This document shows, piece after piece, positions 1-64,000 of a stretch of 64,000 nucleotides of DNA; the stretch's first letter is position 1; each line of letters begins with the position of its first letter. The stretch is from Phyllobates terribilis (Eukaryota). The notes beneath the pieces are model-generated. The model made no database searches, was not told the origin of the DNA, and was given only the letters and a program-made list of their open reading frames with translations. Both the position numbers and the translations under genes were made by a program. The stretch is from contig NW_027362769.1 in assembly GCF_046119375.1 (NCBI RefSeq), positions 366,048,001 to 366,112,000 of the forward strand, given 5' to 3'.

Positions 1-2
1 TC

Positions 3-1985
3 GCTTCTTCCCGGTTCACCGTGTACACGGATAACAACCCGTTGACACACCTGGACACGGCAAGACTCGGTGCCCTGGAGCAGAGGTGGATGGCCCGTCT
101 GTCCAACTACGAGTTCACAATCAAATACCGGGCAGGACGCTCCAATACCAACGCGGACGCCCTGTCCAGGATGCCCAACCTGCCGGACGGAGGAGAAGAT
201 CCGGAGGGACTGGAAGAAGTTGAACTCCCTGCGTTCCACCGTCATGGGACTATCCAGTATTCCCACCGGGTAAGGAGTAAGCAGGCTGCTACGTTGAACC
301 CCTTACCCCACTACAACTGGGCGGAAACGCAAGACAGCGACCCTGCCGTCCGACTGGTGAAGGAGATGCTGACTCGGCCGGAGGCTCGCCTTGAACCAGA
401 CGCTCCGGAGGAAGCCAAACAACTATGGGCAGAGAAGAGTCGACTGTTCCTTTACAAAAGGAAGTTGTGCCGCAGAATGGTTAACTCCCGGACGCATGAA
501 TTACTCTGGCAAGTAGTGGTGCCACGAAGAGACGCAGCCATGGTGATGGAGGCATACCACGACGTAGCTGGACACTTCGGGTGGAAGAAGCTGGAGTTCC
601 TGCTGCGCGAGCGGTTCCACTGGGTAGGCATGAGGGGAACCATCGAGAAGTGGTGCAGAGACTGTGGCCCGTGCAACCTGAGAAGGAAGGACCGTGCCAG
701 CCAGAAGACTCCCCTGCAGTCCATTGTCACCCGGCAACCGTTGGAACTGGTAGCCTTGGATCATGTAAAACTGACCCCAAGCAGAAGTGGCTACGTCTAC
801 GCGTTAACCATCGTGGATCATTACTCCCGGTTTCTGGTTGTCGTCCCCGTCAAGGACTTAACGGCTCAAACAGCAGCTAGAGCCTTCCAGCAGCACTTTT
901 GCCGTCCACACGGGTACCCGGACCAAGTGCTGACGGACCAGGGACCTGCCTTTGAAGCGGAGGTCTTCCAGGAATTCTGCAATCTGTATGGCTGCCGGAA
1001 GATAAGGACGACACCCTACCATCCGCAAACTAATGGACTTTGTGAGAAAATGAACCAGGTGGTAATGGATCTTCTAAAAACGTTGCCCCTGGAAGAACGC
1101 AGTCTGTGGCCTGAGAAGTTGCCCGATCTGGTGGACCTATACAACCACATCCCGGTAGGTTCCACCAACTGTACCCCGGCTTACCTAATGAGGGCAAGAC
1201 CTGGTAAGTTACCTGTTGACCTGGAAATGGGAGTCCTGACACCCGAGGACACTTCACCAGAAACAGACTGGGACACAGAGAGGCAGCAGCAGTACCGGAG
1301 AGTACAGGAGAGCGTGGAGCGAAGTCTCTGTCAGGCTAGGGAAAGACAAGAGAAAACTTACAACCAGTATGGTCCCGCTGTTCCCCTGGTACCCGGAGAG
1401 CAGGTCTTGAAGAGGAAGAGACGGCTCCACAAGTTGGATGACCAGTGGGAGAAGGACCCGTACACCGTACTGCCCTCAAGCCACGAGAACCCGAAGGTTT
1501 GTACCATCAGTAAAGACGGAGGGGAAACCACAGCCATTGTATCCCGGGACCACCTGAAGAAGTGTCCCGAACAACTGAGAAACCCTGAAGAGGAACAAGA
1601 AGACCATCGACCCGTAGAGGAAAGGGAAGATATGGTTAGTACTGTGCTCGGGGACTTCCCTCGGTCTTGGACTCAAGTCAATGGTGCAGTTGTGGTACCC
1701 GTACTCACCTTCCTCCAACCAGCATCCCAAGCACCTACGGAGCAACAGGTAGAGCTGGAAGAACAGCCGGTCCAGGAGGCAGAAGACTCCACACAAGCAG
1801 AACAGGAGGATCAACCCTCTGCTTATAGTGAGCCTGCCGTACCCCTAGTGAGACAAAGAGCCGGTAGACAGCTGCCCAGTTTACCCTTGACAGCTCCTAC
1901 ACCCTGTAGTTCAGGGCTAGACAGTCAGCTCCGTAGGTCCACTAGGGCCACTAGAGGCCAGTTACCCGCACGCTGGAGGATTTGA
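3..1985 (+). CDS. pol: Pol polyprotein C-terminal part: RNase H end, HHCC zinc finger, DDE integrase core, GPY/F-like region (5' partial)
   Basis: YTDNNPL (RNase H), HDVAGHFG...CRDCGPC, LVALDH / LTDQGPAFE / NGLCEKMN, KLDDQWEKDPY; frame open from base 3 with no stops. Confidence 0.95.
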   Translation, partial: ASSRFTVYTDNNPLTHLDTARLGALEQRWMARLSNYEFTIKYRAGRSNTNADALSRMPNLPDGGEDPEGLEEVELPAFHRHGTIQYSHRVRSKQAATLNPLPHYNWAETQDSDPAVRLVKEMLTRPEARLEPDAPEEAKQLWAEKSRLFLYKRKLCRRMVNSRTHELLWQVVVPRRDAAMVMEAYHDVAGHFGWKKLEFLLRERFHWVGMRGTIEKWCRDCGPCNLRRKDRASQKTPLQSIVTRQPLELVALDHVKLTPSRSGYVYALTIVDHYSRFLVVVPVKDLTAQTAARAFQQHFCRPHGYPDQVLTDQGPAFEAEVFQEFCNLYGCRKIRTTPYHPQTNGLCEKMNQVVMDLLKTLPLEERSLWPEKLPDLVDLYNHIPVGSTNCTPAYLMRARPGKLPVDLEMGVLTPEDTSPETDWDTERQQQYRRVQESVERSLCQARERQEKTYNQYGPAVPLVPGEQVLKRKRRLHKLDDQWEKDPYTVLPSSHENPKVCTISKDGGETTAIVSRDHLKKCPEQLRNPEEEQEDHRPVEEREDMVSTVLGDFPRSWTQVNGAVVVPVLTFLQPASQAPTEQQVELEEQPVQEAEDSTQAEQEDQPSAYSEPAVPLVRQRAGRQLPSLPLTAPTPCSSGLDSQLRRSTRATRGQLPARWRI

Positions 1986-2332
1986 AGTGTATAAATTGTT
2001 TTATTTATGTTTATCTGTGTATTGTTGCTTGTGTATAATTTTGTGTTTCCAGTTATTTTTAGGAATCCTTGGTGGATTTACTGGGAATCCTGTGTACATA
2101 GTTGGAGCGTAACCCAGGATGGACTAGAGACTGTTAAGGACTCGGGGTAGGACAGGCCCCTACCTGGTTACGTCTCCCTGTTTTGGTGAAATGGACACCT
2201 TGCTTTCTTCAAAGACTGCACCCGGTTACGGACACGCCGTGACCAGCTTTATGTGTTTCCTTATTGTAATGTTATTGTTTATACTTTGTTATGTTACAAA
2301 AATATGTTTAGTCCCGGAGTACTAAATTTCAC

Positions 2333-2342
2333 TAGGGGGGAA
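2333..2342 (+). promoter_or_regulatory. Polypurine tract of the Gypsy element
   Basis: TAGGGGGGAA directly abuts the LTR start TGTGGCACCCC; same arrangement as at 13189-13198 on the minus strand. Confidence 0.85.
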
Positions 2343-3336
2343 TGTGGCACCCCAGGGGTCTGGTTTTCCACAGTAATGTAATGTTATGTCTGAGAGCAGG
2401 TGGGAGGTCCTTTGGTCAGGGATCCTGTGCATGCCACACCTCCTGCCCAGTCTTGGGAGGGGAAGAACTTCCCCTGTATAAACCCTGGGCTGAGGCAGGG
2501 TTAGTCAGTCAAGGAGAGTAGAGACAAGAAACAGTCACAGGAAGAAACAGCAGAAGCTCAGTGGGAGCAATACTACTACAAGTCAGGGGCTGGCAGCTGC
2601 AGAGCTCGCCCTGACTGAGAAGCTTTCTTACCGGACCCGGCGTCCGAGGCTGTGGGGACTAACTCTTACCCAGCAGCAGAAGCCGACCGGCAGGGGATTT
2701 CAGGTCCTCAGGCCCAGAAACCCGAAGGCACGGTCACACGCGTGGGACCAGCACCGCCATCGTGGAGCGGAAGCCATTAGAAGGCCCCGAGTCACCGGCC
2801 ATACGGGTGAGTACCACACGGTACACTCAGGGACGTGGGCTACTCATATCCGCTTCTAGCAAGGTAGCCAGAAGAGTACAGTCAGTTTGGGAGGCCTACA
2901 ACTCCGCCTGGCCAGGGGAGATCCCATCTGCTCAAGGACTGACCAGGCCCCGTTCACTAGCAAGTACTCCGGGAGGGTCTATCGTTGTTACCAGTAAAGA
3001 CCCTGAATTACACCGCACCGTCTCTGAGTGGTTCCTGCTACCCCCATCATCCACATCTGCTGCCCTGAGGCCATACCCCTCCCGTTGGGGGTTATACCAT
3101 CTACGCTGCACCATCCATCCACCGGCCTCAGCGGACTGTCCTGCAGCGGCAGCTCCATAGCTGCATTCAACGGGTGGCGTAGTCGTCCTGCATCTACCGC
3201 TGTTACATCGCCGCTCAGTTTGACTCCCTGGGCACGGACCGGGTCACCGCCACGAGACTACAACCCTCAAGAGATCCGGCTCCGGGTAAGCTCCCGCGTG
3301 TGCAACGCAGCGCGACACAGGCCCAGGGGCGCGTCA
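2343..3336 (+). mobile_element. 3' LTR (~994 bp)
   Basis: TGTGGCACCCC...CCCAGGGGCGCGTCA termini; TATAAA at 2477, AGTAAA at 2993; U5 end homologous to the other LTRs in the window. Confidence 0.9.
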
Positions 3337-3850
3337 ATTGCAATCAGCCCCCTATGTGGATCATCTACTGATGTGGATACGTATTCACCCCCAATACTCT
3401 GCACATACGGGGTGTACTTATATTACAGGTCAGGGAGGTGGCGGTCAGCGGAGGCCATCGCCTGTGTTACCCTTCTGGGCTCTCAGCAGCTCCAGGTCGT
3501 CCCCACATCGTACAATCCGCTTCCTGTACGATGGATATTGTAGTAAAGATCCCTGTGATGGTGACAAGAGCCGGGAATAGGAGGAACAAGCTCCCGCAGC
3601 AGTTTTATCTTCCCGGATACACAGTGATGCGCAGATCGGGAGGACGAAGGCGATGATCCCGGGACCTCCTCTCGGCTCTTTCCCGGCATTTCTGCTGGTG
3701 ACGGCTACAAACGGTCAGTGGAGATGATGGAGAAGAGGAAGCGACAGAGAAAGCGCGCTCTGCTGTCCGGTGTTAGCCGGTAAAGGGCTTTTATCCCGGG
3801 CAGGGAAGCACAAGGGGAGAGCGGAGCTCCACTCGGGATCAGCTAGAAGG

Positions 3851-3940
3851 AGGCGGGGCCTGTGCTCAGTGTCAGCCAATAGATGCTCAGGACGATGCAG
3901 CTCAGCAGCCAATCAGTGCGCAGTAAGCCTGTACATATAA
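3851..3940 (+). promoter_or_regulatory. H1 proximal promoter (GC box, two CCAAT boxes, TATA-like)
   Basis: AGGCGGGGCC 3851, CCAAT 3876 and 3909, TATAA 3936-3940. Confidence 0.6.
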
Positions 3941-4011
3941 CAGGCGCCTCCAGCTCCGGTCTCAGCGTTTTCCTATCAGGAGATATTTGTGTTCTAGTTC
4001 CGCAGCACACG

Positions 4012-4665
4012 ATGGCAGAGACCGCACCAGCCGCCGCTCCCCCTCCCGCAGAACCGGCCGCCAAATCCAAGAAGCAGCCGAAGAAATCCGCCGCCGGGGG
4101 CGCCAAGAAAAGCAAGAAACTCTCCGGTCCCGGCGTCTCCGATCTGATCGTGAAAGCCGTGTCCGCCTCTAAGGAGCGCAGTGGCGTGTCTCTGGCCGCC
4201 CTGAAGAAGGCTCTGTCTGCCGGAGGATACGATGTAGAGAAGAACAACAGCCGCCTGAAGCTGGCCGTCAAGTCTCTGGTCATCAAGGGCGCCCTCCTCC
4301 AGGTGAAGGGCAGCGGCGCCTCCGGGTCCTTCAAGCTGAACAAGAAGCAGCAGGAGACTAAGGACAAAGCGGCCAAGAAGTCAGCAGCTGCGGCCAAGCC
4401 CAAGAAACCCGCTGCAGCCAAGAAAGCCGCCAAGTCTCCGAAGAAGCCCAAGAAGGCTCCGACCGCGGCCAAGAAGAGCCCGAAAAAGGCCAAGAAGCCC
4501 GCAACAGCTGCCAAGAAGGCGGCCAAGAGCCCCAAGAAGCCAAAGGCCGCTCCAAAGCCCAAGAAGGTGACGAAGAGTCCGGCTAAGAAAGCTGCTAAAC
4601 CCAAAGCTGCCAAGAGTCCTGCTAAGAAGGCAACTAAAGCCAAGAAGCCCGCAGCTAAGAAATAA
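4012..4665 (+). CDS. H1: Replication-dependent linker histone H1 (217 aa)
   Basis: MAETAPAA start, globular domain ([13 protein letters not shown]...GVSLAALKK...[14 protein letters not shown]), K/A/P tail with KSPKK motifs, intronless, 3' stem-loop; the ATG at 3883 in the ORF track lies upstream of the TATA box. Confidence 0.97.
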
Positions 4666-4695
4666 TCCAAAGCCGCCCTGTTATTACCCCACAAA

Positions 4696-4711
4696 GGCTC
4701 TTTTCAGAGCC
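4696..4711 (+). terminator. Histone 3' stem-loop (H1)
   Basis: AAA-GGCTCTTTTCAGAGCC-ACC, canonical SLBP site. Confidence 0.97.
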
Positions 4712-5038
4712 ACCACCTTGTCCCCTGCAGAGCTGTATAATCAGTGCCACCACCTTGTCCCCTGCAGAGCTGTATGATCAGTGCCACCACCTTGTCCCCT
4801 GCAGAGCTGTATGATCAGTGCCACCACCTTGTCCCCTACAGCTGTATGATCAGTGCCACCACCTTGTCCCCTACAGCTGTATGATCAGTGCCACCACCTT
4901 GTCCCCGGCAGAGCTGTATGATCAGTGCCATCATCTTGTCCCCGGCAGAGCTGTATGATCAGTGCCACCACCTTGTCCCCGGCAGAGCTGTATGATCAGT
5001 GCCACCACCTTGTCCCCGGCAGAGCTGTATGATCAGTG
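4710..5038 (+). repeat. Nine tandem 35-37-bp units containing the H1 cleavage site and downstream element
   Basis: Unit CCACCACCTTGTCCCC(T/G)GCAGAGCTGTATGATCAGTG starts at 4710, 4747, 4784, 4821, 4856, 4891, 4928, 4965, 5002. Confidence 0.95.
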
Positions 5039-5634
5039 CCCGTATATCCTGCCTCTTCTAGATTATAGTGTGTACAGGGAGCGGCTCCAGTGTTATAATG
5101 AATAAGCTTTTCCCCACATCTCCGCATAGAGCTGCGCTGTGTCCCGATCACACCAGTGCAGGTGACCGATCAGTGTAATCAATGGAGGGAAGGGGCCGAT
5201 GTCCTACAGAAATCTACATCATCCTAATCAATCACCACTTGTAACCTGCGTCTTTATTAGTGAAAGGATTAGTGTGCGGTTATTACTTCGATGAGAGAAT
5301 TGGAGAACCAGTGATTTGACTGATGATAGAGTAGACCCTGTACAGCTCCGTGTACTGGTGACATAGAACAGTGACGACGGCGGCTCTTGCTGTAGAAGCC
5401 GCATGTAGACATGGTGTGACCCTGTGCCAGTATCCGCAGCCAGAAAAGAGTGTGAACAGAGACCCTGCCCCTCTTTATGAGGGCGGGATTACTGGGTGTT
5501 GGGTTGATTTCGTGAATAATGATTGGTCGCAGACATCACACGTGTTTTGGCGGCTCATGTTAATTTATGAACTAGCCAATAGAGTTGTAGGGAGCGTGTT
5601 CACATGACGCGCTAACAGGAGCAGAGGAGTATAA

Positions 5635-6099
<465 letters not shown>

Positions 6100-6130
6100 A
6101 TCCGTCCTACACTTCTGACTATAACACAAA

Positions 6131-6146
6131 GGCTCTTTTCAGAGCC
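6131..6146 (+). terminator. Histone 3' stem-loop (H3)
   Basis: GGCTCTTTTCAGAGCC followed by ACC and a GAGCTG downstream element. Confidence 0.97.
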
Positions 6147-8109
6147 ACCAAATCCTCCATAATAACGAGCTGATCCCTCACATCTGCTTCATATTCTGCT
6201 GAGTGTTCACTTGTGCTCAGTAACATCAGGGGCGCTCAGTTCTCTTCTCAGTCTGCAGTTGGTATCTGGGGGGATTATTCCCTCCAATGCAGTTATAAGG
6301 GTGTGTAGAAATGATTGATTACTACACGAAGTACATTCTACTCATTCAACCACTTAATATTCGTATCCCCACTAGTTTTCGCACCGATCCTGCCGCACAT
6401 CCAATAATATCAGCTTTATATAATGTATTAGGAGTCTGGACTGTGTTTTGAAGGGATAAATGCGCAGATTTCTTGGTGTATATGATGCGATCATTATAGG
6501 ACGTCCATTATCCAGCGCTATCTCCTGTGAACACTCGCTGACTCCTATCAGCCGCACGGGTCTGATCCTGAAAACGCATCAGGATTAAGAGACTAATATC
6601 CTCTGCAGCTCTGTAGTAGGTTTATCTAGATAATATTAACCTACATTTTATAAAATCCCCACCTCCTTCTTTCAAAGTTCTCTGTAAACTGCAGTATCTC
6701 GTTTCTTTATATTCCCGGCATATTGCTGGTGTGATGGAGTCACCATTGTTAGAATCAGTTCTGCACTTTGTGTTTATAGAAAGCGGATACTGTTCCCTGG
6801 ATCCTGGAAAATGATAGAAATTCCTGTATGGAACCAAGAGACCATTGATCGCTCAACACAAGCAAATTTCCTGATATCCGACAGTCCTGAAACTACGTGA
6901 TCCAGAAGGACAGAAAAAGCCTTCAGCCCCTGAGCGGGAACTTCCTATTCGGTAACTACTAACATTAGCTCCTCCCCTTCCTCTGCTGATTGGCTGAACA
7001 CAGGACGTTAGGGAGTTTGAATTTCCCGCTCCTTGGAGTTTCCGCAGCTTCTACATGTAATTGTGTTACTACTTCTGCTGTGAAGAGAAGTGTCCGGTCT
7101 ATAGATAAACTCCACTGAGCACATTCATGTAATCACCTTCCAGATCACAGTGTATTCTCCATTGGATATGGGACCACTGGAATGAGAATCAATCAGCTGC
7201 TCAGTGATTTTGTTATTTATACGGTTCCTTTTTTATTTGACCTGAGCTGTTGTCATTATCTTCTACATGAAAATAACAAATGTTCTCTAAATGCAAATCT
7301 TCATATGAAGAAACAAGTGATATCTGAGTTTTATGATCTCTGACAATTACAATACAAGTGTTATTAGGAGAAAGTAAATATTGTCATTTCTGATGAGCGG
7401 AAAATCCCAGTGGTGGCAAAATATTAAGTTTTATAATTCTGTTCCCAATTGATAACAGTACTGTCCTGCCATTATCGTTTGCAGGAAGAGACCCTCTGTA
7501 AGCCAGACTGAGGGGATTCCCGGCTTATGAGCTGGTGTCAGTATCGGAGCAGTGCTGCTGACCGCGGCTTCCTCCCTGCACTGTCCTTAGAAGAGGCAAT
7601 AATCCTGGCTGCCACAATCCTCCTCAAATCACCGCACCCCAAGAGCAATTCTATCTGAAGTGACAAGCCCATCTTAGAAATGTCAGAGCTCAGTCAGGAT
7701 CCTATAGATTAGTCACCGGGAGCAGCCAGAATGTCACATGTAGATTGTACAGAATGCACGGGATGATGAGGGGAGTAGTAAGGTGCGGAAATGACCCTTC
7801 CTGGACATTAGTGAATAGCATGTTACGAATATGCTGGTATGATGGAAGTGGGGGTTAATCACTGTCAGTGCCGTTACAGGTATATTCAGCAGTGATCTGA
7901 TGTTTCTATATGAAGTGTAGATCACTTGCAGCTGGTGTCGTGTCTGCCCTTTTATTTACAGACTGTTTTTGAAACATTTCTCATCACAGGTAAAACATAT
8001 ATAATTAGAAGCTGCGGAAACTGCACAACGAGCGAGAAATTCAAACTCCCCAACAGTTCTGTGTTCAGCCAATCAGCAGAGGAAGGAGGAGCTAATGTCG
8101 ATTCTGTAA

Positions 8110-8535
<426 letters not shown>

Positions 8536-8567
8536 TTGTGTTCTCTGCTCCATCCTGACAACCCAAA

Positions 8568-8583
8568 GGCTCTTTTCAGAGCC
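8568..8583 (+). terminator. Histone 3' stem-loop (H4)
   Basis: GGCTCTTTTCAGAGCC-ACC. Confidence 0.97.
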
Positions 8584-9427
8584 ACCACATCTTCTAAGTG
8601 AGAGGCTACAATCTCCTGTGGAGTAATAATCCCTGTGCTTGTGTGAATGCCAGTACAAGCTTTATACGCTGTTCGAGTTAAAAATGTTCACTCATTGATA
8701 ACTGAGGATACTTGCACTGAAGGGATGAGTTTGTTGTGGTTGGAGTGATGTATAGTATTTGACGGGCTGATTGCGTTCCTTACAGCAATCTGTAGATATC
8801 CCGAGTTATGGAAGCAGTATCAGCTTTCTTTAATACAAGATACGCAACTGCTCCCATCAGTAGTGATGTTCCGAGTGCTGCTTACAGAATGGAAACATAA
8901 GATCCTGTGATTGAGGACGGGGCTTGTATCAGGCTCAGTGTATATGGAGGCCGCTGAAGGTTCATGACCTCACAAATGATTAGTGGAGAACCATCCTCTT
9001 TTCGATAAGAACCATTACCGTGTTCGGGGAAAGCTGCTCTGCGCTGTATTCTCAGAGGGGTAGAGCTGTGCTCAGACCGCATTGCTCAGATTGCGATCTC
9101 CGCTACAAGCAGAGGGGCGGGTAATAATCCGACGCACAAAGAAAGATTGCGCGGGAGACTCAAAACCACCAATTACAGACATCTCAGCAGGCGCCAACCA
9201 ATACCAGATACAAGTGTTTTCTCCACCGTTTAACTCTCTATTAGCCGGGTCACTAAAATTAGTATCTGCGCTACGAAATATAGCAGGATCAACCTATTTA
9301 ATGCTTTACATTTCTGATCTACAGTAAATCATACAGTAGAACATAGAATAGATCGTGTTGTTCTCTCTATATAGTGTGGACCATCGCCTGCTATCAGCGG
9401 TGCCGGCTCTGATGAGGAGGATGTGGT

Positions 9428-9443
9428 GGCTCTTAGAAGAGCC
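9428..9443 (-). terminator. Histone 3' stem-loop (H2A)
   Basis: Minus strand AAA-GGCTCTTCTAAGAGCC-ACC (loop TCTA fits UYUN). Confidence 0.93.
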
Positions 9444-9477
9444 TTTGGTTGTTCGGACAGATGTGGAGGAGCGGCGC

Positions 9478-9951
<474 letters not shown>

Positions 9952-12521
9952 TTATCATTGGATGGATCTGAAGCCGCCAATGGAGAGCAGACGTGTGGAA
10001 ACACCAATAAGACGCAGCGGGCGCAGCTTACACAGGTCACGTGACTTTTTGTCCATGAGTTTGAAGTTCCCGCTCAGTGGCTGATGGCTTTTCTGTTCTT
10101 TGTCCCCATATAACACGAGGTTCTATGACCGACTTATATTGGTCGTTTACATCCCATACAGGAGTCTGGAGATTTTAGTTGAGCAGTCTCCGCTTTCTAT
10201 AATACAAGACCCGGGGTCAGGGATGCTTCGGTTTCCTTTCATAGATATATAGAGTGAATCAGCCAAAAGCTGTGATGTGCCCCGTGTGTCTGACCTCCCT
10301 TTATACGATATACTAGCCAGGGACGCATCCTACATGCGATATTTCAGGGAAGACCAATTCTGCTTTGACCCCACCATATCCCCCCGATCATCTCCCCAGT
10401 AGTTTAATCCAGTAATTCATGTACAGATCAATTGTACAGCTACAGGGAGGAAGTGTGTGACAGGACATGTACGATCATGTATTGCAGATTCCTCAGAAAA
10501 TTACACTGTTGTCCGGATCCCATAGGTCAGACATGCAGTTAGGTTATCGGTCATCACACCCTCACAGGAGCTTTATTCCTTTTCTATAGATTCCTGCTCC
10601 GTTACTGCTCGTTCTTCTGCTCTTTCACTTGTCCTCCTCCCCTTTATCCAGTGTCAGGACGGGCGGCTCTCGGGCAATATATCCACATGTAGAAGCTCCA
10701 AGAATGAAGAGGAGAACAATGAATCCCTTGTTAAGAGGAGAAATATCCCAATACAATCTCTAGATAACTTCCTCTAATACCAGATGTAGCGATGTATAAC
10801 GAATATAGGGGATCTCGGTGACACATTGAGAAAACAAACAATAAGACTCAGATCTGAGCATCAATCTCCATCTGTATAATAACAACGATGAAAATAGTAA
10901 GTCCATTAAAGATCAGAGAACTTTAGTAGTCTGGAAAGAAAAGTGTTAATATACTATAAGATGAAATCACTGCGGAAGTGCAGAGAGCTCCGATCACCAA
11001 TCTGATTGTAAGAAGATGAAGTCTCCCCGGGGAGAAGTGGCCTCTGTGCTGTCAGTGCAGCTGCCGCCTCTTACAGGTTGTTGTTCCTGCAGGATATGGG
11101 GAGATATTAGCGTCTGGGCTCAATCAGGAAGACGGATGAGATGAGATCTTGGTTCTGGATCCTTTTCTATCATTATATGTATAATAAATTATGTTTCTAA
11201 TGCAGATTGTAGAGAATAAATGATACAGCAGAAACATGGACAGCAGTAAGAAGTTTCTGACATTTGCAATCTGTCACCAAGTCATAACTCTGCAGCAATG
11301 TCATACATGATAGATACCTCTGTGCACACAGTACATAGCTCTCTGTGCTGCGATTACTACACAGCAGAAATCCTATCATACTGCAGTCAGATGAATGTGT
11401 TGATCTTGATATTAACAGGATCAGATACGATTGTGTTGTAGAGGCAGCGAATACTCGCAGGGAATGTGTCCGTATGAGGCAGCTGGATGGACGCCCTGTG
11501 TAGCCGGAATACGGACGTCTGTGTGATGACCGCGTCCTGGGCACTGGAGTCTCGGATGGATGGCGGCCTCAAAAGGTTAATAACCTCCCAGAATAATAAC
11601 AAGGCCGGCACATCCTCCACCTGCCGATCAGGAGAACGATCACATTTGTTCGGGGGCAGACCGCTCTGGAGGAGAGGACCCTGTATTCTCAGCGGGGTAG
11701 AGCTGCCCCCAGACCGGATTGCTCAAATTGCGATCTCCGCTATTAACAGGAGTCGTTAATAAATAATCCGGAGGACAAAGAACAACGATTGAGCGGGAAT
11801 TTCAAAATCACCAACGGATCTGTGATCAGCCAATGACTGACAGACATCCTCAGGCACCGACCAATACCGGATACAAGTATTTCCTCCATTTAACTCCTCA
11901 GTGGCCGTGTGTCTGCTTATTCACCCCTGAATTATACTGGTGCCTTGTCTGCTCCCCCAGCCCATGCTGAGTTCGGTCCCACTCATCCATTATGTGGCAG
12001 ATGATAAATACAAACTATCTTGGGATGAACAACTGGATTCTGATACATGAGATCTTCAGGATCAGACCCGTGCGGGTGATAGGGGAGAGCGAGTGTTCAC
12101 AGGAAATGTCCCAGCTGTAGATGGACGCCGTGTAATGACCCGGTCCTGTGCACTAAGACCCCGGCATAACACCCATCAGGCTGCTGGTAGATTATGTGAG
12201 GATATGGTCTCACTATCCATATTTGTAAGCCAAACCAGGAGAGTGATAAATGCAGAATATATGCACTGGTATGTATTATACCTTTTCTCTGATTGCTCCT
12301 CATCTGGTTTTGGCTTCCAAATACTCAAGAAAAAGACTGACAAAATACTGATCATGTGACAGTAGCATTATTCGGTCTGTGGTAGGATCGGCGGGGACAA
12401 TAGCGCCACAGATATTAAAGAGCTGTAGAGGATAATACGTGACTGGTGTAATATCTAATGTCTGTACTCATGGTGTAATGTGCACTAGTTACATATTAGC
12501 CTGTATGTGGTATAATATATA

Positions 12522-13188
12522 TGACGCGCCCCCTGGGCCAGTGCTGTTTGGGGATTACCCGGAGCCGGATCAGATGGGGGTTGTAGTCTCCGAGTGGGGG
12601 CGACCCGGTCCGTGCCCATGGTGTCAAACTCAGTGTGTGGTACCCTGGGTGCCAACCCTTCACCCTGCTGTTTGTATTCTGGGGTCTTGGGGTTCCTTCT
12701 TCTTCTCTCTGGGTCCTTCTGACTCCTCTCTCTCTCTCTCAGACTTGGCCTTGGAGCTGGGCCCAGCCGGAACCACAACTCCCTGTCAGCCCTTCTGGCT
12801 GAGCTTCTTTGCTCTGCTCCTCTGACTCACTCTACAAAAGACTGACCCTGATCTAAGATGGTGCCCACCTTATATACTCCCTCTATGTGTGAGCTCAGGT
12901 GACCAGCACCCAATGAGCTCCTAGCATTACCCAGACTGCTCCCCCTATCTGCCCCTACACTACTGGGATGTTCCACCCCCCTCCCACTCCAGCCAGGGAC
13001 AGACACTATCGTACCTGCACATATATTGGTGGGAGTACCGTCGATCTGTCCCCCGGAAATGGGATGTATGTAGTGTATGCAGCTATCTGAGCTCAGTTCC
13101 ACACTCCATCCTTACCCGGGAGTGGAATACCACACCTCTGGCTTGAGGTGTAATACCCCTGTAGCAGCCGAGTCCTCAGGGTGCTACA
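12522..13188 (-). mobile_element. 3' LTR (667 bp) with a 575-bp internal deletion
   Basis: Matches 15578-16825 apart from about 5 substitutions, a 6-nt CT-run difference and loss of 15697-16271. Confidence 0.93.
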
Positions 13189-13198
13189 TTCCCCCCTG
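13189..13198 (-). promoter_or_regulatory. Polypurine tract
   Basis: Minus strand CAGGGGGGAA directly before TGTAGCACCC. Confidence 0.88.
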
Positions 13199-13654
13199 GT
13201 AAATCACAGCACGTCCTCGGGCTGTAAGAGAACATAAACATCCACAAACATAAATTTTTTTTCATAAAACATAAACATATAAAACATCATATATTATCAG
13301 CATAAACTTTTCATATAAAGCTTTTCATAAATAACACTCTTGTTCCTCCGGCCACGGTGCAACTTGTGACCGGGTAAAGTGCGATAGTCTCTTGTAGTAA
13401 AAACAACAGTTTCCTATAAACCGGTAGGGGGCGCCTTAGAAAGCGCAACTATATACAAGGGAAGGTATGGCCGCTCTCAGTCCTCGGCCAGGTATCAGGA
13501 AAGGAATGACCGCTCTCAGCCCTCGGTCAGTGGGAATAAGGACACATGGGTTTCAGTTCAATTTGCTGGTCCCAACGGGGACTATATTTTAACTAGCAGC
13601 AGTAACAGTTCTTATACCCTGACGGGTAACTATATACAGTCTCTTTACCGTACT

Positions 13655-15460
13655 TTAATGACGGCGTACTCCTGCTCCTCCTTCAGACCCGTCCGGATCC
13701 TCTTGCTCCTCTTCACACCGTAGCTCCTCCTCCGTCAGCCGGTGTACATGGAGGGCGTAGGGTCCTTTGGCACACTTGTGCCGGGTGAACGTGACCTCGT
13801 CCCCTACATATAGGTCACGACCTCTGTGTCCCTCCGGCAGATGGGACTCCACGTCTCTGCGGGTGACAAAGACGTCGCCGGGGGTGTGATGATCCCTGAT
13901 GAAACCCCAACCGTGCTGCAGTTGGAATTTAATTACAGTCCCGGTGGCACGGGGACAGTGGGCTGCACGGGGGTTCCTCCTGGTCCTGCTCTTCTGCCCT
14001 GCGCTCTGTTCCTGCAGCCGCTGCTCTCGGACCCGCCTCTCTCTTCGCTCGCGGTCAAAGACCTCTAACTGCTGCCGGCAGCACTCCGCACGCTCAGCTG
14101 CGGCTGCCCGAGTCTCTTGGGTGAATCCCATGAGGTCTCCTCCGGTGGGGTCCCACGCAAACTGCGCTTCCTCCAACGAGAGTGGGGTGATCTTAACGGG
14201 CTTCGGAACCGGAATCAGGGGCTCATCTAGGGGTCTTTCTTTCCGGAGTCGGGGATGGTGGAACTCCGGTGGCCACACAAAGGGCTGCCCATCCGGGCAC
14301 GTGTGCTGGGCAAACAAATCTTCACCCAGGTGCGGCACTCTAGATGTTGAGGGCGCGGTGGTGGTGGCGGCGCCCGGGTTCGCCAGGCCTTGCGACCAGG
14401 CCTGGGGTACCCTGAACGTAAAGGGCACCGTGAAGACGGCGGCGCCCGGGGTTACTTGGCCCAGCGACCAGGCCGGTGGCTCAGTGGAGGTAGAGGGCGC
14501 TGTTGGTACTGCGGCGCCCGGGGGTACTAGACCTTGCGACCAGGCCGGTGGTGTTTCCTGCTTTGCCGCGCTCAGGGTTGAGGTGCGTGACGTCACAGGG
14601 GTCGCGGCCGCGGCTTCTGCTTGAGGCCTTGTCTGGAGCGGTGACGATGCAGCGACGGGCACGGCAGGGGGAATTTCGGGCTCTGCGACGGGGAGCTGGG
14701 GCAGGCACGCGGTTTCTCGGCTCGGGGTAGTGACGTCCCCTTTACCTGCCTCCATCTGTTCAGCTCCCTCTTCGGCGCCGTCTCCGGCCTTCACTCCTCC
14801 TGCACCATCCTCAGAGGCGGTCTGTCTCCTCGTCTCGGGTGGCGTGCTTCGCTGGCGGGTTCCAGCCTGCTGGGCCATCTCTCTGCTCCATGCGGCCAGT
14901 ACGTCCCGCTGCACTCGGGCCATCCTCTGAGCCAAGCCCTCCAGTGCGGTCTGTGCACGCTCCCGGTCTCGGGGGAGCTGTGCCAGGATCTCCACCAGGC
15001 CTTCTGGGGTTGTCGCTTGCAACAGGCTCCTGACCACTGGGTCGGTGCTGCCTGCCTCTCCCTCCATCTCCGGGTACGGCTTCTCCGGAGTCCTCTCCAG
15101 ACTTCTTGTCTCCGGGTGCGCTCTCTCCAGACTCCTCCAGGCTGCACCCATCTTCTCTCTCTTGTTCTGTCTCCGCCCACATTGAAGGTGGTCCCGGGGC
15201 AACTTTGTGATTGTCAGTTCCAGGGGCAGTTCTCTCACGCTGATGGACATCTCCAGCATCACAGTCTCCGTTGGTGGGGGCGGTTTCCGCTTTTGGCGCC
15301 ATTCCTTGACCTGGCCCACGATGGGAGGTGACCTCTTGCCACCCTCTGGCACGCCCATAATGGCGTCCGCTCTTCCAAGGCGGGAAATCTTCTGGAAATG
15401 GCGGGAAAAAGCTGCAGATGGCGGGCAACCGGCGGGAAACGATCCGTGATGGCGTCCCAT
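13655..15460 (-). CDS. Intact 601-aa ORF (567 aa from the strong-Kozak ATG at 15358); low-complexity/helical protein with a C-terminal cold-shock (OB-fold) domain at about 13736-13948
   Basis: ATGTVIKFQLQHGWGFIRDHHTPGDVFVT...LYVGDEVTFTRHKCAKGPYALHV aligns by eye to the CSD consensus GTVKWF..KGFGFI....DVFVH...GD.VEF....KGP.A.NV. Confidence 0.85.
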   Translation of the reverse strand: MGRHHGSFPAGCPPSAAFSRHFQKISRLGRADAIMGVPEGGKRSPPIVGQVKEWRQKRKPPPPTETVMLEMSISVRELPLELTITKLPRDHLQCGRRQNKREKMGAAWRSLERAHPETRSLERTPEKPYPEMEGEAGSTDPVVRSLLQATTPEGLVEILAQLPRDRERAQTALEGLAQRMARVQRDVLAAWSREMAQQAGTRQRSTPPETRRQTASEDGAGGVKAGDGAEEGAEQMEAGKGDVTTPSRETACLPQLPVAEPEIPPAVPVAASSPLQTRPQAEAAAATPVTSRTSTLSAAKQETPPAWSQGLVPPGAAVPTAPSTSTEPPAWSLGQVTPGAAVFTVPFTFRVPQAWSQGLANPGAATTTAPSTSRVPHLGEDLFAQHTCPDGQPFVWPPEFHHPRLRKERPLDEPLIPVPKPVKITPLSLEEAQFAWDPTGGDLMGFTQETRAAAAERAECCRQQLEVFDRERRERRVREQRLQEQSAGQKSRTRRNPRAAHCPRATGTVIKFQLQHGWGFIRDHHTPGDVFVTRRDVESHLPEGHRGRDLYVGDEVTFTRHKCAKGPYALHVHRLTEEELRCEEEQEDPDGSEGGAGVRRH

Positions 15461-15554
15461 GGCAGGGACCCTCTGGAACCGGCGGGAAACTTCTTCTTGA
15501 GGTAAATTTGGAACTTTTCTTCAGGCACGCAGTACCCGGTGTTTGCGGGCACGA

Positions 15555-15573
15555 AATCCTGCCGACTACGCCA
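15555..15573 (-). promoter_or_regulatory. Primer binding site, tRNA-Ser
   Basis: Plus strand AATCCTGCCGACTACGCCA equals the 3' end of vertebrate tRNA-Ser with a GTAGTCG acceptor stem (sequence recalled, not looked up); 4-nt spacer to the LTR. Confidence 0.9.
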
Positions 15574-15577
15574 AAGT

Positions 15578-16825
15578 TGACGCGCCCCCTGGGCCAGTGC
15601 TGTTTGGGGATTACCCGGAGCCGGATCAGATGGGGGTTGTAGTCTCCGAGTGGCGGCGACCCGGTCCGTGCCCAGGGTGTCAAACTCAGTGTGTGGCAGT
15701 CTTGATAGATGTTATTGGTGTTCTTAGTGTCGACTATGCCACCCGTTGATTTGCGGTCAAAAGGCCGCCGCTGCAGAAGGGTCCGCTGAGGCTGGTGGTA
15801 TGTGTGCCGCTGTGGTAGTATAACCCCCAACGGGAGGGGTATAGCCTCAGGGGGTCAGATGTAGAGGATGGTGGTTGTGAAGGTGCAGGAGAGCTAAGCA
15901 AGAAGACTCAGAGTCGGGCTGTGCAGTTCAGGGGTTTTTACTTACGGGTGTTCTTATGGTCACTCTGGCCTGAAGCGACCACCCGAGCCGTGCTGCGTCC
16001 ACCAGGTCCTGGACTCGGCCAACCCCCAAGCAATTCTGGAGCGTGGTCCTGAGCTCCTGTCTGACTTTCCCTCTCTTCTGGCCGTTCTCACTAGGGATCC
16101 ACTTATGTCCGGCTCCCTCGGGTCTCTTGGTGGGTACACCTCTTCTGGGTTCCCTGACCCTATACTTGGTATGCCTTCCTAGTGGATTTAGTGAGGGTCG
16201 TGGCAGATCCTGCCCACGACCTCCGGTCTCTGGCTAAGGTGTGCTTTTCTCTCTGCCAGCTTGGGATCCGGTACCCTGGGTGCCAACCCTTCACCCTGCT
16301 GTTTGTATTCTGGGGTCTTGGGGTTCCTTCTTCTTCTCTCTGGGTCCTTCTGACTCCTCTCTCTCTCTCTCTCTCTCAGACTTGGCCTTGGAGCTGGGCC
16401 CAGCCGGAACCACAACTCCCTGTCAGCCCTTCTGGCTGAGCTTCTCTGCTCTGCTCCTCTGACTCACTCTACAAAAGACTGACCCTGATCTAAGATGGTG
16501 CCCACCTTATATACTCCCTCTATGTGTGAGCTCAGATGACCAGCACCCAATGAGCTCCTAGCATTACCCAGACTGCTCCCCCTATCTGCCCCTACACTAC
16601 TGGGATGTTCCACCCCCCTCCCACTCCAGCCAGGGACAGACACTATCGTACCTGCACATATATTGGTGGGAGTACCGTCGATCTGTCCCCCGGAAATGGG
16701 ATGTATGTAGTGTATGCAGCTATCTGAGCTCAGTTCCACACTCCATCCTTACCCGGGAGTGGAATACCACACCTCTGGCTTGAGGTGTAATACCCCTGTA
16801 GCAGCCGAGTCCTCTGGGTGCTACA
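15578..16825 (-). mobile_element. 5' LTR (1248 bp)
   Basis: Minus strand TGTAGCACCC...GGGGGCGCGTCA; TATATAA at 16507-16513; AGTAAA at 15937-15942. Confidence 0.95.
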
Positions 16826-17929
16826 TATATATACTATAGGCACAGACATCCCATATTATACACAGAATAATAGGAGGCTGGTATAATATCCATAGCTAAC
16901 AACCCTCCCCTATTCCCTGGGCCTGTCCCGATTTGAGGGCTCAGTCCCGTCCCGGCTCAGCTCTTCTCCCGGCAGGGGCGTTGCTAGGCACTGGGCTTTT
17001 TTTTTCCAGACATGCAGGCTTTACATGCTGTGTGTGACTCCTTGTAGCTCCGCCTCCCGCTCCCTGCTCCTCCCCGGCATCAGTGCAGAGGAATTCTACT
17101 GTGCAGAGAGACCGCACAGCATGAGGAGGTGAGGGGACAGGGGGCGGGGCCAAGTCTGCGGAGGACATGACAACAAGGTGCTGTCCTGAGGTGAGGGGGG
17201 AGACCCTCAGCCTCTCCCATCTGTAGCTGCTGTTATTACAGGATGGGTGGGGGCTCATGCAAAGTCACCAGCAGCTCTGCAGTCGGGACTAGGGGAGATG
17301 GGAAGGGGATTTAGGGACACTGCAGGGCTGACAGCTCTCCTGCGTACAGCCCATCCTCTGCTGCTGATTGCAAACACCAGGCCCCACCACTGCCACTGGA
17401 GACATGATGGAGAAGAAGTGAATATATACATGTCATGTTGTGCCCGCTGTGTGTATGATGGTTGTGCCCGCTGTGTGTATGATGTGTGTGTGTGATGGTT
17501 GTGACCGCTGTGTGTATGATGTCCGTGTGATAATTGTGACCGTTGTGTGTATGATGTCCGTGTGATAATTGTGCCCGTTGTGTGTATGATGTCTGTGTTA
17601 TGGTTGTGCCCTTTGTGTGTATGATGTCCGTGTGATAATTGTGCCCGTTGTGTGTATGATGTCCGTGTGATGATTGTGCCCGTTGTGTGTATGATGTCCG
17701 TGTGATGATTGTGCCCGTTGTGTGTATGATGTCCGTGTGATGATTGTGCCCGTTGTGTGTATGATGTCCGTGTGATGATTGTGCCCGTTGTGTGTATGAT
17801 GTCTGTGTGATGCTTGTGCCCGTTGTGTGTATGATGTCTGTATGATGTCCGTGTGATGGTTGAGCCCGCTGTGTGTATGATGTCCATGTGATGATTGTGC
17901 CGCTGTGTGTATGATGTGTGTGATGGTCG

Positions 17930-19168
17930 TGACGCGCCCCCAGAGCCGTGGGGTACTCGGCAGCCGGGCCTATGGATGCTGGTGGGGGATATCACGGTGG
18001 CTGGCCCGGTCCGTGGCCCAGGGCGGTCACCAAAAAGGGGGGTAATATTTATAGGGGATTTGTGCAGTGTTCGTGACGCCACCTGTGGAATGCGGCTAAA
18101 GGGAGCCGCCGCTGCGGAGCAGTCCTCTGGAGCTGGTGTTACGGCAGCAGGGATGGTATGGCTCTCCACAGGTAGAGCTTAGCTCCAGGGCAGTGTAGGT
18201 AGTGTAACTTGCTCTGGGCGTTGTAGTGCCAGGAGGCAAGAGGGCGCAGATGAAAGAATGGACGGAGGCAGTACGGTGCAGTCATCTGAGTTTTTACTCA
18301 CAGTTCTTATGACAGTTCCACTGGTGCACTGTACGGGTGCTAGCCTCCCACGTCGCTCTGCATTCACCAGGCAGTGGTTCAGCTCTTCGTCAGGCAGATT
18401 TGAAGCACCTGACAGAACCCCACTTTCTTGTGTTCACGCTGGGTCTTTCTCCCTCCTGCCCTGCGCTTCCCCACTCTCAATCCTGCTCGGGTGCTCTGAA
18501 GTCCCTCCTGTCTTGTTGGAGTTCCCGGACCTGCTTGACCCTCACGGGGATTAGAATGAGGCTTCGGCAACTGACTATATAAGCCAGAAGCCTCCGGTTT
18601 TCCCAGCCGAGACTTAGAGTAACACGGCTGGACCAGGGGCCGGTCCCCTTCTTGCGGCCTACGATCCCTCTGTCTTCTGACAGATTTGGGACGTACGGGT
18701 GCCGTCCTGCACTCGCCGTACTCCCTAGGATCCCTTCTGTAGATCGGAGCCTACTCATCTGCTCCCCTCCTGGGCCTCTAGGACTGGGCCCTACTTGTGG
18801 ATCAGAGCTCCTAAAGAACCTCTGCTCCCAGACTGATTTCCCTCACTCACTGAGCTCTACTGCACTGCCACCCTAAGATGGCTTCCCTTTTTATATACCT
18901 CCTGTAATGGTGCTCCTCTAAACTATTTCCTCCACCCACACCCACTACTGATTCCCCCTACCTCTGGGTCCCCCCCCCACTCCAGCCAGGGACAGGGTTC
19001 AGCTTTGCGAATGCATGTTGCCCCTCCAGCCGGCCTGGAGCAGTGTAGTGTTGAATGTGGGTGTTGGGGTTCCGGGCAGCACTCCCTCCTTACCTGAGAG
19101 AAGGAGATACCACACCTCTGGTTGAGGTGCAGTACCTCTGTGGCGACTGAACCCTCAGGGGCGCCACA
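17930..19168 (-). mobile_element. Solo LTR (1239 bp), related but distinct Gypsy subfamily
   Basis: TGACGCGCCCC...GGGGCGCCACA termini; TATA-like element near 18890; AGTAAA at 18293; target duplication GTCG/GTTG. Confidence 0.88.
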
Positions 19169-20264
19169 GTTGTGCCCGCTGTGTGTGTGATGTGTGTGTG
19201 TGTGTGATGGTTGTGCCTGTTGTGTGTATGATGTCCTTGTGATGGTTGTGCCCCCTGTGTGTATGATGTCTGTGTGATGATTGTGCCCGTTGTGTTTATG
19301 ATGTCCGTGTGATGGTTGTGCCCGCTGTGTGTATGATGTATGTGTGTGATGGTTGTGCTCGTTGTGTGTATGATGTCCGTGTGATGGTTGTGCACGCTGT
19401 GTGTATGATGTCCGTGTGATAGTTATGCTCGCTGTGTGTATGATGTCCGTGTGATGGTTGTGCCCGTTGTGTGAATGATGTCCGTGTGATGGTTGTGCCC
19501 GCTGTGTGTGTGATGGTTGTGCCCGTTATGTGTATGATGTCCATGTGATGGTTGTGCATGCTGTGTGTATGATGTCTGTGTGATTGTTGTGCTCGTTGTG
19601 TGTATGATGTCAGTGTGATGGTTGTGACCGCTGTGTGTATTATGTCCGTGTGATGGCTGTGCCCGCTGTGTGTATGATGTGTGTGTGTGTGATGGTTGTG
19701 CCCGTTGTGTGTATGATGTCCGTGTGATGGTTGTGCCCGCTGTGTGTATGATGTATGTGTGTGATGGTTGCGCTCGTTGTGTGTATGATGTCCGTGTGAT
19801 GGTTGTGCACGCTGTGTGTATGATGTCCGTGTGATAGTTATGCTCGCTGTGTGTATGATGTCCCTGTGATGGTTGTCCCCATTGTGTATACGATGTCCGT
19901 GTGATGGTTGTACCCGCTGTGTGTATGATGTATGTGTGTGATGGTTGTGCTCGTTGTGTGTATGATGTCCGTGTGATAATTATGCTCGCTGTGTGTATAA
20001 TGTCTGTGTGATGGTTCTGCCCGTTGGGTGTATGATGTCCATGTGATGGTTGTGACCCCTGTGTGTATGATGTCCGTGTGATGGTTGTGCCCGCTGTGTG
20101 TATGATGACCGTGTGATGGTTGTGCCCGTTGTGTGTATGATGTTTGTGTGATGATTGTGCCCGTTGTGTTTATGATGTCCCTGTGATGGTTGTGCCCGCT
20201 GTGTGTATGATGTATGTGTGTGATGGTTGTGCCCGTTGTGTGTATGATGTCCATGTGATGGTTG

Positions 20265-21532
20265 AATCATAGAATCATGGAATCATAGAATGGTAGAGTT
20301 GGAAGGGACCTCCTGGGTCATCTGGTCCAACCCCCTGCTCAAAGCAGGATTCACTAGATCATCTCAGACAGATGTCTGTCCAGCCTCTGTTTGAAGACGT
20401 CCATTGAAGGGGAACTCACCACCTCTCGTGGCCGCCTGTTCCACTCATTAATCACCCTAACTGTCAAAAAGTTTTTTCTAATATCTAATCTGTGTCTCCT
20501 CCCATTTAGTTTCATCCCATTGCTTCTAGTCTTTCCTTGTGCAAATGAGAATAAAGATGATCCTTCTACAATGTGACAGCCCTTGACATATTTGTAGACA
20601 GCTATTAAGTCTCCTCTCAGTCTTCTTTTTTGCAAGCTAAACATTCCCAAATCCTGCAACCGTTCCTCATAGGACATGGTTTGCAGACCAGTCACCATTC
20701 TGGTCGCTCTTCTCTGAACTTGCTCCAGTTTGTCTATGTCTTTTTTAAAATGTGGTGCCCAAAACTGTACACAGTATTCCAGATGAGGTCTGACCAAAGA
20801 GGAGTAAAGACCGATAATGACTTCACGTGATCTAGACTGTATGCTTCTGTTAATACATCCCAGAATTGTATTTGCCTTTTTTGCTGCTGCATCACACTGT
20901 TGACTCATGTTCAGTCTATGATCTATTAGTATACCTAAGTCTTTTTCACATGTACTGTTGCATAGCTCTATTCCTCCCATTCTGTATATGCTTTTTTCAT
21001 TTTTATTGCTCAGATGTAGTACTTTGCATTTTTCCCTGTTAAAAACCATTCTGTTGGTTGCTGCCCACTGCTCCAGTTTATTTAGGTCTTTTTGAATCCT
21101 CTCTCTCTCTTCTCTAGAATTAGCTATCCCTCCTAGCTTTGTGTCATCAGGAAATTTAATCAGTTTACCCTCAATTCCTTCATCTAAATCATTGATAAAG
21201 ATGTTGAACAATACAGGTCCCAGGACGGAGCCCTGTGGTACCCCACTTGAGACATTCATCCAGCTGGATGTGAAGCCATTTACAACCACCCTTTGAGTCC
21301 GATCACTAAGCCAGTTATGAATCCACCTAACAGTTGCCTGGTCCATTGCATACTTGGTCATTTTTTCAATAAGGATGGTGTGAGATACTTTGTCAAATGC
21401 TTTGCTGAAGTCAAGATATACTATATCTACAGCATTTCCCTGATCCACCCAGTCAGTGATTCTGTCATAGAAGGAAATTAAGTTAGTCTGACATGACTTG
21501 TTAGTTACAAACCCATGCTGACTCTGGTTAAT
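20265..21532 (-). mobile_element. 5'-truncated CR1 LINE
   Basis: ATTCTATG-type 3' tail at 20265-20291, CR1 3' UTR and RT ORF; flanked by GTTG on both sides. Confidence 0.95.
20354..21526 (-). CDS. CR1 ORF2 reverse transcriptase, 5' partial, frame uninterrupted
   Basis: SQHGF...DIVYLDFSKAFDKVSH, SGVPQGSVLGPVLFNIFINDL, KFPDDTKL (FADD changed to FPDD), RPHLEYCVQFWAP. Confidence 0.92.
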   Translation of the reverse strand, partial: QSQHGFVTNKSCQTNLISFYDRITDWVDQGNAVDIVYLDFSKAFDKVSHTILIEKMTKYAMDQATVRWIHNWLSDRTQRVVVNGFTSSWMNVSSGVPQGSVLGPVLFNIFINDLDEGIEGKLIKFPDDTKLGGIANSREERERIQKDLNKLEQWAATNRMVFNREKCKVLHLSNKNEKSIYRMGGIELCNSTCEKDLGILIDHRLNMSQQCDAAAKKANTILGCINRSIQSRSREVIIGLYSSLVRPHLEYCVQFWAPHFKKDIDKLEQVQRRATRMVTGLQTMSYEERLQDLGMFSLQKRRLRGDLIAVYKYVKGCHIVEGSSLFSFAQGKTRSNGMKLNGRRHRLDIRKNFLTVRVINEWNRRPREVVSSPSMDVFKQRLDRHLSEMI

Positions 21533-24500
21533 GATTAATGATTAATTAATCATCTGGTTAATGACTCTGGTTAATGTTGTGACCACTTTGTGTCTGATGT
21601 ATGTGTGTGATGGTTGTGCTCGCTGTGTGTATGATGTCCGTGTGATGGTTGTGCCCATTGTGTGTATGATGTCCGTGTGATGGTTGTGCCCGCTGTGTGT
21701 ATGATGTATGTGTGTGATGGTTGTGCTCGTTGTGTGTATGATGTCCGTGTGATGGTTGTGCCCTTTGTGTGTATGATGTCCGTGTGATGGTTGTGCCCGC
21801 TGTGTGTATGATGTATGTGTGATGGTTGTGCTCGTTGTGTGTATGATGTCCATGTGATAGTTATGCTCGCTGTCTGTATTATGTCTGTGCAATGGTTGTG
21901 CCCGTTGTGTGTATGATGTCCATGTGATGGTTGTGACCGCTGTGTGTATGATGTCTGTGTGATGGTTGTGCCCGCTTTGTGTATGATGTCCGTGTGATGG
22001 TTGTGCCCGTTGTGTGTATGATGTCCGTGTGATGGTTGTGCCCGTTGTGTGTTTGATGTCCATGTGATAGTTGTGCCCGTTGTGTGTATGATGTCTGTAT
22101 GATGGCATGCCCGCTCTGTGTATGATGTGTGTGTGATGGTTGTGCCCGCTGTGTGTATGATGTGTGTGTGATGGTTGTGCCCGCTGTGTGTATGATGTGT
22201 GTGTGATGGTTGTGCCCGCTGTGTGTATGATGTATGTGTGTGATGGTTGTGCTCGTTGTGTGTATGATGTCCTTGTGATGGTTGTGCTCGTTGTGTGTAT
22301 GATGTCCTTGTGATGGTTATGCTCGCTGTGTGTATGATGTCCGTGTGATGGTTTTGCCCGCTGTGAGTATGATGTCCGTGTGATGGTTGTGCCCGCTGTG
22401 TGTATGATGTATGTGTGTGATGGTTGTGCTCGTTGTGTGTATGATGTCCGTGTGATGGTTGTGCAAGCTGTGTGTATCATGTCCGTGTGATAGTTATGCT
22501 CGCTGTGTGTATGATGTCTGTGTGATGGTTGTGCCCGTTGTGTGTATGATGTCCATGTGATGGTTGTGACCACTTTGTGTCTGATGTATGTGTGTGATGG
22601 TTGTGCTCGTTGTGTGTATGATGTCCGTGTGATGGTTGTGCCCGTTGTGTGTATGATGTCCATGTGATGGTTGTGACCACTTTGTGTCTGATGTATGTGT
22701 GTGATGGTTGTGCTCGCTGTGTGTATGATGTCCGTGTGATGGTTGTGCCCATTGTGTGTATGATGTCCGTGTGATGGTTGTGCCCGCTGTGTGTATGATG
22801 TATGTGTGTGATGGTTGTGCTCGCTGTGTGTATGATGTCCGTGTGATGGTTGTGCCCGCTGTGTGTATGATGTATGTGTGTGATGGTTGTGCTCGTTGTG
22901 TGTATGATGTCCGTGTGATGGTTATGCTCGCTGTGTGTATGATGTCCGTGTGATGGTTGTGCCCTTTGTGTGTATGATGTCCGTGTGATGGTTGTGCCCG
23001 CTGTGTGTATGATGTATGTGTGATGGTTGTGCTCGTTGTGTGTATGATGTCCATGTGATAGTTATGCTCGCTGTGTGTATAATGTCTGTGCAATGGTTGT
23101 GCCCGTTGTGTGTATGATGTCCATGTGATGGTTGTGACCGCTGTGTGTATGATGTCTGTGTGATGGTTGTGCCCGCTTTGTGTATGATGTCCGTGTGATG
23201 GTTGTGCCCGTTGTGTGTATTATGTCCGTGTGATGGTTGTGCCCGTTGTGTGTATGATGTCCGTGTGATAGTTGTGCCCGTTGTGTGTATGATGTCTGTA
23301 TGATGGCATGCCCGCTCTGTGTATGATGTGTGTGTGATGGTTGTGCCCGCTGTGTGTATGATGTGTGTGTGATGGTTGTGCCCGCTGTGTGTATGATGTA
23401 TGTGTGTGATGGTTGTGCTCGTTGTGTGTATGATGTCCTTGTGATGGTTGTGCTCGTTGTGTGTATGATGTCCTTGTGATGGTTATGCTCGCTGTGTGTA
23501 TGATGTCCATGTGATGGTTTTGCCCGTTGTGTGTATGATGTCCGTGTGATGGTTGTGCCCGCTGTGTGTATGATGTATGTGTGTGATGGTTGTGCTCGTT
23601 GTGTGTATGATGTCTGTGTGATGGTTGTGCACGCTGTGTGTATGATGTCCGTGTGATAGTTATGCTCACTGTGTGTATGATGTCCCTGTGATGGTTGTGC
23701 CCGTTGTGTTTATGATGTCCGTGTGATGGTTGTGCACGCTATGTGTATGATGTCTGTGTGTGTGTGTGATGGTTGTGCCCATTATGTGTATGATGTCCAT
23801 GTGATGGTTGTGCTCGCTGTGTGTATGTTGTCTGTGTGATTGTTGTGCTCATTGTGTGTATGATGTCTTTGTGATGGTTGTGACCGCTGTGTGTATTATG
23901 TCCGTGTGATGGCTGTGCGCGCTGTGTGTATGATGTGTGTGTGTGTGATGGTTGTGCCCGTTGTGTGTATGATGTCCGTGTGATGGTTGTGCCCGCTGTG
24001 TGTATGATGTATGTGTGTGATGGTTGTGCTCGTTATGTGTATGATGTCCGTGGGATGGTTGTGCACGATGTGTGAATGATGTCCGTGTGATAGTTATGCT
24101 CGCTGTGTGTATGATGTCCATGTGATGGTTGTGCCCGTTGTGTGTATGATGTCTGTGTGATGGTTGTGCCCTCTGTGTGTATGATGTCCATGTGATGGTT
24201 GTGCCCGCTGTGTGTATGATGTATGTGTGTGATGGTTGTGCTCGTTATGTGTATGATGTCCGTGGGATGGTTGTGCACGATGTGTGAATGATGTCCGTGT
24301 GATAGTTATGCTCGCTGTGTGTATGATGTCCATGTGATGGTTGTGCCCGTTGTGTGTATGATGTCTGTGTGATGGTTTTGTCCGCTGTGTGTATGATGTC
24401 TGTGTGATGGTTGTGCATGCTGCGTGTATGATGTCTGTGTGATGGTTGTGCACGCTGTGTGTATGATGTCCATGTGATAGTTGTGCCCGTTGTGTGTATG

Positions 24501-25519
24501 ATGTCTGTATGATGGCATGCCCGCTCTGTGTATGACGTGTGTGTGATGGTTGTGCCCGCTTTGTGTATGATGTGTGTGTGATGGTTGTGCCCGCTGTGTG
24601 TGTGATGGTTGTGCACCCTGTGTGTATGATGTCCGTGTGATAGTTATGCTCGCTGTTTGTATGATGTCTGTGTGATGGTTGTGCCCGCTGTGTGTATGAT
24701 GTATGTGTGTGATGGTTGTGCCCGCTGTGTGTATGATGTCTGTGTGATGGTTGTGCCCGCTGTGTGTATGATGTCTGTGTGATGGTTGTGCCCGCTGTGT
24801 GTATGATGTCTGTGTGATGGTTGTGCACGCTGTGTGTATGATGTCCGTGTGATGGTTGTGCCCTCTGTGTGTATGATGTCCGTGTGATGGTTGTGCACGC
24901 TGTGTGTATGATGTCCGTGTGATGGTTGTGCACGCTGTGTGTATGATGTCTGTGTGATGGTTGTGCATGCTGTGTGTATGATGTCTGTGTGATGGTTGTG
25001 CCCGCTGTGTGTATGATGTCTGTGTGATGGTTGTGCCCGCTGTGTGTATGATGTCTGTGTGATGGTTATGCCCGCTGTGTGTATGATGTCTGTGTGATGG
25101 TTGTGCCCGCTGTGTGTATGATGTCTGTGTGATGGTTGTGCATGCTGTGTGTATGATGTCTGTGTGATGGTTGTGCCCGCTGTGTGTATGATGTCTGTGT
25201 GATGGTTGTGCCCTCTGTGTGTATGATGTCTGTGTGATGGTTGTGCCCGATGTGTGTATGATGTCTGTGTGATGGTTGTGCCCGCTGTGTGTATGATGTC
25301 TGTGTGATGGTTGTGCCCGCTGTGTGTATGATGTCTGTGTGATGGTTGTGCCCGATGTGTGTATGATGTCTGTGTGATGGTTGTGCCCGCTGTGTGTATG
25401 ATGTCTGTGTGATGGTTGTGCCCGCTGTGTGTATGATGTCTGTGTGATGGTTGTGCCCGCTGTGTGTATGATGTCCGTATGATGTCTGTGTGATTTTTAA
25501 CATAGCTCTTTGAAATAGA

Positions 25520-25580
25520 ACAGGGGTGGGAGATTAATGTTCCCAAGGGGCCACATGAGAGACCGTGACTGTTGTGGAGC
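25520..25580 (+). mobile_element. Possible hAT-type MITE left end
   Basis: CAGGGGTGGGG...GGGCCACATG resembles hAT termini; matching right end and TSD not located. Confidence 0.3.
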
Positions 25581-27049
25581 CCGAACCAATAGGTTCAAAT
25601 TAATTTAGCTCAATATTAATATTAACATATTAATTTTATTTTTTTTGCATATTTATATTATCACTTAATATAGAGCAGATTTAAGTATGCTGACATCCCC
25701 CTATATACAGTATGAGCCCCCACACAACTCCATACATACAGTATTAGCACACACCACAGCTACCTACAGTATGAGCCCTCGCATAGCCCCCAATATACAG
25801 TAAGAGCCACCACAAGAAAGCCAGATGTCGTATAATGAATCTACATAAAGATGAGAAAGTTCTGGCGGCTCCGACTGTGAATGAGGAACAAAAAATAATC
25901 CTCAGGTCCCAACAAGAGTTGAGCAGGACTCACAGATGACGCCGCACTGCCCCGGAAGATAAGAGATTCATGGCCTCCAGTCCAGCCGCCAGGTAGCACT
26001 GACCTGGACGCCCGACTGGAGGCCCCGGAATCCATCTGCTCATCTCTAGTCCCAACTGCCCTGGATACAGTGGACAGTACTGGATTTGGGTCTCCTCCTT
26101 GCAGTCTCGGCCGTCTGCTGAATTTCCCTCACTACCAGCACCCCTCTGACAACTCCTCCTGACGGGCGAGAAAGATAATGGTAAATGGGCGTGGATTGGG
26201 GTGTGACCAGGGGCGTGACCAAAATTTGCCGCGCATAGCCTCTTTCTGTCCCCCTTTCTGTTCTTCAAAAGTTGAGAGGTATGAATATCTGATGTCTGCA
26301 TCACAGTATATCGCATACCATCACATATTATGCTGTATACTGTATGTGATGTACTTTGATACAGGCATCCAATGTTATACAGAGGATAATATGTCACTGG
26401 TGTAATATCTGATGTCTGTGCTCATAGTGTGGTATATAACTGTCACATGCTATTCTGTATGTAATATCTGATGTATGTAGTCATAATATATCTTATTCCA
26501 ATACAGATGAGCGAATTGATTCTCAGGACACTGGTCAAACAGTCCCATCAGTAGTCTGTGGCCACCAGACCAGAGCCCCGCGAGCCTCCTCCTGCCTGCC
26601 GGCATCTCTGACTCCTCTTTTGATTATAGTCTTTGCATGATGTCATCTTTTTGGCGTGACACATACATGACATTGTGCCTGGCTACAAATCAAAGGAAGA
26701 GAAAGAGAATGGTGTCCGGTAGGAGGCTGTCAGGGCTCCTATCCAGCAGCCACTGAATATTCATCTGACCATTGGATCAGGGTCCTGCAAATTAAGTTGT
26801 TCATCTCTATATATCAGTCATATATTCTCCTATGTATATTGTATTGTATGTGGTATAATATGTTCATTGTGTGCACAGACATCAGATGGGACACACATGA
26901 TAATTAGTGACTCGTACATCATATACTATAATGTGGATTTGACTTTTACATTGATGACTTGCTCGATCAAGTATGTAGGAAATAATACACAAAATAATAA
27001 TTCATAGGTATCTATCTGGCAGACCTGTGCTTATGTGTGACCACCTTTA

Positions 27050-27980
27050 GGCTGTGTGCCCACTATGCGTTTTTTAAGCGTTTCCGCAATGGCAATTCCG
27101 CTGAAGAAACGCTTAAAAAACACTTGGTAGAAGGTCTGCTATGTTCCTAATGATAATCCGCAAGTGCTCTGCACATGCTGCGGAAATTTCCGCTGCGGAT
27201 TATCATTGCAGAAAAATCCGCAGCACTACCAATTATTTTGTGTAATTGCAGCGTTTTCGCCGCCATTGACTTGCATTGAATCGCATAATATCCGCATGAC
27301 TAGATGTGCACATGCGGATATTTAGCGATTCAATGTGCAGATGGTACCCGGGTTTGGAGAAGAAGAGACTCTCCTCCAGACCCGGGTACCATAGCACCTG
27401 TAAAAAAGAAAGAATTAAAATAAAAAATATACATTATACTCACCTTCTGATGTCCCCCGGTCTCCATAGTGATGCGTCCTGGCTTCCTGGCAGCTCGTGA
27501 TGGTCTAAAAGGACCTGCCATGACGTCATTTAGTCATGTGACAGGTCACGCGACTGCTGACGTCGGCGGTCGCTTGACCCGTCACATGACTAAATGACAT
27601 CATGGCAGGTCCTTTTACACAACCGCGAGACACCTGGAAGGCCGGACGCATCGGATAAGGAGACCAGGGGCCGTTAGAAGGTAAGTATAATATTTATTTT
27701 CTATTTTTTTCCAATCTTTTACGGTCACACTATATAAATCCATACCGGTTGCATGGATTTATATAGTGTGACCAAGTTGTCAAGCACTTTCCAAGTGATG
27801 CTAAAATCGCTTGTAAAGCGCTTGACAACCCGCATGCGGAAATGCATGTGAAGTACGCTTCACTTATGCTTGTCCCTGGCAGGAAAAACGCATGTACAAT
27901 CCACTTCGTTTTTTCTGCCAGGGAGATGCAGAAACGCTCAGGAAAAATTCTCAGCATTTCTGCATTGTGGGCACTTAGCC
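27050..27980. mobile_element. PIF/Harbinger (Tourist-like) palindromic MITE
   Basis: GGCTGTGTGCCCAC...GTGGGCACTTAGCC termini, TTA on both sides, long internal inverted repeat at about 27430-27690. Confidence 0.8.
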
Positions 27981-28221
27981 TTACTCTGTTTTTTAGGAGT
28001 CTAGAAAAGCACAGCGTACCTTGGATTACTTGCATTACACCTCTAACAACCTAAATCCGTTTTGTAGTGGTCAGACATTGTACATATTATGCTTATGTAT
28101 TACCATTTTTAAATGCTCACCTGAACTGGACCAAGTGCTGTCATTTTTTTCCACGGGCAGCACTTAGACAATACGTTTGTGTGAATATAGCCTATGAATC
28201 AGCTGGTAATAAACATGTTAA

Positions 28222-29036
28222 AGGGGTTTTCTGCGAACAAAAGTATATTTTAATCAATAGATCTTGGAATAATAATAACTTCCACAATTGGATGTGTTTA
28301 AATAAAATGTCCCTGTACTGAGATAATGTTATTAATGTGCCCCTGCTGTGTACTGTGTAATGGCTGTGTCTGACTCGGCAGGAACATGGTCTGATCATAC
28401 CACAGCTACTGGGCAGGAGAGGAAGCAAAAGAGTATATAGCATAGATTAAATCACTGCACACTCTAGTCTCAAGTTGCAAACGATGGGTCAAAACGTTCA
28501 TTTACTGTTGCATTATTCCCTGCACCTTAAATGTGTCTAATTGCATGTCTTCAAATAGACTTTAGTTTGCATCTTGAAACTAGAATGTGCGGTGAGGTGA
28601 TTTAATCTACGCCGATTCAGGGGATTCCACATCCCGTGTACCTGCACCTTGACCTACAGACTGTGTGCACACTAATCTTCTATATATAAAGAGAGTATAT
28701 ATACATTACAGCAGGGGATCACAGCTGAGTCTTTCTTTGAGCTAAAATATTGTTTAAAAACAGGCAGTGAAATGTTTTACTCACAAAAAGAATCCTCTGT
28801 GATCCCCTGCTATCCTGCCTGTTTCCGCTTTTTCTCCCCCCCTGCCCAGGAGATGTGGTATGATCAGAACATGTTCCTGCACAGTCAGACACAGCCATTA
28901 CACAGTACACAGCAGGGGCACATTTATAAGATTATCTCCGCACAGGAACATTATTATATCACATCCAATTGTGGAAATTATTATAACTCCAAGATCTATT
29001 GATTAAAATATACTATTGTTTGTGGGAAAACGACCA
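28222..29036. mobile_element. TTAA-targeting T2/Kolobok-like MITE with a nested palindromic insert (about 28443-28610)
   Basis: TTAA-AGGGGTTTTC...GAAAACGACCA-TTAA, ~200-bp imperfect inverted arms; inner TAGATTAAATCAC...GTGATTTAATCTA. Confidence 0.75.
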
Positions 29037-29207
29037 TTAAGGATGGGCCACTACTCATGGACCACTGCTGTGTTCTTGCCCCCAGGCTAAAATTTGCCAG
29101 CCAGCCCCTGCTAGCAGTGATATTAGAATACACACTATACATGTTATTACATACAGCATCCTTTACCTATAAAAATTGTATATAATCTCTTCCACTTATC
29201 TTTCCAG

Positions 29208-30236
29208 TGGGTGTAGTGACAAGATTATGGAGCAGTTACCGGGACCAGTGCCGCCGCGAGCGACAACAGGGTAGGAACAGTGGTGATGTGGCTCTTAAAA
29301 AGAAAGGCCATACCTATATTATGACCGGCTCCAGTTTTTGACCCTAGTCCTAGATTTTCACCCGTAAGTGGCTATCTTTTTCAGTTTTATTTGTTGTAAT
29401 GGTTTGATTATTATTTTGCATATTAAAAATGCTTTTTTCTCTGTCATCCCTGACCTTACAGATCTGACTGGACCAAAAAGGGAAATACCTGTAGCTTGGA
29501 GGTGCTGGAGGCCAGAGAGGAATCTGAAATGGAGGCCGGAGCTGGGGGCCAGAAAGAAGAAGAGCCTGCGGAGAGCACCAGTACACCACAGCCCCTCGAC
29601 ACCTCCCCTCATCGCTACCGCCCCACCATCACTGGCGTACGTGACATGGGAATACCTGTGAGTGATGATGATGAGAGTTTTTGTCTAAGCCTGGCCCGTT
29701 ATTTCAGGCACGTTCCCTTTTTATTGAGTCTGCACACCAGGGCTGCCCTCCAAATTGTTTTGTCTGCCGCTGCGCCACCAAATTCACCGATGGCCGTCTT
29801 TTAATTCCTTGAAAAGTGGCAACTTTCTGAGGACAACAAAACCCGGTCTTTAGACCCCTCAAGAAGGGCACTCAGCAGACCCACCATTACGGCAGCCACC
29901 ACCTCCAGTGCCAGCATCACGGCAGTCACCACCACCACCTCCAGTACCAGCATCACACCAGTCATCACCACCACCTCCAGTCACAGCATCACAGCAGCCA
30001 CCACCAACTACAGTGGCACCATCACGGCAGCCACCTCCAGTGCCAGCATCTTGGCAGCCACCTCCATTACCAGCATCACGGCAGCCAACAACCCCCTCAC
30101 CAGCATGTCTCCTACCCCAACACCTTTGTCTTGTCGGCATGATGGCCAAAACACAGAAGAGAAGGCCAGACAAAGATCTGAGATACAGGATTTGTGTGCT
30201 GAGATGCCGCCACAGTCACTGAAAGGTGTTACATAG
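29208..30236 (+). pseudogene. Spliced MADF-BESS (Harbinger accessory / Adf1-like) gene relic
   Basis: Exon 29208-29363 RLWSSYRDQCRRE...KK/RPYLYYDRLQFLTLVLD (1-nt frameshift in A run near 29300); GT-AG intron 29364-29461; DDDESFCLSLARYFRHVP BESS-like motif; in-frame TAA at 29802. Confidence 0.7.
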
Positions 30237-30605
30237 ATGCGTATTATGTGGATGGCATAAGCATGGTCCGTTTGCTGTGCGTTTTTTTTCTCGCACACAT
30301 TGACTTGCATTGGCGAGTCTCGTCTGATATATGCAGCCACTTGCAGCATGCTGTGATTTTTTTTTCTCAGTTCGATCCGAGCTGGGAAAAAAAAAAATCA
30401 CAGAAACACATAATCATTCAATAACAAGAGTCAGAGAGCAATCCAATTTTTTTTTTTATCAGATTGCACTCGTGTGATTTAAACGCAGATGAGTATGAGC
30501 CCTTAGACTCAGCCAAAAGATTGTAGACTTAGAGTATATCTTATTGCTCTAATAGGCATCTAGTCATTCAACAGAGGCCATTAACTATATATTCTACAGT
30601 ACATG

Positions 30606-31876
30606 TGTAGCACCCCGAGGACTCGGCTGCTACAGGGGTATTGCACCTCTAACCAGAGGTGTGGTATTCCACTCCCGGGTAAGGATGGAGTGTGGAACTG
30701 AGCTCAGTTAGCTGCATGCACTACACTCACCCCATTTCCGGGGGACAGACCAACGGTACTCCCACCAGATAGATGTGCAGGTACGACAGCTTCTGTCCCC
30801 GGCTGGAGTGGGGGGGGGGAGGAACATCCCAGTGGTGTAGGAGCAGAGAGGGGAGGGACTCTGGGCATAGGTAGGAGCCCATTGGGTGCTAGTCACCTGG
30901 GCTCGGGTGTCAGAAGGGAGTATATAAGGGGGGGCACCATCTTGGATCAGGGGTCTGTTAAGAGAGGAGCTCAGCCAGAGAGGGCTGACAGGGAGCTGTG
31001 GCTCAGTCCGGGCCCAGCTCCAGAGTCAGGCCTGGAGTGGAGGCCTGAAACAGAGAGACAGAGGAAGGAGAAGGAACAGAAGCGCCAGGAGAGGCCCAGA
31101 GACGCAGGAGAAGAGGGAACCCTGAGATCCCACGAGCTAACGGTTGAAGGGTTGACAGAACAGGGTACCGGATCCCAAACTGGTGGAGGCCAAATATCCT
31201 CAGCCAGGAACCGGAGGTCGTGGACAAGTTTTGGCGCGACCCCTCGCCATATCCACCAGGAAGGCAAACCACGTATAGGGTCAGGGAAGCCGGGAAAGGT
31301 TTTACCACCAGAAGGCCCGAGGGAGCCGGACAGAGGTGGATCCCTGGTGGGGACGGCCAGTAGGAAGGAGGAGAGGGGAGCTCAGGACCACGCTCTGGAA
31401 CTGCCTGGGAGTTGGCCGAGTCCCGCACCTGGTGGACGCAGCACGGCTCGGGTCGTCATCACCTGCAGGACTGACGTTAATAACAACTGTGAGTAAAGCA
31501 TTGAAAGCTGCAATCAGTCTCTGTGTTCCATCGCACCACCAGCACCATAGGTACCGGGACGCTCTCACTATCACTCCCTTCTCCCGTACCAGCTGCCCTG
31601 AGGCTATACCTCTCCCGTTGGGGGTTATACCACCATAGCTGCACATATATACCACTGGCCTCAGCGGACTGTTTTGCAGCGGCGGCCTTGTGACCGCAAA
31701 TCAACGGGTGGCGTAGTCGAACTCTATAACAACATTACAAATAGATTGCTGTCGGTTTGACCACCCTGGGCACGGACCGGGTCCCCGCCACTCGGAGACT
31801 ACAACCCCCGTTGGATCCGGCTCCGGGTGTCCCCCGCATGCGCGGCGCGGCGCAGCATGTCCCAGGGGGCGCGTCA
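30606..31876 (+). mobile_element. Solo LTR (1271 bp) with termini closely matching the cold-shock element LTRs
   Basis: TGTAGCACCCCGAGG...CAGGGGGCGCGTCA; perfect target duplication CATG (30602-30605, 31877-31880); TATATAA 30921; AGTAAA 31492. Confidence 0.95.
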
Positions 31877-33840
31877 CATGCAGGGCTTGTGAATTGTCCA
31901 TTATTAAAATAAACAGTATATAAAAAGCTGTGCAGGAGGCGGCAGTGAAGGACATGACAAATATTAATAACAATTTGTAAAATAATCACAGGCTGCAATT
32001 ACCCACCATGTTTTTTCTTAAACAATGAAATCAACTTTTTCTTGCGGTTGTAAATTTGAAATGACAGTGATAGCTATGATGACATCACAAGGCACATGAC
32101 ATCATAGACATCACAATTGGAATAGAATGTATAATGTTCTACACTGCTGCCATCTTGTGTCACTCTAACCGGACAGCTGGAAGAGGATGAGTCCAGGTAA
32201 GTAGCTCTTTACTTTTAGGCTTTGGTATACTTATAGTTTATCCACCGGATTTATCATGGATTGCCGGGAACACTCTGTAATAAGACATTTTCAGGACAAC
32301 CCCTTGTCTAAATGAGAAATTGCTGATGATCAGTTGATATTAGGTGGGTGGGGGAGGTCAAGTTGGGACATCTTTATGGGGCTCCATTTTTGGGTAGTTT
32401 TGCCATTTATGTGGACAAATTATTTTATTATCATTCTCTGTACTCAGATCTTTGGTTCCTATTGAATTAGGGGCTGACATTGGAGTTGTAGTTTAACCCC
32501 TTTAAAGCTCAAGACGTACTAATATGTATCTGCGCCCTGGGACTTAAGAGCCTGATACGTATTAGTACGTCTTTGCGATCGCGCCCACACACAGGCTGTG
32601 CGGGCGCGATCGCCGCCGGGTGTCAGCCGATTGTCGCAGCTGAATCGATTGTAGCATTGCTGGGGCAAGGGGAGGTGATCGGGATACTCACCTCTCCTGC
32701 CGGCGTCCAGCGATGTCTGCCGCGGCTTCCCGGATGTTGCCATGACGACCCGATGTCGTCATGACAACATCTGGGTTACCAGACAGCAGGAAGATATTTT
32801 GGCATGCACAGTGCATGACCAAAGTATCTTCTGCATTTGCAGCGCTGACAGCCTGAATAGCACAGGGCTGGTGCTCCATCCCTATGCTATACAGGCGATC
32901 AGAATAAAAAAAGTGAAAGTCCCATAGTGGGACAAAGAATAAAAGTAAAAAAAGTGTCAGAAAGTGAAGAAAAAAAAAGAAAAAAATAATCCACCAAAAA
33001 TAAAAGTATAATGTACCCATCAATAAATATTATTATGCAAAAAAAACAATAAAAGTACACATATTTGGTATTGCCGCGTCCGGAATGACCTGACCTATAA
33101 AACTGTCCCACTAGTTAGCCCCTTCAGTGAACATGGTAAAAAAAATAAATAAAAAATGAAGCAAAAAACATACTGCCAAACAAAAAATGGAATAACACGC
33201 AATCGAAAAGACGAATATAAATAATAATGATACCACTGAAAAAGTCATCTTGTCCCGCAAAAAACAAGCTGCCATACAGCTCCATCAGCCGAAAAAGAAA
33301 AAAGTTATAGCTCTCAGAATAAAGCTATGCAAAAAAATTATTTTTTCTTTAAAATTGCTTTTATTGTGTAAAAGCGCCAAAACATAGACAAACAATGTAA
33401 ATGTGGTACCACTGTAAACGTACTGACCCGAAGAATAAAGCTACCTTATTAATTTTACCACACGCGGAACAGCATAAAAAAAAACCAAAAAAAACAATTC
33501 CTGAATTGTTGGTTTTTGTTTATTCTGCCTGCCAAAAATCGGAATAGAGAGCGATCAAAAAATGTCACGTGCCGGAAAATGGCACCAATAAAAATGTCAA
33601 CTCATCCCGCAAAAAACAAGATGTCACGTGACTCTGTCGGCCAATATATGGAAAAGTTATAGCTCTCAAAATATGGCGATGCAAAAACTAGATTTTACAA
33701 AAAAATGCGTCTTTTAGTGTGTGACAGCTGTCAATCATAAAATCCCGATATGATTCTGGCATCGCTGTAATCGCACTGACCCGAAGAATAAAGTCGTCTA
33801 ATCACTTATACCGCACGAGGAACGGCGTAAAATATAAACT

Positions 33841-34064
33841 TTAGGGTTAGGGTTAGGGTTGTGGTAGGGTTAGGGTTAGGGATGGGCTAGGTTTGGGGTT
33901 GGGCTAGGGTTGGGGTTAGGGTTGGGCTATGGTTAGGGTTGGGGTTAGGGTTAGGGTTGGGCTAGGGTATGGGTTGGGGTTGGGGTTAGGGTAGGGTTAG
34001 GGTTGGAGTTAGGGTTGGGCTAGGGTTGGAGTTAGGGTTGGGCTAGGGTAGGGTTAGGGTTGGG
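33841..34064 (+). repeat. Degenerate interstitial telomere-like array
   Basis: TTAGGG mixed with TTGGGG, CTAGGG, TTGGGC and TTGGAG hexamers. Confidence 0.93.
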
Positions 34065-34107
34065 ATTTTTTTCAAAAGTAAAAAAAAAAAGAAGACGATA
34101 TGGCGAC

Positions 34108-34407
34108 TGGTGTTGAGCGCAAGTGCTCGCTACTTGAGTTTGCATCGGGTGCTCGGGTATGCCCTGAGTATCGCGGGTGCTCGAGTGACATGCTCGAGTC
34201 TCCGCCCCATATGCTTTGCGGCCAAAAATACCTTGCGGGGATTGCCTGCCATGCATGAGCGATCCCCGCATGTTTTTTTTTGGGTGTCTAATAGCCGTGA
34301 AACATGAGGGCGGTGACTCGAGCATGTCACTCGAGCACCCTCGATACATGGTGCATACCTGAGTACCCGATGCAAACTCAAGTAGCGAGCACTTGCGCTC
34401 AAGACTA
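34108..34407. mobile_element. 300-bp palindromic hAT-like MITE nested in the piggyBac-like element
   Basis: TGGTGTTGAGCGCAAGTGCTCG...CGAGCACTTGCGCTCAAGACTA, ~100-bp arms; 8-bp flanks ATGGCGAC / ATGACAAC. Confidence 0.8.
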
Positions 34408-34469
34408 ATGACAACTTATTCAATATGATGACCTAATGTTATCAAATTCTGTGTCGTACCTCTGGGTTC

Positions 34470-35710
34470 AAAATGTTCGCTGTACCCCTTGATAAAATCC
34501 TTGAGGGGTGTAGTTTCCATAATGGGGTCACTTGTGGGGGCTTTCCACTATTTAGTCACATCAGGGGCTCTCCAAACGCGACATGGCGTCCGCTCTCGAT
34601 TCCAGCCAATTTTGCGTTCAAAAAGTCACACAGTGCTCCTTCCCTTCTGAACTCTGCCGTGCGCCCAAACACTGTATTTTCCCCACATATGGGGTATTGG
34701 CGTACTCAGGAGAAATTGCACAAAAGTTTTTGGGGTCCATTTTCTCCACTTACCCTTGTGAAAATAAAAAAAATGGTGCTAAAACATCATTTTTGTGGAA
34801 ATAGTTTGATTTTATTTTCACGGCTCCATGTTATAAACTTCTTTAAAGCACTTGGGAGTTCAGGGTGCTCACCACACATCCAGATAAGTTCCCTGAGGGG
34901 TCTAGTTTCCAAAATGGTGTCACTTGTGGGGGGTTTCCACTGTTTAGGCACATCAGGGGCTCTCCAAACGCAACATGGCATCCGCTAATTATTCAAGCAA
35001 ATTTTACATTCAAAAAGTCAAATGGCGCTCCTTCCTTTCCGAACCCTGCCGTGCGCCCAAACAGTGGTTTTCCCCCACATATGGGGTATCTGCTTACTCA
35101 GGAGAAATTGCAAAAAAAACTGCATGGTGCAATTCCTCCTGTTACCCTTATGAAAATGCAAAATTGGGGGCTGAAAAACATTTTTGAGGGAAAAATGTGA
35201 AAATTTTATTTTTACTGCTCACTGTTATAAACTTCTGTGAAGCACCAGGGGGTTCAAGGTGCTCACCACACATCTAGATAAGTTCCCTGAGGGGTCTAGT
35301 TTCCAAGATGTTGTCACTTGTGGACGGTTTCCACTGTTTAGTCACATCAGGGGCTCCCCAAACGCAACATAGCGTCCGCTAATTGTTCAAGTAAATTTTA
35401 CATTCAAAAAGTCAAATGGCGCTCCTTCCCTTCCGAACCCTGCCGTGCGCCCAAACAGTGTTTTTTCACCACATATGGTGTATCTGCATGCTCAGGAAAA
35501 ATTGCACAACAAATTTTGGGGTCCATTTTTTCCTGTTACCCCTGCGAAAATCAAAAAAATTGTGCCTAAAGTAACATTTTTTGAAAAAAGTTAAATATTA
35601 ATTTTTTTCTTCCACATTCCAAAAATTCCTGTGAAGCACCTGAAGGTGTTAATAAAGTTCTTGAATGTGGTTTTGAGCACCTTGAGGGGTGCAGTTTTTA
35701 GAATGGTGTC
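34470..35710. repeat. ~394-bp tandem repeat, three full copies plus a partial fourth
   Basis: GAGGGGT.(T/C)AGTTT anchor at 34503, 34895, 35289, 35684. Confidence 0.85.
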
Positions 35711-36666
35711 ACTTTTAGGTATTTTCTGTCATAAAGACACATCAAAGTGACATCAAATGTGATGTGGTCCCTAAAAAAATGGTTTTGTAAATTTTGTTGG
35801 AAAAATGAGAAATTGCTGGTCAACTTTTAACCCTTATAGCTCCCTAATAAAAAAGAAAAATTTGGTTCCAAAATTGTGCTGATGTAAAGTAGACATGTGG
35901 GAAATGTTATTTATTAACTATTTTGTGTGACATATCTCTCTGATTTAAGGGCATAAAAATAAAAATTTTGAAAATTGTAAAATTTTCAAAATTTTTGCCA
36001 AATTTCCATTTTTTTTACAAATAAATGCAAGTGATATCGAAGAAATTTTACCACAATCATGAAGTACAATATGTCATGATAAAACAATCTCAGAATCAGG
36101 GGGAACCATTGAGCGTTCCAGAGTAATTACCTCATAAAGTAACAGTGGTCAGAATTGTAAAAATTGGCCTGGTCATTAAAGTGCAAACCACCTTGGGTTG
36201 TAAATGGGTTAATGCGGTCAGGAATGGAAGTAAAGAGTCCTGTGTTTTCTTTTAGTACATAGAGCAGTAGGTAATATAGATAAAATAAAAGGGTTTCTTT
36301 AAATGTGTGTCTTACAATTATAAAACGAGGTAGGGGGTTTTGTCTTTTTATTAAATTCATTTCTTGTTAATGTTGAAAATTGGATCCATAAAAAAAACAG
36401 TGACCTTTCTGATGATATCACAGGGCATGTATAGAGAAAACCTCGGCACTCAAAGGCTTATGTTCATCAGAAAATATAATTTAATATCAGTCCACAGCAG
36501 ACCTTCATCAGTGACTGCAATATGAGAAAGAACAAAACAAAACATGACAAACAATTTCGCTGGGGCAAAGCCGAGTGAGGACTCAATGTCTTTCCCATAC
36601 TACTCCCAGCTATTGGATAGGTGTTACTTCTGTACATCCTATTATCTTTGCCTGCATATGGTTTTA

Positions 36667-39600
36667 CTCTCGCTCTGGCATGCCCTCGCCCTGGCTCTGG
36701 CCTGCTCTCGCTCTACCTCCGGCCGGCCCTCGCCTTGGCTCCGGCCTGCTCTAGCTCTGGCTCCGTCCTGCCCCCGCCCTGGCTCCGGCCTGCTCTCGCT
36801 CTTGCTCTGGTCTGCTCTCGCTCTGGCTCCGGCCTGCCCTCGAACTGTCTCCGGCCTGCCCTCGACCTGTCTCCGGCCTACCCTCTCCTTGGCTCCGGCC
36901 TGCTCTTTCTCTGGCTCCGGCCTGCTCTTTCTCTGGCTCCGGCCTGCTCTCGCTCTAGCTCCGGCCTGCTCTCGCTCTGGCTCCGGTGTGCCCTTGCCTT
37001 GGCTCCGGCCCTCTCTCGGCCTGGCTCCGGCCTGCTCTCGCTCTGGCTATGTCCTGTCGTCGGTCTGGCTCTAGCCTGCCCTCGCCTTGGCTCTGGCCTG
37101 CCCTCGCCCTTGCTCCGGCCTGATCTCGCTCTGGCTCTAGCCTTCCCTCGCCTTGGCTCCGGCTTGCTCTCGCCCTGGCTCTGGCCTACTCTCGCTCTGG
37201 CTCCGGCCTGTCCTCACCCTGGCCCGTCCTGCTCTCCCTCTGGCTCTGGCCTTCCCTCGCCTTGGCTCCGACCTGCGCTCGCCCTGGCTCCTGCCTGCTC
37301 TCGCTCTGGCTCCGGCCTGCCCTCGCCCTGGATCCGGCATGCTCTCGGTCTGGCTCCGACCTGCCCTCGACCTGGCTACTGCCTGCTCTCGCTCTGGCCT
37401 CCTCTCACCCTGGCTCCGGCCCGCTCTCTCTCTGGCTCTGGCCTTCCCTAGCCATAGCATCTGCCTGCCTTCGCCCTGGCTCCGGCCTCCTCTCGCTCTG
37501 GCTCTGGCCTGCCATCGCCTTGGCTCCGGCCTGCTCTCGCCTTGGCTCCGGCCTGCTCTCGCTCTGGCCTGCTCTCTCTGGGGCTCTGGCCTGCCCTCAA
37601 CTTGGCTCCGGCCTAATTTAGCTCTGGTCTGGCCTGCCTTCGTCTTGGCCCCGGCCTGCTCTCGCCCTCGCTTCGTCTTGCCTTCGCCCTGGCTCCAGTT
37701 TGCCCTCGCTCTGTCTCCGGCCTACCCGCTCTCTGGCTCCGGCCTACTCTCGCTTTGACCTGCCCTCGCCCTGGCTCCGACCTGCTCTTGCTCTAGCTCC
37801 GGCCTGCCCTCGCCCTGGCTCCGGCCGGCTCTCTCCCTGGCTCCGGCCTACTCTCGCTCTGGCTATGTCCTGCCTTCGCTCTGGCTCTGGCCTGCTCTCG
37901 CCCTGGCTCTGGCCTGCTCTCGCCCTGGCTCCAGCCTCCTCTCGCTCAGGCCTGCACTCGCCCTGTCTCCGGCTTGCACTCGCCCTGGCTCCGGCCGGCT
38001 CTCGCTCTTGCTCCGGCTAGCCCTTGCCCTTGCTCCGACGTGCTATCTCTCTGTCTCCGGCCTGCCCTTGCCCAGGTTCCGGCCTGCTCTCGCTCTGGCC
38101 TGCCCTCGCTCTGGCTCCGGCCTGCTCTCACCCTGGCACCGGCCTGCTCTGGCTCTGGCCTGTCCTCGCCCTGGCTACGGCCTGCTCTCGCTCTGGCTTC
38201 CATGTGCCCTCGCCTTGGCGCCGGCTTGCCCTCGCCCTGGCTCCGGCCTGCTCCCGCTCTGGCTCCGGCCTGCCCTCGCCTTAGCTCCGGCCTGCGCTCG
38301 CCCTGGCTCCAGCCTGCTCTCGCTCTGGCTCCTGCCTTCCGAAGCTTTGGCTCCAGCCTGCTCTCGCTCTTGCTCTGGCCTGCCCTCGCTCTGGCTCCGG
38401 CCTGCTCTAGCTCCGGTGTGCCCTCGCCTTGGCTCCTGCCTGCCCTCGCTTTGGCTCCGGCCTGCTCTCGCCCTCGCTCCAGCCTGCTCTCGCTGTGGCC
38501 TGCCCTCGCTCTGGCTCCGGCCTGCTCTCACCCTGGCACCGGCCTGCTCTGGCTCTGGCCTGTCCTCGCCCTGGCTACGGCCTGCTCTCGCTCTGGCTTC
38601 CATGTGCCCTCGCCTTGGCGCCGGCTTGCCCTCGCCCTGGCTCCGGCCTGCTCCCGCTCTGGCTCCGGCCTGCCCTCGCCTTAGCTCCGGCCTGCGCTCG
38701 CCCTGGCTCCAGCCTGCTCTCGCTCTGGCTCCTGCCTTCCGAAGCTTTGGCTCCAGCCTGCTCTCGCTCTTGCTCTGGCCTGCCCTCGCTCTGGCTCCGG
38801 CCTGCTCTAGCTCCGGTGTGCCCTCGCCTTGGCTCCTGCCTGCCCTCGCTTTGGCTCCGGCCTGCTCTCGCCCTCGCTCCAGCCTGCTCTCGCTGTGGCC
38901 TGCCCTCGCCCTGGCTCCGGCCTGCTCTTGCTATAGCTCCGGTGTGCCCTCGCCTTGGCTCCGGCCTGCCCTCGCCCTGACTCCGGCCTGCTCTCGCTCT
39001 GGCTCTGCCTGCCCTCGCCTTAGCTCCGGCCTGCTCTCGCTTTGGCTCCTGCCTGCCCTCGCTTTGGCTCCTGCCTGCCCTAGCTTCTGCTCCAGCCTGC
39101 TCTGGCTCTGGCCTGCCCTCGCCCTGGCTCCAGCATGCTCTCGCTCTAGCTCCGGTGAGCCCTCGCCTTGGCTCCTGCCTGCCCGCGCTCTGGCTCCGGC
39201 CTGCCCGCGCTCTGGCTCCGGCCTGCTCTCGCCCTGCCTCCGGCCTGCCCTCGCCTTGGCTCTGACCTGCCCTCGCTTTTGCTCCGACCTGCCCTCGTCT
39301 CGGCTCCGGCCTGCTCTCGCTCTGGCTCCGGCCTGCCCTCGGCCTGGCTCTGGCCTGCTCTCGCTCTTGCTCCCGCCGGCCCTCGCCCTGGCTCCGGCCC
39401 GCTCTCGCTCTGGCTCTAGCCTGCCCTAGACCTGCCCTCTCCCTGGCTCCGGCCTGCTCTAGCTCTGGCTCCGGCCTGCTCTCGCTCTAGCTCCGGGCTA
39501 CCCTCGCCCTGGCTCCATCCTGCCCTTGTTCTGGCTCCCGCCCGCTCTCTCCCTGGCTCCGCCCTGCTCTCGCTCTGACTCCTGCCTGCCCTCGCCTTGG

Positions 39601-42600
39601 CTCCGGCCTGCTCTCGCCTTCGCTACATCTCTCGCTCTAGCTCCGGCCTTCCCTCACCCTCGCTCCGGCTTGCTCTCTCCCTGGCTCCGGTCTACCCTCG
39701 CCCTGGCTCCGGCCTGCTCTCACTCTAGCTCTGGCCTGCCCTCGCCTTGGCTCCGGCCTGCTCTCTCCCTGGCCTGCCCTTGCCTTGACTCCGGCCTGCT
39801 CTTGCATTGGCTCTGGCCTGCCTTCGCCTTGGCTCCGACCTTCTCTCGCCCTCGCTACGTCTTGCCCTCGCCCTTGCTCCGGCCTGCACTGGCTCTGGCT
39901 CCTGCCTGCTCTCGCTTTGGCCTGACCTTGCCCTGGCTCCGGCCTGCTCTCGCTCTGGCTCTGTCCTGCCTTCGCCTTGGCTCCGGCCTGCTCTCTCCCT
40001 GGCTACGACTTGCCCTCGCTCCGGCTCCAGACTGTTCTCGCTCTGGCCTGCCCTCGACCTGGCTAAGGCTTGCTCTCGCTCTGGCTCCGTCCTGCCCTCG
40101 CCCTTGCTCCGGCCTGCTCTGGCTCTGGCCTGCCCTTGCCTTGGCTCTTGCCTGCTCTCGCTCTGGCTCCGCATGCTCTCGCCCTGGCTACAGCTTGCCC
40201 TCGCCCTGGTTCCGGCCTGCCTTCGCCATGGCTCCGGACAGCTCTCACTCTGGCTCTGGCCTGCCCTCGCCTTGGTTCCGGCCTGCTCTCTCTCTGGCTC
40301 TGGCCTCCCCTCGCCCGGGCTCCTGCCTGCTCTAGCTCTGGCTTGCCCTCGCCCTGGCTATGGCCTGCCCTCGTTCTGGCTCGGGCCTGCTCTCTCCCTT
40401 GCTCCGGCCTGCCCTCGCCTTGGCTCCGACCTGCCCTCGCTTTTGCTCCGACCTGCCCTCGTCTTGGCTCCGGCCTGCTCTCTCTCTGGCTCCGGACTGC
40501 CCTCGGCCTGGCTCTGGCCTGCTCTAGCTCTTGCTCCGGCCTGCCCTCGCCCTGGCTCCGGCCCGCTCTCGCTCTGGCTCTAGCCTGCCCTCGACCTGCC
40601 TCCGGCCTGCACTCTCCCTGGCTCTGGCCTGCTCTAGCTCTGGCTTTGGCCTGCCCTCGCCTTGGCTCCGTCCTGCCCTCGCTCTGGCTCCCGCCCGCTC
40701 TCTTCCTGGCTCCGGCCTGCTCTCGCTCTGGCTTTGGCCTGCCCTCGCCTTGGCTCCGGCCTGCTCTCGCCCTCGTTACATCTTGCCCTCGCCCTGACTC
40801 CGGCCTACACTTGCTCTGGCCCTGGTCTGCCCTCACCCTGGCTCCGGCTTGCTCTCGCTCCGGCCTGACCTCGCCGTGGCTCTGCCTGGTCTCGCTCTAG
40901 CTCTGGCCTACCCTCGCCATGGCTCCGGCCTGCTCTCGCTTTGGCCTGCCCTGGCCCTGGCTCAGGCCTGCTCTCGCTCTAGCTCCGGCCTTCCCTCACC
41001 CTCGCTCCGGCTTGCTCTCTCCCTGGCTCCTGTCTACCCTCGCCCTGGCTCCGGCCTGCTCTCTCCCTGGCCTGCCCTCGCCTTGGCTACGGCCTGCTCT
41101 TGCATTGGCTCTGGCCTGCCTTCGCCTTGGCTCCGACCTTCTCTCGCTCTCGCTACGTCTTGCCCTCGCCTTTGCTCCGGCCTGCACTGGCTCTGGCTCC
41201 GGCCTGCCCTCGCCCTGGCTCCTGCCTGCTCTCGCTCTGGCCTGACCTTGCCCTGGCTCCGGCCTTCTCTCGCTCTGGCTCTGTCCTGCGTTCGCCTTGG
41301 CTCCGGCCTGCTCTCTCCCTGGCTACGACTTGCCCTCGCTCTGGCTCCAGACTGTTCTCGCTCTGGCCTGCCCTCGAACTGGCTAAGGCTTGCTCTCGCT
41401 CTGGCTCCGTCCTGCCCTCGCCCTTGCTCCGGCCTGCTCTCGCTCTGGCTCTGGCCTGCCCTTGCCTTGGCTCTTGCCTGCTCTCGCTCTGGCTCCGGCA
41501 TGCTCTCGTCCTTGCTACAGCTTGCCCTCGCCCTGGTTCCGGCCTGCCTTCGCCATGGCTCCGGACAGCTCTCGCTCTGGCTCTGGCCTGCCCTCGCCTT
41601 GGCTCTCCCTCTGGCTCCGTCCAGATCTCGCCTTGGCACCGGCCTGCCCTTGCCCTGCCTCCGGCCTGCTCTCGCTCTGCCTCCGGCTTGCCCTCGCTCT
41701 GGCTCCGGCCTGATCTAGCTCTGGCCTCGCCATGGCTCCGGCCTGCTCTCGCCCTGGTTCCAGCCTTCCCTCGCCTTGGCTCCGGCCTGTTCTCGCCGTG
41801 GCTCGGGCCTGCCCACCCCTTTCCTCCGGCCTGCACTCACTCTGGCTCCGTCCTGCCCTCGCCTTTGTTCCAGCCTGCTCTAGCTCTGCCTCTCGCCTGC
41901 CCTCGCCTTGGCTCCGGCCTGCTCTTTCTCTGGATCTGGCCTGCCCTCGCCTTGGCTCCGCCCTGCTTTAGTTCTGGTCTGACCCGCCTTCGTCTTGGCT
42001 CCGGCCTGCTCTCGCCCTGGCTCTGGCCTGCTCTCGCTCTGGCTCTGGCCTGAACTCGCCTTGGCTCCGGCCTGCTCTCTCTCTGGCTCTGGCCTCCCCT
42101 CGCCCGGGCTCCTGCCTGCTCTCGCCCTGGCTCTAGCCTGTCCTCGACCTGCCTCCGGCCTGCCCTCTCCCTGGCTCCGGCCTGCTCTAGCTCTGGCTGC
42201 GGCCTGCTCTCGCTCTAGCTCCGGCCTACCCTCGCCCTGGCTCCGTCCTGCCCTCGCTCTGGCTACCGCCCGCTCTCTCCCTGGCTCCGGCCTGCTCTCG
42301 CTCTGGCTCTGGCCTGCCCTCGCCTTGGCTCCGGCCTGCTCTCGCCCTCGCTACATCTTGCCCTCGCCCTGACTCCGGCCTACACTTGCTCTGGCCCTCG
42401 TCTGCCCTCACCCTGGCTCCGGCCTGCTCTCGCTCCGGCCTGACCTCGCCGTGGCTCTGCCTGCTCTCGCTCTAGCTCTGGCCTACCCTCGCCATGGCTC
42501 CGGCCTGCTCTCGCTTTGGCCTGCCCTGGCCCTGGCTACGGCCTGCTCTCGCTCTAGCTCCGGCCTTCCCTCACCCTCGCTCCGGCTTGCTCTCTCCCTG

Positions 42601-45600
42601 GCTCCGGTCTACCCTCGCCCTGGCTCCGGCCTGCTCTCGCTCTAGCTCTGGCCTGCCCTCGCCTTGGCTCCGGCCTGCTCTCTCCCTGGCCTGCCCTCGC
42701 CTTGCTCCGGCCTGCTCTTGCATTGGCTCTGGCCTGCCTTCGCCTTGGCTCCGACCTTCTCTCGCCCTCGCTACGTCTTGCCCTCGCCCTTTGCTCCGGC
42801 CTGCACTGGCTCTGGCTCCGGCCTGCTCTCGCTCTGGCCTGACCTTGCCCTGGCTCCGGCCTGCTCTCGCTCTGGCTCTGTCCTGCCTTCGTGTTGGCTC
42901 CGGCCTGCTCTCTCCCTGGCTACGACTTGCCCTTGCTCTGGCTCCAGACTGTTCTCGCTCTGGCCTGCCCTCGACCTGGCTAAGGCTTGCTCTCGCTCTG
43001 GCTCTGTCCTGCCCTCGCCCTTGCTCCGGCCTGCTCTCGCTCTGGCTCTGGCCTGCCCTTGCCTTGGCTGTTGCCTGCTCTCGCTCTGGCTCCGGCATGC
43101 TCTCGCCCTGGCTACAGCTTGCCCTCGCCCTGGTTCCGGCCTGCCTTCGCCATGGCTCCGGACAGCTCTCGCTCTGGCTCTGGCCTGCCCTCGCCTTGGC
43201 TCTCGCTCTGGCTCCGTCCAGACCTCGCCTTGGCACCGGCCTGCCCTTGCCCTGGCTCCAGCCTGCTCTTGCTCTGTCTCCGGCTTGCCATCCCTCTGGC
43301 TCCGGCCTGCTCTCGCTCTGGCTCTGGCCTGATCTAGATCTGGCCTCGCCATGGTTCCGGCCTGCTCTCGCCCTGGTTCCTGCCTTCCCTTGCCTTGGCT
43401 CCGGCCTGCTCTCGCCGTGGCTCGGGCCTGCCCACGCCTTTCCTCCGGCCTGCACTCACTCTGGCTCCGTCCTGCCCTCGCCCTTGTTCCGGCCTGTTCT
43501 AGCTCTGCCTCTCGCCTGCCCTCGCCTTGGCTCCGGCCTGCTCTTTCTCTGGATCTGGCCTGCCCTTGCCTTGGCTCCGGCCTGCTTTAGTTCTGGCCTG
43601 GCCCGCCTTCGTCTTGGCTCCGGCCTGCTCTCGCCCTGGCTCTGGCCTGCTCTCTCTCTGGCTCTGGCCTGCCCTCGCCTTGGCTCCGGCCTGCTCTCTC
43701 TCTGGCTCTGGCCTCCCCTCGCCCGGGCTCCTGCCTGCTCTCGCTCTGGCTCTGGCTTGCCCTCGCCCTGGCTCTGGCCTGCCCTCGCCTTGGCTCCGAC
43801 CTGCTCTCTCTCTGGCTCCGGACTGCCCTCGGCCTGGCTCTGGCCTGCTCTAGCTCTTGCTCCGGCCTGCCCTCGCCCTGGCTCCGGCCCGCTCTCGCTC
43901 TGGCTCTAGCCTGCCCTCGACCTGCCTCCGGCCTGCCCTCTCCCTGGCTCCGGCCTGCTCTAACTCTGGCTCCGGCCTGCTCTCGCTCTAGCTCCGGCCT
44001 ACCCTCGCCCTGGCTCCATCCTGCCCTCGCTCTGGCTCCCGCCCGCTCTCTCCCTGGCTCCGGCCTGCTCTCGCTCTGGCTCTGGCCTGCCCTCGCCTTG
44101 GCTTCGGCCTGCTCTTGCCCTCGCTACATCTTGCCCTCGCCCTGACTTCGGCCTACACTTGCTCTGGCCCTGGTCTGCCCTCACCCTCGCTCCAGCCTGC
44201 TCTCGCTCCGGTCTGACCTCGCCGTGGCTCTGCCTGCTCTCCCTCTAGCTGTGGCCTACCCTCGCCATGGCTCCGGCCTGCTCTCACTTTGGCCTGCCCT
44301 GGCTCTGGCTCCGGCCTGCTCTCGCTCTAGCTCCGGCCTTCCCTCACCCTCGCTCCGGCTTGCTCTCTCCCTGGCTCCTGTCTACCCTCGCCCTGGCTCC
44401 GGCCTGCTCTCGCTCTAGCTCTGGCCTGCCCTCGCCTTGGCTCCGGCCTGCTCTCTCCCTGGCCTGCCCTCGCCTTGGCTCCGGCCTGCTCTTGCATTGG
44501 CTCTGGCCTGCCTTCGCCTTGGCTCCGACCTTCTCTCGCCCTCGGTACGTCTTGCCCTCGCCCTTGCTCCGGCCGGCACTGGCTCTGGCTCCGGCCTGCC
44601 CTCGCCCTGGCTCCTGCCTGCTCTCGCTCTTGCCTGACCTTGCCCTGGCTCCGGCCTGCTCTCGCTCTGGCTCTGTCCTGCGTTCGCTTTGGCTCCGGCC
44701 TGCTCTCTCCCTGGCTATGACTTGCCCTCGCTCTGGCTCCAAACTGTTCTCGCTCTGGCCTGCCCTCGAACTGGCTAAGGCTTGCTCTCGCTCTGGCTTC
44801 GTCCTGCCCTCGCCCTTGCTCCGGCCTGCTCTCGCTCTGGCTCTGGCCTGCCCTTGCCTTGGCTCTTGCCTGCTCTCGCTCTGGCTCCGGCATGCTCTCG
44901 CCCTTGCTACAGCTTGCCCTCGCCCTGGTTCCGGCCTGCCTTCGCCATGGCTCCGGACAGCTCTCGCTCTGGCTCTGGCCTGCCCTCGCCTTGGCTCTCG
45001 CTCTGGCTCCGTCCAGACCTCGCCTTGGCACCGGTCTGCCCAGCCTCCGGCCTGCTCTCGCTCTGCCTCCGGCTTGCCCTCGCTCTGGCTCCGGCCTGAT
45101 CTAGCTCTGGTCTCGCCATGGCTCCGGCCTGCTCTCGCCCTGGTTCCGGTCTTCCCTCGCCTTGGCTCCGGCCTGTTCTCGCCGTGGCTCGGGCCTGCCC
45201 ACGCCTTTCCTCCAGCCTGCACTCACTCTGCCTCTCGCCTGCCCTCGCCTTGGCTCCGGCCTGCTCTCACCCTGGCTCTGGCCTGCTCTCGCTCTGGCTC
45301 TGGCCTGCCCTCGCCTTGGCTCCGGCCTGCTCTCTCTCTGGCTCTGGCCTCCCCTCGCCCGGGCTCCTGCCTGCTCTCGCCCTGGCTCTGGCCTGCCCTC
45401 GTTCTGGCTCCGGCCTGCTCTCGCCCTTGCTCCGGCCTTCCCTCGCCCTTGCGCCGGCCTGCCCTCGCTTTTGCTCCGACCTGCGCTCGTCTTGGCTCCG
45501 GCCTGCTCTCTCTCTGGCTCCGGCCTGCCCTCGGCCTGACTCTGGCCTGCTCTCGCCCTGGCTCCGGCCCGCTCTCGCTCTGGCTCTAGCCTGTCCTCGA

Positions 45601-48600
45601 CCTGCCTCCGGCCTGCCCTCTCCCTGGCTCCGGCCTGCTCTAGCTCTGGCTCCGGCCTGCTCTCGCTCTAGCTCCGGCCTACCCTCGCCCTGGCTCCGTC
45701 CTGCCCTCGCTCTGGCTCCCGCCCGCTCTCTCCCTGGCTCCGGCCTGCTCTCGCTCTGGCTCTGGCCTGCCCTCGCCTTGGCTCCGGCCTGCTCTCGCCC
45801 TCGCTACATCTTGCCCTCGCCCTGACTCCGGCCTACACTTGCTCTGGCCCTGGTCTGCCCTCACCCTGGCTCCGGCCTGCTCTCGCACCGGCCTGACCTC
45901 GCCGTGGCTCTGCCTGCTCTCGCTCTAGCTCTGGCCTACCCTCGCCATGGCTCCGGCCTGCTTTCGCTTTGGCCTGCCCTGGCCCTGGCTACGGCTTGCT
46001 CTCGCTCTAGCTCCGGCCTTCCCTCACCCTCGCTCCGGCTTGCTCTCTCCCTGGCTCCGGTCTACCCTCGCCCTGGCTCCGGCCTGCTCTCGCTCTAGCT
46101 CTGGCCTGCCCTCGCCTTGGCTCCGGCCTGCTCTTGCATTGGTTCTGGCCTGCCTTCGCCTTGGCTCCGACCTTCTCTCGCCCTCGCTACTTCTTGCCCT
46201 CGCCCTTGCTCCGGCCTGCACTGGCTCTGGCTCCGGCCTGCTCTCGCTCTGGCTCTGTCCTGCCTTCGCCTTGGCTCCGGCCTGCTCTCTCCCTGGCTAC
46301 GACTTGCCCTCGCTCTGGCTCCAGACTGTTCTCGCTCTGGCCTGCCCTCGACCTGGCTAAGGCTTGCTCTCGCTCTGGCTCCGTCCTGCCCTCACCCTTG
46401 CTCCGGCCTGCTCTTGCTCTGGCTCTGGCCTGCCCTTGCCTTGGCTCTTGCCTGCTCTCGCTCTGGCTTCGGCATGCTCTCGCCCTGGCTACAGCTTGCC
46501 CTCGCCCTGGTTCCGGCCTGCCTTCGCCATGGCTCCGGACAGCTCTCGCTCTGGCTCTGGCCTGCCCTCGCCTTGGCTCTCTCTCTGGCTCCGTCCAGAC
46601 CTTGATTTGGCACCGGCCTGCCCTTGCCCTGGCTCCGGCCTGCTCTTGCTCTGCCTCCGGCTTGCCCTCGCTCTGGCTCCGGCCTGCTCTCGCTCTGGCT
46701 CTGGCCTGATCTAGCTCTGGCCTCGCCATGGCTCCGGCCTGCTCTCGCCCTGGTTCCGGCCTTCCCTCGCCTTGGCTCCGGCATGCTCTCGCCGTGGCTC
46801 GGGCCTGCCCACGCCTTTCCTCCAGCCTGCACTCACTCTGGCTCCGTCCTGCCCTCGCCCTTTTTCCGGCCTGCTCTAGCTCTGCCTCTCGCCTGGATCT
46901 GGCCTGCCCTCGCCTTTTCTCCGCCCTGCTTTAGTTCTGGTCTGGCCCGCCTTCGTCTTGGCTCCGGCCTGCTCTCGTCCTGGCTCTGGCCTGCTCTCGC
47001 TCTGGCTCTGGCCTGCCCTCGCCTTGGCTCCGGCCTGCTCTCTCTCTGGCTCTGGCCTCCCCTCGCCCGGGCTCCTTCCTGCTCTCGTCCTGGCTCTGGC
47101 CTGCCCTCGTTCTGGCTTTGGCCTGCCCTCGCCCTTGCTCCGGCCTGCCCTTTGCCCTTGCTCCGGCCTGCCCTCGCCTTGGCTCCGACCTGCCCTCTCT
47201 TTTGCTCCGACCTGCCCTCGTCTTGGCTCCGGCCTGCTCTCGCTCTGGCTCCGGCCTGCCCTAGGCCTGTCTCTGGCCTGCCCTCGCCCTGGCTCCGGCC
47301 TGCCCTCGCCCTGGCTCCAGCCTGCCCTCTCCCTGGCTCCGGCATACACTAGCTCTGGCCCCGGCCTGCCCTCGCCTTGTCTCCGGCCTTCTATCTCTGG
47401 CTCCGTCCTGCCCTCACCCTGGCTCCGGCCTGCCCTCTCCCTGGCTCTAGCCTGTCCTCGCTCTGGCTCCGGCCTTCTCTCGCCCTGGCTCTGGCCTGCT
47501 CTCGCTCTGGCTCTGGCCTTCCCTCGCCTTGACTCCAGCGTGCTCTCGCTCTGGCCAGCCCTCACCCTGGCTCCGGCCTGCTCTCGCCCTGGCTCTGGTC
47601 TGCTCTCGCACTGGCTCTGGCCTGCCCTCGCCTTGGCTCCGGCCTGCTCTCGCCCTCGCTACGTCTTGCCCTCGCCCTGACTCCAGCCTGCCCTCGCTCT
47701 GGCCCTGGCCTGCCCTAACCCTGGCTCCGGCCTGCTCTCGCTCCGGCCTGCCCTCGCCCTGGCTCCAGCCTGCTCTCGCTATAGCTCCAGCCTGCCCTCT
47801 CCTTGGCTCCTGCTTGCTCTCTCCCTGGCTCCGGCCTGCCCTCGCCCTAGCTCCGGCCTTCCCTCGCCCTGGCTCCGGCCTGCTCTTGCTCTGGCTCCGG
47901 CCTGCTCTCGATCTAGCTCCGGCCTGCCCAGGCACAGGCCTGCCCTCGCCTTTGCTCCGGCATGTTCTCGCCCTGGCTCCGCACGGCTCTCGCTCTGTCT
48001 GTGGCCTGCCGTCGCTCTGGCTCTGGCCTGCCCTCACCTTGACTCCGGCCTGCTCTCGCTCTGGTTCTGTTCTGCCCTAACCCTGGCTCCGGCCTGATCT
48101 CTCCCTTGCTTTAGCCTGCCCTAGCCTTGGCTCCGGCCTGTCCTCGCCCTGGCTCCGGCCTGCTCTCGCCCTGGCTCCGGCCTGCTCTCGCTCTGGCTCC
48201 GGCCTGCTCTCGCTCTAGCTCCTGCCTGCCCTCGCCCTGGCTCCGGCCTGCTCTCTCTCTTGCTCTGGCCTGCCCTCGCCCTGGCTCTGGCCTGCTCTCG
48301 CCCTGGCTCCGGCCTGCTCTCGCTCTTGCTATGGCCTGCCCTCGCCTTGGTTCCGGCCTGCTCTCGCCCTCGCTACGTCTTGACTTCGCCCTGACTCCGG
48401 CCTGCCCTCGCTCTGGCCCTGGCCTGCCCTCACCCTTGCTCCGGCCTGCTCTCGCTCCGGCCTGCTCTCTCTCTAGCTCCGGCTTGCTCTCTCTCTAGCT
48501 CCGGCCTGCTCTCTCTCTAGCTCCGGCCTGCTCTCGCTCTAGCTCCGGCCTACCCTCACCCTTACTCCGGCTTGCTCTCTCCCTGCCTCCGTCCTACCCT

Positions 48601-51600
48601 CGCCCTTGCTCCGGCCTGCCCTCGCTCTTGCTCTGGCCTGCCCTCTCCTTGGCTCCGGCCTGCTCTCTCCCTGGCCTGCCCTCGCCTTGGCTCCGGCCTG
48701 CTCTCGCTTTGGCTCTGGCCTGCCTTCGCCTTGGCTACGACATTCTCTCGCCCTGGCTCCCGCCCGCTCTCTCCCTGGCTCCGGCCTGCTCTCTCTCTGT
48801 CTCTGGCCTGCCCTCGCCTTGGCTCTGGCCTGCTCTCGCCCTCGCTACGTCTTGCCCTCGCCCTGACTCCGGCCTATCCTTGCTCTGGCCCTGGTCTGCC
48901 CTCACCCTGGCTCCGGCCTGCTCTCGCTCCGGCCTGCCCTCGCCCTGCCTGTGTCCTGCTCTCGCTCTAGCTCCTGCCTACCCTCGCCATGGCTCCGGCC
49001 TGCTCTCGCTTTGGCCTGCCCTGGCCCTGGCTCCAACCTGCTCTCGCTCTAGCTCCGGCCTGTACTCGCCCTGGCTCCTGCCTGCTCTAGCTCTGGCTCT
49101 GGCCTTCCATAGCCAAGGCCTCGGCCTGTCCTCGCCCAGGCTCCAGCCTGCTCTCTCTCTGGCTCTGGCCTGCCTTCACCCTGGCTCCAGCCTGTTCTCG
49201 CTCTGGCTCCGGCCTGCCCTCCCCTTTTCTCCGGCATGCTCACGCTCTGTCTCTGGCCTGCCCTTGCCCTTGCTCCGGCCTGCCCTTGCCTTGGCTCCGG
49301 CCTGCTCTCTCTCTGGCTCCGACCTGCCCTCGCCCTGGCTCCGGCCTGCTCTCTCTCTGGCTCCGGCCTGCCCTCGGCCTGGCTCTGGCCTGCTCTCGCT
49401 CTTGCTCCGTTCTGCCCTTACCCTGGCTCCTGCCTGCTCTCGCTCTAACTCTGGCCTGCCCTCGACCTGACTCCGGCCTGCCCTCTCCCTGGCTCCAGCC
49501 TTCTCTAGCTCTGGCTCCGGCTTGCCCTCGCTTTGGCTCCGCCTGCTCTCTCTCTGGCTCTTGCCTGCCCTCGCCCTGGCACCTGCCTGCCCTCTCCCTT
49601 TGCTCCGTCCTGCTCTTGATCTGGCTCTGTCCTGCCCTCACCCTCGCTCCAGCCTGCTCTCGCTTTGGCTCTGGCCTGCCCTTGCCATGGCTCCGGCATG
49701 CCCTCGCCTTGGCTCCGGCCTGCCCTCTCCCTGGCTCCGGACTGCTCTCGCTCTGACTCTGTCCTGCCCTCACCCTCGCTCCGGCTTGCTCTCGCTCTGG
49801 CCTGCCCTCGCCCTGGCTCCGGCCTGCCCTCGCCCTAGCTCTGGCCTGCCCTCTCCCTTCCTCCAGCATACACTAGCTCTGGCTCCGGCCTGCCCTCGCC
49901 TTGTCTCCGGCCTTCTCTCTCTGGCTCCGGCTTACCCTCGCCCTGGCTCCGGCCTGCCCTCTCCCTGGCTCCGGCCTGTCCTCGCTCTGGCTCCGGCCTT
50001 CTCTTGCCCTGGCTCTGGCCTGCTCTCGCTCTGGCTCTGGCCTTTCCTCGCCTTGACTCCGGCTTGCTCTCGCTCTGGCCTTCCCTCGCCTTGACTCCGC
50101 CTTGCTCTCGCTCTGGCCTGCCCTCACCCTGGTTCCGGCCTGCTCTCGCCCGGGCTCCGGTCTGCTCTCGCACTGGCTCTGGCCTGCCATCGCCTTGGCT
50201 CCCGCCTGCTCTCGCCCTCGCTAAGTCTTGCCCTCGCCCTGACTCCGGCCTGCCCTCGCTCTGGACCTGGCCTGCCCTAACCCTGGCTCCGGCCTGCTCT
50301 CGCTCCGGCCTGCCCTCGCCCTGGTTCCGGCCTGCTCTCGCTATAGCTCCGGCCTGCCCTCGCCTTGGCTCCTGCTTGCTCTATCCCTGGCTGCGGCCTA
50401 CCCTTGCCCTGGTTCCGGCCTGCCCTCGCCCTGGCTCCTGCCTGCCCTCTCCTTGGCTCCGGCCTGCTCTTGCTCTGGCTTCGGCATGCTCTCGCTCTAG
50501 CTCCGGCCTGCCCTCGCCCTTGCACAGGCCTGCCCTCGCCCTAGCTCCGGCCTGCCCTCGCCCTAGCTCCGGCCTGCCCTCGCCCTGGCTCAGGCCTGCC
50601 CTCGCCTTTGCTCCGGCATTCTCTCGCCCTGGCTCCGGACTGCTTTCGCTCTGGCTATGGCCTGCCGTCGCTCTGGCTCTGGCCTGCCCTCACCTTGGCT
50701 CTGGCCTGCTCTTGCTCTGGCTCTGTTCTTCCCTAACCCTGGCTCCGGCCTGATCTCTCTCTGGCTTTAGCCTGCTCTCGCTCTGGCACCTGCCTGCTCT
50801 CACTCTGGCTTCCGCCTGCCCTCGCCCTGGCTCCGGCCTGCTTTCTCTTTGGCTTCGGCCTGCCCTCGCCTAGGCTCCGCCCTGCTCTCTCTCTGGCTCT
50901 GGCCTGCCTTCGCCTTGTCTCCGGCCTGCTCTCTCTCTGGCTCTGGCCTGCCTTCACCCTAGCTCCGGCCTGCTCTCGCTTTGGGTCCGGCCTGCTCTCG
51001 CTCTGGCACCGGCCTGCTCTCACTCTGGTTTCCGCCTGCCCTCTCCCTGGCTCTGGCCTGCTCTCGCTTTGGCTTCGGCCTGCCCTCGCCCAGGCTCCGG
51101 CCTGCTCTCGCTCTGGCCTGCCTTCGCCTTGTCTCCGGCCTGCTCTCTCCCTTTGCTCCGTCCTGCTCTCGCTCTGGCTCTGTCCTGCGCTCACCCTTGC
51201 TCCAGCCTGCTCTCTCTTTGACTCTGGCCTGCCCTCGCCATGGCTTCTGCGTGCCCTCGCCTTGGCTCCAGCCTGCCCTCTCAATGGCTCCGGCCTGTCC
51301 TCGCTCTGGCTCCGGCCTTCTCTTGCCCTGGCTCTGGCCTGCTCTCGCTCTGGCTCTGGCCTTTCCTCGCCTTGACTCCGGCTTGCTCTCGCTCTGGCCT
51401 TCCCTCGCCTTGACTCCGCCTTGCTCTCGCTCTGGCCTGCCCTCACCCTGGTTCCGGCCTGCTCTCGCCCGGGCTCCGGTCTGCTCTCGCACTGGCTCTG
51501 GCCTGCCATCGCCTTGGCTCCCGCCTGCTCTCGCCCTCGCTAAGTCTTGCCCTCGCCCTGACTCCGGCCTGCCCTCGCTCTGGACCTGGCCTGCCCTAAC

Positions 51601-54600
51601 CCTGGCTCCGGCCTGCTCTCGCTCCGGCCTGCCCTCGCCCTGGTTCCGGCCTGCTCTCGCTATAGCTCCGGCCTGCCCTCGCCTTGGCTCCTGCTTGCTC
51701 TATCCCTGGCTGCGGCCTACCCTTGCCCTGGTTCCGGCCTGCCCTCGCCCTGGCTCCTGCCTGCCCTCTCCTTGGCTCCGGCCTGCTCTTGCTCTGGCTT
51801 CGGCATGCTCTCGCTCTAGCTCCGGCCTGCCCTCGCCCTTGCACAGGCCTGCCCTCGCCCTAGCTCCGGCCTGCCCTCGCCCTAGCTCCGGCCTGCCCTC
51901 GCCCTGGCTCAGGCCTGCCCTCGCCTTTGCTCCGGCATTCTCTCGCCCTGGCTCCGGACTGCTTTCGCTCTGGCTATGGCCTGCCGTCGCTCTGGCTCTG
52001 GCCTGCCCTCACCTTGGCTCTGGCCTGCTCTTGCTCTGGCTCTGTTCTTCCCTAACCCTGGCTCCGGCCTGATCTCTCTCTGGCTTTAGCTTGCTCTCGC
52101 TCTGGCACCTGCCTGCTCTCACTCTGGCTTCCGCCTGCCCTCGCCCTGGCTCCGGCCTGCTTTCTCTTTGGCTTCGGCCTGCCCTCGCCTAGGCTCCGCC
52201 CTGCTCTCTCTCTGGCTCTGGCCTGCCTTCGCCTTGTCTCCGGCCTGCTCTCTCTCTGGCTCTGGCCTGCCTTCACCCTAGCTCCGGCCTGCTCTCGCTT
52301 TGGGTCCGGCCTGCTCTCGCTCTGGCACCGGCCTGCTCTCACTCTGGTTTCCGCCTGCCCTCTCCCTGGCTCTGGCCTGCTCTCGCTTTGGCTTCGGCCT
52401 GCCCTCGCCCAGGCTCCGGCCTGCTCTCGCTCTGGCCTGCCTTCGCCTTGTCTCCGGCCTGCTCTCTCCCTTTGCTCCGTCCTGCTCTCGCTCTGGCTCT
52501 GTCCTGCGCTCAACCTTGCTCCAGCCTGCTCTCTCTTTGACTCTGGCCTGCCCTCGCCATGGCTTCGGCGTGCCCTCGCCTTGGCTCCAGCCTGCCCTCT
52601 CAATGGCTCCGGCATACACTAGCTCTGGCTCCGGCCTGCCCTCGCCTTGGCTCCGGCCTGCTCTCTCTCTGGTTCTGGAATGCCCTGTCTCCAGCCTGCC
52701 CTCTCCCTGGCTCCGGCCTGCCCTCTCCCTGGCTCTGGCCTGCCTTCGCTCTGGCTCCGGCCTGCTCTCGCTCTGGCTCTGACCTTCCCCCGCCTTGACT
52801 CCGGCGTGATCTTGCTCTGGCCTGCCCTGGCTCTGGCCTGCTCTCGCCCTGGCTCCGGCCTGCTCTCGCCCTGGCTCCGGCCTGCTCTCGCTCTTGCTCT
52901 GGCCTGCCCTCGCCTTGGCTCCGGCCTGCTCACGCCCTCGCTACGTCTTGCCCTCGCCCTGACTCCGGCCTGCCCTCACCCTTCCTCCGGCCTGCTCTCG
53001 CTCCGGCCTGCACTCGCCCTGGCTCCGGCCTACCCTCACCCTTACTCCGGCTTGCTCTCTCTCTGGCTCCGGCCTACCCTCGCCCTGGCTCCGGCCTGCT
53101 CTCGCTCTAGCTCTGGCCTGCCTTCGCCTTGGCTCTGACCTTCTCTCGCCCTGGCTCCGGCCTGCCCTCGCTCTGGCTCCCGCCCGCTCTCTCCCTGGCT
53201 CCGGCCTGCTCTCACTCTGTCTCTGGCCTGCCATCGCCTTGGCTCTGGCCTGCTCTCGCCCTCGCTACGTCTTGCCCTCGCCCTAACTCCGGCCTACCCT
53301 TGCTCTTGCCCTGGTCTGCCCTCACCCTGGCTCCGGCCTGCTCTCGCTCCGGCCTGCCCTCGCCCTGGCTGTGTCCTGCTCTCTCTAGCTCCGGCCTACC
53401 GTCACCATGGCTCCGGCCTGCTCTCGCTTTGACCTGCCCTGGCCCTGGCTCTGGCCTGCTCTCGCTCTAGCTCCGGCCTGTACTCGCCCTGGCTCCTGCC
53501 TGCTCTAGCTCTAGCTCTGGCCTTCCCTAGCCTAGGCTTCGTCCTGCCCTCGCCCAGGCTCCAGCCTGCTCTGGCTCTGGCTCTGGCCTGCCTTCGCCTT
53601 GGCTCCGGCCTGCTCTCTCTCTGGCCTGCCTTCAACCTGGCTCCGGCCTGCTCTCGCCTTTTCTCCGGTCTGCTCGCGCTCTGGCTCTTGCCTGCCCTTG
53701 CCCTTTCTCCGGCCTGCCCTTGCTTTGGCTCCGGCCTGCTCTCTCTCTGGCTCCGACCTGCCCTCGCCATGGCTCTGGCCTGCTCTCTCTCTGGCTCCGG
53801 CCTGGCCTCGGCCTGGCTATGGCCTGCACTCGCTCGTGCTCCGGTCTGCCTTTACCCTGGCTCCTGCCTGCGCTCGCTCTGGCTCTGGCCTATCCTCGAG
53901 CTGCCTCCGGCCTGCCCTCTCCCTAGCTCCGGCCTTCTCTATCTCTGGCTCCGGCCTGCCCTCGCCTTGGCTCCGGCCTGCTCTCTCTCTGGCCTGCCCT
54001 CGCCCTGGCTCCTGCCTGCCCTCTCCCTTTGCTCCGTCCTGCTCTTGATCTGGCTCTGTCCTGCCCTCGCCCTCGCTCCAGCCTACTCTCACTTTGGCTC
54101 TGGCCTGCCGTCGCCATGGCTCCGGCCTGCCCTCGCCATGGCTCCGGCCTGCCCTCGCTTTGGCTCCGGCGTGTCCTCTCTCTGGTTCCGGAATGCCCTG
54201 TCTCCAGCCTGCCCTCTCCCTGGCTCCGGGCCTGCCCTCACTCTGGCACTGGCCTGCTCTCGCTCTGGCTCTGGCCTTCCCTCGCCTTGATTCCGGCGTG
54301 CTCTTGCTCTCTCCTGCCCTCGCCCTGGCTCTGGCCTGCTCTCGCCCTGGCTCCGGCCTGCTCTCACTCTTGCTCTGGCCTGCCCTCGCTTTGGCTCTGG
54401 CCTGCACTCGCTCGTGCTCCGGTCTGCTCTTACCCTGGCTCCTACCTGTGCTCGCTCTGGCTCTGGCCTATCCTCGACCTGCCTCCGGCCTGCCCTCTCC
54501 CTGGCTCCGGCCTTCTCTAGCTCTGGCTCCGGCCTGCCCTCGCCTTGGCTCTGGCCTGCTCTCTCTCTGGCTCTGGCCTGCCCTCGCCCTGGCTCCTGCC

Positions 54601-57600
54601 TGCCCTCTCCCTTTGCTCCGTCCTGCTCTTGCTCTGTCCTGCCCTCGCCCTCGCTCCAGCCTACTCTCGCTTTGGCTCTGGCCTGCCCTCGCCATGGCTT
54701 CGGCCTGCCCTCGCCTTGGCTCCGGCCTGCTCTCTCTCTGGTTCCGGAATGCACTGTCTCCGGCCTGCCCTCTCCCTGGCTCCGGCCTGCCCTCTCCCTG
54801 GCTCCGGCCTGCCCTCACTCTGGCTCCGGCCTGCTCTGGCTCTGGCTTTCCCTCGCCTTGTTTCCGGCGTGCTCTTGCTCTGGCCTGCCCTTGCCCTGGC
54901 TCTGGCCTGCTCTCACCCTGGCTCCGGCCTGCTATCACTCTTGCTCTGACCTGCCCTCGCCTTGGCTCCGGCCTGCTCTCGCACTCGCTACGTCTTGCCC
55001 TCGCCCTGACTCCGGCCTGCCCTCGCTCTGACCCTGGCCTGCCCTCACCCGGGCTCCGACCTGCTCTCGCTCCGGCCTGCCCTCGCCCTGGCTCCAGCTT
55101 GCTCTCGCTCTAGCTCAGGCCTGCTCTCGCTCTTGCTCCGGCCTACCCTCGCCCTTACTCCGGCTTGCTCTCTCCCTGGCTCCGGCCTACCCTCGCCCTG
55201 GCTCCGGCCTGCTCTCGCTCTGGCTCTGGCCTGCCCTCGCCTTGGCTCCGGCCTGCTCTCTCCCTGGCCTGCCCTCTCCTTGGCTCTGGCCTGCTCTCGC
55301 TTTGGCTCTGGCCTGCCTTCGTCTTGGCTTCAACCTTCACTCGCCCTGGCTCCAGCCTGCCCTCGCTCTGGCTCCCGACCACTCTCTCCCTGGCTCCAGC
55401 CTGCTCTCGCTCTGGCCTGCCCTCGCCTTGTCTCCGGACTGCTCTCGCCCTCGCTACGTCTTGCACTCGCCCTGGCTCCAGCCTACCCTTGCTCTGGCCC
55501 TGGTCTGCCCTCACCCTGGCTCCGGCCTGCTATCGCTCTGGCCTGCCCTCGCCCTGGCTCTGGCCTGCTCTCGCTCTAGCTCCGGCCTACCGTCGCCATG
55601 GCTCCGACCGGCTCTCTCCCTGGCTCCAGCTTGCCCTCGCCCTGGCTACGCCCACTCTCGCCCTGGCTATGGGCTGCCCTCGCTCTGGCTCTGGCCTGCT
55701 CTTGCCCTGGCTCTGGCCTGCTCTCGCTCTGGCTCTGGCCTGCCCTCGCCTTATCTCGGGCATGGTCTCACTCTGGCTCCAGCCTGCTCTCTCTCTGGCC
55801 TGCTCTCGCCCTTGCTCAGGCCTGCACTCGCCCTGGCTCCCGCCTGCTCTCATTCTGGCCTGCCCTCGCCCTGGCTCCGGCCTGCTCTCGCTCTAGCTCC
55901 GGGCTGCCCTCGCCTTGGCTCCGGCCTGCTGTAGCTCTGGTTCTGTCCTGCCCTCTCCCTGGTTCCGGCCTGCTCTCGCTCTGGCTCCGGCCTGCTCTCG
56001 CTCCGGCTCCGGCATTCTCTCGCCCTGGCTCCGGGCTGCTCTCTCCCTGGCACGCCCTCGCCTTGTCTCCGGCCTGCTCTCACTTTGGCTCTGGCCTGCC
56101 TTCTCCTTGGCTCCGACCTTCTCTATCCCTCACTACGTCTTGCCCTCACCCTTGCTCCGGCCTGCTCTGGCTCTGGCCTGCCCTCTCCATGGCTCCTGCC
56201 TGCTCTCGCTCTGGCCTGCCCTCGCCCTGGCTCTTGACTACTCTCGCTCTGCCTCCGGCCTTCCCTAGCCATGGCTTCGGCCTGCCCTCTCCCTGGTTCC
56301 GGCCTGCTCTCGCTCTGGCTCTGGCCTGCCTTCGCCTTGGCTCCGGCGTGCTCTCACCTTGGCTCTGGCCTGCTCTCGCTCTGGCCTGCTCTTTCTGGGG
56401 CTCTGGCCTGCCCTCCACTTGGCTCCGGCCTGATTTAGCTCTGGTCTGGCCTGCGTTCGACTTGGCCCCGGCCTGCTCTCGCCCTCGCTACGTCTTGCCC
56501 TCGCCCTGGCTCCAGCCTGCCCTCACTCTGGCTCCGGCCTACCCTCTCTCTGGCTCCGGCATGCTCTCGCTTTGGCCTGCCCTCACCCTGGCTCCGGCCT
56601 GCTCTCGCTCTAGCTCCGACCTTCCCTTGCCCTGGCTCTGGCCGGCTCTCTCCCTGGCTCCAGCTTGCCCTCGCCCTGGCTCCGCCTACTCTCGCTCTGG
56701 CTATGGGCTGCCCTCGCTCTGGCTCTGGCCTGCTCTCACTTTGGCTCTGGCCTGCCTTCTCCTTGGCTCCGACCTTCTCTATCCCTCACTATGTCTTGCC
56801 CTCACCCTTGCTCTGGCTCTGGCCTGCCCTCTCCCTGGCTCCTGCCTGCTCTCGCTCTGGCCTGCCCTCGCCCTTGCTCTTGACTACTCTCGCTCTGCCT
56901 CCGGCCTTCCCTAGCCATGGCTTCTGCCTGCCCTCGCCCTGGCTTCGGCCCGCTCTCGCTCTGGCTCTGGCCTGCCTTCGCCTTGGCTCCGGCCTGCTCT
57001 CGCCTTGGCTCTGGCCTGCTCTCGCTCTGGCCTGCTCTTTCTGGGGCTCTGGCCTGCCCTCGACTTGGCTCCGGCCTGATTTAGCTCTGGTCTGGCCTGC
57101 GTTCGCCTTGGCCCCGGCCTGCTCTCGCCCTTGCTACGTCTTGCCCTCGCCCTGGCTCCAGCCTGCCCTCACTCTGGCTCCGGCCTACCCTCTCTCTGGC
57201 TCCGGCATGCTCTCGCTTTGGCCTGCCCTCACCCTGGCTCCGGCCTGCTCTCGCTCTAGCTCCGGCCTTCCCTTGCCCTGGCTCTGGCCGGCTCTCTCCC
57301 TGGCTCCAGCTTGCCCTCGCCCTGGCTCTGCCTACTCTCGCTTTGGCTATGGGCTACCCTCGCTCTGGCTCCGGCCTGCTCTCACTTTGGCTCTGGCCTG
57401 CCTTCTCCTTGGCTCCGACCTTCTCTATCCCTCACTATGTCTTGCCCTCACCCTTGCTCTGGCTTGCCCTCACCCTTGCTCTGGCTCTGGCCTGCCCTCT
57501 CCCTGGCTCCTGCCTGCTCTCGCTCTGGCCTGCCCTCGCCCTTGCTCTTGACTACTCTCGCTCTGCCTCCTGCCTTCCCTAGCCATGGCTTCTGCCTGCC

Positions 57601-60600
57601 CTCGCCCTGGCTTCGGCCCGCTCTCGCTCTTGCTCTGGCCTGCCTTCGCCTTGGCTCCGGCCTGCTCTCGCCTTGGCTCTGGCCTGCTCTCGCTCTGGCC
57701 TGCTCTTTCTGGAGCTCTGGCTTGCCCTCGACTTGGCTCCGGCCTGATTTAGCTCTGGTCTGGCCTGCGTTCGCCTTGGCCCCGGCCTGCTCTCGCCCTC
57801 GCTACGTCTTGCCCTCGCCCTGGCTCCAACCTGCCCTCACACTTGCTCCGGTCTACCCTCTCTCTGGCTCCGGCCTGCTCTCGCTCTAGCTCCGGCCTTC
57901 CCTTGCCCTTGCTCTGGCCGGCTCTCTCCCTGGCTCCAGCTTGCCCTCGCCCTGGCTCCGCCTACTCTCGCTCTGGCTATGGGCTGCCCTCGCTCTGGCT
58001 CCGGCCTGCTCTTGCCCTGGCTCTGGCCTGCTCTCACTTTGGCTCTGGCCTGCCTTCTCCTTGGCTCCGACCTTCTCTATCCCTCACTACGTCTTGCCCT
58101 CACCCTTGCTCCGGCCTGCTCTGGCTCTGGCCTGCCCTCTCCCTGGCTCCTGCCTGCTCTCGCTCTGGCCTGCACTCGCCCTGGCTCTTGACTACTCTCG
58201 CTCTGCCTCCGGCCTTCCCTAGCCATGGCTTCGGCCTGCCCTCGCCCTGGCTCCGGCCTGCTCTCGCTCTGGCTCTGGCCTGCCTTCGCCTTGGCTCCGG
58301 CCTGCTCTCGCCTTGGCTCTGGCCTGCTCTCGCTCTGGCTCTGGCCTGCTCTTTCTGGGGCTCTGGCCTGCCCTCGACTTGGCTTCGGCCTGATTTAGCT
58401 CTGGTCTGGCCTGCGTTCGCCTTGGCCCCGGCCTGCTCTCGCCCTCGCTACGTCTTGCCCTCGCCCTGGCTCCAGCCTGCCCTCGCTCTGGCTCCGGCCT
58501 ACCCTCTCACTGGCTCCGGCCTGCTCTCGCTTTGGCCTGCCCTCGCCCTTGCTCCGACCTGCTCTCGCTCTAGCTCCGGCCTTCCCTTGCCCTGGCTGCG
58601 GCCGGCTCTCTCCCTGGCTCCAGCTTGCCCTCGCCCTGGCTCCGCCTACTCTCGCTCTGGATATGGGCTGCCCTCGCTCTGGCTCCGGCCTGCTCTTGCC
58701 CTGGCTCTGGCCTGCCCTCGCCTTATCTCTGGCATGGTCTCACCCTGGCTCCAGCCTGCTCTCGCTCTGGCCTGCACTCGCCCTTGCTCCCTCCTGCTCT
58801 GGTTCAGTCCTTCCCTCTCCCTGGTTCCGGCATGCTCTCGCTCTGGCTCCGGGCTGCTCTCGCTCCGGCATTCTCTCGCTCTGTCTCCGGCGTGCTCTCG
58901 TCCTTGCTCTGGTCTGCTCTAGCTCTGGCTCCGGCCTGCCTTCGCCCTGGCTACGGCCTGCTCTCTTTCTGGTTCTCGCCTGCCCTAGCTTTGTCTCCAG
59001 CCTGCTCTCGCTCTGCCTCTGGCCTGCCCTCGCCTTGGCTCCGGCCTGCTTTAGTTCTGGCTTGGCCCGCCTTCGCCTTGGCTCTGGTCTGCTCTCGCTT
59101 TGGCTCCGGCCTGCCCTCCCCTTGGCTCTGGCCTGCCCTCCCCTTGACTCTGGCCTGCTTTCGCTCTGACTCCGGCCTGCTCTCTCTCTGACTCCGGCCT
59201 TCCCTCACCCTTGCTCTGGCCTGCCCTTGCCCTTGCTCCGGTCTGCACTCGCCCTGGCTCCCGCCTGCTCTCGTTCTGGCGTGCCCTCGCCCTGGCTCCG
59301 GCCTGCTCTCGCTCTAGCTCCGGGCTGCCCTCGCCTTGGCTCCGGCCTGCTGTAGCTCTGGTTCTGTGCTGCCCTCTCCCTGGTTCCGGCCTGCTCTCGC
59401 TCTGGCTCCGGCCTGCTATCGCTCCGGCTCCGGCATTCTCTCGCTATGTCTCCGGCGTGCTCTTGTCCTTACTCTGGTCTGCTCTAGCTCTGGCTCCGGC
59501 CTGCCCTCGCTCTGGCTACGGCCTGCTCTCACTCTGGTTCTCGCCTGCCCTTGCTTTGGCTCCGGCCTGCTCTCGCTCTGGCCTGCCTTCGCCTTGGCTC
59601 CGGCCTGCTTTAGTTCTTGCCTGGCCAGCCTTCGCCTTGGCTCCGGCCTGCTCTCGCTTTTTCTCCGGCCTGCTCTCGCTTTGGCTTCGGCCTGCCTTCG
59701 CCCTGGCTCCAGCCTGCTCTCCCTCTGGCCTGCCCTCCCCTTGGCTCTTGACTGCAATCCCCTTGGCTCTGGCCTGCTCTCGCTCTGACTCTTGCCTGCT
59801 CTCGCTCTGACTCTGGCCTGCCCTCACCCTTGCTCTGGCCTGCCCTTGCCCTGGCTCCAACGTGCCCTCGCCCTGGCTCCAGCCTGCCCTCTCTCTGGCT
59901 CCGGCCTACCCTCTCTCTGGCTCCGGCATGCTCTCGCTTTGGCCTGCCCTCACCCTGGCTCCGGCCTGCTCTCGCTCAAGCTCCGGCCTTCCCTTGCCCT
60001 GGCTCTGGCCGGCTCTCTCCCTGGCTCCAGCTTGCCCTCGCCCTGGCTCCGCCTACTCTCGCTCTGGCTATGGGCTGCCCTCGCTCTGGCTCCGGCCTGC
60101 TCTCACTTTGGCTCTGGCCTGCCTTCTCCTTGGCTCCAACCTTCTCTATCCCTCACTATGTCTTGCCCTCACCCTTGCTCCGGCCTGCTCTGGCTCTGGC
60201 CTGCCCTCTCCCTGGCTCCTGCCTGCTCTCGCTCTGGCCAGCCCTCGCCCTGGCTCTTGACTTTTCTTGCTCTGCCTCCGGCCTTCCCTAGCCATGGCTT
60301 CAGCCTGCCCTCGCCCTGGCCCCGGCCTGCTCTCGCTCTGGCTCTGGCCTGCCTTCGCCTTGGCTCCGGCCTGCCTTCGCCTTGGCTCTGGCCTGCGTTC
60401 GCCTTGGCCCCGGCCTTCTCTCGCCGTCGCTACGTCTTGCCCTCGCCCTGGTTCCAGCCTGCCCTCACCCTTGCTCCGGTCTACCCTCTCTCTGGCTCCG
60501 GCCTGCTCTCGCTTTGGCCTGCCCTCACCCTGGCTCCGGCCTGCTCTCGCTCTAGCTCCAGGCTGCCCTCGCCTTGGCTCCGGCCTGCTGTAGCTCTGGT

Positions 60601-63600
60601 TCTCTCCTGCCCTCTCCCTGGTTCCGGCCTGCTCTCGCTCTGGCTCCGGCCTGCTATCGCTCCGGCATTCTCTCGCTATGTCTCCGGCTTGCTCTTGTCC
60701 TTGCTCTGGTCTGCTCTAGCTCTGGCTCCGGCCTGCCCTCGCCCTGGCTACGGCCTGCTCTCACTCTGGTTCTCGCCTGCCCTTGCTTTGGCTCCGGCCT
60801 GCTCTCGCTCTGGCTCTGGCCTGCCCTCGCCTTGGCTCCGGCCTGCTTTAGTTCTGGACTGGCCCGCCTTCGCCTTGGCTCCGGCCTGCTCTCGCTTTGG
60901 CTCCGGCCTGCCCTCGCCCTGGCTCCAGCCTGCTCTCCCTCTGGCCTGCCCTCTCCTTAGCTCTTGCCTGCTCTCACCTTGGCTCTATCCTGCTCTCGCT
61001 CTGACTCTTGCCTGCTCTCGCTCTGACTCCGGTCTGCCCTCACCATTGCTCTGGCCTGCCCTTGCCCTGGCTCCAGCGTGCCCTCGCCCTGGCTCTGGCC
61101 TGCTCACACTCTGGCTCTGACCTGCCCTCGCCCTGCCTCTGGCCTGCCCTTGCCCTTGCTCCGGCCTACTCTCGCACTGGCCATGGCCTGCCCTCGCTCT
61201 GGCTCCGGCCTTCCCTCGCCTTGGCTCCGGGCTGCGCTCTCCCTGGCCTGCCCTCGCCTTGGCTCCGGCCTGCTCTCACTTTGGCTCTGGCCTGCCTTCT
61301 CCTTGGCTCCGACCTTCTCTATCCCTCATTACGTCTTGCCCTTACCCTTGCTCCGGCCTGCTCTCGCTCTGGCCTGCCCTCGCCCTGGCTCTTGACTACT
61401 CTCGCTCTGCCTCCGGCCTTCCCTAGCTATGGCTTCGGCCTGTCCTCGCCCTGGCTCCGGCCTGCTCTCGCTCTGGCTCCGGCCTGCTCTCGCTCTGGCC
61501 TGCCTTCGCCTTGGCTTCGGCCTGCTCTCTCCTTGGCTCTGGCCTGCTCTCGCTCTTGCTCTGGCCTGCTCTCGCCTTGGCTCTGGCCTGCTCTTTCTCA
61601 GGCTCTGGCCTGCTCTTTCTGGGGCTCTGGCCTGCCCTCGACTTGGCTCCGGCCTGATTTAGCTCTGGTCTGGCCTGCGTTCGCCTTGGCCCCGGCCTGC
61701 TCTCGCCCTCGCTATGTCTTGCCCTCGCCCTGGCTCCAGCCTGCCCTCACTCTGGCTCCGGCCTACCCTCTCTCTGGCTCCGGCATGCTCTCGCTTTGGC
61801 CTGCCCTCACCCTGGCTCCGGCCTGCTCTCGCTCTAGCTCCGGCCTTCCCTTGCCCTGGCTCTGGCCGGCTTTCTCCTTGGCTCCAGCTTGCCCTCGCCC
61901 TGGCTCCGCCTACTCTCGCTCTGGCTATGGGTTGCCCTCGCTCTGGCTCCGGCCTGCTCTCACTTTGGCTCTGGCCTGCCTTCTCCTTGGCTCCGACCTT
62001 CTCTATCCCTCACTATGTCTTGCCCTCACCCTTGCTCCGGCCTGCTCTGGCTCTGGCCTGCCCTCTCCCTGGCTCCTGCCTGCTCTCACTCTGGCCTGCC
62101 CTCGCCCTGGCTCTTGACTACTCTCGCTCTGCCTCCGGTCTTCCCTAGCCATGGCTTCAGTCTGTCCTCGCCCTGGCTCCGACCTGCTCTCGCTCTGGCT
62201 CTGGCCTGCCTTCGCCTTGGCTCCGGCCTGCTCTCGCCTTGGCTCTGGCCTGCTCTCGCTCTGGCTCTGGCCTGCTCTCGCTCTGGCTCTGGCCTGCTCT
62301 TTCTGGGGCTCTGGCTTGCCCTCGACTTGGCTCCGGCCTGATTTAGCTCTGGTCTGGCCTGCTCTCGCCCTGGCTCCGGCCTGCTCTCGCCCTGGCTCCG
62401 GCCTGCTCTCTCTCTCTGGCTCTGGCCTGCTCTCTATCTGGCTCTGGACTGCCCTCTCCCTGGTTCCGGCCTGCTCTCGCTCTGGTTCCGGCCTGCTCTC
62501 GCTCCCGCTCCGGCATTCTCTCGCTCTGTCTCCGGCGTGCTCTTGTCCTTGCTCTGGTCTGCTCTAGCTCTGGCTCCGGCCTGCTCTCTCTCTGGCTCTG
62601 GCCTGCTCTCTCTCTGGCTCTGGCCTGCCCTTGCCCTTGCTCCGGCCTGCTGTAGCTCTAGCTCTGGCCTACCCTCGCACTGGCTCCGTCCTGCTCTCTC
62701 CCTGGCTCCGAATTATCCTCGCCCTGGCTCTGGCCTGGTCTCGCTCTGGCTCCGGCCATCCCTCGCCTTGGCTCCGGGCTGCTCTCTCCCTGGCCTGCCC
62801 TCGCCTTGGCTCCGGCCTGCTCTCACTTTGGCTCTGGCCTGCCTTCTCCTTGGCTCCGACCTTCTCTATCCCTCACTACGTCTTGCCCTCACCCTTGCTC
62901 CGGCCTGCTCTGGCTCTGGCCTGCCCTCTCCCTGGCTCCTGCCTGCTCTCGCTCTGGCTTGCCCTCGCCCTGGCTCTTGACTATTCTCGCTCTGCCTCCG
63001 GCCTTCCCTAGCCATGGCTTCGGCCTGCCCTCGCCCTGGCTCCGGCCTGCTCTCGCTCTGGCTCTGGCCTGCCTTCGCCTTGGCTCCGGCCTGCTCTCGC
63101 CTTGGCTCTGGCCTGCTCTCGCCCTGGCTCTGGCCTGCTCTTTCTGGGGCTCTGGCCTGCCCTCGACTTGGCTCCGGCCTGATTTAGCTCTGGTCTGGCC
63201 TGCGTTCGCCTTGGCCCCGGCCTGCTCTCGCCCTCGCTACGTCTTGCCCTTGCCCTGGCTCCAGCCTGCCCTCACTCTGGCTCCGGCCTACCCTCTCTCT
63301 GGCTCCGGCATGCTCTCGCTTTGGCCTGCCCTCACCCTGGCTCCGGCCTGCTCTCGCTCTAGCTCCGGCCTTCCCTTGCCCTTGCTCTGGCCGGCTCTCT
63401 CCTTGGCTCCAGCTTGCCCTCGCCCTGGCTCCGCCTACTCTCGCTCTGGCTATGGGTTGCCCTCGCTCTGGCTCCGGCCTGCTCTCACTTTTGCTCTGGC
63501 CTGCCTTCTCCTTGGCTCCGACCTTCTCTATCCCTCACTATGTCTTGCCCTCACCCTTGCTCCGGCCTGCTTTGGCTCTGGCCTGCCCTCTCCCTGGCTC

Positions 63601-64000
63601 CTGCCTGCTCTCGCTCTGGCCTGCCCTCGCCCTGGCTCCGGCCTGCTCTCGCTCTGACTCCGGCCTGCCTTCGCCTTGTCTCCGGCCTGCTCTCGCCTTG
63701 GCTCTGGCCTGCTCTCGCTCTGGCCTGCTCTTTCTGGGGCTCTGGCTTGCCCTCGACTTGGCTCCGGCCTGATTTAGCTCTGGTCTGGCCTGCTCTCGCC
63801 CTCGCTACGTCTTGCCCTCGCTCTGGCTCCAGCCTGCCCTCACTCTTGCTCCGGCCTACCCTCTCTCTGGCTCCGGCCTGCTCTCGCTTTGGCCTGCCCT
63901 CACCCTGGCTCCAGCCTGCTCTCTCTCTGGCTCCGGCCTGCTCTCTCTCTGGCTCCGGCCTGCTCTCTCTCTGGCTCCGGCCTGCTCTCGGTCTGGCTCT
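36667..64000. repeat. GC-rich, A-poor ~22-bp satellite (>27 kb, runs off the window)
   Basis: Consensus GGCCTGC(T/C)CTCGC(T/C)(C/T)TGGCTC(C/T) with 16- and 28-bp variants; higher-order duplications. Confidence 0.98.

Follow-up and report, generated by a model that had tools for sequence, protein, structure and literature searches.

A second tRNA-Ser complement flush on a covarying helix in U5 of a frog Ty3/gypsy family: a candidate tRNA dock

The long terminal repeats (LTRs) of an abundant Ty3/gypsy family in a frog genome contain in U5, as judged from their sequences, a module that consists of a covarying 7-bp helix, of a complement of the primer tRNA 3′ end lying flush on this helix (site A) and of a complement of the 5′ end of the same tRNA (site B). 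Site A is almost certainly kept by selection rather than neutral and probably binds tRNA, and we give about even chances to the reading that it is a selected, non-priming tRNA dock serving primer capture or loading. The basis of this reading is sequence, conservation, a switch of site A together with the primer binding site (PBS), covariation of the helix and a near absence of priming products; from these we infer binding, stacking, a block of extension and hand-off of the tRNA. A preliminary description of the same DNA had recognized site A, and this part of it stands, but the flush helix and site B had been overlooked.

The element and its setting

The window, by which the whole 64-kb stretch of DNA analysed is meant, is set in a histone gene cluster within the 10.6-Gb host genome. 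It contains five related LTRs, namely one full pair, an LTR at 2343–3336 and two solo LTRs:

12522–16825, minus strand: non-autonomous Ty3/gypsy element with the target-site duplication (TSD) TATA
15578–16825, minus strand: 5′ LTR (TGTAGC...GCGTCA) of this element
15937–15942, minus strand: putative poly(A) signal AGTAAA, which puts sites A and B in U5
15556–15573, minus strand: true 18-nt PBS for tRNA-Ser(AGA/TGA), 4 nt past the LTR end
13655–15520, minus strand: single stop-to-stop frame of 621 aa with a C-terminal cold-shock domain, without pol
13189–13200, minus strand: polypurine tract
12522–13188, minus strand: 3′ LTR with an internal deletion; helix and site A are gone, hairpin H2 and a variant site B are kept
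2343–3336, plus strand: LTR with a polypurine tract before it, hence a 3′ LTR; helix 3081–3087/3168–3174, site A 3175–3185, site B 3249–3261
17930–19168, minus strand: solo LTR of the tRNA-Ser(CGA) lineage; helix 18172–18166/18088–18082, site A 18081–18068, site B 18001–17991
30606–31876, plus strand: solo LTR with the TSD CATG; helix 31614–31620/31702–31708, site A 31709–31719, site B 31787–31802

The family is Ty3/gypsy and the window copy is non-autonomous. TG...CA LTRs, a short TSD, a tRNA PBS and a polypurine tract, the structural features of Ty3/gypsy elements (Metaviridae), are all present, and members outside the window carry gag (a weak PNMA match and a zinc knuckle) and pol, the order of the latter being RT-RNaseH-integrase (L169, 1402 aa; L182, 1388 aa; L149). 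This order excludes a Gmr1-like assignment, since in Gmr1-like elements the integrase precedes RT according to the account in PMC3601003. The match of the gag to PF14893 scores 22.4 bits, which is under the cut-off of 25; the Barthez lineage is presented in PMC3670739 as the progenitor of PNMA genes. Frames ending in a cold-shock domain, such as that at 13655–15520, replace gag-pol in abundant non-autonomous derivatives with a period of 3.6–3.8 kb (L175, L177), and in many copies of these the frame stays open.

The location of sites A and B within U5 is likewise read from sequence. Of 100 LTRs, 92 contain the motif A[AGT]TAAA 300–420 nt upstream of their end. The contigs of four RNA runs, when aligned to the element, showed neither start nor end sites, so the R/U5 border is drawn from the hexamer.

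The surroundings deserve a short description. The histone genes H1, H3 and H2A are located at 3883–9951. The insertions 12522–16825 and 17930–19168 are found again with identical flanks at several places on contig C9, and therefore the block must have been amplified after the insertions. A minisatellite-like array (19169–25490) is broken by an RT-encoding fragment (20354–21541), a solo LTR is inserted in a repeat similar to this array, and 36500–64000 is filled by an array with over 800 units of a 22-bp satellite. Elsewhere, tandem elements with three LTRs, of which the middle one is common, were encountered (L022–L024; L002, L003, L010).

Site A and the primer tRNAs of the host

The U5 module of the 5′ LTR, in the order in which it is read on the minus strand, is composed as follows:

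15828–15834, minus strand: 5′ strand of the capping helix (CCCGTTG), with compensatory pairs at positions 3 and 6
15753–15774, minus strand: hairpin H1 within the domain closed by the helix, seen in the sequences of 60 copies and in folds
15742–15748, minus strand: 3′ strand of the capping helix (CAACGGG), directly abutting site A
15731–15741, minus strand: site A, complement of the 3′ 11 nt of tRNA-Ser(AGA/TGA), with a private G>A at 15737
15658–15682, minus strand: H2, a conserved hairpin-like segment between sites A and B (conservation 0.85–0.94)
15639–15654, minus strand: site B (GCCACTCGGAGACTAC), complement of tRNA-Ser nt 1–6 and 11–18, predicted −22 kcal/mol

The four positions at which a second tRNA-Ser complement had been described all hold: TGGCGTAGTCG at 3175–3185 and 31709–31719 (both plus strand), TGGCATAGTCG at 15741–15731 (minus strand) and TGGCGTCACGAACA at 18081–18068 (minus strand). 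The distance to the LTR end, previously put at about 140–157 nt, measures 138–157 nt when counted from the end of the motif, which starts 152–168 nt upstream of the LTR end. Apart from these, the 64 kb contains a single match to the TGGCGTAGTCG type when up to one mismatch is allowed, namely that of the true PBS at 15573. The deviating base at 15737 is peculiar to the window copy; of its 30 closest genomic copies, 29 have a G and with it a perfect 11-mer.

Both tRNA 3′ ends are present in the host. A pattern for the GTAGTCG acceptor stem gave 28 matches, and the two that were examined are tRNA-Ser genes with the anticodons AGA and TGA. The tRNA-Ser of the CGA type with a GTCACGG stem, which the preliminary description had named, also exists in the host and has the 3′ end TGTTCGTGACG; among the matches listed there is one such gene (G000 C2:193078382-193078463), and about 2,500 elements have a fitting PBS. 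An antisense tRNA gene or Pol III unit was rejected as a candidate because ARAGORN detects no tRNA gene in the 64 kb and the middle segment has no relation to tRNA.

The complementarity of site A breaks off sharply after nt 11 in the AGA lineage and after nt 13–14 in the CGA lineage. The predicted duplex with the tRNA has about −21 kcal/mol in both lineages, and that of the PBS about −35 kcal/mol (−36 for AGA and −34 for CGA). The host genome contains 243,250 copies of the AGA-type site A and at least 243,000 LTR copies of the family.

The capping helix

The 7 nt directly before site A pair with a strand approximately 90 nt upstream, the variants being CCCGTTG/CAACGGG, CCCGTGG/CCACGGG and CCTGTGG/CCACAGG. 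At least six Watson-Crick pairs ending flush on the first T of site A are found in 81 of 93 copies, as against 11% at control offsets and none of 100 at the true PBS. Pair 3 swaps between C-G and T-A (49/37) and pair 6 between G-C and T-A (56/30). The 'CA plus 4–5 nt' before the motif, which had been considered as a fossil LTR end, is therefore the 3′ strand of a covarying helix. The thermodynamic support for the helix is moderate, its predicted pairing probability exceeding 0.5 in 50 of 93 copies when site A is forced open.

Conservation and co-switch with the PBS

For these comparisons 50 AGA and 50 CGA 5′ LTRs, all from contig C1, were selected solely on the junction of LTR end and PBS, of which there are 53,887 of the AGA type and 2,486 of the CGA type genome-wide; for each type the first 30 listed were taken together with 20 picked by hand from the next 70. 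In the AGA-PBS set 49 site A sequences are of the AGA type, none is of the CGA type and one is absent; in the CGA-PBS set 45 are of the CGA type, none is of the AGA type and five are absent. Site A thus agrees in type with the PBS of its own lineage in 94 of 94 callable copies, as expected from the earlier proposal that the two covary. The identity of site A, computed on 29 AGA and 41 CGA de-duplicated copies, is 0.93 (AGA) and 0.89 (CGA), that of the aligned U5 stretch 0.65 and 0.64, and that of the 24 nt after site A (the spacer) 0.30 and 0.36. Only 1.0% (AGA) and 3.7% (CGA) of the other 11-nt windows in U5 are equally conserved, which bears out the claim that the motif is more conserved than the flanking U5.

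Selection for tRNA pairing, proposed in the preliminary description from the change to another real tRNA, is still the simplest reading because site A is conserved above its flanks and follows the isoacceptor of the PBS. The co-switch by itself, however, does not prove it. In an LTR tree of 93 of the 100 LTRs (seven lack the anchor), calculated after sites A and B had been taken out, the two types are split on one branch (support 100/99), which indicates one evolutionary switch and not many, and a copy of the tRNA can on rare occasions overwrite site A, as in L303 (see below).

A search for further isoacceptor lineages yielded only 16 scattered copies with a variant PBS, of which eight resemble point-mutated AGA PBSs and seven resemble mosaics, with no matching tRNA gene under the pattern used; the remaining one (L142) has a PBS exactly complementary to a further tRNA-Ser(TGA) of the host. 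The parental type of site A is retained in all 15 readable copies, L137 being without site A. Since L142 keeps both the parental site A and the parental site B, site A is inherited and not re-copied from the primer in every cycle. In the mosaics (L131, L134, L137–L141) the first 10–11 nt of the PBS are like another tRNA-Ser and the remainder is parental; possibly they are heteroduplex mosaics following mis-priming.

Site B

Past H2 the LTRs have GCCAC-(0–7 nt)-ACTAC in the AGA lineage and GCCAC-Y-GTGAY in the CGA lineage, which is the complement of nt 1–11 of the primer tRNA, arranged in tRNA order. For example, in the solo LTR 17930–19168 site B is GCCACCGTGAT and would form 11 bp with tRNA nt 1–11. 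The predicted energies with the cognate and the non-cognate tRNA 5′ end are −21.9 versus −10.8 kcal/mol in the CGA lineage and −17.1 versus −14.9 kcal/mol in the AGA lineage. The cognate 5′ end is favoured in 47 of the 50 CGA-PBS copies (three could not be called) and in 40 of the 50 AGA-PBS copies, the other ten favouring the non-cognate tRNA. Complementarity of U5 to the 5′ nucleotides of the primer tRNA, of the kind proposed for FIV, is hence found by sequence and energy, and is weaker in the AGA lineage. Site B outscores every upstream window in only 17 of 50 AGA and 32 of 48 CGA copies, and it is weaker and less secure than site A.

Distant relatives

An RT scan of 4 of the 64 parts of a metagenome collection, from which the best 80 of 575 hits were kept, led to 15 loci with a PBS recognizable by eye. 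Six of them have a copy of 9–12 nt of the PBS at a distance of 63–203 nt upstream of it. The primer is of the Ser type in L217 and L223, Leu-CAG in L239, Lys-CTT in both L249 and L257 (in L257 the match is 10 of 11, one a wobble) and Lys-like in L266. A helix of 5–8 bp lies flush on site A in five of the six, L217 being cut by the contig end. A PBS copy was not found in the other nine, four of which have less than 150 nt of upstream sequence. Site B of the Leu-primed L239 matches tRNA-Leu nt 1–7 exactly, including the wobble position at which it would mismatch site A, and none of 300 shuffles binds equally well, the reference being the tRNA-Leu of the host frog (G000) in place of the unseen tRNA-Leu of L239. 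In the other five relatives site B is not significant (p 0.06–0.38). On a FastTree RT tree the dual-site trait requires three changes, of which at least two are forced by well-supported branches; it has therefore either several origins or is an old trait with losses.

The exact dual-Ser pattern was found in none of the metagenome contigs, and the Leu dual-site pattern with a gap of 40–70 nt gave no match in the host genome, being too narrow for this to mean absence. A scan of viral contigs yielded one RT relative, without a PBS candidate. A dual match in L265 lies within coding sequence and was set aside as chance. In L239 (149–164), L257 and L266 an AATAAA, ATTAAA or TATAAA hexamer is located in the loop of the capping helix, 13–16 nt before site A, and the poly(A) or start site of this clade may overlap with site A.

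A possible function of site A and its alternatives

If site A is a dock, the following sequence of events can be envisaged. The free NCCA end of uncharged tRNA-Ser would pair with UGG-N and stack on the capping helix, whereupon the 3′ strand of the acceptor stem would exchange onto site A (11–14 bp). The exchange would end with the acceptor stem or shortly after it, most of the T-arm could stay folded, and site B would catch the displaced 5′ strand, while the capping helix would hinder extension from site A. The opened tRNA would then be packaged with the RNA, or its 3′ end would move to the stronger 18-nt PBS (approximately −35 versus −21 kcal/mol), or both, the 5′ end remaining on site B during the move.

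The most serious alternative, albeit an unlikely one, is a folding switch in cis, in which no tRNA binds to site A and site A is a mimic of the PBS that competes for anti-PBS stretches of the leader and thereby gates primer access. Such a switch would equally make site A track the PBS. The halves of site B complement halves of both site A and the PBS, and the TCGG of site B could, by inspection, pair with a downstream CTCCGGGT; in the AGA lineage the predicted pairing of site A with a spacer motif averages 0.25 and exceeds 0.5 in 24% of the copies. However, partition-function folds of 92 leaders predict almost no pairing of site B with site A or with the PBS (≤0.04), site B being mostly unpaired in the AGA lineage, and its halves stand in the order of the tRNA 5′ end and cannot form a single helix with site A. 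In the CGA lineage the spacer partner is missing (pairing 0.07). Moreover, site B of L239 follows the tRNA at the wobble position, and a helix that ends exactly where the tRNA 3′ end would lie is left unexplained by such a switch.

It is improbable that site A acts at the level of DNA, its minus-strand copy (tRNA-like, ending in CCA) together with pausing at the helix providing a handle for strand transfer or re-priming between co-packaged genomes. At 65 places an LTR end and PBS are joined to the sequence normally found behind site A, which would suit such a role. Of 20 joins fetched 18 could be classified: 14 have 17–18 tRNA-matching nt and four have A-type sequence, and in seven of the 18 the second tail is only 74–86% identical to the first, which suggests that it comes from another subfamily. 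The simplest reading of the joins would be that plus-strand strong-stop DNA was transferred to site A as copied in the minus strand, probably in many cases that of a co-packaged genome from a different subfamily. But 65 places against 243,250 copies of site A mean that such errors are rare, what results is a duplicated LTR tail, and site B is not accounted for. Such mis-aimed transfers are a cost of keeping site A, which makes the case for selection stronger, and they can overwrite site A after a primer switch, which makes the co-switch weaker as a stand-alone proof. The LTRs concerned (L305–L324 and 45 further places) have a duplicated U5 tail of 160–175 nt with an internal PBS; at times both LTRs of one element are of this form, and often they are chimeric between subfamilies.

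That site A is a second working PBS, as the dual priming considered in the preliminary description would have it, is less probable still. PBSs of 11 nt do prime in other elements, as documented for Gypsy in PMC1635307, and the LTR pair of L303, of which the 5′ LTR has an 18-mer at site A and the 3′ LTR is normal there, looks as priming at site A would make it; L303 can equally be the result of a tail duplication followed by a deletion. A pattern search for insertions ending at the internal CA found none among the 4,835 copies of that subfamily, the pattern being estimated from base composition to catch about 35% of such events, and a copy of 18 tRNA nucleotides after the helix strand occurs at only 2 of 243,250 AGA-type sites and, as a bare count, once at a CGA-type site A. 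Two of these three cases (L304, L327) run directly into the internal region and may be deletions. Site A therefore lacks the marks of a working PBS, i.e., an integrated LTR end and 18-nt recopying from the tRNA, and productive dual priming is not supported by the genome; these counts register integrated products, and abortive priming at site A would leave none.

There is little to recommend site A as a decoy or target for 3′ tRNA fragments. As far as reported in bioRxiv 10.64898/2026.01.22.698655, tRF3a/b act on PBSs and repression can be independent of the seed; but a decoy carried by the RNA that it protects would be targeted too, its predicted pairing is weaker than that of the PBS (−21 versus −35 kcal/mol), and such fragments have no 5′ strand for site B. 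Least probable of all is a neutral fossil of a former LTR end and PBS, for although tail duplications that create an internal end plus PBS do happen, and site A may first have arisen in this way, the adjacent spacer decays while site A stays conserved, the upstream 'CA' belongs to the covarying helix, site A changed along with the primer and is also found in relatives using other tRNAs, all of which largely refutes this explanation for the present maintenance of the site.

Relation to known systems

In HIV-1 the U3-R region has a primer activation signal and a tRNA-like sequence, complementary to parts of the primer tRNA, which tune initiation and strand transfer. Complements of the primer tRNA in the LTR are thus common to both, but those of HIV-1 pair with other arms of the tRNA and not with the CCA end.

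Drosophila Gypsy has two PBSs for tRNA-Lys2 (Gabus et al., 2006, PMC1635307). Its second site, of 11 nt and in this respect like site A, binds the primer tRNA and is dispensable for cDNA synthesis; however, by the same account this site is near the 3′ end of the RNA and has the anticodon and T stems as partners, which allows one tRNA to bridge both. The second site of the frog family is in U5 and complements the same tRNA 3′ end as the PBS, and as both need this end, one tRNA cannot hold site A and PBS together. Ty3 and Ty1 have a bipartite PBS, in which additional segments are complementary to the T and D arms of the tRNA (PMC5371799). Pairing between element and tRNA beyond the PBS is a shared feature, but in Ty3 the extra segment is in the 3′ U3, and the account in PMC5371799 describes no duplicate of the acceptor-end site for either element. 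Site A is not part of a 5′-3′ bipartite PBS, since the acceptor 3′ end would be its partner and the putative poly(A) signal precedes it. The 5′ end of tRNA-Lys3 is believed to interact with U5-IR of FIV, neither a second 3′-end site nor a capping helix being mentioned in that account (PMC12509431, citing Miller et al., 2001). A second site for the same tRNA end is therefore new with respect to the known multipartite PBSs compared here, and in the open-access literature no description was found of a U5 that carries a second acceptor-end site capped by a helix.

The closest likeness is to the T-box, in which UGGN of the mRNA pairs with NCCA of the tRNA, a neighbouring helix of the mRNA being the surface on which the tRNA 3′ end stacks (PMC7583486). 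Site A has a UGGN beside a helix that, to judge from base sequence and covariation, could stack on A76. However, the T-box as described in PMC7583486 pairs only 4 nt with the acceptor stem staying closed, and has Stem I and a steric sieve, whereas pairing of 11–14 nt in the frog family would open the acceptor stem; the likeness is an analogy only. A search of Rfam for a T-box gave no match, the sole hit being Twister-P5 at chance level (E 0.59).

Significance

The choice of primer tRNA isodecoder and its loading are known for few LTR elements. The compact module described here is common to a family of at least 243,000 LTR copies and to distant Ser-, Leu- and Lys-primed relatives, and the question of its function is testable on an RNA of 300 nt. 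The mis-aimed strand transfers recorded in the genome are a route by which LTR tails are duplicated and subfamilies recombine. More speculative, and in our opinion rather doubtful, is the full reading that a widespread Ty3/gypsy group possesses a T-box-like leader device which would select uncharged tRNA by stacking of its CCA end, unzip it without priming and hand it off to the PBS. If this were true, the three sites would bind each lineage to one tRNA.
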